Shown here: positions 1 through 48,767 of the stretch, one piece after another
Position numbering within the stretch: the first letter of the stretch is position 1
Layout: each line of letters begins with the position of its first letter
IMG/VR virus record: IMGVR_UViG_3300044259_000044
Coordinates: 1 to 48,767 of that record
Source: a virus
Taxonomy: Duplodnaviria > Caudoviricetes
Direction: 5' to 3' (one strand)
DNA length: 48,767 bases
The notes under the pieces: model-generated
What the model was told of the DNA's origin: nothing
The model's input: the letters and a program-made list of their open reading frames with translations, nothing else
Databases searched by the model: none
Program-made: the position numbers and the translations under genes

Positions 1-18
1 CCTTTCTTGTTCGGGTCT

Positions 19-144
19 GCGGCCTGGCCGAAGACCCGAACAAGAAAGGAGCAGTAGCATGAGACATGTTTTAGTGCGCGGCGATGATGGCATATTCCGG
101 CCCAGCGCGATCGCCTTTACCGACGAGGAAGCGGACCTGCGGGA
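19..144. repeat. Terminal overlap, identical to 48642-48767 (circular or circularly permuted assembly)
   Basis: 126-bp exact direct repeat at both ends of the window. Confidence 0.95.
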
Positions 145-322
145 TCGGTTTGCGTTGGAAATCGTGCGCAGCGACATGAGCAAGAACGGCTGGCCGCTCA
201 ACGACGATTACGACAACTACGCGAATCACGTGTACGCGCTGACCGATGCGTTGCTCAAGGCGCGTTTGCGCGGCACCGTCGCAGACCCATCCTTGCCATC
301 TTCGGAGCCAACGCACGTATGA
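59..322 (+). CDS. Hypothetical early phage protein
   Basis: AAGGAG SD; LRDRFA...ALTDALLKAR motif common in small phage proteins; coupled to next ORF. Confidence 0.8.
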   Translation: MRHVLVRGDDGIFRPSAIAFTDEEADLRDRFALEIVRSDMSKNGWPLNDDYDNYANHVYALTDALLKARLRGTVADPSLPSSEPTHV

Positions 323-576
323 GCCGCCAAGACATCACCGGTAGCCAGATAGTCGAGGCGATCCGCACGCATTGCGGCGTGTCGCTGCAGGAGGCCGGCG
401 CAGCGTTGCGCGCCTACACCGCGCCCAAACAGGACGATCGCGCCGCATTCCGTGACCGCGCGTTCCTGGCCGCCATCACGGGTTTGTGCGCCGCGCCGGA
501 CCGCCCGCGCGAAGTCGCCGAAGAAGCCCTGCGCATTGCCGTGCAGGCCACCACACTGAGGGAGTCATTCAAGTGA
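319..576 (+). CDS. Hypothetical protein
   Basis: ATGA overlap with previous gene; FRDRAFLAAITGLCA resembles the motif of the upstream ORF. Confidence 0.75.
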   Translation: MSRQDITGSQIVEAIRTHCGVSLQEAGAALRAYTAPKQDDRAAFRDRAFLAAITGLCAAPDRPREVAEEALRIAVQATTLRESFK

Positions 577-803
577 AGATCACACAGAGCCGTAACGAAC
601 GGGAAGGTTTCTACGCCGGTTTTTGTCGCGGGCACGTTCGGGGGCCTTGGCGCAGTTTGCCGGATTCCGAACGCGCAAGATCTCGGCGCGTCGTGCGTGC
701 GTTTGCCAACGTGTTGCGCACTGACGCCAGCAAACTTAGCGTTGCGGGGACGATGTTCAGTCCCGCACATAATATTCGCGCAATCCTACAGGCAATTGAC
801 TAA
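573..803 (+). CDS. Hypothetical protein (GTG start)
   Basis: GGGAG SD and GTGA overlap; fills the operon. Confidence 0.6.
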   Translation: MKITQSRNEREGFYAGFCRGHVRGPWRSLPDSERARSRRVVRAFANVLRTDASKLSVAGTMFSPAHNIRAILQAID

Positions 804-1057
804 TGAAACCCGACAACCGCCTGACCTATGACGAATTGAGCGCAGTGGCCCGCGCGTTGACATTGGAGCTTGAAATGCTACGACCCAAGTACGAACGCGC
901 AAAACTGCTTGCCGCTTTTCCTCGACTCTCCGGCAGCCTTGATGCGTTTGATGAACTGCCGCATTTGGCGCAACAACTGCACAGCGGGGAATCGGCGGCG
1001 CGCAAAATATTGCTCGAAATGCAATATCACAAAGACCGACCGAGAGGACGAATCTGA
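803..1057 (+). CDS. Hypothetical protein
   Basis: TAATG coupling with previous ORF. Confidence 0.7.
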   Translation: MKPDNRLTYDELSAVARALTLELEMLRPKYERAKLLAAFPRLSGSLDAFDELPHLAQQLHSGESAARKILLEMQYHKDRPRGRI

Positions 1058-1058
1058 A

Positions 1059-1484
1059 ATGAACACCTACGAAATCACCGTTGCCCACAACCGCTACAAC
1101 CACCCGCCCGTGCAGCACAAAGCGAAAGACGAGAACGCGGCGCGCGCTTGGGCCGCTGCGCATGCGCCTGCCGGCTCGCTCGTATTCGTACGGCTGGTCG
1201 TCGCCGCACCAGGTCCGCGCGTCACCATCGAGGGCAAACCCGACGACAATTACACGGTCGAGGAAGCAAGCCGCTTCCTGACGTGCCACCAGCCCGTGCC
1301 GGTCGCGCTACTGGGCAAGCTGGGCCGCGATTGCTCCATGGTCTGCCGCATCCGTGGAGCAGCCTGGACCGAGCGCCCGACGCCGACCAAGCAATGGCTG
1401 AAGGAACGCGCCTATCCGTTTGCTATCATCCGCGAAGTGTTCGAGCTCAATCCGGACACGGCGCCTTACATTCCGAAGGGTTGA
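1059..1484 (+). CDS. Hypothetical protein
   Basis: GAGGA SD before ATG 1059; contiguous operon. Confidence 0.75.
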   Translation: MNTYEITVAHNRYNHPPVQHKAKDENAARAWAAAHAPAGSLVFVRLVVAAPGPRVTIEGKPDDNYTVEEASRFLTCHQPVPVALLGKLGRDCSMVCRIRGAAWTERPTPTKQWLKERAYPFAIIREVFELNPDTAPYIPKG

Positions 1485-1486
1485 CT

Positions 1487-1708
1487 GTGGAGCTGGACTA
1501 CACCGACAAAGTGAGCAAGCTGCGCGACGCTTTGCAGCGCATGAAAGATGCGCCCGAAGGCCCGATGCAGCGCGCGTTTAAAGAACGCGCACTGGACGGG
1601 ATGAGCGACCCCAAGGAATGGGCAGATGGTTTGGTGCCCGTGATCTGGTACGGCTTCTTGCGTTTTGAAGAAGGTTGGATGGCCGGTTTTGACTGGGCTT
1701 CGACATGA
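1487..1708 (+). CDS. Hypothetical protein (GTG start)
   Basis: GAAGGG SD; contiguous operon. Confidence 0.65.
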   Translation: MELDYTDKVSKLRDALQRMKDAPEGPMQRAFKERALDGMSDPKEWADGLVPVIWYGFLRFEEGWMAGFDWAST

Positions 1709-1744
1709 CAACCGCAATGCTGAACTGACAAGGAGAACGAAGAT

Positions 1745-2146
1745 ATGGACATCACCGTAGCGATCCGCCTAGCGGACGAATGGCGCAAGACCGACGCCTG
1801 CAGCACGTCGGCGAAAGTGGCTGTCGCGCTGTTGAACGAGTTGGAACGTGTGCAGGACGTGAACACGTCCGCCGAACGTGTGCAAGAACCGTTCAAAATT
1901 CACCACTACGAGGCGTTCACCGAAGCGGTTCGGCAAGTCAAAGCTGTGAGCGCCGAACTGCAAGAGTCGTTCCGGCGCGAACGTGAAAGCCGCGCACTCG
2001 CCCAGGCGCAAAGCAAGGTCAACGACGACATGCTGGCCGCACAGCGTAACTTGCTGCTACGCGAGGACGGCTATCCGAACGCGCCGACCGTTGTCGCCGA
2101 TGGCTGCGCCGCTCAACGCATGCACGTCTACAACGTCAAGCCGTGA
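1745..2146 (+). CDS. Hypothetical coiled-coil protein
   Basis: AAGGAG SD; helical composition. Confidence 0.75.
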   Translation: MDITVAIRLADEWRKTDACSTSAKVAVALLNELERVQDVNTSAERVQEPFKIHHYEAFTEAVRQVKAVSAELQESFRRERESRALAQAQSKVNDDMLAAQRNLLLREDGYPNAPTVVADGCAAQRMHVYNVKP

Positions 2147-2379
2147 CACCCGAGCGCTGCCCGATCACGGGCAAGATCATCCACATCACGCGCGCCTCAG
2201 CCGAGGCGCGCATTGCGGCCATCAACAAGAACAAGCAAACCCGCGACTATCGCGGGGACTGCGGGCCGGGCAAGCTGCAAGCCTACAAATGCAAGTTTTG
2301 CAACCATTTCCACATAGGCCACCTGCAAGCAAAGCGTACAAAACGTGATAAAATACGCTTTGATCCAATTTACGAATAA
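2143..2379 (+). CDS. Small Zn-binding protein
   Basis: YKCKFCNHFHIGH motif; GTGA overlap. Confidence 0.7.
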   Translation: MTPERCPITGKIIHITRASAEARIAAINKNKQTRDYRGDCGPGKLQAYKCKFCNHFHIGHLQAKRTKRDKIRFDPIYE

Positions 2380-2386
2380 CTAAACT

Positions 2387-4231
2387 ATGCCTAGACTTGT
2401 CCCGCGCTGGTATCAGGCCGAGTGCGTTGATGCCGTCATCGATTCCATCCAAGCCGCCGCGAACGTCAACCCGCTGGCCGCCGTCATCACCGGCGGCGGC
2501 AAGGCGCTGATCAACGCCATCCTGATCGAACGCCTGCTGCAGCTGTACCCGCAGGCCCGCATCATGTCGCTGGCCCCCTCCATGGAACTGGTCAAGCAGA
2601 ACGCCGACGAAGCCGCCGGGTATTGGCCACCGGCCATCGTGTCGCGCCTGGGCGTCTATTGCGCGGGACTGAACATGAAGGACCGGCTGTCACAGGTCAT
2701 CATCGGTTCGCCGCAGTCGGTGACGCGCCAAGTCAAACGCTTCGGCCCGGTCGATTTCGTCATCATTGATGAAGCCCACACGTTCAACATCGACATGAAG
2801 ACGGCGGCGGCCATCGTGAAGGGCTTCCAAGAGGCCAACCCGAAGGTGCGATTCATCGGCTTGACGGCCACGCCCTTCATGATGAAGGGTTTGAAGGTCG
2901 TTCCGCTGGTGCAGTGCGGGTTGTTCACGTCGCAGGTGTACGACCTGACCAGCGGGCGCAACTTCAACCGGCTGGTGCGGGAAGGCTTCATTTCGCCCAT
3001 CGTTGCGCCGTCAATTCGGTTCCCGCAGGTGGACACCGAGAACGTGAAAACCAAGGGTGGCGACTTCGATGAGGCCGCGTTGGCGCAAGAGGCCATGAAG
3101 GTCACGCGCGAGTGCGTCTCGGTCGCGCTGGAGAACGCCCCCGACCGCAAACACTTCATGTGGTTTGCGGTGAACATCGAGCATGCGCGCATGATCCACA
3201 ATGCGCTGCTGGAGTCCGGCGAGTCGGCCGTCATCATCCACGGCGAACTGGAAAAGGGCGAGCGTGTCGCCGGGGTCGAAGAGTACCTGGCCAAGAAGCA
3301 CCGCCATATCGTGTCGGTGGCCATGCTGACAACCGGCTTTAATGCCAAGTTCGTGGACTGTCTGGTCGTACTGCGCCCGACCCGCTCGCTCGTGCTGTGG
3401 CGCCAAATCGTCGGCCGGGGCCTGCGCCCGTATCCTGGCAAGGACAACTGTCTCGTGCTGGACGCTGGCGGCAACTTCGTGCGGCACGGCCCGATCAATG
3501 CCGAGATCACCATGGGCGACTCGCGCGCCGGGCTGTGGGAATGCACCGACCAGGTCGTGCAGTCGCCTTACGCGGCCCGCGATGAGAACGGCATGCCGTT
3601 AACCACGGCCGCGCGCGAACGGTCCGGCATTCGCTTTCCGGTCAACAGCGTGGCGCCCGAGGCCGACATGCGCGTGTCGTTGGGCCTGATGGAGAAAGAC
3701 GCGCCGGCCTGTGGCTATCTGAACGATGCCGAACATTTGCTGTGCCGTCAGTGCGGCCGGCCTCGTCAAGGCTTCCTGGCGTTGCGTCAACGCCGTGAAG
3801 TCGGCCCGCGCGGCATCGGCGACGGTGACACTTATGAGATCCACGACGAGGAAAGCGTGGTGTTGCGCGACGAAGCGTGCCGCGAAACCCGGACGCTGGA
3901 AGTGCGCGGCATGTCCATTGGCGCGTCGGGCAATAGCGTATTGGATTTCCAGTACGAGACCGATTTTGGCAACTACGGCTTGCGCCTGGACTTCGACCGC
4001 ACGACCGCCGACAACAAGTTCTTCGCGCAGGCCCGCCGCTATTACGAAATTGCCACCGGCAAGAAACTGCCATCCGAAGCGTATCGTGTGTTGTTGACGC
4101 GCGAAACACTGCCGGTGCCACGCAGTTTGACGTTGACCAAATACGAAGATAATCGTATATTCTTAACTCAAATCGATTTCATTCGCGATGAACAGTTGTT
4201 TAGTTTTAAGTATGACCCACAATACAAATAG
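2387..4231 (+). CDS. Superfamily 2 DNA helicase (RadD/UvsW-like) with C-terminal Zn finger
   Basis: TGGGKA Walker A, IIDEAH, GLTATP, LTTGFNA, QIVGRGLR motifs. Confidence 0.92.
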   Translation: MPRLVPRWYQAECVDAVIDSIQAAANVNPLAAVITGGGKALINAILIERLLQLYPQARIMSLAPSMELVKQNADEAAGYWPPAIVSRLGVYCAGLNMKDRLSQVIIGSPQSVTRQVKRFGPVDFVIIDEAHTFNIDMKTAAAIVKGFQEANPKVRFIGLTATPFMMKGLKVVPLVQCGLFTSQVYDLTSGRNFNRLVREGFISPIVAPSIRFPQVDTENVKTKGGDFDEAALAQEAMKVTRECVSVALENAPDRKHFMWFAVNIEHARMIHNALLESGESAVIIHGELEKGERVAGVEEYLAKKHRHIVSVAMLTTGFNAKFVDCLVVLRPTRSLVLWRQIVGRGLRPYPGKDNCLVLDAGGNFVRHGPINAEITMGDSRAGLWECTDQVVQSPYAARDENGMPLTTAARERSGIRFPVNSVAPEADMRVSLGLMEKDAPACGYLNDAEHLLCRQCGRPRQGFLALRQRREVGPRGIGDGDTYEIHDEESVVLRDEACRETRTLEVRGMSIGASGNSVLDFQYETDFGNYGLRLDFDRTTADNKFFAQARRYYEIATGKKLPSEAYRVLLTRETLPVPRSLTLTKYEDNRIFLTQIDFIRDEQLFSFKYDPQYK

Positions 4232-4243
4232 GAGGGCTGCATC

Positions 4244-4429
4244 ATGTACATACCCAAGAAACGTGACGAAGCTATGTTCTTAGATTCGGACTGGTACTTT
4301 ACGGGCAAACCTTGTCGTAAAGGTCACGTTGCGCCACGCGTTACTGCCACGACGCGTTGCAAAGGCTGCATAAACCTTGCAACCGCACGACTTCGCAAGA
4401 CTAACGGTTTTGTGCCTTTATTGAAATAG
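4244..4429 (+). CDS. Small Zn-binding protein resembling the N-terminal domain of phage HNH endonucleases
   Basis: YFTGKPCRKGH...CKGC motif; AGGAGG SD; AT-richer than flanks. Confidence 0.65.
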   Translation: MYIPKKRDEAMFLDSDWYFTGKPCRKGHVAPRVTATTRCKGCINLATARLRKTNGFVPLLK

Positions 4430-4441
4430 GAGGGCTGTATC

Positions 4442-4654
4442 ATGTTCGATCTCAAAGGCCTGTTGTTCTGGCTGCGCCAATGCGCGTTGTTGGCCCTGCT
4501 TGTGGCGTCGTGTGCGGCGTTCGGCGTGTTGGCGTTCCTGTTCATGTACGCCACTGACGACACGCTTTCCGTGATGCTGTGGCTGGCGATGCTTTGCCCG
4601 GGGTTTGGCGTCATGGAGTCGGCGCGGCTGCTGGTGAAAGGTCATCGTAAATGA
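4442..4654 (+). CDS. Small membrane protein (2 TM)
   Basis: AGGAGG SD; two hydrophobic segments. Confidence 0.7.
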   Translation: MFDLKGLLFWLRQCALLALLVASCAAFGVLAFLFMYATDDTLSVMLWLAMLCPGFGVMESARLLVKGHRK

Positions 4655-5379
4655 ATCACGTTTTACTGCAGGGCGATTGCCTGGAAATGATGCAGCTGTT
4701 GCCAGATAACAGTATCGATATGATTTTGTGCGATTTGCCGTATGGGACGACGCGCAATAAATGGGATTCAACCATTGACCTTTCCGCACTGTGGGCGGAG
4801 TACAGGCGTATCTGCAACGGCGCAATTGTCCTGACCGCGCAGACCCCTTTCGATAAGGTGTTGGGCGCGTCGAACATCGGCATGTTGCGGTATGAGTGGA
4901 TTTGGCAAAAGACGAAGGCCACCGGCCACTTGAACGCCAATCTTCAGCCGATGAAGAACCACGAAAACGTGCTGGTGTTCTACAAAGATTTTCCGACATA
5001 CAACCCGCAAGGGCTTGTACGAAAGGCCGTGCCGACCATCCGAAAGGGCGGCAACAACGGCACGAATTACGGGAAGTCGGATAAGGACGCCATCCAGGAA
5101 TTCGAGAACTACCCGCGTTCAATCCTGCATATCCCCAGCGAAGGGAAAACCGTCCACCCCACGCAAAAGCCCGTTGCCCTGATGGAATACCTGATTCGCA
5201 CCTACACAAACCCCGGCGACAACGTCTTGGACAACTGCATGGGCAGCGGGACAACCGGCGTCGCCTGCGCGCAATCCGGCCGCACGTTTGTCGGCATCGA
5301 GCGCGACCCCGACTATTTCAAAATAGCTAAAGAACGGGTAGAATCCGCGTACAAACAAGCTAAAGAACCCACAACATGA
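4651..5379 (+). CDS. DNA N6-adenine/N4-cytosine methyltransferase (beta class)
   Basis: GDCLE, CDLPYG (DPPY-like), HPTQKP, VLDNCMGSGTTG motifs. Confidence 0.92.
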   Translation: MNHVLLQGDCLEMMQLLPDNSIDMILCDLPYGTTRNKWDSTIDLSALWAEYRRICNGAIVLTAQTPFDKVLGASNIGMLRYEWIWQKTKATGHLNANLQPMKNHENVLVFYKDFPTYNPQGLVRKAVPTIRKGGNNGTNYGKSDKDAIQEFENYPRSILHIPSEGKTVHPTQKPVALMEYLIRTYTNPGDNVLDNCMGSGTTGVACAQSGRTFVGIERDPDYFKIAKERVESAYKQAKEPTT

Positions 5380-7352
5380 ACGAATTAGAAAACGCTGTCG
5401 CGCTGGACTTCGAAACGGCCAGCAAATGCGACCTGGGCGCGGCTGGCCTGGGCCGCTATTTGGCAGACCCGACCACGCGCCCGACCTGTCTGACATTCCG
5501 CCTGCCGGGCATGAGCAGCACGGACTTGTGGGAATTCGGCAAGCCGTTCCCGATGCAGATCGGCCACGCAATCGAACGCGGCGCGCACTTCTGGGCGCAC
5601 CATGCGCCGTTCGATTACCACATCTGGAATGAGGTGCTGCGCGCCTTCGTGCCCGATCTGCCGCGCGTGCGCATTGAACAGGTACGCTGCAGCGCCGCCC
5701 GCGCACGCTACAACGGCCTGCCGGGCTCCCTGGCTGGCGCGTGCGATGCGTTGGGCCTGCCGCTCCGCAAGGACACCGAGGGCGGCAAGATCATGCTGCA
5801 GATCGCCGCGCACCCCGAATGGACGCCGCAAACCCATCCGGCCGAGTTCGCCCGTATGTACGACTACGCTATTACTGACACGGACGCGATGATCGGCCTG
5901 ATCAGCGCGACCGTGCCGCTGCCGCCGCGCGAACAGGCATTCTTCGAACTGGACATGCGGATCAACGAACGCGGGTTTGGTTGCGACGTACAGGCCGCGC
6001 AGGCCATGGAAGAACTGAAGGAGTTGGCGCAAGCCCAGCTGGACTACCAGATCACGCTGCTGACCAAGGGCGGCATTCTGGCGGTCACCGAAGTGGCCAA
6101 GATCAAGGAATTCGCCACCAACTTTGATCAGGAACTGGACGACGCCAGCCGCGAAACGCTCAAGACCGTAGCAGCACGCGCAGACCTGCCGGAAGACTTG
6201 CGCCAGGTGCTGCAACTGCGCCTGGACGCCTCGCGCGCGCCGAAGAAGTCGGCGGCCATTGTGCGCGCGCACGTGGGCGGCCGGCTGCAGCACAGCACCA
6301 TGTATCACGGCGCGCTGTCGGGCCGCTCCACGGCGCGCGGCGCCGGTGGTGCGCAAACCTTGAACTATGCCCGTCCGCGCCGCGAAATGGACGCCGACGA
6401 ATGCCAGGCGATGATCGACGCCATCAAGCGCAAGGACATCGCGTTTCTGTCCTCGCCCGAGCGCGGCCCGTTGCTGGCTGCGCTGGCCGATTCACAGCGC
6501 TCGCTGCACTGCGCGACCTGGCCCGACCATGTGCTGGTCGATGCGGACTTGTCGCAAATTGAAGCCCGTATGGCCCCATGGTTGGCAGACGATGAGAAGA
6601 GCATGGTCGCTTACGAACAAGGCCGCGACCTGTACAAGATCACCGCATCGATCATGTTTGGCGTGCCTTACGAAGAGGTCACCAAGCATCAAAGGCAGGT
6701 AGCGAAAGTTGCGCGGCTCGCCATGGTGTACGGCGGGGGTGCCGGGGCGTTCAACAGTATGGCCGCGAATTACGGCGTGCATCTGCCGCCCGAAGAGGTT
6801 GACCAGATCGTGTTCAGTTTCCGCGCGGGTGAGCCTGAGCTTGAACGCTGGTGGTCCAATCTGGAATATGCGGTGCTGATCGCACTGGACCCGATGCAGC
6901 ACGGTCGCCCAGTGGACGTGCCGATTGGGCGCGGCTTCTGCTCCAAAGTCTCGTTCATCAAGGACGGCCCGGCCCTGCGCATGGTCTTGCCATCTGGCCG
7001 CGCGATCAGCTACCACAATGCGCGCCTGCACCTGGAGGCTGGCGCGTCGGTGCCCACGGCCATCTACGACAAGCCTGAGGGGTACATCGAGACACTGGAC
7101 CGCAAGATCCTGTCCAACAACATGACGCAGGGCTTGGCCCGCGATCACTTTTGGGAAGTCATGCTGGACGTTGACCGCGCCGAGGCCATCGTGCATCACA
7201 TTTACGACCAGGTCATTCTGGAAGTCCCGGCCGAGCGCGCCGAACTGCGCCTGCAGCAGCTGATTGAGCGCATGCGTGTCGTGCCGCGCTGGGCGCCGGG
7301 TTTGCCGTTGGACGCATCTGGGTACTTTAACCGCTTGTGGATGAAAGACTGA
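5376..7352 (+). CDS. Family A DNA polymerase with 3'-5' exonuclease
   Basis: LDFET exo I; DLSQIEAR motif A; RQVAKVARLAMVYG motif B; HIYDQ motif C. Confidence 0.92.
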   Translation: MNELENAVALDFETASKCDLGAAGLGRYLADPTTRPTCLTFRLPGMSSTDLWEFGKPFPMQIGHAIERGAHFWAHHAPFDYHIWNEVLRAFVPDLPRVRIEQVRCSAARARYNGLPGSLAGACDALGLPLRKDTEGGKIMLQIAAHPEWTPQTHPAEFARMYDYAITDTDAMIGLISATVPLPPREQAFFELDMRINERGFGCDVQAAQAMEELKELAQAQLDYQITLLTKGGILAVTEVAKIKEFATNFDQELDDASRETLKTVAARADLPEDLRQVLQLRLDASRAPKKSAAIVRAHVGGRLQHSTMYHGALSGRSTARGAGGAQTLNYARPRREMDADECQAMIDAIKRKDIAFLSSPERGPLLAALADSQRSLHCATWPDHVLVDADLSQIEARMAPWLADDEKSMVAYEQGRDLYKITASIMFGVPYEEVTKHQRQVAKVARLAMVYGGGAGAFNSMAANYGVHLPPEEVDQIVFSFRAGEPELERWWSNLEYAVLIALDPMQHGRPVDVPIGRGFCSKVSFIKDGPALRMVLPSGRAISYHNARLHLEAGASVPTAIYDKPEGYIETLDRKILSNNMTQGLARDHFWEVMLDVDRAEAIVHHIYDQVILEVPAERAELRLQQLIERMRVVPRWAPGLPLDASGYFNRLWMKD

Positions 7353-7373
7353 TGAAGATTGGGGGAGGGTGCA

Positions 7374-7646
7374 ATGCAAGTCGAAAAGTTCCAATGGGAT
7401 TTGGGGACCGAGCCGCGCGGCTGGCACGAACAGGACCGCATCGTACTGTCGCACGGCGCGTTGCCGGGCTTCTACAGCATCGTGCGCACGCCCGTGTTGA
7501 CGCACGCGCTGGAATCGCTCTACGACGACGCGCCGCCAGTGTTCGCGGTCAACTTCCACGTCGAGGCGCGCGTGCGCGTGCTGCACTGGTTGCGAAAGTT
7601 TGCAAATCCCGAAGATTACGCTACAATAAGCAAACAAATCACTTAA
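7374..7646 (+). CDS. Hypothetical protein
   Basis: GGAGG SD before ATG 7374. Confidence 0.65.
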   Translation: MQVEKFQWDLGTEPRGWHEQDRIVLSHGALPGFYSIVRTPVLTHALESLYDDAPPVFAVNFHVEARVRVLHWLRKFANPEDYATISKQIT

Positions 7647-7659
7647 AAGGAGTTTAGAA

Positions 7660-8163
7660 ATGTCTGACAAAAGCGTAGCCTTGCAGGAATTCACGGCGCA
7701 TGCGGTGACCGTGCAGTCGTTCGAACGCGTAGCGCAGCAGGCGCCCGGCTGGGCCGGGTTGGACGTGGTGCAGCGCCAGGCCGTGAATGTCGCGCTGGAC
7801 GCGATTGCCCGCGTGCTGCACGGCGACGCGCAGAACGCCGGCGTGTGGGCGTGCGGTGCCACGGCGCTGTCGCTGGCCGGCGAGTTCGTCACGGTCACGC
7901 CTGCTGAGGACATCACGCCGCCGATGAGTCCCGAAGAGGCGCAACGTTGCCGGGAAATTGCGGCAGAATACGATGCGCGGCCCAAAGCCGACGCAGACGG
8001 CTGGATCGAATGGCACGGCGGCGAATGCCCTGTTTCGGCGGAAACCGACGTGGAAGTTCGTTTTCGCAAAGGCGGGGCGTCGGTAATGGCATGGGCAAAA
8101 GCGTGGGACTGGGCGCACACAGAAACAGGCGGCGGCATCATCGCCTATCGGGTGGTCGAATGA
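7660..8163 (+). CDS. Hypothetical protein with C-terminal DGWIEW.GGECPV...IIAYRV phage domain
   Basis: AAGGAG SD; upstream TTGCAA-16-TACAAT promoter-like site. Confidence 0.8.
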   Translation: MSDKSVALQEFTAHAVTVQSFERVAQQAPGWAGLDVVQRQAVNVALDAIARVLHGDAQNAGVWACGATALSLAGEFVTVTPAEDITPPMSPEEAQRCREIAAEYDARPKADADGWIEWHGGECPVSAETDVEVRFRKGGASVMAWAKAWDWAHTETGGGIIAYRVVE

Positions 8164-8555
8164 ACGTCGGCCCGACCAACTCGGCGCAGGCTGAAAGCAT
8201 TCGGTGCGACATCGAACTTTGGCAAATTAACGCAGACCAAGCGCGCAAAGAACTACGCGACGCCAAGCGCGCCTTGGCACGCCTGCACAAAGAACTGGCC
8301 GACCTGGCCGTGGCCGAGCGCCGCGACAACCTGCACGCGCGGCTGGTCGAATCGTACCCGGGCGGCATCCGCGTGGACAGCGACGCTCTGCTGACCGATT
8401 ACGTCAAGCTGGCCCAACTGCGCGTCGGCAGTTTTGAGACGATGCGCCAGGACCTGCTGGCCTTGGTCGCGGCCGGTCGCGCCTGGCGCCGTGCAATCGC
8501 CGCATCGCCCAAACCCGGCCGCGTCTTCGTGTACGGCCCGGTCGTTGCGAAATGA
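8160..8555 (+). CDS. Hypothetical coiled-coil protein
   Basis: ATGA overlap with previous gene. Confidence 0.65.
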   Translation: MNVGPTNSAQAESIRCDIELWQINADQARKELRDAKRALARLHKELADLAVAERRDNLHARLVESYPGGIRVDSDALLTDYVKLAQLRVGSFETMRQDLLALVAAGRAWRRAIAASPKPGRVFVYGPVVAK

Positions 8556-8568
8556 CGTTTTGATGTAC

Positions 8569-8597
8569 TTGACGCGGATTGACAACGCATTTACACT
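8569..8597 (+). promoter_or_regulatory. Sigma70-like promoter
   Basis: TTGACG-17-TACACT. Confidence 0.65.
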
Positions 8598-8624
8598 GAG
8601 GACATATTCAACTTAGGAGTCCAA

Positions 8625-8885
8625 ATGTCCACCCAAACCGATTACATGACCGCGCCGCTGGAGACCCTGTCGATCCGTGACCTGACCGACGCCATCGGCA
8701 TCGCCGAGTCGGCCATCCTGCTGAAGACCACGCCGCGCGCGATCTACACCCAGCGCAACACCGGCAAAATCAGCGTGGAGCGCATGCAGCAACTGATCGC
8801 CCAAGTGCGCACCAACGAGGCGCACTATCGCGAGCGCCTGGCCATCAAGCGCAACATGCAGGCGGCCGCCGAAGCGGCAGCCTGA
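8625..8885 (+). CDS. Hypothetical protein, possibly HTH DNA-binding
   Basis: TAGGAG SD; helix-turn-helix-like pattern. Confidence 0.7.
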   Translation: MSTQTDYMTAPLETLSIRDLTDAIGIAESAILLKTTPRAIYTQRNTGKISVERMQQLIAQVRTNEAHYRERLAIKRNMQAAAEAAA

Positions 8886-8919
8886 CCGATTCACCAACCC
8901 ACTCACAAAGGACAAACCG

Positions 8920-9609
8920 ATGAAACTCATTTTCGACAGCGCGACCGAATACTTCGACTTCCTGGACATGCAGATGCAAGCGTTTGGCGGCGTGCGCCAG
9001 GTGCAAGGCCCAAACGCCGAACTGCCGACCACTGTCGTCAGCAAACTGGCGGTGGAAATTGACGGCAGCGAATTCGCGGCAAGCGTGCGCAAAGAATTGG
9101 GCATCGATCAGCCTGGCGATATCGACAACGTACAGACGCCTCCGGGCGATACCCCTGAGACTACCGTGCTGACCGCCGACAAGCCCAAGCGCACCCGCAA
9201 GCCGAAAGCTCCGGACGCCGCGATGGCCGAACAGCCACCCAAGGCTTGGCCGTTCCCGCGCCAGGGAGAATGGGCTGCACAACCGCAACAGTCCGAACAG
9301 CCCGCACCCGTGACGATCCAGTCGCCGACCGCCGAGCAGAAAGCCGAGTTCGCCGCCGATGCGGCCAAGCATGCGGGCCAAATCGACCCGGCCAAGCTGG
9401 CCGAGCGTGTCGCCGCCCTGGGCGTCGTGGACCCGGCCAAGCACCTGACCGCTGCGCGCATGTTCATTGCTCGCCACCTGCTGCCGGCCTATCATCAGGT
9501 GCAGCGTGACGCCGGCCTGCCCGATGACATCATTAGCTATACCGACGAGCAGCGCACGACCCACATGGCCGCGATGGAAGTGTTCAACGAAGCGCACCCC
9601 TCCGAGTAA
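8920..9609 (+). CDS. Hypothetical protein with Pro/Gln-rich linker
   Basis: CCCACTCACAAAGGA leader/SD; codon usage like core genes. Confidence 0.8.
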   Translation: MKLIFDSATEYFDFLDMQMQAFGGVRQVQGPNAELPTTVVSKLAVEIDGSEFAASVRKELGIDQPGDIDNVQTPPGDTPETTVLTADKPKRTRKPKAPDAAMAEQPPKAWPFPRQGEWAAQPQQSEQPAPVTIQSPTAEQKAEFAADAAKHAGQIDPAKLAERVAALGVVDPAKHLTAARMFIARHLLPAYHQVQRDAGLPDDIISYTDEQRTTHMAAMEVFNEAHPSE

Positions 9610-9614
9610 TCGTC

Positions 9615-9836
9615 ATGATTGAACTGGACTGTTTCGTTGAGATGATGCGCAACGACTTTGAGATTGGCGAGACGGACGACCCTTGCGTGTGGTATTTCAA
9701 ACACGTCCGACCACTGTCCGAAAGTCTGCAAATCATCACCGCGCACGCCGATCATAAGGGTCTGGACTTTGATTTGTTGGCCTGGAAATATGATCCGCAC
9801 GGCAACGTAGCAAAAGTGCGGTTCTATGAAGCGTAA
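9615..9836 (+). CDS. Hypothetical protein
   Basis: ORF ending directly before a terminator. Confidence 0.6.
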   Translation: MIELDCFVEMMRNDFEIGETDDPCVWYFKHVRPLSESLQIITAHADHKGLDFDLLAWKYDPHGNVAKVRFYEA

Positions 9837-9863
9837 ATAAAGCCCGGCGTTGCCGGGCTTTAT
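9837..9863. terminator. Intrinsic (bidirectional-type) terminator
   Basis: ATAAAGCCCGGC-GTT-GCCGGGCTTTAT. Confidence 0.85.
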
Positions 9864-9864
9864 G

Positions 9865-9893
9865 TTGACAGTACAGTTAGAAACGATTAAGAT
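9865..9893 (+). promoter_or_regulatory. Sigma70 promoter
   Basis: TTGACA-17-TAAGAT. Confidence 0.85.
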
Positions 9894-9924
9894 TAGGGCT
9901 CACTCACTGATAGGAGCTAAATCC

Positions 9925-10495
9925 ATGTTGACAATCCCGAACAACAAACTGCGCGCTGCACTGACTCACGCCGCCGTCAAGGATATCCGCTATTACCTGC
10001 GCGGCGTCCACCTGGAGGCAACGCAAGCCGGCGATCTGCATATCATCAGCACGGACGGCACGCGGATGTTCGTCGGCGTGCTGCCCGGTGCGGCAACGGA
10101 CGCCCCGACGTTCTCGCGCCTGACCATTCCCCGTGGAAGTGCTAAAAGGCGCACCCAAGACAGGATCGGTCGTGTTGGCACCGAACGGCGACCGCTGGCA
10201 GCTTGGCGCTACCCTGTTCGACCCTTGCGAGGGCGTGTTCCCGGACTGGCGGCGCGTCGTGCCCCCGCAGACCGAGCAGGTGGCCGGACGCAACTTTGAC
10301 TACGATTTGCTGGCCGATGCGCAGACCGCGCTGCGCTTGTGGTGCGGACAAAGCAAAGCGAACGTGGCGCGTTACGATTACGAGTTTGCGTCGGTGGTAG
10401 TCGGTGAAGATTCTACCGCGTTCAGTATCGTCATGCCGTTGCGCAATGACAAATTTGAGTGGGCGCTGCCGTTCAAGCCTGGCGTCGCACGCTAA
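9925..10495 (+). pseudogene. DNA polymerase III beta-clamp-like gene split by a +1 frameshift at 10129-10132
   Basis: KDIRYYLRGV and STDG match the DnaN middle domain; the GVFPDWRRVVP...IVMPLR half lies in the +1 frame. Confidence 0.75.
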
Positions 10496-10532
10496 ACGCA
10501 AAGCCCGGCGATGCCGGGCTTTGCGTTTAGCG
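10490..10532. terminator. Terminator within a 20-bp perfect inverted repeat
   Basis: CGCTAAACGCAAAGCCCGGC-GAT-GCCGGGCTTTGCGTTTAGCG. Confidence 0.85.
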
Positions 10533-10542
10533 CGAAAAGTGA

Positions 10543-10571
10543 TTGACATTGCGTTTAGGTGCGATTAATAT
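10543..10571 (+). promoter_or_regulatory. Sigma70 promoter
   Basis: TTGACA-17-TAATAT. Confidence 0.85.
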
Positions 10572-10607
10572 ACATACATCGACAACGCAAACACGAAGGA
10601 GAACGAG

Positions 10608-10883
10608 ATGAGCCGGCTTGACAAAGAAATGCTGTTGTTTTGCGTCGGCATTTTTGCCACGATCATCGCCGTCATTGCGCTGGCAGTGTGGGCGTGCGTC
10701 GCAGATGCGCGCGCCTGGCGAGAGTTTGCGCGGACGCACGATTGCAAAGTGACGGCACGCGTGCGCGGCGATACTTTCAACACGTTCGGCGTGTCGCCGA
10801 ATGGCCGAGTGACTGTCGGTGTCGGCTCTACGCCTGACAAGACCGGCTACACCTGCAACGATGGTATCACGTACTACCGTTGA
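10608..10883 (+). CDS. Membrane-anchored moron protein
   Basis: Own promoter, AAGGAG SD, N-terminal TM segment, paired Cys in the soluble part. Confidence 0.8.
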   Translation: MSRLDKEMLLFCVGIFATIIAVIALAVWACVADARAWREFARTHDCKVTARVRGDTFNTFGVSPNGRVTVGVGSTPDKTGYTCNDGITYYR

Positions 10884-10885
10884 CC

Positions 10886-11077
10886 CTACTTCACAGCCAC
10901 GCAGTCGCAGGCCAGCTTGTCCAGAGCGTCAAACGCCATGCGGATCGGGTCGGCGTCGTTTGCCCGCTGCACGCTGTATGCGATGGCGGCTGCCTGCTTC
11001 GGGTCTTTCCCGGCCTTGATTTCAGTGGCGATGTTTTCCGAGCGCGCCTTGTCGCTTTTGCTTTGGATCAGGGGCAT
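10886..11077 (-). CDS. Small conserved phage protein (KQAAAIAYS motif)
   Basis: GGAGG SD; MPL..SKS...SENI...G..PKQA.AIA motif typical of head-associated small proteins. Confidence 0.75.
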
Positions 11078-11096
11078 GATTCCCTCCTACGTTACG

Positions 11097-11121
11097 AAAG
11101 GCCCGGCAATGCCGGGCCTTT
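11097..11121. terminator. Intrinsic terminator after tail tube gene
   Basis: AAAGGCCCGGC-AAT-GCCGGGCCTTT. Confidence 0.85.
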
Positions 11122-11126
11122 GTCCA

Positions 11127-11558
11127 TCAGTTCGGGCCAGGCAGCACGCGGCTGAAGATCAACTGCACCACGCCGGGCTGCAGGATTTTTTTTGCGTCCG
11201 GCGCCTTGTAGGTGCGCATGAACCCCGTGGGGAGGTTGTATCGGCGGCCCAGCGACGGCAGCACGATGGTCCACTGTTGTTCCAGCTTCGTGCGGTTGGC
11301 CTGCTCATAGTTCCAAACGTTCTCGAAGATGACAAGGGACGGGCTGTCCGCTTGGAACGTCATCGTGAAAGGTACTTCGTTGAACACGAAACCTGCGGAC
11401 AACTTCCCGTCGATGCCCATGGAATACTCGCCGTTTTCGACTTCCGCAAAGCCGTAGACATCGTCCGCAGCGAAACCTTCCATCCGTTGCGCCTGCGGAT
11501 ACAAGGCTTCGATTTGGGCGGTGATGACGGCGTTAGCCGTCGTGAGGGTGGCAGCCAT
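11127..11558 (-). CDS. Tail tube protein
   Basis: Follows the sheath gene; MGIDGKLSAG and QADSPS motifs; 143 aa. Confidence 0.8.
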   Translation of the reverse strand: MAATLTTANAVITAQIEALYPQAQRMEGFAADDVYGFAEVENGEYSMGIDGKLSAGFVFNEVPFTMTFQADSPSLVIFENVWNYEQANRTKLEQQWTIVLPSLGRRYNLPTGFMRTYKAPDAKKILQPGVVQLIFSRVLPGPN

Positions 11559-11568
11559 TCGTTTCTCC

Positions 11569-13056
11569 TTAGATGACGGCGCGGGATTGGATGGTCAGGG
11601 ATTGAATGCTGCCCCCGTCTGCGTACCAAAGCTGCGCGCCCGGCGTGGTGCGGTTTTGCCGCGCTTGTGCAGGGTTTGCGGGGTCGCCGATCAGGTAATA
11701 GAACCCTTGGGTTTGCAGCGTACTGGCGATATCTTTGCCGGCCTGTTGGTTGATCTGGGCGATCTGCGCGGCCGACAACGTGACGCCGGTACGAATGATG
11801 CCAGACGCCAGGGCGGCTTGCAGTACGGGCAAACCCGAGGCGTACAGCAGTTCATAACCATCGTTGTTGTACGGCAGCGAGTTGTAGGCCAGCATGCCTT
11901 CAAACTGCGAGCGCTGCAGTTCGCGGTTCAGGTAGATCTGGTCGATGTAGGTATCCGACCACAGGTATTGACCCGACACGCCGCCGTCGTACAGGATGGA
12001 ATAGGTGTTGGCCGCGTTGGCGTACGCGCCGTAGTAGCTGTAATTATTCGACAGCAGGGCGTTGGCGGTGGCCAGGTCGGTCACCTTCGGGGTGATGCCT
12101 GCAGCGGATTGACGGAACGCGGCAGTCGCGCGGCCGTTGGTCACGTTGAAGTTCACCGAGGCAGCCCAAGCCAGCACGAGCGAAGCGTCGCCGAGGTCGC
12201 CATAGACCGGCATGGTGCCCTGATAGGGCGTCGCGAACGCGATGGCGCCGAACGACGCCGCGTTGTTGGCGACGATGCTGGCCGGCTCCATGTCATACGA
12301 CACGTACAGGAAGTCGGAGTTTTGCGTGCCGTTCCACACGGCGAACGCTTGGCGGTCAGCCAGCACGGCGGCCCATGCAGTGGTGAACAGGCCCCAATTG
12401 GTGTCGAGGGTCACCACGCGCGACATGGCCGACGACGGGGTGTCCGCATCCACGCCGTTCTGGGTTTGCGCGCCAGCGGCTGCCGACAGGCCAACGTTGG
12501 TGGCCAGCGTGCCGGTAACGGCCGAGACGGTCGCGGTGGCACCGGTGGCCGTGGTCTTCAACAGGAAGCGCCCACGGGTCGCGTCGTAGGTAATCGCGAA
12601 GTTGGGCGTGGTGAAGGCCGCGGTCATGATGCTGGCCGCATTGGCGAAGTCAGTGGCCGCCGACAGGTTGATGGTGCTGGACGTGAACTGCGCGGTCGTG
12701 GTGACAATCAGCGTGCCGGTGAAGGTCTTGAGCGTTGCCAGGGTGAGCGAGCCGAGTTGAGCGCCGAACACGGTGGCCGCTTGGGCGGTCAGCGCGTATT
12801 GCGCGAACTTCAGCACGAAGGGCAGCTGGCCGCCGTTGACAATGCCAGGGAAATACACGCTGGCCGCTTGCGCTTCAGGCGAAGATGGGCCAAACCAGGT
12901 GGACACGCTGGGCGCGTCGTAGAACTGCGCGACCTGGCCGGCCGGAATCGATGCGTCTTGCGTCAGGATCAGCCCGGACAGCGCGGAAGCGGCGCCACCG
13001 CCGCTCACGACGCCCTTGACGATCGAGACAATCTGTTTCAGGGGGATGGTGGACAT
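11569..13056 (-). CDS. Tail sheath protein (DUF3383-like)
   Basis: 495 aa; IPYNNDG-like motif and WYADGGSIQ C-terminus; synteny. Confidence 0.85.
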   Translation of the reverse strand: MSTIPLKQIVSIVKGVVSGGGAASALSGLILTQDASIPAGQVAQFYDAPSVSTWFGPSSPEAQAASVYFPGIVNGGQLPFVLKFAQYALTAQAATVFGAQLGSLTLATLKTFTGTLIVTTTAQFTSSTINLSAATDFANAASIMTAAFTTPNFAITYDATRGRFLLKTTATGATATVSAVTGTLATNVGLSAAAGAQTQNGVDADTPSSAMSRVVTLDTNWGLFTTAWAAVLADRQAFAVWNGTQNSDFLYVSYDMEPASIVANNAASFGAIAFATPYQGTMPVYGDLGDASLVLAWAASVNFNVTNGRATAAFRQSAAGITPKVTDLATANALLSNNYSYYGAYANAANTYSILYDGGVSGQYLWSDTYIDQIYLNRELQRSQFEGMLAYNSLPYNNDGYELLYASGLPVLQAALASGIIRTGVTLSAAQIAQINQQAGKDIASTLQTQGFYYLIGDPANPAQARQNRTTPGAQLWYADGGSIQSLTIQSRAVI

Positions 13057-13145
13057 ACCGCTTCCTTCCGTTGGGTTTGCGCGCAGGTGCGCGAAATACT
13101 ATCAAAGACCGCTAGATGATAGCATTCGCCTGCACAGGTGCGCAA

Positions 13146-13685
13146 TCAAACCGGAAGGTCGTCGGCGGGCGGCTCGATGGTGATGGCGCCGGGCCCGCTG
13201 AAGAAGTCCTGCGGCAGCGACACGGCTTGATTGATCTGCACGTACAGCTTGGTCATGAACCGCTGCTCGTACATGCTTTCGCTGTTGACGATGTTTAGCT
13301 GCTGGGCGTCGTCGGCGTACAGCGGCGCGAATGGCAGGTTGTTGGCCTGCGCGTAGTCGGCCACCCAAGGCGAGTGCCAGGCCGCTGATAGCATGTCAGC
13401 CCAGTCCGGCCCTTTCGGGCCGAAACAATCGACCTGATAGTAGTACGTGCGGTGTTTCTGCACGATCTGCAGGCCGTTGGCGATGTCGTAGGCGCGCCGC
13501 ATCTGGTCTTGCGCAACGCGAATGCCTGGCGAAATCACGATGTACGACACGCCGGCCGGCGTCGCCGTCATGTTCTGGAAGCCCTTAAAGACGTACCGCG
13601 AGTCGGCCGCGTCGAGGAACTGCGTGACGGTTTGCCATATCGCGTCGAATGCCTGATCTTCAGTGACGGAAATGACGGCGCTCAT
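13146..13685 (-). CDS. Tail completion/terminator-like protein
   Basis: Position just upstream of sheath; QVDCFG motif. Confidence 0.7.
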   Translation of the reverse strand: MSAVISVTEDQAFDAIWQTVTQFLDAADSRYVFKGFQNMTATPAGVSYIVISPGIRVAQDQMRRAYDIANGLQIVQKHRTYYYQVDCFGPKGPDWADMLSAAWHSPWVADYAQANNLPFAPLYADDAQQLNIVNSESMYEQRFMTKLYVQINQAVSLPQDFFSGPGAITIEPPADDLPV

Positions 13686-14119
13686 GGATTCGCTCCATTC
13701 TTGACCTGGGCGAGCAGGTTGTTGATATCCGTCGCGTTCAGCTGGCGCGTGACTTCAAAGCAGCACCAGCCGGGCCACCACTCCAACACGGTTGAAATGT
13801 AGTACCACTGCGGCCCTTTGTCTTGCGTACGTTGGAATGTCACCACGTCACCGCCATTGTTGTCAGGGCGTTCCAGATCCGAGAAGTTGCCATAGGCGTA
13901 GATGGTCAGGAAGCTATTGGACCATTGCAGATTGACTTCGTGGCGAATCGGGTTGTGCTTCTGCGCCTGGACTTGCAGCAAGGCGGTCACCGGCGTGAAG
14001 GTCGGCGTCAGGATGCCGCGCACGTTCGTGTTGCCGGTCGAAATGTAGACCGTGCCGGGCGTGTCCGGGTTGACTTGCTGGATGGTGCCGCGCACGCGCC
14101 CATGTAAATTGAAACTCAT
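13682..14119 (-). CDS. Head closure/neck protein
   Basis: ATG at 14119 coupled to upstream gene; VLEWWPGWC motif; synteny. Confidence 0.7.
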   Translation of the reverse strand: MSFNLHGRVRGTIQQVNPDTPGTVYISTGNTNVRGILTPTFTPVTALLQVQAQKHNPIRHEVNLQWSNSFLTIYAYGNFSDLERPDNNGGDVVTFQRTQDKGPQWYYISTVLEWWPGWCCFEVTRQLNATDINNLLAQVKNGANP

Positions 14120-14595
14120 TGCTCGCCGTCCTTCACCATTTCCGACTCGATCGAGTTCTGCAGGTGGCCCGTCAGGATTAGGCCATGGTTGAACCCTTTG
14201 AACCCCGCCCAGCTTGCCGAGTTGTCCGCCGGCCATTCGCGGATGGCTTCCTGGATGTCCTCTTTCATGATCTGGCCGACGGTGGCAACGGCCATTTCGG
14301 GCTCCATGCCCTTTGCCGCCAGCGTCACGACCGCCTTGGCCCATTCCTTTTGGTGCTTGGCGACGGCCTGGGCGATGAACGGGCGCGGATGATGCTGACC
14401 GTAGCCGTAGTGTAGCGCGTAGGCGATCGTGGCTACCTTCATGCCGGCGCGGTTGTCGGGGACTTCCTCACCCGTGCGCGCGTCGGTCAGCATGTCGGCG
14501 GGATAGGTGGCGCTTTTCAGCACGCCCGCCTTGACCGCGACATTCGAATATTTCTTGAAGATGGCCCGATCCAGGCCGCGCCGCGATACGCTCAT
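14116..14595 (-). CDS. Neck/tail-completion protein
   Basis: PRPF and LILTGHLQNSI motifs; synteny. Confidence 0.7.
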   Translation of the reverse strand: MSVSRRGLDRAIFKKYSNVAVKAGVLKSATYPADMLTDARTGEEVPDNRAGMKVATIAYALHYGYGQHHPRPFIAQAVAKHQKEWAKAVVTLAAKGMEPEMAVATVGQIMKEDIQEAIREWPADNSASWAGFKGFNHGLILTGHLQNSIESEMVKDGEQ

Positions 14596-15074
14596 ACGCC
14601 GCCCGGAATGTTGTACGGCGGGATGCCGTAGGCTTTCGAGTAGCCGATGCCGGACCCGCCGTTCGGCGCGTAGATGAACGAGCGGAAGCGCGCGGTAGCG
14701 GCCCAGAACTGCGCGCCGTACTTGGTCTGCGTCCAATACGCCATGGAGGCGCTTGCCTGCGTGCCTGCGTTGTACTCGCTGGACACGGACACGGTGCCCT
14801 CAGTGGCCGAATTGATCCGGCCTGGCGGCGTGTTGTCCACGGTGCCGTCGGGCCGCACGGCCGGTGCGGTGCCCAGCAGGAGCAGCAGGTGCGCCACGAT
14901 CAGGTTGAACAATGTCGAACGGAAATTGACATCCATCACGGGCGAATTGTCGGTGTTGTCCAGCAGCGTATATTGCGCGATGTCGAACTGCGCCTGACAG
15001 CGCGCATCGGTCGCCCCGGCGAATTCCGGATAGGCGACTTTGAATGCTGCGGGATCAAACGTGACGATTGCCAT
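14592..15074 (-). CDS. Head-tail adaptor (DUF4054-like)
   Basis: FKVAYPEF, AHLL, SATEGTVSVS, QTKYGAQFW motifs. Confidence 0.8.
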   Translation of the reverse strand: MAIVTFDPAAFKVAYPEFAGATDARCQAQFDIAQYTLLDNTDNSPVMDVNFRSTLFNLIVAHLLLLLGTAPAVRPDGTVDNTPPGRINSATEGTVSVSSEYNAGTQASASMAYWTQTKYGAQFWAATARFRSFIYAPNGGSGIGYSKAYGIPPYNIPGGV

Positions 15075-15098
15075 GATGGACTGTCCTTGCTGGTGGCG

Positions 15099-15494
15099 TT
15101 ACGCGCCCTCGCCCGGATCGGGCTGGCCTTCGACCTGGATGGTGACGCCGGTGCGGGCCTTCTGGCCGGGCTTGTTGGGATCAATGGAATTGTAGCCCAC
15201 ATCGAGGTTCTTGCGGTCCTCGGCCTGATCTTCGGCGCTGTCGCGGTCGCCCGAGACGAACACCGATTCGTTGTGCAGCCACTTGGCGCCAGGATGGTCC
15301 TTGTAGTGGTCGACGATTTCGTCCCACAGTGCGCGCTTGACCTGCGTCATGCCGTGGCCGGCAATCGCGTAGTTGGACGCCGCGCCGTGCAGGAACACTT
15401 CTTTGCCCGAGGGCAGCTTGACGGTAAGGCCCTGCGGGATGCGGCAGGCGACGGTGACGATGTCTGCGGAACGTTTGATTTGTTTGGTGGCCAT
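15099..15494 (-). CDS. Conserved head-region hypothetical protein
   Basis: VACRIPQGL motif; lies downstream of the capsid gene. Confidence 0.75.
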   Translation of the reverse strand: MATKQIKRSADIVTVACRIPQGLTVKLPSGKEVFLHGAASNYAIAGHGMTQVKRALWDEIVDHYKDHPGAKWLHNESVFVSGDRDSAEDQAEDRKNLDVGYNSIDPNKPGQKARTGVTIQVEGQPDPGEGA

Positions 15495-15584
15495 GAGTGG
15501 GTCCCCGGTGAGTTGATCAGGATGAACGTGTAAAGCTTCAGTTTAGCGGTTTCTTTCGGGTTTGTCAGCTAGTGCGTTTCGTGC

Positions 15585-15613
15585 TTGACATTACGTTTAG
15601 AAAAGCTTAAAGT
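15585..15613 (+). promoter_or_regulatory. Sigma70 promoter
   Basis: TTGACA-17-TAAAGT. Confidence 0.8.
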
Positions 15614-15642
15614 TAAGGCTCACTCACTGATAGGAGCAATGC

Positions 15643-16362
15643 ATGAAAATCGAAATCAAGGATCGGTACACCGGCAGCGTGTTGTTCACGCACGAAGAGG
15701 AAGAAAATACCATCGCAAAAACGGTAAGCGCCGCCAACCTGGCCGGTGCCAACCTGGCTCGTGCCAACCTGGCTCGTGCCGACTTGGCTCGTGCCAACCT
15801 GGCCGGTGCCAACCTGGACGGTGCCAACCTGGCTCGTGCCAACCTGGCCGGTGCCTACCTGGCCGGTGCCTACCTGGCCGGTGCCTACCTGGCCGGTGCC
15901 AACCTAGCCGGTGCCAACCTGGCTCGTGCCGACTTGGCTCGTGCCAACCTGGCCGGTGCCAACCTGGCCGGTGCCAACCTGGCCGGTGCCGACTTGGCCG
16001 GTGCCAACCTGGCCGGTGCCTACCTGGCCGGTGCCAACCTGGCTCGTGCCGACTTGGCTCGTGCCGACTTGGCCGGTGCCAACCTGGCCGGTGCCTACCT
16101 GGCCGGTGCCAACCTGGCCGCAGCGGTAGGCAACCGCGAAGAGATCAAGTCATTGCAGGTGGAGCGTTACTCGGTGGCCTACACCGCGACGGAAATGCAA
16201 ATCGGCTGCCAGCGGCACGAAATCTCGCTCTGGTGGGGTTTCAGCGACGAAGCAATCAGCCGCATGGATACCGGTGCGCTGGAATGGTGGAAGATTTGGA
16301 AGCCGATTCTGCAGGCCATCATCGAAGCATCACCGGCCGCGCCGACCAACCCGGCCGAGTAA
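15643..16362 (+). CDS. Pentapeptide repeat protein (moron)
   Basis: 26 A(N/D/Y)L(A/D)(G/R/A) repeats and a C-terminal IGCQRH..W domain; own promoter and terminator. Confidence 0.92.
15733..16122 (+). repeat. 15-bp tandem repeat x26 (GCCAACCTGGCCGGT variants)
   Basis: Directly visible in the sequence. Confidence 0.95.
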
Positions 16363-16392
16363 AAAAAAACGGCCCGAGTAAGCGGGCCGTTT
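16361..16392. terminator. Bidirectional terminator between moron and capsid gene
   Basis: A9-CGGCCCG-AGTAAG-CGGGCCG-TTT. Confidence 0.85.
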
Positions 16393-16413
16393 GGCGTTAC
16401 GTCGCGGTTAATT

Positions 16414-17424
16414 TCAAACCCCGAGGGTTTGGCTCATGGCGAAAGGACGGTAGATCACGGCACCCCAAGTACCCGCCGACTTCTTCTGGCGGAAATAGCT
16501 GGAATAGCGTTCGACCGCGTGCGCACGCATCTTCTCGGTGAAGGCACATTCAGCGGTCACCTGGCCCTCGACCTTGCGGCACCACAGCTGCACCAGGCGG
16601 CCCGACGCGGTGTCGTATTCTGGCACTTGCACCAGTTCGAGGTTCGGCCACACTTCCTTCAGCAGCTTCATGGCCGACAGACCGAACGAGTTGACGCGGT
16701 TCAGGTCAGTGACGGCCGACGGCGGCAGGCCCAGCGCCAGGTCATCGCGCTCGGTGATCACGCCTTGCGACTGGTTGATCAGCGGCTTCCACAGGTCGGC
16801 GATGATCGCGTTGAAAATGACTTCCGGGGTGCTGGTCGCCCAGTTCTGCGAAGCGGTCGAGGCGGCCGGCAGGCGCGGGTCGTTGGTCAGGCCGTAGTTC
16901 TGCAGTCCGGTGATGCCGTAAAGATAGGAGGCGTTCAGGAACTTGGCGATACCCAGCGCGGAAGCGTAGTTCAGCTGGGAAGCCAGGTCGATGCGACCAG
17001 CGCCGGCCATCTCCAGTTCACGCTCGCCCCAACGGGTCCAGGTCTGGAAGAAGTAGGACTGGCGTTGCGGGTAGTTCACGTTGGTGCCGGACGAACCTTC
17101 GGACGAGTAGTCACCATAGGTCGCAACCTTGGTGGTCGGCTCGGCTTGGATGAACGCTGCAACCAGAGTGGTCCAGTCGCCCTTCTTGGTCTCACCCACC
17201 AGGGTAGCGGCCGCCATCGGGGCCACGATGGTCTCGATGACCTTCGGATCCACATAGGTGGTCAGGTACGACGGGATCGCGCCGTTGGTGGTGCCGATCT
17301 GGGTCGGTGCCAGACTCGCCGCGTCCATCGCGTACTGCGCGGCCGGGGTCGAGACGTTTTGCACAGTGTTCGGCAGGACCACGCCGGCGCGGTTCAACTG
17401 TGCGATGAGTTGCGAGTCACGCAT
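16414..17424 (-). CDS. Major capsid protein (DUF2184-like)
   Basis: 336 aa; strong SD; ETKKGDW, RWGERELE, YGLTNDP motifs; high-expression codon bias. Confidence 0.88.
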   Translation of the reverse strand: MRDSQLIAQLNRAGVVLPNTVQNVSTPAAQYAMDAASLAPTQIGTTNGAIPSYLTTYVDPKVIETIVAPMAAATLVGETKKGDWTTLVAAFIQAEPTTKVATYGDYSSEGSSGTNVNYPQRQSYFFQTWTRWGERELEMAGAGRIDLASQLNYASALGIAKFLNASYLYGITGLQNYGLTNDPRLPAASTASQNWATSTPEVIFNAIIADLWKPLINQSQGVITERDDLALGLPPSAVTDLNRVNSFGLSAMKLLKEVWPNLELVQVPEYDTASGRLVQLWCRKVEGQVTAECAFTEKMRAHAVERYSSYFRQKKSAGTWGAVIYRPFAMSQTLGV

Positions 17425-17479
17425 GAAAATCTCCTAAGTGTAAAGGTCGGCCAGGTCGCCCCGGCCTCGCAGAGTTGAA

Positions 17480-17986
17480 TTACGCGCCGACGGACGCGGA
17501 AATGATGACGACGTTGCCGACAGCGGCGGTTTCCGAGATCAGGTAGTAACCGGTGTCGATGGTGGTGGCCGGCGGCGAACCGGGCGCGCCGACGATGGTG
17601 TTGCCGGTCAGCACGTCCCAGTAGATCGCAGCGCCACGCACCGGGGTGCCGGTGATCGCATCCACGTAGACCCAGAAGTCGCCATTGTCGAACAGCGAGA
17701 CGGGTTCACCGGGCTGGATGGTCATGCCGGACTCGGCCAGGAAGGTCACGATCTGGCCGTTGAACTCGCGATGCACGAAGCCGACGCGCGAAGCTTGCGG
17801 CGCGCTGGCCAGTGTGGACGACACGGTGCCGTCGGAGTTCAGCGAGGCGAACTTGCCGATCTTGACGCCGTTGGCATCGGCCACCATGCGGCCGGTGCTG
17901 GTCAGCTGGTAGCGCATCGGGTTGCTGGACGCGAAATCGCCAGGGATCGCTTCTGCCGGGTTGATATAGACTTGATTCTGGAACAT
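17480..17986 (-). CDS. Head decoration/cement protein
   Basis: Between scaffold and capsid genes; PGDFASSNP and GFVHRE motifs. Confidence 0.7.
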   Translation of the reverse strand: MFQNQVYINPAEAIPGDFASSNPMRYQLTSTGRMVADANGVKIGKFASLNSDGTVSSTLASAPQASRVGFVHREFNGQIVTFLAESGMTIQPGEPVSLFDNGDFWVYVDAITGTPVRGAAIYWDVLTGNTIVGAPGSPPATTIDTGYYLISETAAVGNVVIISASVGA

Positions 17987-18024
17987 GAAATTCTCCTAGT
18001 TCGTCAGGGATTGTGCGCCAGGCA

Positions 18025-19407
18025 TCAGCCCTGAACGCGGATCTTGCTGGTCAACGCCGACAGCTTGGACTGCGTCTCGTTCTTCAGCGCGCTGTCGTTG
18101 GCCAGTTCCACCAGTGCGGCAGGCGCGGCGCCACGGGCGCGGGCCGATGCGTTACTGAAACCTTGCCAAGCGGCCTTTTCGCTGCCCTTGGGGATGTCGG
18201 ACTCGGCAACGCCGGACTGCACCAGCGCGGCGCGGTAGACGTCGGCGGCGCTGTCGAAGGCCAGATCACCGCCCAGCACATAGCGCACGTCTTCCTTGGC
18301 GCGCGACAGAGCTTCCACGCGGGCGCGTTCCACCTTCAGGGCGGCTTCGACGGCCCGGTTCACGCTCTTGGCGTCCATCGCGCCGTTCACGACTTCGGGC
18401 TTCTCGGCTTCGCCGCGCGACGGGGTGCCGGACTGCTCGGGTGCGGGCGGGTCTTCCTTCACGCCGGACTCGTTGCCCTGCAGTTCGGAGTCGGCCGCGC
18501 CGCCCGGTTCCTTGTAGGGCTTTTCGAGTTCCATGTCTTTCGCGCCGCCGGGCTGCTCTTCGACCTTGTCGAGTTCGGTGCCTTCGGCTTGCGGTGCGGC
18601 AGGCGGCTCGGTGTCGGCAGCGCCAGGAGCGGTAGCCGGTGCGGGCGCGTTCACGCCGCCCTTGACGGCCGCGTGGATGTCCTGCAGGACGATGCCGATT
18701 TGCTTGAGCGCCTGGCCGATCATGGCCATGTTCGCCTGCTCGTTTTGTTCACCGGCCGGGCTGCCCGGTGCGGGGGTTGCTTCAGGCGCAGCCGCGCCAG
18801 GTTGGTTTTCGAGAGGCATCGCCTTCGCTCCTTGTGTTGATGGATCGGACTTTTGCGGCACACGCAAGGCCGCGTCGGCAACGTGCGCACCGGAGGCGCG
18901 CCCGTCGTCAACCAGTGCAACGTGATTCCCTTGGATCTCGGTCATCACGCCGTCATGCTTCTTTCCCTTCGCCTCACCGGCCCGCATGACCGGCTTGTAG
19001 CGGTACGAGCAAGACAGGTCGGACAGCGTATCGGATTCGATCAGGTCGATGGCCTCGCCGTCCCACACCAGCAGGTCGCCGCGCAGGTTCTTGCCGTCGA
19101 ACGTGACGTTGTGGACCGATCCGCCGATGTACTCCTTGCGGGGCTCTTCGGCGGTCTGCGCGACGTGCTTGATCATCAGCGGCAGACCTTCGAACGACGC
19201 CGCGCCCTTCTGCAATTCGTCCGCGTCGCGGTACATTTCGTACACTTCGTCGGGCTTCAAACCCAGCGAATCGGCGCCGGGGATTTCCTTGCCGTAATAC
19301 GGGTTGACTTCGGCCACACTCAAAACGCAGTTGCGCACGCGCATGCGGCCATCAGCGTCGCGGCTGCGTGCGGTTTGGCGGTCAAAGGCGAAAAGTGCGT
19401 CGGGCAT
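18025..19407 (-). CDS. Prohead protease/scaffold (DUF2213-like)
   Basis: RSRDADG, LSCSY, GNHVALVDDGRAS motifs; acidic low-complexity scaffold region. Confidence 0.85.
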   Translation of the reverse strand: MPDALFAFDRQTARSRDADGRMRVRNCVLSVAEVNPYYGKEIPGADSLGLKPDEVYEMYRDADELQKGAASFEGLPLMIKHVAQTAEEPRKEYIGGSVHNVTFDGKNLRGDLLVWDGEAIDLIESDTLSDLSCSYRYKPVMRAGEAKGKKHDGVMTEIQGNHVALVDDGRASGAHVADAALRVPQKSDPSTQGAKAMPLENQPGAAAPEATPAPGSPAGEQNEQANMAMIGQALKQIGIVLQDIHAAVKGGVNAPAPATAPGAADTEPPAAPQAEGTELDKVEEQPGGAKDMELEKPYKEPGGAADSELQGNESGVKEDPPAPEQSGTPSRGEAEKPEVVNGAMDAKSVNRAVEAALKVERARVEALSRAKEDVRYVLGGDLAFDSAADVYRAALVQSGVAESDIPKGSEKAAWQGFSNASARARGAAPAALVELANDSALKNETQSKLSALTSKIRVQG

Positions 19408-19551
19408 AGCTCGGCTGGTCAAGTTTCACAAGATATTAACGCGAGGTGTTGCAATGTGCAATCAAAACGCGCAGGGCGATAGCGAAAGTCAATTGCACGG
19501 CCAGCGCGGGCTGTGCTAAGATTTGGCTTACAAAACGTTAAGGAAAGGGCC

Positions 19552-20637
19552 ATGACAGCCTATTACAACGAGATTGACCCGTTCGCTGCGGCCTGGCTGC
19601 GCGAACTCATCAAGGCCCGCCTGATTGCAGACGGCATTGTAGACACAAGGAGCATTGAGGATGTACGACCCGACGAACTCACCGGATTCACGCAGTGCCA
19701 TTTCTTCGCCGGGATCGGCGGATGGTCTCTCGCCCTGCGCCGCGCAGGATGGCCCGACGATCGGCCAATCTGGACCGGCAGCTGCCCTTGCCAACCTTTC
19801 AGCACGGCAGGTCAAGGCGCTGGGTTTGCTGACGAGCGGCACCTTTGGCCGTCCTTCTTCCACCTCATCGAACAGTGCCGCCCTGCAGTCATCGCTGGAG
19901 AGCAAGTTGCGAGCAAGGACGCAGATCCTTGGCTCGACCTTGTACAAGATGACCTGGAAGCCATGGGCTATGCCTTCGGGGCGGTTGCGTTCCCGTCTGC
20001 GAGCGTCGGTGCTCCGCACATCCGAGACCGCACGTACTGGAGGGCCTACGCCAACGGTAGGAAATTCGATGGGCTCACAGTCGTTCGAGGGATTGAGCGC
20101 AACGGGCAAGACGCCGGACGGGCGCAAGGTGGCGGTCAGCTTGAATCATGCGGCAACGTTTGCAGGCTGGGCCACACCGGCAGCGAGGGATTGGCACAGT
20201 GCAAGTGCCAGCGAGGAATTCCTTGCGGAACGCCTGGAACAGACGCGCGGCAAGCCGCTCTCGGAACAGGCATTTGCTCTTGCGGGCTGGCCGACTCCTC
20301 AGACTCTAGCGCCAGCGAAAGCCAATTACAACGAGTCGGGCAGCAGCGATTACACCCGGAAGGTGGATGTGGCGCTTGGCATGCGCGAGACGACGAACGG
20401 CCCAAGGGCACCTCTGTCTTGGTCGAACACCCCGGCCAGACTAACGGCTTCTGGCGAGATGCTGATTGGCTCCTCTGCCGGGATGGAAAGTGGCGGCCAG
20501 TTGAACCCGGCACATTCCCGCTGGCTCATGGGGTACCCGCCCGAGTGGGACGACTGCGCGGTTATGGCAATGCAATCAATGCCGAGCAAGCGGCGCTCTT
20601 CGTCGAAGTGATGGCCGAGGCTATAGCTTCAGCCTGA
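19552..20637 (+). CDS. C5-cytosine DNA methyltransferase, alpha polypeptide
   Basis: FFAGIGG (I), GSCPCQPFS (IV), GEQV (VI), PHIRDR (VIII), LRGYGNAI (X); motif IX absent. Confidence 0.9.
19661..20611 (+). CDS. C5 methyltransferase beta polypeptide nested in the +1 frame
   Basis: AAGGAG SD 8 nt before ATG 19661; 316 open codons; [18 protein letters not shown] is motif IX-like. Confidence 0.75.
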
Positions 20638-21544
20638 ACGCACCAGGAAAACCCGGCACAGGCTCCAGCTTGTCCGGGTCAAACCCTTTCGGCATGCGGC
20701 CGATGGCGGGGATGATCGACTTGCCCGTGCATCGACAGTTGATGGCCTCGCCGGGTAAAACTTGCCCAAAAGAATCACCAAAGTCGATACCCACATTCAC
20801 GTCGTAATACCAATCCTCACGCGCCGCGCGCTGGTGCTCCACACGTGGCTCTTTCCCTGCCGACGAATGTTTCCACAACGCCCACTGAATGCCCAACTCG
20901 CGCTGGCGCGCGCTGTTCATTTGCGCGGTTGCCTTGTTGGACTGGTCGCGAGCGATCAGCGCCGCGCGCCGGGTGGACACGCCGCCGCGCGCCTTGATCT
21001 GCTCGGCCATCGGCGCCAAGTCGCGGCCGGCTAGGAAATTGCGCGTCACAATCCCCTGAATGTCCTTGTGGTAGTCCTGCTGAATAGACTTGATGAGCGC
21101 GACGTTTTCCGGCACTTTGGCTTGCAGGATGAGCTTTTGCGCGGGCGACAACTGCATTTTGATGTCGAACCCCGCACGGCCCAGCTTGGAGCGCCAGGCC
21201 GCGACGTTGGAGTCGTACCAGCGTTCGGCCGCCTGCGTGGCCAACTTTTGAGCGAACTTTACGAAGTAGTCGGCCCAGTACTTTTCGAGGCGCCGCAGTT
21301 CGTCCTGCAGCTTCTTGGCCTCTTCGAATGGCGACGCGTCCATAGCGACATCCGGCAGCCGCCCGGCGTCCACGTTGGCCTCCACGGCCTTCGTGAACCG
21401 CCGGGCAAGCCAATGCTCATAGGAGGCCGTCATGTTGGCCACCGCCTTCGATAACTGCCCGCGATACCACAATTCGACTTGGTGATTCGGCATCACCGCG
21501 CCGAGTTCGATGTCGCGTTTGCCGGGCGCGCGCAGTTCGGTCAT
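20621..21544 (-). CDS. Head morphogenesis protein (SPP1 gp7/Mu gpF-like)
   Basis: RAALIARDQ and PGEAINCRC motifs; follows portal. Confidence 0.88.
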   Translation of the reverse strand: MTELRAPGKRDIELGAVMPNHQVELWYRGQLSKAVANMTASYEHWLARRFTKAVEANVDAGRLPDVAMDASPFEEAKKLQDELRRLEKYWADYFVKFAQKLATQAAERWYDSNVAAWRSKLGRAGFDIKMQLSPAQKLILQAKVPENVALIKSIQQDYHKDIQGIVTRNFLAGRDLAPMAEQIKARGGVSTRRAALIARDQSNKATAQMNSARQRELGIQWALWKHSSAGKEPRVEHQRAAREDWYYDVNVGIDFGDSFGQVLPGEAINCRCTGKSIIPAIGRMPKGFDPDKLEPVPGFPGAFRLKL

Positions 21545-23256
21545 ACCAGCTTCTCGTTCGTGTCAGGCGGGTTTGCGGTAATGCCGGACACGTCGGGCGC
21601 TGCGCCTTGCGGCACTTCGACCTGCGCACCTGCCGGCGAGTTGCCGGGCACCATTTCGGGCGCGCCGGCCACCTGCACCGCGTTGATAGCGTCCATCAGC
21701 GGATCGGGTGCGGCAGGCATCAACGGCATGCCGGCGTCGTCCTTGCCGATGTCCATAAGCTTCTCGGTGATGCCGGCGATATCGTCGTCGGCAACATCTT
21801 CGATGTCGTCGGATTGCAGCGTGCCCGAATACATGCTGGTCGAATCGTTGTTCAGGCGCTTGGCTACCTGCTGCGGCGTGACGGTCTGCATTTCGGTGTA
21901 GATTTGGTCGGTTTGCGCCTCTTTGTACTGGCGGTCGGCGTCTTCCAGCGCGGTCAACTCGTGCAGCTTTTCCCATTCCCAGAAAATTGACTCGTCAATT
22001 TCGCCGAACAGCGACAGCTGGATCAGGCGCAGCGCGGTGTCCATGATGGGCGTAATGGTGCGCGACTGATAGCCCGCCACGCGGTCGTACCAGACGCGGA
22101 TCTCGCCGTCGCTGGTCGCGTTCAAACCCGACGGGGTGATGCCGAACGCTTTGACCAGTGGCTGACCTGACACGGCGCACTGCTGTTCCTGCGCCTGCGC
22201 CTGCAGGTCTGACAGGCCGGAAAGCGGCGTGTTGATCTGGAAGAATTCTTCGGTGTTGAAGTCCAGAAACGCGATATTGCGGTTATCGCGCATCTGGTTG
22301 AACAGCGCCGCCCGGTTGACCAGGTCGGTCGCGCCACCGGGCTGCAGGTACTGCTGCAGGTCGGTTTTCACGCCGGTGATGGAGAATTGCTTTACGGTAT
22401 CGCTGACCGATTGCTGGGTGCGCAGCCAGTTGTCCACGTAGGGCATGGCCAACTGGGTCAGGCTGATGCCACGGAACGAATACGTCGGCTTCAGCATGTC
22501 CGGCACGGGCCGGCTGATCATGGTTTGCAGGCGCGTCGCATGCACTTCAGTGCCCAGCATCCACCAAGTCGAGGGCTTGTAGAAGTCAGCGGCCGTTGGG
22601 TCAATCGAATTGTAGTTGTTCGGTGTCACCCAGTACGGTTCCACCACGCGCACGGCTTCGAACGACCCTTGACGGACCGTACCGGGGCGCAGCACCAGCG
22701 GCGTGTCGCGGTGCTTGTCGTCGCCGCGCAGCTTGAAATAGGCATGGCCGCCGCCGAATGCCTGATCGTGAATCACCAGCTGGCGCACAACGGATTTCAT
22801 GTCGATGCGCTTGATCTCGGATTCGATCTTTTCCAGCACTTCGGGCGGCGTGGAGTCCGACGCCTTGACGTGGCCCCACTTGCGAATGCATTCATCGGCC
22901 AGGGTTTCGTGCATGGTCCGGTACTCGGTCAGCTGAGTCAGCAGCGACAGGGTCGGGAAGCCCGGGAAGCCCGTGCGCGTGATGAACGTCAGGGCATTCA
23001 TCGACGTGCCATTGAAGTCCATGGCATGCTCGGCCGCCTTGCGCTCGGCGGTCGAGTAGTTATCCACGTCGGTTTCATACTTCTCGGCGCGGCGCATTGA
23101 CGGCGACACGGGCTCTGCGGTCAACTCGGCGGCCAGCTGCAACGCGATGGAGCGGCGCTGTTCGGCCGTCAGGTGCGAGAACGGCGCGGGCAGCGGCTTG
23201 TCCGCCTGGGCAGGTGCCTGCACGGACTGGCGGCGGATGGGTTTGCGTCGGGTCAT
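21541..23256 (-). CDS. Portal protein (DUF1073-like)
   Basis: Between terminase and gpF; FGGG, HATRL, FGITPSGLNAT motifs. Confidence 0.85.
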   Translation of the reverse strand: MTRRKPIRRQSVQAPAQADKPLPAPFSHLTAEQRRSIALQLAAELTAEPVSPSMRRAEKYETDVDNYSTAERKAAEHAMDFNGTSMNALTFITRTGFPGFPTLSLLTQLTEYRTMHETLADECIRKWGHVKASDSTPPEVLEKIESEIKRIDMKSVVRQLVIHDQAFGGGHAYFKLRGDDKHRDTPLVLRPGTVRQGSFEAVRVVEPYWVTPNNYNSIDPTAADFYKPSTWWMLGTEVHATRLQTMISRPVPDMLKPTYSFRGISLTQLAMPYVDNWLRTQQSVSDTVKQFSITGVKTDLQQYLQPGGATDLVNRAALFNQMRDNRNIAFLDFNTEEFFQINTPLSGLSDLQAQAQEQQCAVSGQPLVKAFGITPSGLNATSDGEIRVWYDRVAGYQSRTITPIMDTALRLIQLSLFGEIDESIFWEWEKLHELTALEDADRQYKEAQTDQIYTEMQTVTPQQVAKRLNNDSTSMYSGTLQSDDIEDVADDDIAGITEKLMDIGKDDAGMPLMPAAPDPLMDAINAVQVAGAPEMVPGNSPAGAQVEVPQGAAPDVSGITANPPDTNEKLV

Positions 23257-23264
23257 ATCGTGTC

Positions 23265-24725
23265 CTATCGCATCTTTGCGAGAATTTCTTGATTAATCAG
23301 TGACGCAATGGTATCACGCACGCACAGCTGTTGGAGTGCCAGCGTCATACAGTCTACAGTATCGTCATGGCCGGTTGTCGTGTCAGGGAACGACGTGATT
23401 TCCTGCACCCACTGCAGGATGCCGGGGGCCTCGTCGGGGTGCGGCAGCATCACGCAGTTGCCTTCCCATACCCAGGATACGGCGTGCGCGCGGGCCTCTT
23501 TTGAGCCCATCGGCGGCACCCCTTCGATGCCCGTGAAATGCTTCTTTAGCATATCGATTAGTGCCGCTCCGTTAGCGGCCTCTTCGATGTAGGTGCGCGA
23601 GACACGCGGGTGCTTCTTGCGCAATTCTGCAATCGCTTGCGCAGTAGCCATAAACGCAAGCTTTGAGCGGCGGAAGTCTTTGAGCCAAACTCGCGCCATA
23701 CCAGGGTCTTGCGTTTTGCCCCATACGCCGGCGGCCACGTAGTCCGAAGCGTCGCCATCTTTGAACGTAGCGTCCACAGTGATGATCTCCCGTGCGAAGA
23801 CGGACGGCAACTCACTGCGCCGGTAATACTGAACATTCGCGCGCTTGAAGATCGCGCCAAATTCGGCCAGCGGCACTTGCTGATACATGGCCGACCACCA
23901 GAACTCCGACATGTGTTTCTTCATTTCGCGCAGCTTTTCTTCGCTGTGCAAGTGCGGAACCAGCGGGCCTTCGGGCATTTCGGGGTCGTAGCCGATCTGG
24001 TCCGGGTAGTTCAGCGCGGGGAAAGACAGTCGAGTAAAACGCGGGTCGCCGTCCATCTTGCGACGGATGCGCGCCAAGATGTCATTGGCAGACCAGGGCG
24101 TGCCAATAATGATCGTGCCCGAGATCGCCTGCAAGCGAGTCATCACGACGGACTCGTACCAAGCTTCCAAGCCATCCTGCACGACAGCGGACAGCGCCTC
24201 TTGCGCGTCCTTGGTCGCGTCATCGATGGTAGCGAGATTAAGGCTGAAGCCGGTGAGGCCGCCGCCGACGCCAACTCCCCGGAAACCGCCGCCGTGCGGC
24301 ATGTCGAACTCGTCGGCCATGTCGCGCCCTTTGAACCCCACTAGCGACATTTCGGGGAAAATGGCGCGGTAAATGGGCTCGCCCATGATGGACTTTGCAT
24401 CCCTCAAATTGCGCTTGGCCAGCGTGGCCGCATACGTGGCGTTGGCTACGCGCACGGCGCCGATGATCGGCTGCAATCGGCCCGCGATATACGGGCCCAC
24501 GCAACGCGAAATGAGCGACGACTTGCCGTGCTGTGGCGCACACGTCAGCATCAAAATCGGGCACTTGCCTGCAATCATGTCTTCGACAAATACGTCCACT
24601 GCGCGGCACACCGCAGCGGAAAACGCCGAATGCTTGAAACGTGGACGATGCACGGCCGAAACGAATGCCGCAAAGTTCGTGCGGGCGGATTGGACCAGAA
24701 AATCAACGGGGTCGATGTCGCTCAT
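23265..24725 (-). CDS. terL: Terminase large subunit
   Basis: APQHGKS Walker A, TIDD Walker B, HDDTVD nuclease motif. Confidence 0.92.
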   Translation of the reverse strand: MSDIDPVDFLVQSARTNFAAFVSAVHRPRFKHSAFSAAVCRAVDVFVEDMIAGKCPILMLTCAPQHGKSSLISRCVGPYIAGRLQPIIGAVRVANATYAATLAKRNLRDAKSIMGEPIYRAIFPEMSLVGFKGRDMADEFDMPHGGGFRGVGVGGGLTGFSLNLATIDDATKDAQEALSAVVQDGLEAWYESVVMTRLQAISGTIIIGTPWSANDILARIRRKMDGDPRFTRLSFPALNYPDQIGYDPEMPEGPLVPHLHSEEKLREMKKHMSEFWWSAMYQQVPLAEFGAIFKRANVQYYRRSELPSVFAREIITVDATFKDGDASDYVAAGVWGKTQDPGMARVWLKDFRRSKLAFMATAQAIAELRKKHPRVSRTYIEEAANGAALIDMLKKHFTGIEGVPPMGSKEARAHAVSWVWEGNCVMLPHPDEAPGILQWVQEITSFPDTTTGHDDTVDCMTLALQQLCVRDTIASLINQEILAKMR

Positions 24726-25210
24726 TTCGTGCCGTCCAGCAAGCCCATTGCGGCCAACTCCTTCAGCTGCTCCACGTACTGCTCGCGCTGCTCTTGCGAC
24801 AGGGTTTGTGCAAGCGGCGCGGCGTTAGCGATCTCCACCACGGCCTTGTCGAAGCCCAGCAGCTTGACCAGCATGGCGAACGAGCGGTCCTTGCTGCGGA
24901 ATTTGGGCACGTACTGGCCCTGCTTGAACTCGAAGCCTTCGATCAGCCGGCCGTAGCGCGGAGCCTGCAGCTTGGCCTGATCTAGCGTGTAGTGCTCGAT
25001 GGCGCCTACGCCGCCGCACGTCGCGCACGTGCTGAGGGTGCCGTCATCAAACACCGTACCGTCCTGGCGCGGCTCGCCGCCGACCGTGCCCGCGCCTTTG
25101 CAGTCCGGGCATGTGATCGTCTTGACGACCAGAAGCGCGCCCAGATTCTCGTTGATGAGGGCGACCAGGTCGGCAACTAGCGACGCGTGTACAGGTGTCA
25201 GGGCTTCCAT
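24722..25210 (-). CDS. Putative terminase small subunit with Zn finger
   Basis: Directly upstream of and coupled to terL; two CxxCxGxG motifs; start position uncertain. Confidence 0.6.
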   Translation of the reverse strand: MEALTPVHASLVADLVALINENLGALLVVKTITCPDCKGAGTVGGEPRQDGTVFDDGTLSTCATCGGVGAIEHYTLDQAKLQAPRYGRLIEGFEFKQGQYVPKFRSKDRSFAMLVKLLGFDKAVVEIANAAPLAQTLSQEQREQYVEQLKELAAMGLLDGTK

Positions 25211-25297
25211 GCCGGAAAGTGTAACGCAATTGTCAAACCCTTGGCGATAGAAACCGACTATCGGCACGTCAAACCCGACAAGCCCTTGACATTCCAT

Positions 25298-25779
25298 TTA
25301 ACGGAAGTACGGAGGAGATACGGCAGAAGTACGGAGGACACCCTCATTTGATCAAGATTTATACAACTGTCATTCAACTTTCATATAGTTGAATAGTTTA
25401 AAACTTTTTATAAACTCGCATTTTCTTTACAAGTGTAAATTTCTCACAAATTGAGAAGTTATCAATTTGTTAATATAGATTATACTAGATTACGGAGGAC
25501 ATTTTGCGTCGTCCGTGTCGTCCTCCGTTCGCGCTTCTGATAACGAACTCTTTGCTAAACGTAAATGCAATTGCGCGAAACTTCAAATCCTCTTCTTTCT
25601 CTTCTCTTCTTTTTCTTATCTTATTTTCTATTAACGGAAGATTTATAATTATTTTAGTAAAGAGTTTTTAGAACTTAGAGGAAACCGGAAGAAGTCGGAA
25701 AGGACTTATTGGCCTTTTCGGTTTACTGGGAAGGTTGTTGCACCTTCCTCTTCCGTTAAAGCGATTCTTAGCTGTTTGT
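25298..25779. repeat. AT-rich control region, copy 1 (direct repeat of ~45332-45805)
   Basis: Perfect 79-bp and 62-bp blocks at a constant offset of 20,026 bp; ACGG(A/C)(A/G)G repeats. Confidence 0.95.
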
Positions 25780-25820
25780 CGCATTTACCAGTCTGCCGTG
25801 CGTTGTGCTACGATTCGGGC

Positions 25821-26198
25821 ATGGACACGCTGACACTGACCGCTGATTGGGACTTGACCGTGGATGTCGCCGGAAATTGGGCGACCGTGGGCGACTCCAC
25901 GCCCGGCGACCTGACCGGACCCGGCATGCGATTGGCGCAAGACGTGGCTACACGCTGCCTGTCCTGGCGAGGCGAGGTGTACTACGACGCCGGGCAGGGC
26001 ATCCGGTACGAGCAGATCCTGGGCCAAGCCCCGAACATGGCGCTCGTGCAGAGCACCTACGCGACCGAGGCGTTGAAGGTGCCCGGTTGCGCGCAGGCCA
26101 TCCCGAATTTCGCGTTCACGGCTGGGCGTTCGCGCAACGTCTCGGGTGCGCTGACAGTGGCCGACTTCAGCGGCAACGCCGGTGAGGTGTTGTTTTGA
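25821..26198 (+). CDS. Baseplate wedge/sheath initiator-like protein
   Basis: DWDLTVD...AQDVA...GEVYYD..QGI.Y motifs. Confidence 0.7.
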   Translation: MDTLTLTADWDLTVDVAGNWATVGDSTPGDLTGPGMRLAQDVATRCLSWRGEVYYDAGQGIRYEQILGQAPNMALVQSTYATEALKVPGCAQAIPNFAFTAGRSRNVSGALTVADFSGNAGEVLF

Positions 26199-26497
26199 CT
26201 TGGGTCCAAATCCCCCTGTCCACCGAGCCGAACCAGACGTTCGGCGCGCAGCTGGACGGCGCGTTCGCGCAGATCACGCTGACCACGACCGATTACGGGC
26301 TTTTCGCCGATGTCATCTACGACGGCGTCCCGGTGGCGGCTGGGCGGCTCTGCCTGGACCGTACCGACATCAACCCAAATCGCTATCTTGGCCTGCCGCA
26401 GATGCTGACGTTTGTAGACCTGCAAGGCACGACCGACCCTGTAGCCAGTGGGTTTGGTACGCGTTACCTGCTGCTGTACGGCACGCCACCAACCTGA
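26195..26497 (+). CDS. Small baseplate-associated protein
   Basis: IPL...PNQ..., FVDLQG..DP...G.GTRY.L.Y motifs. Confidence 0.7.
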   Translation: MTWVQIPLSTEPNQTFGAQLDGAFAQITLTTTDYGLFADVIYDGVPVAAGRLCLDRTDINPNRYLGLPQMLTFVDLQGTTDPVASGFGTRYLLLYGTPPT

Positions 26498-26500
26498 GCC

Positions 26501-26529
26501 TTGACTTAGCTGCAACCGTCGCCGATACT
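26501..26529 (+). promoter_or_regulatory. Sigma70-like promoter of putative sRNA
   Basis: TTGACT-17-GATACT. Confidence 0.7.
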
Positions 26530-26535
26530 GGACGC

Positions 26536-26617
26536 AGCTTCCTGTTGTGAGTGGGGTCGGCGCGCGGGACGCCCGACGCTTTGCCCGGCCCGATGCAAAT
26601 CGCGCCGGGCTTCTTTT
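26536..26617 (+). ncRNA. Putative ~80-nt antisense sRNA
   Basis: Promoter, unpaired 5' seed complementary to moron RBS leaders, GTCGG/CCGAC hairpin, then terminator GCCCGGC..GCCGGGC-TTCTTTT; no SD-led ORF within it. Confidence 0.6.
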
Positions 26618-26623
26618 CGCCGC

Positions 26624-26652
26624 TTGCATTTACGTATCGTTTAGATTATAGT
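26624..26652 (+). promoter_or_regulatory. Sigma70-like promoter
   Basis: TTGCAT-17-TATAGT. Confidence 0.7.
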
Positions 26653-26682
26653 GACGTTACCACTTACGACAAGGAGCCCAAA

Positions 26683-27246
26683 ATGACCATGACACGAGAC
26701 CGAATGGCCGATCTGTTGCGCCAGGCTTCTGCCACGCCTGACGGTTACCGCATGCTGGTAGACGCTGCCGATCTGATCGCCCTAGCAGAGCGCGCCCTGC
26801 AGCCGCAAACTCCGATGGATGTGACCGTGTACACACTGGAACGCCTGCGCGGGGCCATGACACGGTTTGGTATCTCGTGCGGTGAAGGCGGTATGGAACA
26901 CTTCAGCGTCAAGTTCGAATCGCATTTGCTGGAGTTCATCCGGGCCGCAACCGATAGCCTGGACAAGTTGCGTCAAGCATATGCTGATCTGGAGGCATCC
27001 CAGCGCGCCCTGCAGCCGGAAGAGGGGCAGTCCTGCGAAATGACGCCTGAGCAGATGACGGCATATGCGCAGAGCGTTGCCGACCGTGCGGCCGAGCTAG
27101 CGCAGCCGCTTCCGGAGTTGCCGGATGCGCCGATGCTTGGCGGCGATCCTGACTACGGGGACGCTGTGTACGGATTCACTGCCAACCAGATGGGCGCTTA
27201 CGGACGGAAATGCTACGACGCTGGCATGCTGCTGGGCGTAATCTAA
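26683..27246 (+). CDS. Mosaic moron protein of unknown function
   Basis: Own promoter, AAGGAG SD; internal 17-bp direct repeat. Confidence 0.75.
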   Translation: MTMTRDRMADLLRQASATPDGYRMLVDAADLIALAERALQPQTPMDVTVYTLERLRGAMTRFGISCGEGGMEHFSVKFESHLLEFIRAATDSLDKLRQAYADLEASQRALQPEEGQSCEMTPEQMTAYAQSVADRAAELAQPLPELPDAPMLGGDPDYGDAVYGFTANQMGAYGRKCYDAGMLLGVI

Positions 27247-27821
27247 TGCTGAAGGCCCGCACGCTGCATTTGGCCGGCCGCGACACGGGCCGCCAGATCG
27301 TCTTGACCGAGTTGCCCGCGCTGCAGGCCGACCGGCACGCGCGCCGCCTGATTGCGTCGTGGGACGGCGACCCGGCCGGCGGCGTGGCCGGGCTCGCGCT
27401 GCGCCACCAAGCCGACCTGGCCGCCATGGGCGCCGACGCGCTGGAAGCGTTGGCCCCGTTCGTGCGCGCGACCCTGCCGGACGGCACACCCTTCGACCTG
27501 AACGACCTTGCCGACTGGAAAAACGTTGCGCGCATCCAGCAAGCCGCGCTGGCTCTGCACGTGGATTTCCTGCTTGGCCGCAAACCCGTGGACGTGCCGG
27601 TATCTATGCGCGCCGAGGGTATCCTGGCCGGCGAGGGCGACGCGCAAGCCACGTTCTGTTCCCCGTTCATCGCTGCGGTGCTACAATCGGATAAGGCCAG
27701 CTACGTCGAACTGGAAACCGTGCTGTCCACCGAGGACGCCTACAACCTGGCCGAACTGCTCAACATCGACGCGATCCGCCAATGGCGCGACGCGCAAATC
27801 CGCGCGAAAGGCAAACCATGA
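27246..27821 (+). CDS. Tail assembly chaperone-like protein (long form)
   Basis: GRDTG...LTELP motif; C-terminal ELETVLSTEDAYNLAE segment; upstream of tape measure. Confidence 0.6.
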   Translation: MLKARTLHLAGRDTGRQIVLTELPALQADRHARRLIASWDGDPAGGVAGLALRHQADLAAMGADALEALAPFVRATLPDGTPFDLNDLADWKNVARIQQAALALHVDFLLGRKPVDVPVSMRAEGILAGEGDAQATFCSPFIAAVLQSDKASYVELETVLSTEDAYNLAELLNIDAIRQWRDAQIRAKGKP

Positions 27822-28219
27822 CCGACAAACTCGATTCCATCATCACCGCCGCAAACGGCCGCGACGCCGGTAAGCGTTTCAAGCTGACCGAGCTTGGCCC
27901 AGTGGCGTCGGCGGGGGTGATGCTGCGTCTGGTGTCGGCCCTGCGGGTGGACAGCTACGAAGACTTGCTGGCCCGGCTGCGTGAGTCGAGCGAGGACGGC
28001 GCACCACCCATCGATGAGATCATGCGAGTGCTGCAAGGCTGTGACCCTGACCGCGTGCAGTCGCTGGTGCGCGAAGCGCTGCAGGGCGTCCAGGTCGCGC
28101 CGGACCCGAAGCACCCCGAGGCGTTTCGTCCAATGACCGAGGCGGACATCGCCGAGTTGCGCACCCTGGGTGAACTGCTTATGGCGTTCTCGAAACTGAA
28201 CTTCGGCGCGGGGTTGTAA
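27818..28219 (+). CDS. Tail assembly chaperone-like protein (short form)
   Basis: GRDAGKRFKLTEL and DIAELRTL..L motifs. Confidence 0.65.
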   Translation: MTDKLDSIITAANGRDAGKRFKLTELGPVASAGVMLRLVSALRVDSYEDLLARLRESSEDGAPPIDEIMRVLQGCDPDRVQSLVREALQGVQVAPDPKHPEAFRPMTEADIAELRTLGELLMAFSKLNFGAGL

Positions 28220-28222
28220 GCC

Positions 28223-28816
28223 ATGGCCCTGACGGCATCTGTTGCGGCGTTGAACGCGTTGGCGCTGGTATCTGCCAACCTGCCCAACGTCAACCCGCCA
28301 ATGCCGGTCTACGCCATCCTGCAGAGCGATACGCTGCTGCCGTTGACCATTCCGTCGTCATGGGGCGAGTTTTCGCCGCAGTACGAAGTGGCCATGTCGG
28401 ACTACCCGCAGGAGCAAGGGGCATTCCAGCTGTACAACAAGGTGCGGCGCCCCCGCACGGTCACCGTGTCGATGACCAAGACGGGCAGCGACTTGGCCCG
28501 TTTCGCCTGGCTGGCCGCCATTGAGCAGCAAGAGGCGCAGATGCCGACACAGCTTTACACGCTGCTGTCGCCGCAAGCCGTCTACCTCGACTACGCGATC
28601 CAGCGCATGTCCTACTCGGTGCGTCCCGACCGCGGATCCAACATCCTGCATCTGGACATTGTGTTCATGGAGGTGCCGCAGATCGTCACCGATGCAACGT
28701 CCAACACCGTGCAGCCCAAGAGCGGCCCTGTTCAGCAGATCGGCCAATTGTTCACCCGCGCCACGACCGCCGCGCAAAACGCGCTGGCCAACGTGGGCAC
28801 ATTCTTGACGATCTGA
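28223..28816 (+). CDS. Distal tail/tube initiator-like protein
   Basis: SDYPQEQGAF..YNKV..P motif. Confidence 0.7.
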   Translation: MALTASVAALNALALVSANLPNVNPPMPVYAILQSDTLLPLTIPSSWGEFSPQYEVAMSDYPQEQGAFQLYNKVRRPRTVTVSMTKTGSDLARFAWLAAIEQQEAQMPTQLYTLLSPQAVYLDYAIQRMSYSVRPDRGSNILHLDIVFMEVPQIVTDATSNTVQPKSGPVQQIGQLFTRATTAAQNALANVGTFLTI

Positions 28817-28817
28817 T

Positions 28818-30572
28818 ATGGCCGCCAATGGAACCGTAGTTGACGAACTTGTCGTGCGCTTGCGGCTCGATACGACCGAGTACAAGAAAGCCGACAAGGA
28901 CGCCGACAAGGAAATCTCCAAGACGGAGAAGAAGCGCGCCGGCGAGGACGACAAGCGCAAGAAACGCCAGGAAGGCGACATCAAACGCACCAAGGAAGCG
29001 ACGGCCGCCACCAAGGGCTGGGCGCTCGCTTTGCGCGGCCTGGGCGTCGTCGCAGGTGCGGCAGCACTCGCCGTCACGGGCTCGTTCGGTGCGATGACCA
29101 TGCTGGCCGGGTTTGAAACGAACCTGCGCCGTGCAGCCGTCTCCACGAACATGTCCAATCGCGAAATGCAGGCATGGGGCAGCACGGCCCGCCGCCTGGG
29201 CGCGGACGCACAAGCCGGGGCGCAGGCCATTGCCGACCTGGCCCGCGAGCAGCAGCAGTTCAACATCACCGGCCAAGGCCCGACCTTGCAGGCGCTTGCC
29301 CGTTTGGGCGTGAACGCCGGGCCGAACACGTCGATCGCCGACATGCTGGGGCAGGCCCAGCAGATTTATCGCCAGTCGTCGCCCGCGCAGCAGGCGCAGA
29401 TTGAAGCCGGACTGGCCGCGCAAGGCGTCTCCAACGACCTGATCGTCATGATCAAGTCCGAGACCGACGCGCGCGAGGCTTACACCAAGTCGTTCGCCGA
29501 GTCGGCCAACGAGAACCGCAAGGCGCTGGACGCAGTGACCGAAGCCCTGACCAGCATGGGCAACTCCACGATCAACATTGCCAATTCGCTGGCCACCATC
29601 GCGCAGCCAGCCGTGGAACAGTTCGCCAAGTGGGTCAGCGATTCGGCTATCAGCCTGTCGGCATGGAATGACCGTGTCGTTGCGGCAGGCAGCGGCTTGA
29701 CAGGTTTGGTAGCTGTGCTGTCGGAAGACTTCCCGCGAGCCACCGACGCCGTCACACGCGGCCTGCGCGTGCTGGGCGAAGTGGTTGACGTGGTCGCCTT
29801 CGGCTTCCAGAAGCTGCGCGACTGGTTTGCCAACTCGCCAGGTCTGCAAAAAGAGATTGAGCAGATGGGCAAGGATCTGAGCAAATTCGGCGGTTGGATC
29901 AGCGAGAAGTGGCAGGGGCTGGTCGGCAAGGCGCGCAGCGAAGGTCCGGCGCCCGTGCAGAACTGGCTGAACTCGCAAACCCCGACGGCCGGCCAATCCG
30001 CGCCGCGCGGCGTGTCCAGTGCGCAGGACATCATGACCAAGCTGGTCACCAAGTACGGGATGAACGTTGACCAGGCGGCAGCCGTTGCAGCCAACATCGG
30101 TGGCGAATCGAATTTCAACCCCGCGGCGTTCAACCCCGCAGGCGGCGGCCAAGGCGCGCGCGGCTTGACCCAGCTGCGCGGCGCACGCATCGATGCGTTT
30201 AAAAAGAAGTATGGCATCCTGCCTGACCAAGCGACCGTCGATCAGCAGCTGGAATTCATGATGACGGATCCGTATGAACGCAGTCTGGTCACCCGCTCGC
30301 TGGCCAACGGCGGCGCGACCGACATGGGCGTCGCGTTCTCCAAGATTTTCGAGGCCCACGGCAACGCTGCGGTAGACGCCGCGCGCGGCCGCACAGCGGC
30401 GCAGTACGCGCAAGCCTACAACGGCCCGGCCGCCGGTGCGCCGGTCGGTCAGGGCGCGCCGCAAATCTCGATCAATGGCCCGGTGACCGTGCAGGCCAAC
30501 AATCCGGGCGAGTTCATCGGCGGCATTCAGCGTATCGCCGGACCGCAAAATTATAATTCGGCGACCCGTTGA
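28818..30572 (+). CDS. Tape measure protein with C-terminal lysozyme-like domain
   Basis: VVDELVVRL N-terminus; Ala/Gln helical body; ANIGGESNFNPAA...GLTQ glycosylase motif. Confidence 0.85.
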   Translation: MAANGTVVDELVVRLRLDTTEYKKADKDADKEISKTEKKRAGEDDKRKKRQEGDIKRTKEATAATKGWALALRGLGVVAGAAALAVTGSFGAMTMLAGFETNLRRAAVSTNMSNREMQAWGSTARRLGADAQAGAQAIADLAREQQQFNITGQGPTLQALARLGVNAGPNTSIADMLGQAQQIYRQSSPAQQAQIEAGLAAQGVSNDLIVMIKSETDAREAYTKSFAESANENRKALDAVTEALTSMGNSTINIANSLATIAQPAVEQFAKWVSDSAISLSAWNDRVVAAGSGLTGLVAVLSEDFPRATDAVTRGLRVLGEVVDVVAFGFQKLRDWFANSPGLQKEIEQMGKDLSKFGGWISEKWQGLVGKARSEGPAPVQNWLNSQTPTAGQSAPRGVSSAQDIMTKLVTKYGMNVDQAAAVAANIGGESNFNPAAFNPAGGGQGARGLTQLRGARIDAFKKKYGILPDQATVDQQLEFMMTDPYERSLVTRSLANGGATDMGVAFSKIFEAHGNAAVDAARGRTAAQYAQAYNGPAAGAPVGQGAPQISINGPVTVQANNPGEFIGGIQRIAGPQNYNSATR

Positions 30573-30597
30573 CATTTGCGCGATAAGCCATTAAGAT
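30569..30597 (+). promoter_or_regulatory. Sigma70 promoter
   Basis: TTGACA-17-TAAGAT overlapping the tape measure stop codon. Confidence 0.85.
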
Positions 30598-30625
30598 CAA
30601 GGCTCACTCACACAAGGAGCGCAAC

Positions 30626-30793
30626 ATGACATGGATCATCACGAAAGACGGGCAAGCTCTTGGCGAGATTTTCTCGGCGGAGGTCAAAGCTCAGTGTGAA
30701 GTGCGCGGGCTCAAACCTGGCGTGACCATTGAGCCGGCCGGTGAATGGCTGCGCAAAGTCAGCCTGTTCTGCAAAATCCAACAGGGCGCATAA
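30626..30793 (+). CDS. 55-aa moron protein (MTWIITKDGQ...)
   Basis: Promoter, CACTCAC leader and AAGGAG SD; below the ORF-track cutoff. Confidence 0.75.
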   Translation: MTWIITKDGQALGEIFSAEVKAQCEVRGLKPGVTIEPAGEWLRKVSLFCKIQQGA

Positions 30794-30873
30794 TGAACGC
30801 CGCCCGCATCTGGATCACCGCCATCGCCGTCTCCCTAGCCTACCTGTGGCTGGCAGCTTATCTGAGCAACTGA
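30793..30873 (+). CDS. 26-aa single-TM peptide (MNAARIWITAIAVSLAYLWLAAYLSN)
   Basis: TAATG coupling upstream; stop 1 nt before the next ATG. Confidence 0.55.
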   Translation: MNAARIWITAIAVSLAYLWLAAYLSN

Positions 30874-30874
30874 C

Positions 30875-31765
30875 ATGCCGACCTATCAGCCATTCATCGA
30901 ACGCATTGCCCGCGTGACCGTCGAGGTCACGCGGCCCAACGCGCAAGGCGCGATGACGACGTTCGGCTACACGTTCCAAGAGAACCGCATGCGCATTCAG
31001 GTGCGCCAGGGCGGCGCGCAGTTCGGCAACGCGCATGTTGATATCTACGGCGTGCCGTTGGCCGACATGAACCAGATCGCTCGGCTGTGGTTGGAAGCGA
31101 TGGCCCCGCAGAACGCCGACACACTGCAGATTGACGTTTGGGATGGCAAGGTATTCGTGCCGTTCTTCCAAGGCGTCATTTCGTGGGCGTCGGTGGACGC
31201 GTCGGCCATGCCAGACGTGAAGCTGGTCATCGATGCCAATGCGGCTATGCCGCTGGGCAATACGCCCGCGTCGCCGTATGCGAATGCTGGCCCGGTCCTG
31301 CTGTCGGATGCGCTCGCGCAGATCGCAAACCCGGCCGGGTTTGCCGTGGACTACTCGACGCTCGCGCCAGTGTATCAACTGACCGACGTGCGACTGACAG
31401 GCTCGCCACTGCAGCAAATCGGCGCCCTGATGCGCCACTTCCCGGACCTGACTTGGTTCGTCAACTTGCAGCGCGTTGTCGTGCGCCAGGGCGGCGCGCC
31501 GTTCACTGCCGACCCGATTCGCATCGCGGTCGATACGGGCTTGATGGCAGCGCCCGTGTACAGCACGAGCGGCCTGCAGTTCTCGACCGTGTTCAACCCG
31601 CAGCTGCGGCCAGGCATCGCCCTGGACGTGCACACCAACTTCGATTTCGTCAATCGGACAAAGTGGGTCGCCGCCGTCCTGTCGCACGACCTGGCCCCGA
31701 ACTGGCCCGGCGGCCCGTGGACGACCAGCTGCGCGGCAAATAGCTATGGAGCGAAGACGCAATGA
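30875..31765 (+). CDS. Baseplate hub protein
   Basis: IYG...DMN, F.G.I, FNPQLRPG motifs; lies between tape measure and spike. Confidence 0.75.
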   Translation: MPTYQPFIERIARVTVEVTRPNAQGAMTTFGYTFQENRMRIQVRQGGAQFGNAHVDIYGVPLADMNQIARLWLEAMAPQNADTLQIDVWDGKVFVPFFQGVISWASVDASAMPDVKLVIDANAAMPLGNTPASPYANAGPVLLSDALAQIANPAGFAVDYSTLAPVYQLTDVRLTGSPLQQIGALMRHFPDLTWFVNLQRVVVRQGGAPFTADPIRIAVDTGLMAAPVYSTSGLQFSTVFNPQLRPGIALDVHTNFDFVNRTKWVAAVLSHDLAPNWPGGPWTTSCAANSYGAKTQ

Positions 31766-31923
31766 ATGATGATCTCGGTGAGCTTCTAGCGTTTGTTCTG
31801 TTAGTTGCAGGCGGTATATTCTTTGCCGTCGTAGGCAGCTTTACTTACGGGTTACTTGGGTCAGTGCCTGGATGTGTTCTAACCGCTATGGGCTTTATAT
31901 TGCTTCGATTGGGATTGAAATAA
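31762..31923 (+). CDS. 53-aa two-TM membrane protein
   Basis: ATGA and TAATG coupling on both sides; AT-rich; hydrophobic. Confidence 0.65.
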   Translation: MNDDLGELLAFVLLVAGGIFFAVVGSFTYGLLGSVPGCVLTAMGFILLRLGLK

Positions 31924-32666
31924 TGACCAACACGCCCTACAGCACGCCCTTCGAGGCGTTCTACGACCCTGACCGCGCGCAGGAATTCATCATCCGCGCG
32001 ATCCTGCGCGGCGACCTGCACACGGCCGAACTGGTCGAAGTGTTGGCCGTCCAGCCCGTGAGCGACCGCGTCGGGTTTGTGACCGTGCAGCCGCTGGTGC
32101 TGCAGTCCGACACGAACAACATCGTGATTGCGCAAACGCCCGCCTACAACGTTCCCTACCTGCGCCTGCAGGGCGGCGTGTCGGCGGTGATCCTGGACCC
32201 GGTTGTCGGAGACCGTGGCGTCGCGCTGTACGCGCAGAACGACATCACGAACGTCAAGACCACGCTGACCGAGGGCCAAGCCGCAACGGACCGCGTGTTT
32301 TCGACCGCCGACGGCCTGTACCTGGGCGGCTTCCTGAACGCCGCGCCGACGCAGTGGGTCAAGTTCTTGGGCGCTGGTGCGGGTATCGATATCCACTCGC
32401 CCGGGTCGATCGCACTGACGGCCGGGACGACGCTGACGCTGACCGCCGGCACGACCATGCAGTTCACCGCGCCGGGCGGCCTGACGATCAATGCTAACGT
32501 GACGCACAACGGCACTTGGAATGGCACAGCCACCGGCGCGGGCAGCGTGAACTTCGCGGCGCCAGTCAATGCGCCGGACGTCGTGACCAGCAAGGGCAGC
32601 GTGAACGCGCACGACCACGGCAACGTGCAGAACGGACCGAACCGTACCAACCCGATGAATACTTGA
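31923..32666 (+). CDS. Baseplate central spike (gpV/gp138-like)
   Basis: VTVQPL, ILDPVVGD.G, beta-helix repeats, HxH (AHDH) tip. Confidence 0.85.
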   Translation: MTNTPYSTPFEAFYDPDRAQEFIIRAILRGDLHTAELVEVLAVQPVSDRVGFVTVQPLVLQSDTNNIVIAQTPAYNVPYLRLQGGVSAVILDPVVGDRGVALYAQNDITNVKTTLTEGQAATDRVFSTADGLYLGGFLNAAPTQWVKFLGAGAGIDIHSPGSIALTAGTTLTLTAGTTMQFTAPGGLTINANVTHNGTWNGTATGAGSVNFAAPVNAPDVVTSKGSVNAHDHGNVQNGPNRTNPMNT

Positions 32667-32691
32667 CATCGGGCGAATGATTGATTAAGCT
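32663..32691 (+). promoter_or_regulatory. Sigma70 promoter for ncRNA region
   Basis: TTGACA-17-TAAGCT. Confidence 0.8.
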
Positions 32692-32710
32692 TTGGTTATT
32701 AGCTGACTAA

Positions 32711-33056
32711 CCTGCGCCGGGTAAGCGCGCAGGACCAACACAGAAACAGCTAAATCGCGGGGGTGATGTCCCGTAGAGTACGGCAAGGAATACATCGCCT
32801 TGTGTCGGCGCCTCGAAAGGGTTCAGGCTGTTTCTGTGTTGGTGTGTCGAGTTGCCTAAAGGGTAGTGGCCCGTTCTGCTGTGAACGTGTTTGCTGGTTT
32901 GATTCCAGCCTCGGCCAACAACAACCAATGCGGAAACAAACCGGAAGGCGCGTGAGCCCGGGGACGCCCGATGCGACGTATCGTCAAACCGTGGAAACTA
33001 GCATCGCCATGCGGGCCATAAACGCTGACAGGGCGGAAAGACGCTCACCTATTCCA
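32711..33056 (+). ncRNA. Array of structured RNAs
   Basis: 17-bp perfect stem 32734-32750/32827-32843, nested stems, AC-rich linkers, no convincing ORF. Confidence 0.6.
32845..32917 (+). tRNA. Degenerate tRNA-like cloverleaf; anticodon not assignable
   Basis: GTCGAG/CTCGGC acceptor, GCC/GGC D-arm, CGTTC/GAACG stem with a 6-nt loop, GCTGG-TTTGATT-CCAGC T-arm. Confidence 0.55.
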
Positions 33057-33064
33057 AACCTACC

Positions 33065-33403
33065 ATGCCCACCTACGCCCTGCGCTGCCGCAATTCGGCA
33101 TGCCGCCACCGCCGCACGTCCAAGACGCACCCCGACGCTTACCGGCGCGTGCCGGCCTGCGAGGCGTGCGGATCCGTGAAGGGTTGGCGCATTGAGTCCT
33201 GCCGTTCCTGGCACAAACGCCAGGCATGCACGTGCGGCCAAGTCGTCGGCCGTGACGGCCCTATCCCGCACAATCGCTGGCACCCGCTATGCGACCATCA
33301 TCCTGAAGGCAAACGCAACCAGCTGCTGCGCCAAGGCGTCGCCGAGGCCGACTTGCCCATCGAACTCATGGGCAAGCCGTGCCGGGGCGACTGTCCGTTC
33401 TGA
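33065..33403 (+). CDS. Cys/His-rich Zn-binding protein
   Basis: CxxxxC, CxxC, CxC, HPLCxHH motifs; no obvious SD. Confidence 0.65.
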   Translation: MPTYALRCRNSACRHRRTSKTHPDAYRRVPACEACGSVKGWRIESCRSWHKRQACTCGQVVGRDGPIPHNRWHPLCDHHPEGKRNQLLRQGVAEADLPIELMGKPCRGDCPF

Positions 33404-34540
33404 TTACTGCCAGGGCCGGCGCGCAACTGCCAGCGAATCCTTGAAGACCCAGTAGCTAAACCCGTTGGCCGCGTTGTTGGATGCCTGATTGCACGCGATG
33501 TAAAAATACGTGCCGGTCGTCGCATCCAGCAAATACACGTCGCCGTTGCCGTTGGTTTGCCCTGCGCCCAGCTGGACGACCTGGCGATAGACGTTCGCAT
33601 AGGCGTTCGTCTTCAGGATCTGCGGCGCGGTCTTGTCAAACTGCGTGCCGCCTCGATCACTGAACGCTACGATGAAGCGCGCCGGGTCGGCGCACTGCAC
33701 GATGCGAGGCTGCACTTTCGTGCCGTTGCTCAAACCCAAGCCCGTGCTGACGCCGGATGTCCACGTCGCGCCGTTGTTGGCGCTGGTGATCTGCTGCAGG
33801 TACGTGGCGGTCCCCGCGCGATACACGCACACCAGCTTGCCCGTGCCGTCCACCGTGGCCACGCAAGCTTCGGACATGGTTTGCGTCGAGACGCGGCTGT
33901 AGTTGCTGAACGTGCCATCAAAGGCAGGATTCACTTGGATGCGATAGAGCCCGGTCGGCGACTCGCACGAGAAGTAAATCCACGTGTTACCGGACGTGTC
34001 GGTGATGACGTTGGCGCAGTAAAGCAGGTTGTCAGTCACGGGCGTGCCGCCGCTGGTCACCGCAATCGGCGCACCGAAAGATCGACCGACCAGGCCGTCC
34101 GTGCTGATCTGCACCATCACCCGGATCTGGTTCGTATCGGTGCGCAGGCGCTCGGTGGTAAACATCCAGATCGAACCATTGATGACGTACTCGCAGTGTT
34201 CAAAAACTGCCCATGTGGCCGGCTGATACACGTACTGCCGGTCGCTGGCGCTGCCGTTGAACGATAAAATGTCGATCAGAAACGAACGCACGACCACGTT
34301 GCCATAGCCCGTGGTTTGCTGGTAGCTGTCCGCGCCGGTCCGGTTGTACACGTTCAGCGTGTTGGAGTCCACGCGGGTCGTGTGATAGCCGATCTCATAT
34401 TCCGGCGTCGGGCGTTGTTGCTGCACGCCAACGCCCTTCGTGTTGGTAATTTGCGCGGGGCTTGGGTACGCGTAAGGCGTGTACGTCTGCCCCGCCAGGA
34501 CTTGCGCGGCGGCCGCGTGCAGCTGAGACAGGTTTGCCAT
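33404..34540 (-). CDS. Beta-propeller/BNR (sialidase-like) protein, putative virion appendage
   Basis: Asp-box-like STDG..G and SANNGATWT; beta-rich composition. Confidence 0.6.
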   Translation of the reverse strand: MANLSQLHAAAAQVLAGQTYTPYAYPSPAQITNTKGVGVQQQRPTPEYEIGYHTTRVDSNTLNVYNRTGADSYQQTTGYGNVVVRSFLIDILSFNGSASDRQYVYQPATWAVFEHCEYVINGSIWMFTTERLRTDTNQIRVMVQISTDGLVGRSFGAPIAVTSGGTPVTDNLLYCANVITDTSGNTWIYFSCESPTGLYRIQVNPAFDGTFSNYSRVSTQTMSEACVATVDGTGKLVCVYRAGTATYLQQITSANNGATWTSGVSTGLGLSNGTKVQPRIVQCADPARFIVAFSDRGGTQFDKTAPQILKTNAYANVYRQVVQLGAGQTNGNGDVYLLDATTGTYFYIACNQASNNAANGFSYWVFKDSLAVARRPWQ

Positions 34541-34543
34541 GAA

Positions 34544-35851
34544 TTACGCTCCGTACAGATAGACGAACCGCGCGTAGTGCAGAATGATCCAGTCGTTGGC
34601 CACCGTGCCGCAGTTCAGGTTGACCGTAGCGCTGATGTTGGCCGTCGTGTCCTGGGTCAGGATGGTGGGCGCAGACGCCGACACGGCGTTCGTCTTGGTA
34701 CGGAACATCTGGCGGGTTTGCTGGCCGAGGTTCTGCAGCACGACATCAATTTCGCCCAGATTGGCGTTCGTGGTGTTGAGCGTGCCGTAGACCGTGTTGG
34801 ACGAGCCAAACCCGATCAACGCGGTCTTGGTGTTCGTGTTGGAACTGGTTTGCAGTTGCGAGCTCAATTGCACCGCCCCGTTGTTGCCCAACGCGCCGCC
34901 CGGGATGGTGAACGTCGGGCCCTGAATGGGCATCGTGTCTTGGGTCGTGTTCGTGCCTGCAGCTACGGCAAACGCGGTCGGGCTGGCCGGAATGGTCGGC
35001 GTGCCGCCGGTAGCGACGTTGTAGACGTTGTTGTAGAGGGTCACCGACGTGGTGGACGAGAAGACGCCGTAATACCAACCTGCCGGATTGCTGGCCGTGA
35101 TGCTGTTGGCCGGCATGTAGACGTAGGCGTAAGGCCATGCGGTCGTCTGGGTCGGCACAGTCACCACACCATTGGCAGCAGCCGTCCAGCTACCCGTGGC
35201 GAACACGATAAACGGAATGCCGCTCACGCCCAGCAGGGTCTGGCCGTTCGACACGGGGTTTTGCGCAGCGTAGGAATCGGCCGCCACGGCGGCGATGGTA
35301 GTGAGCGAACCCGGGCCGTTGGTCAGCCCGATATTTCCCGCAGTGACGCCGCCGGCAGGCGACACGGTAATTTTGCCCGTGCCGAGTTGCACGACCGTGC
35401 AGGAGAACGTGGCGCCCAGTCCGGTCGGATAAGTCAGGGTAATCGGCGAACTGCCCGAATAGGCCAGCGTAGCGTTGTTGTCGGTGGTGGCCAGGTTGCG
35501 CGAAGTGGTCAGCGTGCCGCGCGCCAGCAACTGCGAAAGCGCGTTCATGCCGGTGCCGGTCGTGCCGAGCCGGCAAACCGAGCCGCTCGCCCACGCCGCA
35601 GCTGTGCCTTCCACCGCGCGCTGGCTGATGGTGATCGTGTCGCCTGACACGGCGGTCACTTTGATGACTTCCCAACTGGTTTCCGATGTCGGGCCGCCAG
35701 GCTGAGTCAGGGTCAGCAGCACGTAATCGCCGTTGGCCAGTGTCGGCAGCAGCGCGCCGGTGCCGGTAGCCAGGGTGGCCGACGCCGCCACGTTGGTGAT
35801 GGAAGCCGCCAGCGTGGTCGAGAAGTTGCTGACATACAATTGTTGATTCAT
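34544..35851 (-). CDS. Fibre-like structural protein
   Basis: NFSTTLAASIT...EVIKVTAVSGDT.TI.R..EGT.A N-terminal module; Thr/Gly/Ala-rich. Confidence 0.65.
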   Translation of the reverse strand: MNQQLYVSNFSTTLAASITNVAASATLATGTGALLPTLANGDYVLLTLTQPGGPTSETSWEVIKVTAVSGDTITISQRAVEGTAAAWASGSVCRLGTTGTGMNALSQLLARGTLTTSRNLATTDNNATLAYSGSSPITLTYPTGLGATFSCTVVQLGTGKITVSPAGGVTAGNIGLTNGPGSLTTIAAVAADSYAAQNPVSNGQTLLGVSGIPFIVFATGSWTAAANGVVTVPTQTTAWPYAYVYMPANSITASNPAGWYYGVFSSTTSVTLYNNVYNVATGGTPTIPASPTAFAVAAGTNTTQDTMPIQGPTFTIPGGALGNNGAVQLSSQLQTSSNTNTKTALIGFGSSNTVYGTLNTTNANLGEIDVVLQNLGQQTRQMFRTKTNAVSASAPTILTQDTTANISATVNLNCGTVANDWIILHYARFVYLYGA

Positions 35852-35860
35852 GGCAGATCC

Positions 35861-36166
35861 TTACAAGGAAAATGCGTTGAGCGGGGCGTAGTTGATAGCC
35901 TTGGACTGCGCGACGTTCACCGATGCCGGAACGTTGACCGAGTTGCCGCTGGTGATTGCAACCGTTGCTACGACGGTCAACGTGGTGCCCGCGTCGGCCG
36001 ACTGGATGACGTAGGTGGAGGCCGTGGCGCCGGAAATGTTGGCGCCGTTGCGCTTCCACTGGTAGCCAGTCGCAGTGCCGCCCGCGACGGTCGCGGTAAG
36101 CGTGCTGCCGACGGCGTTACTGCCGGAAATACTGACGCGCGGGCCGCCGCGTTGCGGGAAACTCAC
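35861..36166 (-). CDS. Ig-like domain protein
   Basis: ISG...VGSTLT..YQWKRNG..ISGATASTYV...D.G motif. Confidence 0.75.
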   Translation of the reverse strand: MSFPQRGGPRVSISGSNAVGSTLTATVAGGTATGYQWKRNGANISGATASTYVIQSADAGTTLTVVATVAITSGNSVNVPASVNVAQSKAINYAPLNAFSL

Positions 36167-36450
36167 GACTGCACCCGATAGGTGTCGCCAGCTACGCCGG
36201 TGAACCGCACATGCGTGATCGGCGACAAGGCGGCCACGACTAGCTGCGCAGCGACAGACACGTCATAAGTCGGTGTAAAATAGTTGACGCCAAGGCCATC
36301 GGCGCAAAACTCGATTGCGCGCAAGCTGTTCGTACTGGTCAGTTGCGCGGTCAGCGGCGCTTGCCGTAACGACGCAGGAACTGGAATGACAACTTGGGTT
36401 TGCCCGACGGGAATGGCCCCCGCAGCGTAGCCCAGATCGACAAGTGCCAT
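36163..36450 (-). CDS. Small beta-rich structural-type protein
   Basis: GGGAG SD; coupled to the Ig gene. Confidence 0.65.
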   Translation of the reverse strand: MALVDLGYAAGAIPVGQTQVVIPVPASLRQAPLTAQLTSTNSLRAIEFCADGLGVNYFTPTYDVSVAAQLVVAALSPITHVRFTGVAGDTYRVQS

Positions 36451-36528
36451 AGGGAACTCCCGTTGGTAGGTGATACCGCAATGATAGCGTGAGCCTATCC
36501 AAACCGCTACTACAATAGAAAGACAACC

Positions 36529-36666
36529 ATGTATAAACTGCTCGCAGTCGCCCTTCTCGGCATGTTCTTCTTCGGTGGCGACCCCAGCATTGCCGAATTG
36601 GCCCGCAAGTGGGCCGAAGTGCAATACGAACTGGCCGACATGCGCCGGACCGTCTGCCCCGATTGA
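36529..36666 (+). CDS. 45-aa membrane-anchored peptide
   Basis: MYKLLAVALLGMFFFGG hydrophobic N-terminus; TACAAT just upstream. Confidence 0.5.
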   Translation: MYKLLAVALLGMFFFGGDPSIAELARKWAEVQYELADMRRTVCPD

Positions 36667-36705
36667 ACTTGCCAATTGCGGCAAAGATTCTGATAAACTG
36701 CCGCA

Positions 36706-37962
36706 ATGACTACGAACGTCCCACTGCCGACTTTCACGCCCGCCGGGCTCGTTACCAACAGCGAGCAAAGCATTCTTGCGGGCGTGCTGGCCGATTACGT
36801 GGCCGCGTTCGCGCTGACCGGCAAGACGCTCTCCACCGAATTGACCACGCCGCAAGGGCAACTTGCATCCTCGCAGGCGTACATGGTGGCCGATTTTCAG
36901 GCGCTCCTAGCGCAGCTGATCGCCAACGTGGACCCGCTGACCAGTTCGGGCGCGTATCAGGACGCATTGCTGCGCATCTACCTGCTGACCCGCAAACCCG
37001 CGACCTACGCAACCGTGCCGGCCACGCTAGGCGGCGTGCCGGGCTCCGTCATCACTGCGCCCGCGCAGGTCAAATCCAGCGATGGCAGTATCTGGGAAAC
37101 CCGCGAAGACGTGACGCTCGCACCTGACGGTACGGCAACCGCGACGTTCTACGCGCAGGTAGCCGGTTCGGGTCCAACAGCTGGCATCAACGACCTGAAA
37201 ATCTACCAGCGCCAGAACGGCTGGCAGACCGTGTCCAACGCAACGGCCAGTGTGCCGGGCGTGGATGTCGAAAGTCGCCAAGCCGCCGAGGTGCGGCGCC
37301 AGGAAAGCGTGCAGATCGGCGGCAACGGCACGGCACAGGCCGTGCGCGCGGCGATTGCCGACATCACCGACGTGACTGACGTGTTCGTCTACAACAACGG
37401 CACCGACGCCGCAATCACCTACGGCGCGACGAACTACCCCATCCCGGCGCACAGCGTCGCTATTTGTGTCACCGGTGGCACGGATCTTGCAGTAGCGCAG
37501 GCCATCCAATCCAAACTGGATGCCGGATGCGGCATGTCGTCCTTCGGCACCACGTCGGTGACGCTGCAAGACACCGTCAACTATTCCGCGCCGTACCCGT
37601 CGTATGTGTACCGCTTCGTGCGCCCGACGGCCAAACAGTGCTACATCACGGTCAACGTTGCCGACGTGTCCACGCTGCCGGCCGACTATGTCAGTCAGGT
37701 ACAAAAGGCCGTCGCAGCGGCGTTCCTGAACGGCTATTCGACGGCCGACGGCACAATCAACGTGAGCCGCGCGCGCATCGGTGCGCAGATCATCGCGGCG
37801 TCTTACCTGCCGATCGTCAGCACGTTGGACAACATCACGCCCATTTCGATTTTCATCGCCTTCACGGCGTCGCCTACCAGCGGCGCAGCCGTCACGTTGG
37901 GCATCGATCAGCAGCCGGTTTGCCCTGTCGCCAACATCTTGGTTAATCGCGTGACGCCATGA
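36706..37962 (+). CDS. Baseplate J-like wedge protein
   Basis: TPQGQL, G.DVES...RR, IPAHS...V.GG motifs. Confidence 0.85.
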   Translation: MTTNVPLPTFTPAGLVTNSEQSILAGVLADYVAAFALTGKTLSTELTTPQGQLASSQAYMVADFQALLAQLIANVDPLTSSGAYQDALLRIYLLTRKPATYATVPATLGGVPGSVITAPAQVKSSDGSIWETREDVTLAPDGTATATFYAQVAGSGPTAGINDLKIYQRQNGWQTVSNATASVPGVDVESRQAAEVRRQESVQIGGNGTAQAVRAAIADITDVTDVFVYNNGTDAAITYGATNYPIPAHSVAICVTGGTDLAVAQAIQSKLDAGCGMSSFGTTSVTLQDTVNYSAPYPSYVYRFVRPTAKQCYITVNVADVSTLPADYVSQVQKAVAAAFLNGYSTADGTINVSRARIGAQIIAASYLPIVSTLDNITPISIFIAFTASPTSGAAVTLGIDQQPVCPVANILVNRVTP

Positions 37963-38648
37963 GTGACTATCTCGGCGCAACGGTCCAAAAGCAATATTCG
38001 AATTCGCCGACCTTGTTGGCGTTGCTGGACGACTTCGACCAATGGGTTGACATGGCGAAGTTCTCGGACCAGTTCCTGGCCAACGTGTGGGACATTTCGA
38101 CCGCGCAGGGCTTCGGGCTGGACATCTGGGGGCGCATCCTGGGGCGATCGCGCTATCTCCAAATTGCGCAAACGCCTGGCGACAATTTCGGGTTTGACGC
38201 AAACCCGACGACCGGGCAGACGAATTGGAAACCGTGGAATCAAGCGCCGTTTTACAACGGGGACGCATCGGGCAACGTGACCTATGCGTTGCAGGACGAC
38301 TACTACCGTCGCCTGCTGCTGGTCAAAGCAGCGGCTAATATCGCCGCTTGCAACGCGCCTGCGCTGAACGCGCTCCTGCGCGGCATGTTCGGCGATCGTG
38401 GGCAGTGCTTCGTCGGCTATGACCTGGCGTTCCCGATGCATATCGGCTATTTCTTCCGGTTCATGCCGTCATCCGTTGAAAAGTCCATCATCGAATCCGG
38501 GCTGTTCCCGGTGCCGGCGGGTATGACCGTGACGTTCGTCTACAACTTCCTGAGTTATTCGCCGATGGGCTTCGCGCAGTCCAACAGCGGATCGGTTCCA
38601 AATTACGTTACCGGTTGGAATCAAGGCCCCTTTATCCCTGCGAGCTGA
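37959..38648 (+). CDS. Baseplate wedge protein (DUF2612-like)
   Basis: QYSNSP, TAQGFGLDIWGRILG, DDYYR motifs. Confidence 0.85.
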   Translation: MSDYLGATVQKQYSNSPTLLALLDDFDQWVDMAKFSDQFLANVWDISTAQGFGLDIWGRILGRSRYLQIAQTPGDNFGFDANPTTGQTNWKPWNQAPFYNGDASGNVTYALQDDYYRRLLLVKAAANIAACNAPALNALLRGMFGDRGQCFVGYDLAFPMHIGYFFRFMPSSVEKSIIESGLFPVPAGMTVTFVYNFLSYSPMGFAQSNSGSVPNYVTGWNQGPFIPAS

Positions 38649-38650
38649 TC

Positions 38651-39823
38651 ATGCAAAAAACCAACATCCCCAACAAATTCTTGCTGCCGTGGGCGCAAAA
38701 CGATGTAGCCCGCGTAGAGGTGCCCGTCACCACGACCAGCACGACCCGCGCAAGTCAGTCGCTGGGCTTTCCGCCGCTGACGATGGTGCCGCCGGAGGCC
38801 GGCGGCGTGCCGCCCAACGGCGAAGATTTCAACGGCGGTATGAACCAGATCAGCCGCGCCATCTGGTGGATGCTGCAGGGCGGCGCATTCCCTTATGACT
38901 CGACCTTTGCTACGTCCGCGCAAATCGGCGGTTACGCCAGCGGCGCCTGCATCCCGCGCGCGGACGGCTTGGGCTTCTGGGTCAGCACGGCCGACAACAA
39001 CACGACCAACCCGGACGCAACCGACGGCACGGCCGCCAACTGGGTGCCCGCCTGGGTGTATGGCACGGCAGCCATTACCGCTACGTCCACCGACGTGACC
39101 ATCCAGCCCGTGAACGCCGCGAAGCCGACGCTGCTGATCTCGGGCACGCTGACCGCGTCCGTCAACATCATCTTGCCGGCGTGGCTGTACAAATGGGAAA
39201 TCGTTGACAACACCGTGCGCGGCGGCAACACGTTGACCGTCAAGACTGCTAGCGGCAGCGGCGTGGTGTTGCAAACCGGTGCGCAGATCGTGCGCGGCGA
39301 CGGTACGAACATTGTGCAATTGCCGCAGAGCATCGCGCAAGCCACCGCGTCCACGCAACCCGTCACGCTGGGCCAAGCCGATGACCGCTACGCGCGCGGT
39401 TCGGTGCTGCAGGCGGGTGATATTGTGGACGTAGCCGGCAACACGCTGCCAGCCAATCGTCTGTGGTGCCCGACTGCGCCCACCAACGTGTCGCGCACGA
39501 CCTACGCCGCGCTGTTTGCCGCCATCGGCACGACCTGGGGCGCGGGTGACGGTTCGACCACGTTCGGGCTGCCCTATTTCCCCGCCGACTACGCCGCCGT
39601 GCATGCAAGCGGCAACGTCGGCACAACTACTGCCGGCCAGGTCATCGCCCACACGCACGGATTCAACGGAAATGGCGCTTGGATCGACCTGCCGGGCACC
39701 TACGTGGTCAACGGCGGCGGGTCGAATGCGAACCTGACCCAAAGTGCTGCGACGGCCAGCACGGGCGGCGCGGCCAACTTGGCCGCCGGTATGCGCGTGC
39801 GCAAGAGCATCGTTTTCCAGTAA
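38651..39823 (+). CDS. Tail fibre protein with collar domain
   Basis: GFPPLTM.P..GGVPP.G.DFNG N-terminus; SRTTYAALFAAIGTTWGAGDGSTTFGLP collar; HTH metal motif. Confidence 0.88.
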   Translation: MQKTNIPNKFLLPWAQNDVARVEVPVTTTSTTRASQSLGFPPLTMVPPEAGGVPPNGEDFNGGMNQISRAIWWMLQGGAFPYDSTFATSAQIGGYASGACIPRADGLGFWVSTADNNTTNPDATDGTAANWVPAWVYGTAAITATSTDVTIQPVNAAKPTLLISGTLTASVNIILPAWLYKWEIVDNTVRGGNTLTVKTASGSGVVLQTGAQIVRGDGTNIVQLPQSIAQATASTQPVTLGQADDRYARGSVLQAGDIVDVAGNTLPANRLWCPTAPTNVSRTTYAALFAAIGTTWGAGDGSTTFGLPYFPADYAAVHASGNVGTTTAGQVIAHTHGFNGNGAWIDLPGTYVVNGGGSNANLTQSAATASTGGAANLAAGMRVRKSIVFQ

Positions 39824-39835
39824 TTGGAGCCCATC

Positions 39836-40039
39836 ATGACGCAATACATCACGGTCTATCTGTTTGACGACGCCACTGGCGCGTTCATGTACCCCTACGA
39901 CGCGCAAGAAAGCCCGCTGGAGCCTGGCGTCTACATCGAGCCGATTAGCTCCACGCGTGTGCAGCCGCCCGCATGGCCGGGCGGTCAATGGCCGTACTGG
40001 ACCGGCACCGCCTGGGAATTACGCGACGCGCCCGCCTAA
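39836..40039 (+). CDS. Tail fibre assembly chaperone
   Basis: SPLEPGVY..P...T...PP....W.G..W motif. Confidence 0.8.
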   Translation: MTQYITVYLFDDATGAFMYPYDAQESPLEPGVYIEPISSTRVQPPAWPGGQWPYWTGTAWELRDAPA

Positions 40040-40157
40040 TCGTGACAGTATGTTACAATCGGCCAAGCAGGGCGACAGACCCTGTAAGCTTTCGCCATCC
40101 AGGGGATCAACGGAAGGCATTGCCATGCAACTACTTTTTTCGAATAAAGGGGCCGCC

Positions 40158-40394
40158 ATGAGCGCAACACAAGACGTAGCCGAGCAGGTTGTGCGCGCCG
40201 CGCCGACGGCAAGCGTCGCCGTGCTGACATGGATGACCAACATTCCGGTCAATCTGTTGGTGCAATGGGTCGCGTTGATTTTCGGCATCCTGCAGGTCTA
40301 CGTGCTGGTGCGCGACCGTATCGTCGCGCCATGGATCGCCAAGCGACAGGGCAAAGCGCTCGACGCGGGCGTCAAACCCGATGGCAGCACTTGA
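40158..40394 (+). CDS. Putative holin
   Basis: Small TM protein immediately before the endolysin; alternative in-frame ATG at 40125. Confidence 0.7.
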   Translation: MSATQDVAEQVVRAAPTASVAVLTWMTNIPVNLLVQWVALIFGILQVYVLVRDRIVAPWIAKRQGKALDAGVKPDGST

Positions 40395-40896
40395 CCGCAA
40401 GACACTCGCCGCCCTGATCGGCGCGCCGGCCGCCGCCGCGCTAATTGCGCTCACCGGTGGCGCCGAAGGCGAACGCACCGAGCCCTACCGCGACAAACTT
40501 GCGGGCAACATCTGGACAGTCTGCTACGGCGACACGCACGTCCAGATGCGCAAATACTCTTCTGCCGAATGCAAGGATCTGCTGGCCACACGCCTGGTCG
40601 ATTACGCCACACCCGTGCGCGACATGACGCCCGGATTTGACGAACTGACCGACGGCCAGAAAGTCGCGGCGATTGATTTCGCCTACAATGCGGGCGTGGC
40701 CAACTACCAGAATTCAACGCTGCGCAAAATGTACATCGCGCAGGATTTTCCTGCCGCGTGCGACCAATACCTGCAGTGGAAATACGTGAAGCCCAAGGGC
40801 GAGAAGATCGACTGCAGCCTATCCGAAAATCAAAAGCTGTGCGGCGGGATCTGGCTGCGGCGCCAGGCCGAGCGGCGAATCTGCCGCGGGGAGTAA
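40381..40896 (+). CDS. Endolysin, GH24 lysozyme with SAR-like N-terminus
   Basis: Ala-rich weak TM; EG...PYRD.....WTVCYG triad; FAYNAG; RRQAE. Confidence 0.9.
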   Translation: MAALDRKTLAALIGAPAAAALIALTGGAEGERTEPYRDKLAGNIWTVCYGDTHVQMRKYSSAECKDLLATRLVDYATPVRDMTPGFDELTDGQKVAAIDFAYNAGVANYQNSTLRKMYIAQDFPAACDQYLQWKYVKPKGEKIDCSLSENQKLCGGIWLRRQAERRICRGE

Positions 40897-40899
40897 CAC

Positions 40900-41292
40900 A
40901 TGGAACTGCGCACCATTGCCGGGCTCGCGCTGGCCGGCATCATCGCGTCCGGCATCGGCTACCACGCCTGGACCGACCACGTCTTGAAACGCGACCTGGC
41001 CCAAGCCATCAAGGAACGCGACGAAGCCCGGGAATCGGCCAAGGCGCTCAAAGCGGCCAACGACGCATTCACGGACCAGATCGGCAAGCAAAACGCAGCT
41101 GTGGCGGATCTGAAGCGCCAGGCGGACCTGCGCGAAGCCAAGGCGAAGGAAGCGAGCGCCGCCGCGCTAGCCGACGCCAAGCGCAAGCTGGCCGATGCGC
41201 AGAAACTGCTGGGCAGACCCATGCCGGTGCCGGGCAGCGCTTGCAAGTCGGCGGAAGTGTTATTGGACGAAGCTATCAAGGGGCGTGCATGA
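40900..41292 (+). CDS. i-spanin (Rz-like)
   Basis: N-terminal TM plus coiled coil, after the endolysin. Confidence 0.8.
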   Translation: MELRTIAGLALAGIIASGIGYHAWTDHVLKRDLAQAIKERDEARESAKALKAANDAFTDQIGKQNAAVADLKRQADLREAKAKEASAAALADAKRKLADAQKLLGRPMPVPGSACKSAEVLLDEAIKGRA

Positions 41293-41555
41293 TGATAGGC
41301 AAAATCTATTGTGCGGCGCTCCTCCTGCTGGCCGGCTGCCAATCCGCGCCGACTATCGTCAAAGAGCCCGTCGAGGTTCAGGTGCCCGTGTCTGTGCCGT
41401 GCAAGATTGAGACGCCCGCCGCGCCTACTTGGGCACTCTCGAGAGTGCCGGCCGACGCGAACGTGTATGAGAAGGTGCGCGCCGCGCTAGCCGAACTGGA
41501 CCAGCGGGCGGCATACGAGGGGCAACTACTCGCTGCGATTGCGGGCTGTCAGTAA
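41289..41555 (+). CDS. o-spanin (Rz1-like lipoprotein)
   Basis: LLLAGC lipobox; Pro-rich; follows the i-spanin. Confidence 0.8.
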   Translation: MMIGKIYCAALLLLAGCQSAPTIVKEPVEVQVPVSVPCKIETPAAPTWALSRVPADANVYEKVRAALAELDQRAAYEGQLLAAIAGCQ

Positions 41556-41659
41556 TCCAACACGAACGCAACCAAGGCAGCGGCTGCGCACACCGCAGCC
41601 GGGCCCGACGAGTCAACGACTGCAGCCCAGCCTGCCACCATGGCGAGTATCATCCACAT
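41549..41659 (-). CDS. 36-aa hydrophobic peptide
   Basis: ATG adjacent to the upstream stop; hydrophobic. Confidence 0.4.
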   Translation of the reverse strand: MWMILAMVAGWAAVVDSSGPAAVCAAAALVAFVLDY

Positions 41660-41660
41660 A

Positions 41661-41843
41661 TCAGTGAGTCACCGGCAAGCCGGCGGCCAGTAGATCAATG
41701 CGGTGCATCACGTCAGCGTGGGACAAGCCAAACTGTGTTTGTAGTCGCTGCAACAGCAAACCCGTTCGCGGGTCCAGCATTGCCGGATGCTTAAGCACGA
41801 TGCCCGCCATTTCCTGCAGTTGTTCGGTCGTGTATTTGCTCAT
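41661..41843 (-). CDS. Hypothetical protein
   Basis: ATGA coupling. Confidence 0.6.
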   Translation of the reverse strand: MSKYTTEQLQEMAGIVLKHPAMLDPRTGLLLQRLQTQFGLSHADVMHRIDLLAAGLPVTH

Positions 41844-42091
41844 TGCGACTTCACCCAGTCGCGCCAAGCCTGCGCAATCAGTTCGCGTTCGGCCCGGAAG
41901 TCTTCCAGCGACTGTCCCGCAGTCGGAATCACGATGACGAACTGACCACCGACGCAAACCCCATAGGTCGGGCCGCCAAGCGCGGGGTTGTCGTCCGGCG
42001 TCACCACGTTGGAGAGCAACGTGATAGCGCGCAAATCAATGATGCCTGACGGCGTGTCCACCAGCGGCGACACGTTGTGCATTTTAGCCAT
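41840..42091 (-). CDS. Hypothetical protein
   Basis: GAGGAG SD. Confidence 0.65.
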   Translation of the reverse strand: MAKMHNVSPLVDTPSGIIDLRAITLLSNVVTPDDNPALGGPTYGVCVGGQFVIVIPTAGQSLEDFRAERELIAQAWRDWVKSQ

Positions 42092-42093
42092 TC

Positions 42094-42456
42094 TCAATTC
42101 TCCTCGATATGTACCACCGCAAACCCTGCGCCAGCCGGGTCCGGTTCGCAGCGGATGATATACAACTCGTCAATCTGCGAATCGTCCAACCAGACCCGCT
42201 GTTTGGTTAGGAAGTCGCAGAGTATCTTCTCACGGTTCGCGCAGTCCCAAGCCTTGTTGCGCAGCGCACGCGGCGCGTGCAACGTGATCGTGGCGCGCAG
42301 CCGCCCGGTCAGGGGCGGCGGCACGCGGCCGGGCGGCATCGCATTAGCTGCCGATCTCAGCCACGCCCTGGCCGCCGCCGACAAGACGATCCGGCCGCCG
42401 ACGGCGCGCCAGATGCGATTGACGGACGGCGGGAAGGGTAGGCGGTAAGTCGTCAC
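42094..42456 (-). CDS. rusA: RusA-like Holliday junction resolvase
   Basis: LPFPPSVN, D..N..K...D, DDSQID motifs; GTG start. Confidence 0.85.
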   Translation of the reverse strand: MTTYRLPFPPSVNRIWRAVGGRIVLSAAARAWLRSAANAMPPGRVPPPLTGRLRATITLHAPRALRNKAWDCANREKILCDFLTKQRVWLDDSQIDELYIIRCEPDPAGAGFAVVHIEEN

Positions 42457-42572
42457 TTCTCGGACTTGTCCGTGCGCGAAAACTTGACGCGCACTTTTCC
42501 AGTGCTGACCCCGAGTGCCACCACGCACAACAGGACGATGACGGCGGCGCCAAAAGCGGCAAGGAATTCCAT
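42453..42572 (-). CDS. 39-aa membrane peptide
   Basis: Hydrophobic N-terminus and basic tail; GTGA coupling to rusA. Confidence 0.55.
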   Translation of the reverse strand: MEFLAAFGAAVIVLLCVVALGVSTGKVRVKFSRTDKSEK

Positions 42573-42573
42573 A

Positions 42574-42837
42574 TCAGTACCCCGGACGAGTGTCGCGGAC
42601 GACGAGGGACAGGGCGACCGCCTTGCCGGCTTTGGCTTCCTTACGCTTCTGATCGAAGTGATGCATCAGGTTCACGCCGTAGTTGCCGCGGCCGATCAGC
42701 GGTCGCTTGCGGCGCTTGTTGGCCATCTGCTCGCGGGCCAGAACTTCCGGCGAAGCGGCCAGTTTGACGGGCGGGCAGTACGCGCCGAGGGCCACAACGA
42801 GGGACAGGGCGGTGTTCATTTTGGGTTGCTTGTGCAT
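42574..42837 (-). CDS. Basic hypothetical protein
   Basis: TAGGAG SD. Confidence 0.65.
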   Translation of the reverse strand: MHKQPKMNTALSLVVALGAYCPPVKLAASPEVLAREQMANKRRKRPLIGRGNYGVNLMHHFDQKRKEAKAGKAVALSLVVRDTRPGY

Positions 42838-42903
42838 GTAATTCTCCTAGTTGACCGGCCGCCGAAGCGGCCGGTAGTCGTTACGGGATGTCGTCCGGGT
42901 CGA

Positions 42904-43584
42904 TTAGGCCGCCGGGGTGCCGAACGGGTTGGCCGTGCCCGTCGCTTGCGCAAAAGGGTTGGCTTGCTGCGCCGGTTGGGTGGTCTGCTGCGGGGTGCCG
43001 AACGGGCTGGTGGTCTGCGCTTCCGGCTGCGCAGCAGGCGCCGCAGCAGCCTTGGCGTGCTTGGCGAATGCGGTCGGGTCCGCGCCGCCACCGATGCCTG
43101 CAATGCGCTCGCCACCTTCGCCCGCATCCATCACGGCGTGCAGGTTCCACGACAAGCCGCCGTTCTCGTTCGGCCAGTACCACGGCGAAGCTTGGATGCG
43201 CACGCGCTTGCCGGCAAAGAAACGGGAACGGGTCAGCGTGGCGAAGCTGGGATCTTCGCGGTTGATCAGTTCGGCTGCTTCGTTGTACAACTCGGGCGGG
43301 AACTGCGACGACGCGCGCAGCACGAGCCAGTCGCTCGGGATGCCGGGCAGCGGCTTGCCGAGCATGCCGTTCTGCTGGATGCCGATCTTGGTCACGCCGA
43401 AACGAATCGTGAAGTTGGCAGCTGCGGCAGTGTCCTGCAGCATTTTGTTGAGGTCAGCGCCTGCGGAGGGCGGGAAAGCGACTTGCGCGTAGTACTGCAG
43501 CGGCGCGCCGGGCTTCTTGCGGTTCGGAACGGCGTTGATGACGGCGGATTGCGCGATGATGCCGATGTGATCGGTCAGTGCCAT
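42904..43584 (-). CDS. Putative ssDNA-binding protein (DUF2815-like)
   Basis: ASSQFPP, GLSWNL..V..GERI.G motifs; low-complexity tail with NPF repeats; next to a DUF2800-like gene. Confidence 0.65.
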   Translation of the reverse strand: MALTDHIGIIAQSAVINAVPNRKKPGAPLQYYAQVAFPPSAGADLNKMLQDTAAAANFTIRFGVTKIGIQQNGMLGKPLPGIPSDWLVLRASSQFPPELYNEAAELINREDPSFATLTRSRFFAGKRVRIQASPWYWPNENGGLSWNLHAVMDAGEGGERIAGIGGGADPTAFAKHAKAAAAPAAQPEAQTTSPFGTPQQTTQPAQQANPFAQATGTANPFGTPAA

Positions 43585-43641
43585 GATGAGATCCTATAGA
43601 TGAAAGATGAAAAGAAATGTGCGACATGCACGGACTAGATA

Positions 43642-44844
43642 TTATTCGGCTTTCACGTTCTTGTCAACAATATCCGAATACTTCTTAAAGATTTTTGCAA
43701 TCTGCGACGGGGTGCCAGGATCAACCAGCTTGAGCGAGCGCGGTGGCGCGCCTTTGGTGATCAGGTCGTCGCGCGCGAAGGCTGGCAGGCGGTCGAATAC
43801 GGTACTGAGTGCTTTCGGCTCCAGCAGGTCGTGGCGACCCATGGCCAGCAGGGTGAGCGTGACCTGCTCGGGGTCTTTCCACTTGCGGCGCCCTTCGCCC
43901 AGCACCACTTGGATACGCGGGTGCGACGCCTTGGCCAACTGGCCGATGCGCTCTTCCACGTCTTCCCAGAAACCTTTGAACGCGGTCCTGGCCGCCCACA
44001 GCTGCACCACTTCGTCGTCGGTCATGCTGTGCAGGCTCTTTTCGCCCACGTAGGCGCCGGTAGCGGCGGCCAGCGCCTCTTCCACGCGCGGGCAGGCACC
44101 TGCGCGCGCGGCGCGGCAGTAGTTGCACCACGGGCCGGGCTTCGGGTTTGTGCCGTTGGCCGCATCCACGGCGGCGACTTCGGCGGCCAGCTTGGCCAGC
44201 TCGCGCGGCAGCCAGTCGGCGGGCAGTTCCACGTGCTGACCGGCCATGCCGATCGTGCGCCGTGGCTGGAACACGGCGACGACAATGCTTTCCGGCTGCA
44301 GGTTAAAGGTTTCGGCGGCGGCCACAGCGTAGGCGGACAATTGCTCGTTCGTGTCTTCGTCGTCGCCTACTTCCACGTCCTGGAAGCCGTATTTGTAGTC
44401 GATGCCGATCAGGCGGCGCAGCGAGTCAATCCAGATCAGGCAGTCAGCCGTGCCGAACAGTTGCGCGTGAAGCGACGGAATGGCGACCTTTTGTTCGATA
44501 GTGACGTGCGCGTGATGGCCGTCCGGGATCAGCGACTTGATGTAATCGACATAGGCGCGCCCGTGCTGGCGCAGTTCTTCGTTCCACTGCTCGGGCGTCT
44601 TGCCTTTCAGTTCGACGCCTTCCGGCACAGGCACGTCCAGCGGGTCGCCGGGCATTGCGCCGGCCAGATTGAACGCCTGGCGCACATAGAACTCGGCCAC
44701 GGCGTGCGCGGCGGTGCCTTCGCGGGCGGCGGGACTCTCTTTGTCCGGCAGGCCGGCGGACAGTACGACGCTGTCGGGGCAGTTCTTCCAGCGCTTGCGC
44801 GAAGAGAAACTGAGCTTGGAGTGGGTCACGGCGGGATTCGACAT
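43642..44844 (-). CDS. Cas4-like PD-(D/E)XK exonuclease (DUF2800-like)
   Basis: HSKLS.S...W..CP.S, EGTAAH, FGTAD, IDYKYG, NEQL..YA, C.YC.....C motifs. Confidence 0.88.
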   Translation of the reverse strand: MSNPAVTHSKLSFSSRKRWKNCPDSVVLSAGLPDKESPAAREGTAAHAVAEFYVRQAFNLAGAMPGDPLDVPVPEGVELKGKTPEQWNEELRQHGRAYVDYIKSLIPDGHHAHVTIEQKVAIPSLHAQLFGTADCLIWIDSLRRLIGIDYKYGFQDVEVGDDEDTNEQLSAYAVAAAETFNLQPESIVVAVFQPRRTIGMAGQHVELPADWLPRELAKLAAEVAAVDAANGTNPKPGPWCNYCRAARAGACPRVEEALAAATGAYVGEKSLHSMTDDEVVQLWAARTAFKGFWEDVEERIGQLAKASHPRIQVVLGEGRRKWKDPEQVTLTLLAMGRHDLLEPKALSTVFDRLPAFARDDLITKGAPPRSLKLVDPGTPSQIAKIFKKYSDIVDKNVKAE

Positions 44845-44846
44845 GG

Positions 44847-45245
44847 TCAGCCTTTCGTCTTTTTGAGTTCTTCGAGTTCGCGCAGATAGCGTTCGGCGGC
44901 TTTGCGGTGAAACTCGATTGCACCATTGGCCGCAATCAGATCCTGTCGCAAACCGGCAATTTGCAAACTCAGTGCGACGTTGTCTTTGAGTGCCTTTTGG
45001 AACGCAAGAGGGTCGGCAGCCTGCGGTCGTGGGGTCGCGTTGCGCTGCCACTTCGTGTGCTGGTTAGCGGGCAAGAGAACTCCGCGCGCGGCAAGAACGG
45101 CCCGCAGCTTTTCAAACATGCGAAACGACAAACCCACTTTGCCTTTCTCAATCTGCGACAAATAGGGCTGCGCAATGCCCAATTCATCGGCCAGCTTTTG
45201 TTGGGTCATGCCCAACGATTTGCGAATTTCGATCAAATTATCCAT
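44847..45245 (-). CDS. XRE/Cro-family HTH regulator with coiled-coil C-terminus
   Basis: IRKSLGMTQQKLADELGIAQPYLSQIEKG. Confidence 0.88.
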   Translation of the reverse strand: MDNLIEIRKSLGMTQQKLADELGIAQPYLSQIEKGKVGLSFRMFEKLRAVLAARGVLLPANQHTKWQRNATPRPQAADPLAFQKALKDNVALSLQIAGLRQDLIAANGAIEFHRKAAERYLRELEELKKTKG

Positions 45246-45331
45246 AGTATAAACGAATGTTGTATCAGTCGAGATTCGAATATACCACTATGCCCAAAGT
45301 ACGTCAATTCCGACAAACTCTTAACATTTCG

Positions 45332-45805
45332 TTTAACGGCAGACCTACGGCAGAAGTACGGAAGAGGCCATCGATTTACGGCAGAAAGTGAGACTTTTGT
45401 GATTTTTCATATAGTTGAATAGTTTAAAACTTTTTATAAACTCGCATTTTCTTTACAAGTGTAAATTTCTCACAAATTGAGAACTTGTCAGAATGCTAAT
45501 ATAGATTATACCAGATTACGGAGGACATTTTTTGTCGTCCGTATCGTCCTCCGTTCGCCCTTCTGATAACGATCTATTTGCTAAACGTAACTGCAATTGC
45601 GCGAAACCTTAAACTATTTTCTTTTCTTTCTCTTCTCTTTCTTATCTTATTTTCTATTAACGGAAGATTTATAATTATTTTAGTAAAGAGTTTTTAGAAA
45701 CTGAAAAAAAGACCAATAAGTCGGAAAGGACTTATTGCCATTTTCGAGCTATAGCAAAGAGTGTTGAACAATCCTCTTCCGTTAAACGGTTTCTTAGCTG
45801 CTTGT
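45332..45805. repeat. AT-rich control region, copy 2; candidate origin/divergent promoter
   Basis: Direct repeat of copy 1; lies between the divergent HTH and primase genes. Confidence 0.95.
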
Positions 45806-45929
45806 TGGGTAGCTATCACAGGAACACCCGCGATAGTATTTACCTATTTTACTTTTGGTTAAGATTCGTACAATATGCCGAAACGCTGACAGCGATCGCC
45901 CGTCAGTGCCTTTCAACATCGGGGACTTC

Positions 45930-48422
45930 ATGCAATCCGACATTACGTTCACACAGATCACGGCAAAGAACTGCGATCTGACCAAGACCTTCACGCGCAA
46001 CGCAAACGGGCAGATCGAAAGCACGGCGATTGCTCACATGACCGAAGGGTCCGCGCGGGTTTGCTCTATCCCGAACATCAGTGAACTAGGTGCAGCGCTC
46101 GACATGCTGCAGCCCAACCAGGCGATCACCTGCGGCATTCCGACCAAAGGCGACACGCCGCTGACCACGCGTGCAGGCGTAGACTTCCGGCCCGACGCCG
46201 TGGCCCGCACAAACGAATCGTTCATGTTTCCCTACGGCCCGGCGCTGTACCCGATCGACGTGGACGTGGACGGCGACGACTTCCGCAGCGTGGACGACGT
46301 GCTGGACGCCCTGGAAGCGTGCTCGCCGTGGCTGCGCCAGGTCGTGCGTGTGGCGCGCCCTTCGTCGTCGTCCTACGTGGCCGACCGTGGCCTGCGCGGC
46401 GTGCATGTGTTTGTGTCTGTCACGCGCGGCGTCGACATCCCTGCGCTGGCCAAACGCATGCAGGTTGAGCAATGGGCGGCCGGGCGCGGGTACATCCGCA
46501 TCAGCAAGTCCGGCGCACTGCTGGTGCGCCAGCTGTCCGACGCCATGGTGTACCAGCCGTCGCGCCTGATGTTCGAAGCCAAACCCGTCATGCAGGGCGA
46601 CTTGGTGCGCGCCATCCCCGAAGAGGCCCGATTCATCGAACGTGCGCCGCAGGTCGTCGGCGCGCCGGCCAAGTTCCGCACCGCCGAAGGGCTGCTGGAC
46701 GTGCAGGCGCTGCCCGCCATGCGTGAACTGGACGAACGGCGGTTCACGACGGCCGTGCGCAATGCCAAGAACGCACGCCGCCGCGAAGCCAAGACGGTGG
46801 CCATCGACTACCAGCGCCAGAACGCCATTGCGTCGGGGCTGGATCCGGAAGTCGGCGAGCGCTTGGGTTTGATGGCGACCCGTGCCTTGGGCGACAAGGC
46901 GCTGCCGCGCAGCTGGACGCTGCAAGTCGTCGGCGTCGAGAAGCCCGTGACGGTCGGTGAGGTGCTAGCCCACCTGGACGAAGCGCTGGGCCGGCACTGC
47001 GCCGATCCGTTCGACACCTATCGCCCGGACCTGTCGGACAAGCACATGCACAAGGCCGAGATTGTCCGCATGGGCGACAAGGTTGGCATCTGGTCGCACA
47101 AGATGCAGGAGTTCTTCGCCTTCACCGACGCTGACGCCGCCGACCTGACCAGTCCCCTCGACCTGGCCGCAGAAAAGCTGTGTGGGCTGGTCGAGTATCC
47201 GGAACCGGCCGGCAAGAAAGCCGCGCCGTTCGTGAACGTCATGCACGGCACCGAACTTCTGCTGCGCGAAATCGACTGCTTGCCCACCTTCAACGTCTGC
47301 ACGTCGTCCGTGCAAGCCGAGGACGTACCGCCGACCGGTCGGCTGATCGAGGCACTGTCGCGCATCGGCTGCGCGAACGTCACGCCTTCGACCGTTGAAA
47401 AGGCCGTCACCGCCCTGGCCGAAATGCGCCGCGTTGATCCGTGGAAGGATGCCATCCTTCGCTTACCCGTCTGGGACGGCCAGAAACGGCTCCAGAGCGT
47501 TTTTCAGGACGTGTTTGATGCGGAACCCTCACCCATCCTCGAAAACGTCTCCTGCGCGTTTTTTGCGGGTTTGGTGATGCGTCAACTGAAACCCGGTATT
47601 TCCGCGCCGGTCATCCCGGTGTTGATCGGGCGGCAACATACCAGCAAAAGCCGATTTGCCATCGAGATCGCGCGCGGACTGGGCGTGCCGTTGCCGTCCT
47701 CGATCGCCTTCGATGACGACCGCAAAATGTCCATGAAGGCGGCCAGGTCGATGATCTGCGAACTAGCCGAAATGTCCGGCCTGTCCAAACGCGACGCCGA
47801 CGACATCAAGCGCTGGGTGACCGACGACAACGACGTCTACCGCAAACCCTACGAAAAGGAAGAAACCGAGCATCCGCGCCGTTTCATGCCCATCGGCACG
47901 GCCAACAAGTTCGAACTGTACCGCGACGAGACCGGCGGCCGCCGCTTCGGCCCGGTCTTCGTGCGCAAGGCCATGGACCCGAACTGGATGACCGAACTGC
48001 CGCAGATCCTGGCCGAAGCCAAGAAGCGTTTTTGCGAGAATGAGTCCGACTATTTCGCGCTGGTCACCCGCACCGCCGACGAAGTGTTGGAGTACAGCAA
48101 GACCGCGATGGCCAACGGGGAAGGGATGCCAGTTTCGGACTTGGACGACCTGCTGCCCAACATCCTGACCAATGCGCTCGCACGTGAAGGCAAAGGGCGC
48201 GTGCAGGCATCCACCATCCGCATCGGCCTGGATCAGCTGGTCAGCGGCCGGCGCTTCGCCGCGCAGGACATCGCGCGCTGGCTGACCGCACGCGGCTGGA
48301 CCGCTGGCAAGGACGGGCGCGGCATGCGTTACTACGAAGCGCCGCAAAGTTTCCTTGACATTTCGGATAATGTCGTTACACTTCCGATTGACAACCCATT
48401 TACGAAAGGAGCAGTAGCATGA
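45930..48422 (+). CDS. Primase-helicase with VapE/VirE-type P-loop domain
   Basis: IDVD and HVF N-terminal primase-like motifs; WDG..RL, LIGRQHTSKS, ELAEM, YRKPY, DETGGRRF. Confidence 0.88.
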   Translation: MQSDITFTQITAKNCDLTKTFTRNANGQIESTAIAHMTEGSARVCSIPNISELGAALDMLQPNQAITCGIPTKGDTPLTTRAGVDFRPDAVARTNESFMFPYGPALYPIDVDVDGDDFRSVDDVLDALEACSPWLRQVVRVARPSSSSYVADRGLRGVHVFVSVTRGVDIPALAKRMQVEQWAAGRGYIRISKSGALLVRQLSDAMVYQPSRLMFEAKPVMQGDLVRAIPEEARFIERAPQVVGAPAKFRTAEGLLDVQALPAMRELDERRFTTAVRNAKNARRREAKTVAIDYQRQNAIASGLDPEVGERLGLMATRALGDKALPRSWTLQVVGVEKPVTVGEVLAHLDEALGRHCADPFDTYRPDLSDKHMHKAEIVRMGDKVGIWSHKMQEFFAFTDADAADLTSPLDLAAEKLCGLVEYPEPAGKKAAPFVNVMHGTELLLREIDCLPTFNVCTSSVQAEDVPPTGRLIEALSRIGCANVTPSTVEKAVTALAEMRRVDPWKDAILRLPVWDGQKRLQSVFQDVFDAEPSPILENVSCAFFAGLVMRQLKPGISAPVIPVLIGRQHTSKSRFAIEIARGLGVPLPSSIAFDDDRKMSMKAARSMICELAEMSGLSKRDADDIKRWVTDDNDVYRKPYEKEETEHPRRFMPIGTANKFELYRDETGGRRFGPVFVRKAMDPNWMTELPQILAEAKKRFCENESDYFALVTRTADEVLEYSKTAMANGEGMPVSDLDDLLPNILTNALAREGKGRVQASTIRIGLDQLVSGRRFAAQDIARWLTARGWTAGKDGRGMRYYEAPQSFLDISDNVVTLPIDNPFTKGAVA

Positions 48423-48685
48423 AATTAACTGATTGGTATCCCGCACACGTTAAACCCGTTCGCGAAGGCGTGTATGAACGTGACGCCGCTGACAGCGACG
48501 GCCGCGCATTTGCTTATTGGGATGGCAATAGATGGTTTAGTTTGCACTGGGTAGGACTGTCTGATCCAAAAACAGCGGCACGGGCTATTGAGTGCGCACG
48601 CGCTGCAGTCACGCCGTCAAGCTGGCCCCGCACGGCGTGGCGCGGCCTGGCCGAAGACCCGAACAAGAAAGGAGCAGTAGCATGA
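48419..48685 (+). CDS. Hypothetical protein (TDWYP..VKPVREGVYER...WRGL family)
   Basis: AAGGAG SD; flanked by 19-bp direct repeats. Confidence 0.8.
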   Translation: MKLTDWYPAHVKPVREGVYERDAADSDGRAFAYWDGNRWFSLHWVGLSDPKTAARAIECARAAVTPSSWPRTAWRGLAEDPNKKGAVA

Positions 48686-48767
48686 GACATGTTTTAGTGC
48701 GCGGCGATGATGGCATATTCCGGCCCAGCGCGATCGCCTTTACCGACGAGGAAGCGGACCTGCGGGA

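Follow-up and report, generated by a model that had tools for sequence, protein, structure and literature searches.

The CI RNA of phage P4 is comparable to the c4 RNA of phages P1 and P7. The latter is described as a short phage RNA that pairs near the ribosome binding site and blocks the translation of a phage mRNA, its specificity residing in the phage-specific pairing (PMC12197685). The predicted RNA analyzed here, encoded in a 48,767-base virus record that we call, at its full length, the window, resembles c4 in that it would be a short phage RNA pairing near the ribosome binding site in a phage-specific manner. However, c4 controls one antirepressor mRNA in temperate-phage immunity and lies upstream in the antirepressor operon under its control, whereas the window unit lies among tail genes, faces many scattered early leaders, and belongs to a virus in which a scan of 69 ORFs named neither an integrase nor an antirepressor. 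GcvB, a second point of comparison, is chromosomal, has amino-acid transport targets, and carries a conserved seed. Its silencing of many mRNAs works through ACA-type enhancer motifs that lie immediately upstream of the Shine-Dalgarno (SD) sequence (PMC3879156). The window RNA shares with GcvB a G/U-rich seed directed at C/A-rich leaders, but its predicted targets are the phage's own genes, and its seed is not conserved in the clade. Neither the C4 antisense RNA model nor the GcvB model of Rfam matched; nothing in Rfam reached the gathering score in the window, where two chance-level matches (E 0.35-0.59) fell far under the threshold.

The job that we propose for this RNA is the one done in phage T4 by RegB, whose cleavage at GGAG within the translation initiation regions of early mRNAs inactivates these messages, and by RegA, which competes with ribosomes at about 30 mRNAs (PMC3014915). 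RegB and RegA are proteins, whereas here an RNA would act, by base pairing through a seed that can be reprogrammed. Phage-encoded Hfq-binding small RNAs (sRNAs) acting in lytic growth include PreS of lambda, which targets the host gene dnaN, and VpdS of VP882, which competes for Hfq; in the part of PMC12197685 that was available, neither is described as a match to a leader that its phage's early genes have in common. We found no published description of such an RNA, or of this stretch, in the clade, the open-access literature covered including the available parts of PMC10914365, PMC12197685, and PMC3014915.

Start-associated sequences (SAS) of Cluster K mycobacteriophages are overconserved ribosome-binding-site motifs ahead of nonstructural genes, and a single reversed copy, untied to a gene start, occurs in four K1 phages (PMC3203893). 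They were described in 2011, and in 2024 their role was still called not known (PMC11373665). We found that the reversed SAS forms the loop of a long hairpin in an ORF-free gap of Adephagia (58682; L163:28660-28720; z -5.95) and a hairpin loop in Anaya (59870; L162:29848-29908; z -2.56). The gap between genes 92 and 93 of Adephagia is where late transcription starts (PMC11373665). Within one mismatch, the reversed SAS occurs in 3 of the 9 Cluster K stretches examined, being kept in LilPharaoh, with a near match in Hammy; it is absent from the examined stretches of Yuna, Hurricane, Pixie, TM4, and Omnicron. The window resembles Anaya and Adephagia in combining many sense copies of a motif with one reversed copy, its CACTCAC word occurring four times in sense and once reversed. 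However, the phages and their motif are unrelated to the window's, and the reversed SAS sits in a hairpin loop at a late-transcription gap, whereas in the window the reversed copy stands at the 5′ terminus of a short unit closed by a terminator. The shared leader of the window is not the 13-bp SAS consensus but a different, looser motif. PMC4351075 and PMC7302621 describe other repeats in their available parts, in which a reversed start-associated copy was not found.

Anatomy and surroundings of the predicted unit

The genes of the window and their neighbors place it among the Bcep781/OP2-like phages (Burkholderia, Ralstonia, and Xanthomonas); Bcep781 itself is a virulent phage. An earlier note on this DNA had pointed to a promoter, about 80 nt without an SD-led ORF, and a terminator, all of which we recovered. 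The unit starts 3 bp past the stop codon of the Bcep781 gp50 homolog, between tail genes, with the virion genes homologous to gp51 and gp50 upstream (25821..26497, plus strand) and a moron cassette and the gp47 homolog, used as the downstream anchor (27246..27821, plus strand), ahead. Its sigma70-type promoter, TTGACT-17-GATACT, occupies 26501..26529 on the plus strand and is followed by a predicted sRNA of 83 nt without an SD-led ORF (26536..26618, plus strand), the start being inferred from the -10 box. The RNA opens with a seed (26537..26556), made up of an anti-SD and then a G/U-rich tract complementary to C/A-rich early leaders, continues with a predicted internal hairpin (26556..26577), and ends in a predicted intrinsic terminator (26583..26618) with a hairpin of -20.4 kcal/mol and a U tract, the tail being TTCTTTTC; this terminator is missing from the output of a simple terminator scan. 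As read from the sequence, the unit thus has what a stand-alone gene for a trans-acting sRNA has, namely, its own promoter, no ORF, and an intrinsic terminator. The structure of the whole sRNA is not unusual (z -1.47). Its first 25 nt fold at -4.5 kcal/mol, and many seed bases have a low unpaired probability in a weak self-pairing.

The word CACTCAC has five copies in the window. Four lie on the plus strand in leaders (8900, 9901, 15621, and 30605) and the fifth on the minus strand, at 26553, within the sRNA seed and with no start codon behind it, which agrees with the earlier view that this copy is not another leader. A reversed early leader serving its own gene was rejected since no start follows on the minus strand; the minus-strand ORF at 26057-26629 (190 aa) has no Pfam match. 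A blastn search with the region returned the gp50 gene of Burkholderia phages only and no match to the sRNA, and an exact search with 15 nt of the seed gave 49 raw matches in viral contigs.

The baseplate genes of the window at 25821 (gp51) and 36706 and their orthologs start 5 to 7 nt past a -10-like hexamer, and no SD was seen in 33 ortholog starts of the two genes in 19 genomes. Given this hexamer and the lack of an SD, the two genes look leaderless. These late leaderless promoters match the -35 box poorly, at 3.1 of 6 positions on average, compared with 5.2 of 6 for the sRNA promoters of 19 genomes; the sRNA promoter is early-like in its -35 box and discriminator and late-like in its spacer GC content. 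In the sRNA promoters of KPhi1 and of three other genomes (G025, G026, and G038), an inverted TGTCA immediately ahead of a CA-starting -10 box echoes the -35 box and is possibly an operator or an extended -10.

The moron ORF that adjoins the sRNA (26683..27246, plus strand; 187 aa; no PHROG or Pfam family) is a recent mosaic, since its part at 26776-27025 recurs with one difference and unlike flanks in an 18.6-kb contig of run X5, and since the 5′ end of the moron differs in a close relative from run X3. A promoter-like site on the minus strand at 26645-26672 overlaps the moron promoter; it aims back across the sRNA and could yield an antisense transcript. In most phages, no SD is evident ahead of the gp47 homolog, which starts just past the terminator U tract or overlaps a moron stop codon. 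A gp51 transcript would stop at the sRNA terminator, beyond which the gp47 homolog and the tape-measure operon lie.

Elsewhere in the window, two overlapping ORFs in different frames at 9925-10495 match the N- and C-terminal parts of phrog_3007, as a frameshifted or split gene would, and a separate RusA-family ORF lies at 42094-42339. A minus-strand block at 33404-36450 with tail-fibre-like and Hoc/Ig-like matches is inverted within the plus-strand tail operon. There are two DNA methyltransferase genes, at 19513-20637 and 4651-5379, the C5-cytosine one lying antisense amid head genes. An HTH_3 regulator gene (44847-45245, minus strand), which has an apparently very short leader and is divergent from the primase gene, is a candidate transcription regulator.

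Predicted pairing with leaders in the window

Promoters were searched for with a pattern blind to the sRNA (sigma70-type promoters with short leaders), and pairing was scored by our own IntaRNA-like script as hybrid energy plus opening costs. The promoters found precede genes 7660, 8625, 9925, 10608, 15643, 26683, 30626, 48419, and 43584. The best predicted target is the adjacent moron, 26683, whose early-type promoter (TTGCAT-17-TATAGT) and leader occupy 26624..26682, with pairing at about 26660-26677 (-21.1 kcal/mol). Next come, likewise on the plus strand, the leaders of gene 48419, which follows the primase gene (48395..48411; promoter at 48355; -16.8 kcal/mol), of the 55-aa gene 30626 (30603..30619; promoter at 30569; -16.0 kcal/mol), of gene 9925 (9899..9916; promoter at 9865; -14.9 kcal/mol), and of the gp65-like gene at 8920, which is not promoter-proximal (8898..8912; -13.2 kcal/mol). 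Gene 10608, whose early promoter and leader lie at 10543..10607 on the plus strand, is a weaker predicted target (-12.0 kcal/mol). The leader of the pentapeptide-repeat gene 15643 (15619..15636, plus strand; promoter at 15585) reaches -16.4 kcal/mol when cut at its predicted +1 and 0 when 35 upstream bases are folded in. It dropped out of the promoter-proximal class in the covariation, early-versus-late, and shuffle tests, in which the signal of the window is understated for this reason. Genes 8625 and 43584 pair poorly, as does 7660, at just -6.6 kcal/mol. Among the targets that had been named earlier, 26683, 30626, 9925, and 8920 are therefore retained and 15643 depends on the cut, whereas 7660 is unconvincing. 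Genes 48419 and 10608 probably belong to the target set as well, along with genes of the replication arm, among them the gp65-like gene at 8920.

On the eight promoter-proximal leaders, the seed pairs at a mean of -11.7, compared with -3.7 for shuffled seeds and -6.4 for shuffles that keep the anti-SD; none of 300 shuffles was as good as the real seed, and 2 of 300 were when the anti-SD was kept. The comparison against shuffled seeds that the earlier note had suggested thus came out in favor of the pairing. By this computation, a short and imperfect seed pairs above chance with several unlinked mRNAs at their ribosome binding sites. When the whole genome of the window was scanned with the seed, the named early leaders made up 6 of the 15 best-scoring non-self sites. 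Some late starts of the window are also predicted to pair, namely, those of the tail-sheath gene at 13056 (-18.1) and the major-capsid gene at 17424 (-12.9).

Conservation of the unit and seed-leader covariation

Relatives were taken both from contigs of viral and metagenomic origin and from phages in GenBank, and their gp50-gp47 intervals were searched for a promoter, an ORF-free RNA, and a terminator with a detector whose thresholds were loosened after the loci had been seen. The detector fired at 48 of 56 distinct loci and in none of 101 random 900-base windows, which were mostly coding. The unit is present in the cultured phages Bcep781, Bcep1, PQ43W, KPhi1, Simangalove, RS-CA1, PhiXhv-2, and NEB7. 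In five of the eight loci missed by the detector, the unit can be recognized by eye, its -35 box being weak or its hairpin collapsed, and the OP2 locus has no U tract. No unit was found at the gp50-gp47 site of locus L186 or of the complete genome G018 (46,977 bases), nor elsewhere in G018, whose early leaders have, by eye, no long word in common. Run genome-wide on 16 genomes, the detector found the unit in 13, as the sole match in 5; the other matches were mostly weak hairpins.

The sRNA sequences of different lineages are too divergent to be aligned or modeled as one family. In a consensus fold of five related RNAs, 5 of 32 pairs changed on both sides, with no net covariation bonus. A contig of run X3, about 92% identical to the window, has the CC of the anti-SD changed to TT and four added T, and none of the 10 differences listed out of 17 lies between 26543 and the RNA end.

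To compare seeds with leaders across the clade, the RNAs of 19 genomes were each crossed with the start regions of all 19, row and column effects were removed, and a permutation test was applied. Start regions came from our own gene caller, which matched most annotated Bcep781 starts. Near-duplicates, short fragments, and G018 were left out of the matrix, as was the start of gp47, given its overlap with the unit. Pairing with the leaders of the own phage was better by -2.17 kcal/mol for promoter-proximal leaders (16 of 19 genomes, permutation P = 1e-5), compared with -1.17 for replication-arm genes, -0.21 for other genes, and -0.18 kcal/mol for late genes (P = 0.08). The replication set was chosen after the pairing results had been seen, the promoter-proximal set not. 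When each RNA type was represented by a single genome and the window was excluded, the promoter-proximal residual was -2.33 (13 of 14; P = 3e-5) and the late one -0.15 (P = 0.15); overall, the late-gene residuals ranged from -0.15 to -0.21 (P = 0.07 to 0.15). Seed and targets thus change together, weakly or not at all in G007, PQ43W, and Simangalove, in which the own-phage preference was absent for the early-plus-replication set. The search for the sRNA and for seed/leader covariation in relatives that had been called for therefore gave a positive answer on both counts. The anatomy of the unit and its gp50-gp47 position recur across the clade, and seed and leaders match lineage by lineage. The earlier proposal that one sRNA pairs with dispersed early and moron leaders is supported by a syntenic unit whose seed tracks the early leaders of its own phage and hardly the late ones.

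Three of 34 ortholog families stood out, namely, the gp65-like (P = 0.0018), helicase (P = 0.0015), and primase (P = 0.018) families, which are borderline after correction; three late families were also nominally significant among the 34. For the gp65-like leaders (residual -3.98, 13 genomes), orthologous leaders shift with the seed, and this tracking can be followed by eye in the window, G001, G002, G008, G007, and PQ43W. In four related Xanthomonas-phage-like genomes, the sRNA holds GTCTGC, and GCAGAC, a word picked after the pairing results had been seen, precedes 26 of 180 non-late starts and none of 96 late starts; across the other 15 genomes, the word stands before 4 of 594 non-late starts, and before none in OP2 and NEB7 (KPhi1's subfamily). 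This match probably reflects one evolutionary event. The CACTCAC word behaves less cleanly, being found in four, one, and no leaders of the three phages whose RNA holds its complement and in two leaders each of G014 and G019, whose RNA is without it.

Pairing was better for early than for late leaders (P < 0.05) within only 10 of the 19 genomes, and within 1 of the 8 cultured phages, in a test whose late set still contained gp47 and which also favors early leaders because these were cut at +1. The earlier argument that most leader changes are C>U or A>G and so keep the pairing carries little once controlled, since 32 to 34% of the differences are of the wobble type in own pairs, compared with 28% in foreign pairs (P = 0.04 to 0.14, identity-only aligner).

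Competing explanations and the proposed role

We regard the unit as real and conserved, and as a phage sRNA gene that is probably functional, with a seed that coevolves with early leaders. We consider it probable, on balance, that this clade-wide unit gives rise, through the host sigma70 polymerase, to an sRNA of about 80 nt that likely pairs in trans with the C/A-rich leaders and SD sequences of early genes, morons, and some replication genes of the same phage and likely blocks their translation.

Seeds and leaders diverge fast and in step while the flanking proteins are 80 to 90% identical. Such divergence could also be that of exclusion groups, if the main job of the sRNA lay between phages and the built-up RNA silenced the early genes of a later-arriving relative; in P1 and P7, heteroimmunity is set by the c4 RNA, which pairs close to a ribosome binding site (PMC12197685). 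However, with no integrase among the 69 ORFs scanned, there is no evident lysogen needing protection, and we regard exclusion as an unlikely main job, although the two explanations are compatible and not mutually exclusive.

Nearly all lineages have a G/U-rich sRNA, the mean pairing of early leaders with foreign RNAs is still -4.3, and ACA motifs are general translation enhancers (PMC3879156). All of this would suit an RNA that mainly hits host mRNAs, as a GcvB mimic or an anti-SD sponge, with the match to the phage merely reflecting strong leaders that are C/A-rich and carry an SD. Such a role leaves the own-phage preference and the GCAGAC/GTCTGC match unexplained, and it appears to us marginally less likely than exclusion.

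For three of the genes with sigma70-type promoters, the shared motif starts at the predicted +1, and four motif copies lie directly at predicted transcription starts; an HTH gene is present, and the wobble enrichment is weak. The motif may be read as a DNA site at the +1 of early promoters for a phage regulator (e.g., the HTH_3 protein encoded at 44847-45245), inverted at the promoter of the unit, with the RNA complementarity as a by-product. We find this improbable, as the copy at 8920 is not promoter-proximal, the spacing inside the motif varies, and the inverted copy includes the SD, lies within an ORF-free terminated unit, and matches the SD-to-start spacer in the Xanthomonas-phage group. 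The distance between the C/A motif and the SD also differs among targets, which would be easier to reconcile with bulges in an RNA duplex than with a DNA site bound by a protein.

The stretch might, on the other hand, be a mere 3′ end or terminator of the gp51-gp50 transcript or a gp47 attenuator, its seed being a remnant of an inverted leader cassette without any function in trans. The U tract lies 30 nt or less from the gp47 start in about half of the loci, early cassettes have evidently been duplicated (9925 and 15643 have a leader in common), and two loci are without the unit. However, the unit stands ahead of or behind the moron cassette depending on the locus, so that the cassette separates it from gp47 in the other loci and from gp50 in Bcep781 and PQ43W. 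Its own promoter is kept although the spacer varies, and a remnant would not track leaders over more than a dozen lineages, which makes this explanation quite improbable. Least probable of all is that the sRNA pairs with the leaders but protects or activates them, e.g., by shielding mRNA 5′ ends. Pairing that begins at the predicted +1 of several mRNAs, and best duplexes upstream of the SD in Simangalove and RS-CA1, would speak for this, whereas the duplex covers the SD or reaches the start codon in the window and several other lineages.

Returning to repression of the phage's own early leaders, the sequence makes it likely that the sRNA turns the early genes of the virus down together; that the RNA is transcribed as a discrete species, that it represses, and when it does so are what we infer. 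The early mRNAs would begin at the first base of the shared motif, and the duplex would then span nearly the whole 5′ untranslated region of 20 to 25 nt. Because the -35 box of the sRNA is of the early type, the RNA and its targets would be made together. A stable sRNA would accumulate, topped up late by read-through from gp51-gp50, and may turn early expression into a pulse, leaving ribosomes to the late genes, a number of which appear to be leaderless and would be beyond its reach. A gene newly inserted downstream of a promoter-leader cassette that is already in place would come under the same control. New genes can do so because one promoter and leader precede unrelated ORFs in locus L002 and in loci L004-L006 and because 9925 and 15643 share a leader; the suggestion that a moron is recruited by taking on the leader is in keeping with the sequence.

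If this is so, a core and unannotated RNA gene that coevolves with early leaders would be a protein-free answer to early shut-off in phages that depend on the host polymerase, and it would give a rule for how morons plug into a phage program. The idea can be tested, as the clade has cultured phages. More tentatively, and with somewhat less than even confidence, we suggest that tailed phages may hold a widespread and undescribed class of self-targeting "early-off" RNAs, in which one reprogrammable antisense RNA silences dispersed early genes as an RNA counterpart of T4 RegB/RegA. This class would be core in the Bcep781/OP2 clade, and the same logic may explain the SAS of Cluster K1 through an anti-SAS loop in a late leader. 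The position of the reversed SAS in a hairpin loop where the late transcription of Adephagia starts makes the old question of the SAS role testable.

Follow-up and report, generated by a model that had tools for sequence, protein, structure and literature searches.

A short intergenic stretch of a Bcep781-like phage carries an RNA cassette built on a conserved scaffold, an H-type pseudoknot abutting a long stem, into which different inserts are swapped. The scaffold recurs in other phages, its paired positions covary, one pseudoknot pair changes in concert across copies, and in several relatives the insert is derived from a tRNA. This is almost certainly a selected RNA structure, and the cassette is very probably made as RNA; cutting by RNase III is probable, and a role of the payloads as decoys against host defense is put forward tentatively. 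Taken as a whole, we lean, by a modest measure, toward a cassette that is transcribed and cut by RNase III into decoy or regulatory small RNAs.

The window analyzed here is the entire 48,767-base virus record. Its relevant features are as follows:

31923..32666, plus strand: baseplate spike gene, Bcep781 gp36-like (53% identity); its stop codon overlaps the -35 hexamer of the promoter-like site
32663..32691, plus strand: sigma-70-like promoter site, TTGACA-17-TAAGCT, a sequence pattern
32705..32733, plus strand: conserved leader hairpin forming an H-type pseudoknot (stem 32711-32717/32727-32733; loop pairing with 32705-32708; model R2)
32734..32843, plus strand: stem 1, perfect 17 bp (arms 32734-32750/32827-32843), with a conserved base of about 7 bp and a variable upper part
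32751..32826, plus strand: insert 1, a variable branched payload, replaced in relatives
32837..32843, plus strand: shared strand, able to close stem 1 or, by pairing with 32914-32920, unit 2
32844..32920, plus strand: unit 2, a degenerate tRNA (D-arm 32854-32870; arm with a 6-nt anticodon loop 32872-32887; T-arm 32893-32909)
32924..33050, plus strand: domain 3, a third variable module of tentative structure
33065..33403, plus strand: 112-aa Cys/His-rich protein, N-terminally zinc-ribbon-like, phrog_17384 (function not assigned)
33404..34540, minus strand: convergent gene outside the cassette, given for context; its stop abuts that of the zinc-ribbon ORF

Genomic setting and promoter-like site

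The spike gene shares its 53% identity with baseplate spike gp36 of Burkholderia phages Bcep781/Bcep43 and with a protein of Ralstonia phage RS-CA1, which identifies the window phage as a Bcep781-like myophage, presumably with a host among the Burkholderiales. The cassette occupies the space between the spike stop codon and the 112-aa ORF (33065-33403), and every sequence element named in the initial annotation is present at its given position. The initial annotation placed it inside a tail operon; instead, it ends a plus-strand run, and the genes from 33404 on lie on the minus strand. A minus-strand block at 33404-38441, convergent with the spike operon, appears to hold the baseplate-wedge and tail-fiber genes, whose identities are inferred from size and weak PHROG matches; in Bcep781 and the Ralstonia relatives, unlike in the window, such genes follow the spike on the same strand.

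A promoter had been proposed ahead of the cassette. The pattern TTGACA-17-TAAGCT is indeed present, but a consensus scanner did not call it and its -10 hexamer matches at only 3 of 6 positions. If active, the cassette's own promoter would drive a transcript from a predicted start near 32698, and the predicted 370-nt transcript folds at z = -3.1. No change within 32663-32691 is listed in the relatives X3, X4, X5 and X8, and a promoter-like site stands at the matching place in L105, L004 and Bcep781. In Bcep781 and L004, the site behind the spike region precedes small ORFs. Its presence after the spike in relatives with other downstream content indicates a variable insertion site with its own promoter. 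In L131, a long inverted repeat of the promoter-like site lies just 3' of it, between promoter and leader.

The leader pseudoknot

The leader spans 29 nt, and its hairpin (32711-32733) folds at z = -2.2 relative to shuffles. The hairpin CCTGCGC..GCGCAGG described in the initial annotation is present, but its reading as a minihelix with a free ACCA end was rejected, as ACCA occupies 32734-32737 and forms the first four bases of the first strand of stem 1. That annotation did not register the H-type pseudoknot, the strand shared between two stems or the exchange of inserts. The pseudoknot, which abuts stem 1, has 7 bp in its second stem and 2-3 nt in its first loop; in the window copy, the short stem has only 2-3 pairs.

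Across copies the hairpin loop is nearly invariant, although its second G is sometimes C. Among the 22 parsed copies, the upstream partner is C wherever this loop base is G (18 copies) and G wherever it is C (four copies), with no discordant case (Fisher p = 1.4e-4 for 22 distinct copies, kinship ignored), and the four copies carrying the swapped G-C pair have four different stems. Excluded from this count were L113, L130 and one L127 copy, on account of stem mismatch, and L122, L131 and L135 as duplicates. Assignment to the H-type class thus includes a compensatory loop-to-flank change, on one covarying pair only.

The loop holds invariant unpaired bases and the distance to stem 1 is fixed at 0-1 nt, features that would also be expected if the pseudoknot and stem base were a small self-cleaving ribozyme freeing the payloads without host enzymes, as would the recurrence of the pseudoknot module before several units of one array. 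Such a ribozyme is nevertheless improbable: no Rfam model of a known self-cleaving ribozyme matches the window or the related loci, the core measures only about 30 nt, and the conserved stem base and shared strand would be left unexplained. In a by-eye comparison, the topologies of the HDV-like, hammerhead, twister and hairpin ribozymes were also unmatched.

Stem 1 and its insert

The 17-bp stem (32734-32750/32827-32843) is perfect, as had been noted, and the 110-nt domain that it closes reaches z = -5.1, with none of 200 shuffles as good. This value is due to the stem, since the inner 76 nt alone score z = +0.36, no better than shuffles; the inner stems drawn earlier do appear in the centroid of the domain. 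In 24 aligned units, sequence conservation in stem 1 extends over the first seven pairs, of which two are invariant, and the remainder varies freely. Insert 1 itself has no relative among the collected loci. The earlier suggestion that the RNAs are cut apart at unpaired AC-rich linkers is not supported, as those stretches are themselves paired strands within the scaffold.

Recurrence and covariation of the module

A hairpin pattern scan recovered L103 from a 72-kb phage, where the hairpin precedes a perfect stem other than that of the window. Looser leader scans returned 28 and 21 overlapping loci in IMG/VR, of which seven of the 28 were judged chance or coding and excluded, and three in GTDB genomes (Bordetella, Achromobacter). 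The module occurs in lytic phages and prophages, many of them unrelated, and in two cultured phages, including Alcaligenes phage vB_Af_QDWS595 (L104). Model R2, a 48-position model of 22 copies, matched 8 of 151 genomes when searched across the family to which a Bordetella genome belongs; L170/L176, L171, L172 and L173 are additional copies that have differing stems and the full context, unlike L174 and L175. A class-wide search matched 4 of 151 genomes, and besides the center genome the three others were weak, none with stem context. Directly behind the hairpin, a stem of at least 12 Watson-Crick pairs is found in 21 of 24 loci, a count made without shuffle control; L122, L123 and L127 have fewer.

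Covariation among homologs had been named as a check on the structure, and it bears out the scaffold. In 24 aligned copies, 92.5% of cells are paired and 18 of 27 pairs change on both sides, counts that overstate independent events because the copies include near-relatives; none of 500 shuffles scored as high, and structures slid along the alignment pair in 34-45%. One-sided, G-U-tolerant changes indicate that the structure is kept at the RNA level. The proposal of a structured non-coding RNA array under selection therefore stands, on covariation and conservation in relatives, and the array belongs to no Rfam family. In Rfam release 15, the window gave no match, apart from one chance match (E = 2) in 32500-33500, and none was obtained at the module in sets of 20 and 18 related loci. 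Among titles and the opening parts of abstracts, a corpus that mostly excludes subscription papers, no description of the module was found; the 10,006 candidate viral RNAs announced in PMC10690425 may hold it.

In 7 of the 24 copies (L104, L120, L121, L129, L131, L138 and L171), insert 1 is tRNA-derived: the first base of a 7-bp acceptor always falls at one alignment column, 9 nt past the hairpin, and the anticodon arm gives way to a long stretch. The Rfam tRNA matches in L120 and L121 begin at this acceptor column. The module recurs within arrays L108 and L127, and arrays also hold real tRNAs, a permuted tmRNA (L104) and an abiF RNA (L113).

Several observations concern the surroundings of these loci. 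The abiF RNA (L113:1754-1790, minus strand; 61.9 bits against a cut-off of 37) is solitary and lies at the end of the module-bearing array. The permuted tmRNA and several tRNAs of Alcaligenes phage vB_Af_QDWS595 (L104:197-544) are absent from the feature table that the record gives for this stretch. In the prophage-like loci L112, L115, L129 and L133, the Burkholderiales-2 RNA (RF02917) is located some 1 kb upstream of the module.

Exchange of inserts between close relatives

Of nine DNA runs with close relatives, none of them recorded as RNA, six with small shares were compared (X3, X4, X5, X7, X8 and X9; five studies on record), with contigs mostly below a depth of 5; X7 and X8 each show a record that agrees with the other's in length and depth, and the two could represent a single data set. 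Between them, the leader is near-constant, and the sequence downstream is exchanged in blocks. The leader is 98% identical, compared with 85-88% for the flanking genes. On one 7.9-kb contig of X5, 3 differences occur in the 182 nt of 32650-32831, as against 89 in 593 nt of the spike and 42 in 350 nt of the zinc-ribbon ORF. After the leader, 254 other bases stand in X5 for 218 window bases, and the 3' arm of stem 1 is apparently reduced to about 10 bp. Agreement with the window ends at 32740, 32742 and 32747, respectively, in records of X9, X8 (and X7) and X3, and in another X3 record 78 other bases replace 32845-32913 in unit 2.

That swap points fall at conserved flanks, and that the site behind the spike gene holds different inserts in related phages, could mean that the conserved parts are DNA signals, namely recombination or protein-binding sites for cassette exchange, with incidental RNA folds. 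We give this little credence, since the G-U-tolerant changes, the concerted pseudoknot pair and the inserts derived from tRNAs all point to RNA, and ordinary homologous recombination in conserved flanks accounts for the swaps. Rapid exchange of payloads under a fixed RNA scaffold fits a host-phage conflict.

Unit 2 and the shared strand

A tRNA-like cloverleaf had been drawn at 32845-32917. Its T-arm is good (32893-32909; 5 bp, 7-nt loop, beside the acceptor strand), but the anticodon loop has 6 nt, a U-C mismatch stands at 1:72, ACA follows the discriminator, ARAGORN reports nothing, and in the minimum free energy fold the D-arm region is paired otherwise. The anticodon loop and the 1:72 mismatch show that unit 2 is not a decoding tRNA. 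Its fold scores z = -1.1 alone and -2.1 with the closing stem. A T-arm and a 7-bp acceptor are present in unit 2 of L115. At L047:1490-2410, tRNA-like units and long stems extend over about 900 nt behind a promoter-like site; a relative of the zinc-ribbon ORF lies 600 nt further downstream, and one T-arm of this stretch is identical to that of the window.

When unit 2 is folded alone, the partner of the shared strand is 32914-32920, and this partnership (32837-32843/32914-32920) matches the swap boundary 32844|32914 of X3. A scripted stem search in the window placed the best partner of the shared strand in domain 3 rather than at 32914-32920, and in the whole-transcript fold unit 2 pairs with domain 3 and the cloverleaf is absent. 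A repeat of the 5' arm of stem 1 occurs further downstream and offers the 3' end of that stem an alternative partner; in L105, this second stem comprises 15 Watson-Crick pairs and is followed, as in the window, by the zinc-ribbon ORF.

The two stems overlap by 5-10 nt and are mutually exclusive, an arrangement that would suit a cis-acting switch in which the shared strand alternates between stem 1 and stem 2, thereby controlling downstream termination or translation, here of the zinc-ribbon ORF, with parallels in attenuators and the P4/P1 immunity leaders. The start of the ORF about 10 nt past stem 2 in L105 and the lack of a Shine-Dalgarno sequence before it point the same way. We nonetheless regard a switch as unlikely: terminators are not above chance (1 found against 1.2 expected), the next gene varies among copies, units repeat in arrays and have tRNAs behind them, and inserts change freely.

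Domain 3 and the overlapping 138-aa ORF

The stems of the multibranch domain described in the initial annotation can be drawn, but the region folds no better than shuffles (z = +0.03 and +0.52). X3 and X4 retain 32914-33048 with 4 differences each, and the three listed changes in domain 3 keep or add pairs in the stems of that annotation; in X5, the domain is replaced. BLAST against 401 Burkholderiaceae-family genomes gave short matches in 12 genomes, of which the six loci inspected were chance-like. A pattern scan returned 37 loci, none with the fuller pattern or the leader, and plasmids gave no match.

Translation of the region as a 138-aa ORF (32763-33179) was weighed here. The two measured swaps lengthen or shorten the DNA by multiples of three (36 and 9 nt), and two of the three listed X3/X4 changes are synonymous in its frame. 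A coding role is still very improbable, as the ORF has no PHROG or Pfam match, X3, X8 and X9 diverge 5' of its start codon, X5 replaces most of it, and it overlaps the zinc-ribbon ORF out of frame.

The zinc-ribbon ORF and motif X

The 112-aa protein is basic and Cys/His-rich, and its ORF lacks a Shine-Dalgarno sequence, as reported earlier, with no purine-rich stretch before the ATG. It has 10 close relatives and 77 cluster representatives. The FmdB-type zinc ribbon PF09723 scores 17.2 bits, below the Pfam cut-off of 34.4; a structural model (pLDDT 68.6, pTM 0.39) gave no fold match at E <= 0.001, the best Atlas score was 0.83, at lead level only, and seven longer relatives show no informative domain.

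In the window, L105 and L118, the cassette has the ORF behind it, as it does in L131 one gene further on, and motif X, an unrelated structured RNA, lies upstream of relatives of the ORF in 9 of 44 loci. Together with the basic, Cys/His-rich protein, these placements could indicate that the array is one large RNA bound by the zinc-ribbon protein in a ribonucleoprotein. This seems very unlikely to us, because the R2 module was found in none of the 33 ORF-bearing loci searched (of 44), motif X is missing from 35 of the 44, most arrays have no adjacent ORF, and inserts are swapped while the protein gene stays 88% identical (DNA). The same counts give no support to an obligate link between RNA and protein. 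The ORF looks like a co-transcribed passenger, with a possible loose tendency to sit behind RNA arrays.

Kinship of the window RNA with motif X was considered and rejected: model R1 gave 45 matches at E <= 10, none within 32660-33070. Motif X is an RNA of about 165 nt with three pseudoknots and ribozyme-like complexity, without an Rfam match in the loci tested, and 23 of its 45 pairs change on both sides in 9 copies. A first pattern scan returned 41 loci, comprising 5 already known, 1 new and 35 chance hits. It is found in L019:198-366, L027:1890-2057, L029, L031, L034 and L036, and further in L042, L045, L049, L084 and L190:1501-1672, the matches in L027 and L190 being held-out ones. Upstream of it there is often a gene with an acidic tail, a hairpin resembling a terminator and a long stem whose insert is variable or a tRNA, and the zinc-ribbon ORF often comes after it. 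In L020:2710-2825 and L023:2140-2290, a terminator-like hairpin occurs together with a long stem that encloses a branched insert, with neither motif X nor the pseudoknot leader present.

Proposed processing

When RNase III cuts long RNA stems, it leaves 2-nt overhangs, and it recognizes short sequence boxes; a stem of 17 bp is rather short for the enzyme, and the apparent shortening of the 3' arm in X5 also counts against such cutting. In the processing that we favor, RNase III would cut the two strands of stem 1 in a staggered manner about 8 bp above its base, at the boundary of sequence conservation, a placement derived from that boundary and from general rules of the enzyme. Cutting would release insert 1, and the freed shared strand (32837-32843) would re-pair with 32914-32920, closing the tRNA-like unit; the pseudoknot stacked on stem 1 may serve as a folding or end-protection element. 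With such a cut, tRNA-derived inserts would keep one extra 5' base and two bases beyond the discriminator, and in L115 the downstream piece would begin at the first base of the unit 2 acceptor.

Comparison with known systems

The module is real, under selection and uncatalogued, and by analogy it probably operates in the manner of phage small-RNA precursors that RNase III processes. One such case, the dicBF transcript of the Qin prophage, is described as yielding the DicF sRNA via RNase III and RNase E, with RNase III making the 5' end of a 190-nt DicF RNA from the prophage operon (bioRxiv 2023.04.14.536235). The window cassette resembles dicBF as a predicted phage-borne polycistronic RNA with long stems yielding small RNAs, and it has a long selected RNA stem in a predicted non-coding phage transcript; the long stem after dicF opens with a short word like that of unit 2 of L133 and L153. 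However, the window cassette has no DicF family match, R2 is unmatched in the Qin and lambda stretches (L158 and L159), and the window is a lytic phage with a pseudoknot module, a shared strand and swapped inserts. Since R2 is unmatched in lambda and Qin, kinship with DicF processing is by analogy only. The Pas sRNAs and STnc100 of lambdoid prophages are, as outlined in bioRxiv 10.64898/2026.05.13.724894, likewise intergenic and variably present.

Phage tRNA islands are promoter-driven clusters with tRNA-derived RNAs, as the cassette is predicted to be, whereas unit 2 of the window is unable to decode and the scaffold, not the tRNA, is conserved. The C4 RNA of P1/P7 and the CI RNA of P4 are tRNA-shaped and cut from a phage precursor. 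Unit 2 shares with them a tRNA-like shape within a presumed phage precursor, but neither the window nor the related loci have a C4-type Rfam match, and window-type inserts are replaced wholesale. Type III antitoxins of the ToxI family are, like the module's leader, H-type pseudoknots of about 30-35 nt, and an abiF RNA lies in one related array (L113); in contrast to them, the module has no tandem repeats and no Rfam match at its pseudoknot, and is always joined to a long stem. Two preprints link the abiF RNA to an abortive-infection system (bioRxiv 2025.04.15.648962) and describe T5 tRNA-Tyr as countering retrons (bioRxiv 2023.03.15.532788).

Implications

A broader reading, which we consider rather doubtful, is that Proteobacteria phages use a standard RNA expression chassis, made up of pseudoknot, processing stem and shared strand, into which broken tRNAs, antitoxin-like RNAs and other mimics are swapped as payloads. 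If true, the chassis would be the RNA counterpart of anti-defense gene hot spots, each insert a decoy for one host defense nuclease or sensor. Were the payloads decoys, every insert would be a candidate RNA inhibitor of host defense, and the natural swaps between near-identical phages would provide ready test pairs. If the module is merely a processing scaffold, it would still be an uncatalogued RNA family and would explain many tRNA-like fragments in phage genomes. In either case, the 48-position model offers a searchable handle on small-RNA arrays of lytic and temperate phages that annotation leaves blank, and the cultured Alcaligenes phage vB_Af_QDWS595 makes transcription and cutting directly testable.

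Elsewhere in the window, perfect inverted repeats are located at 1-49 (18 bp), 9837-9863 (12 bp), 10490-10532 (20 bp) and 11097-11121 (12 bp), the first of which lies at the extreme end of the record.
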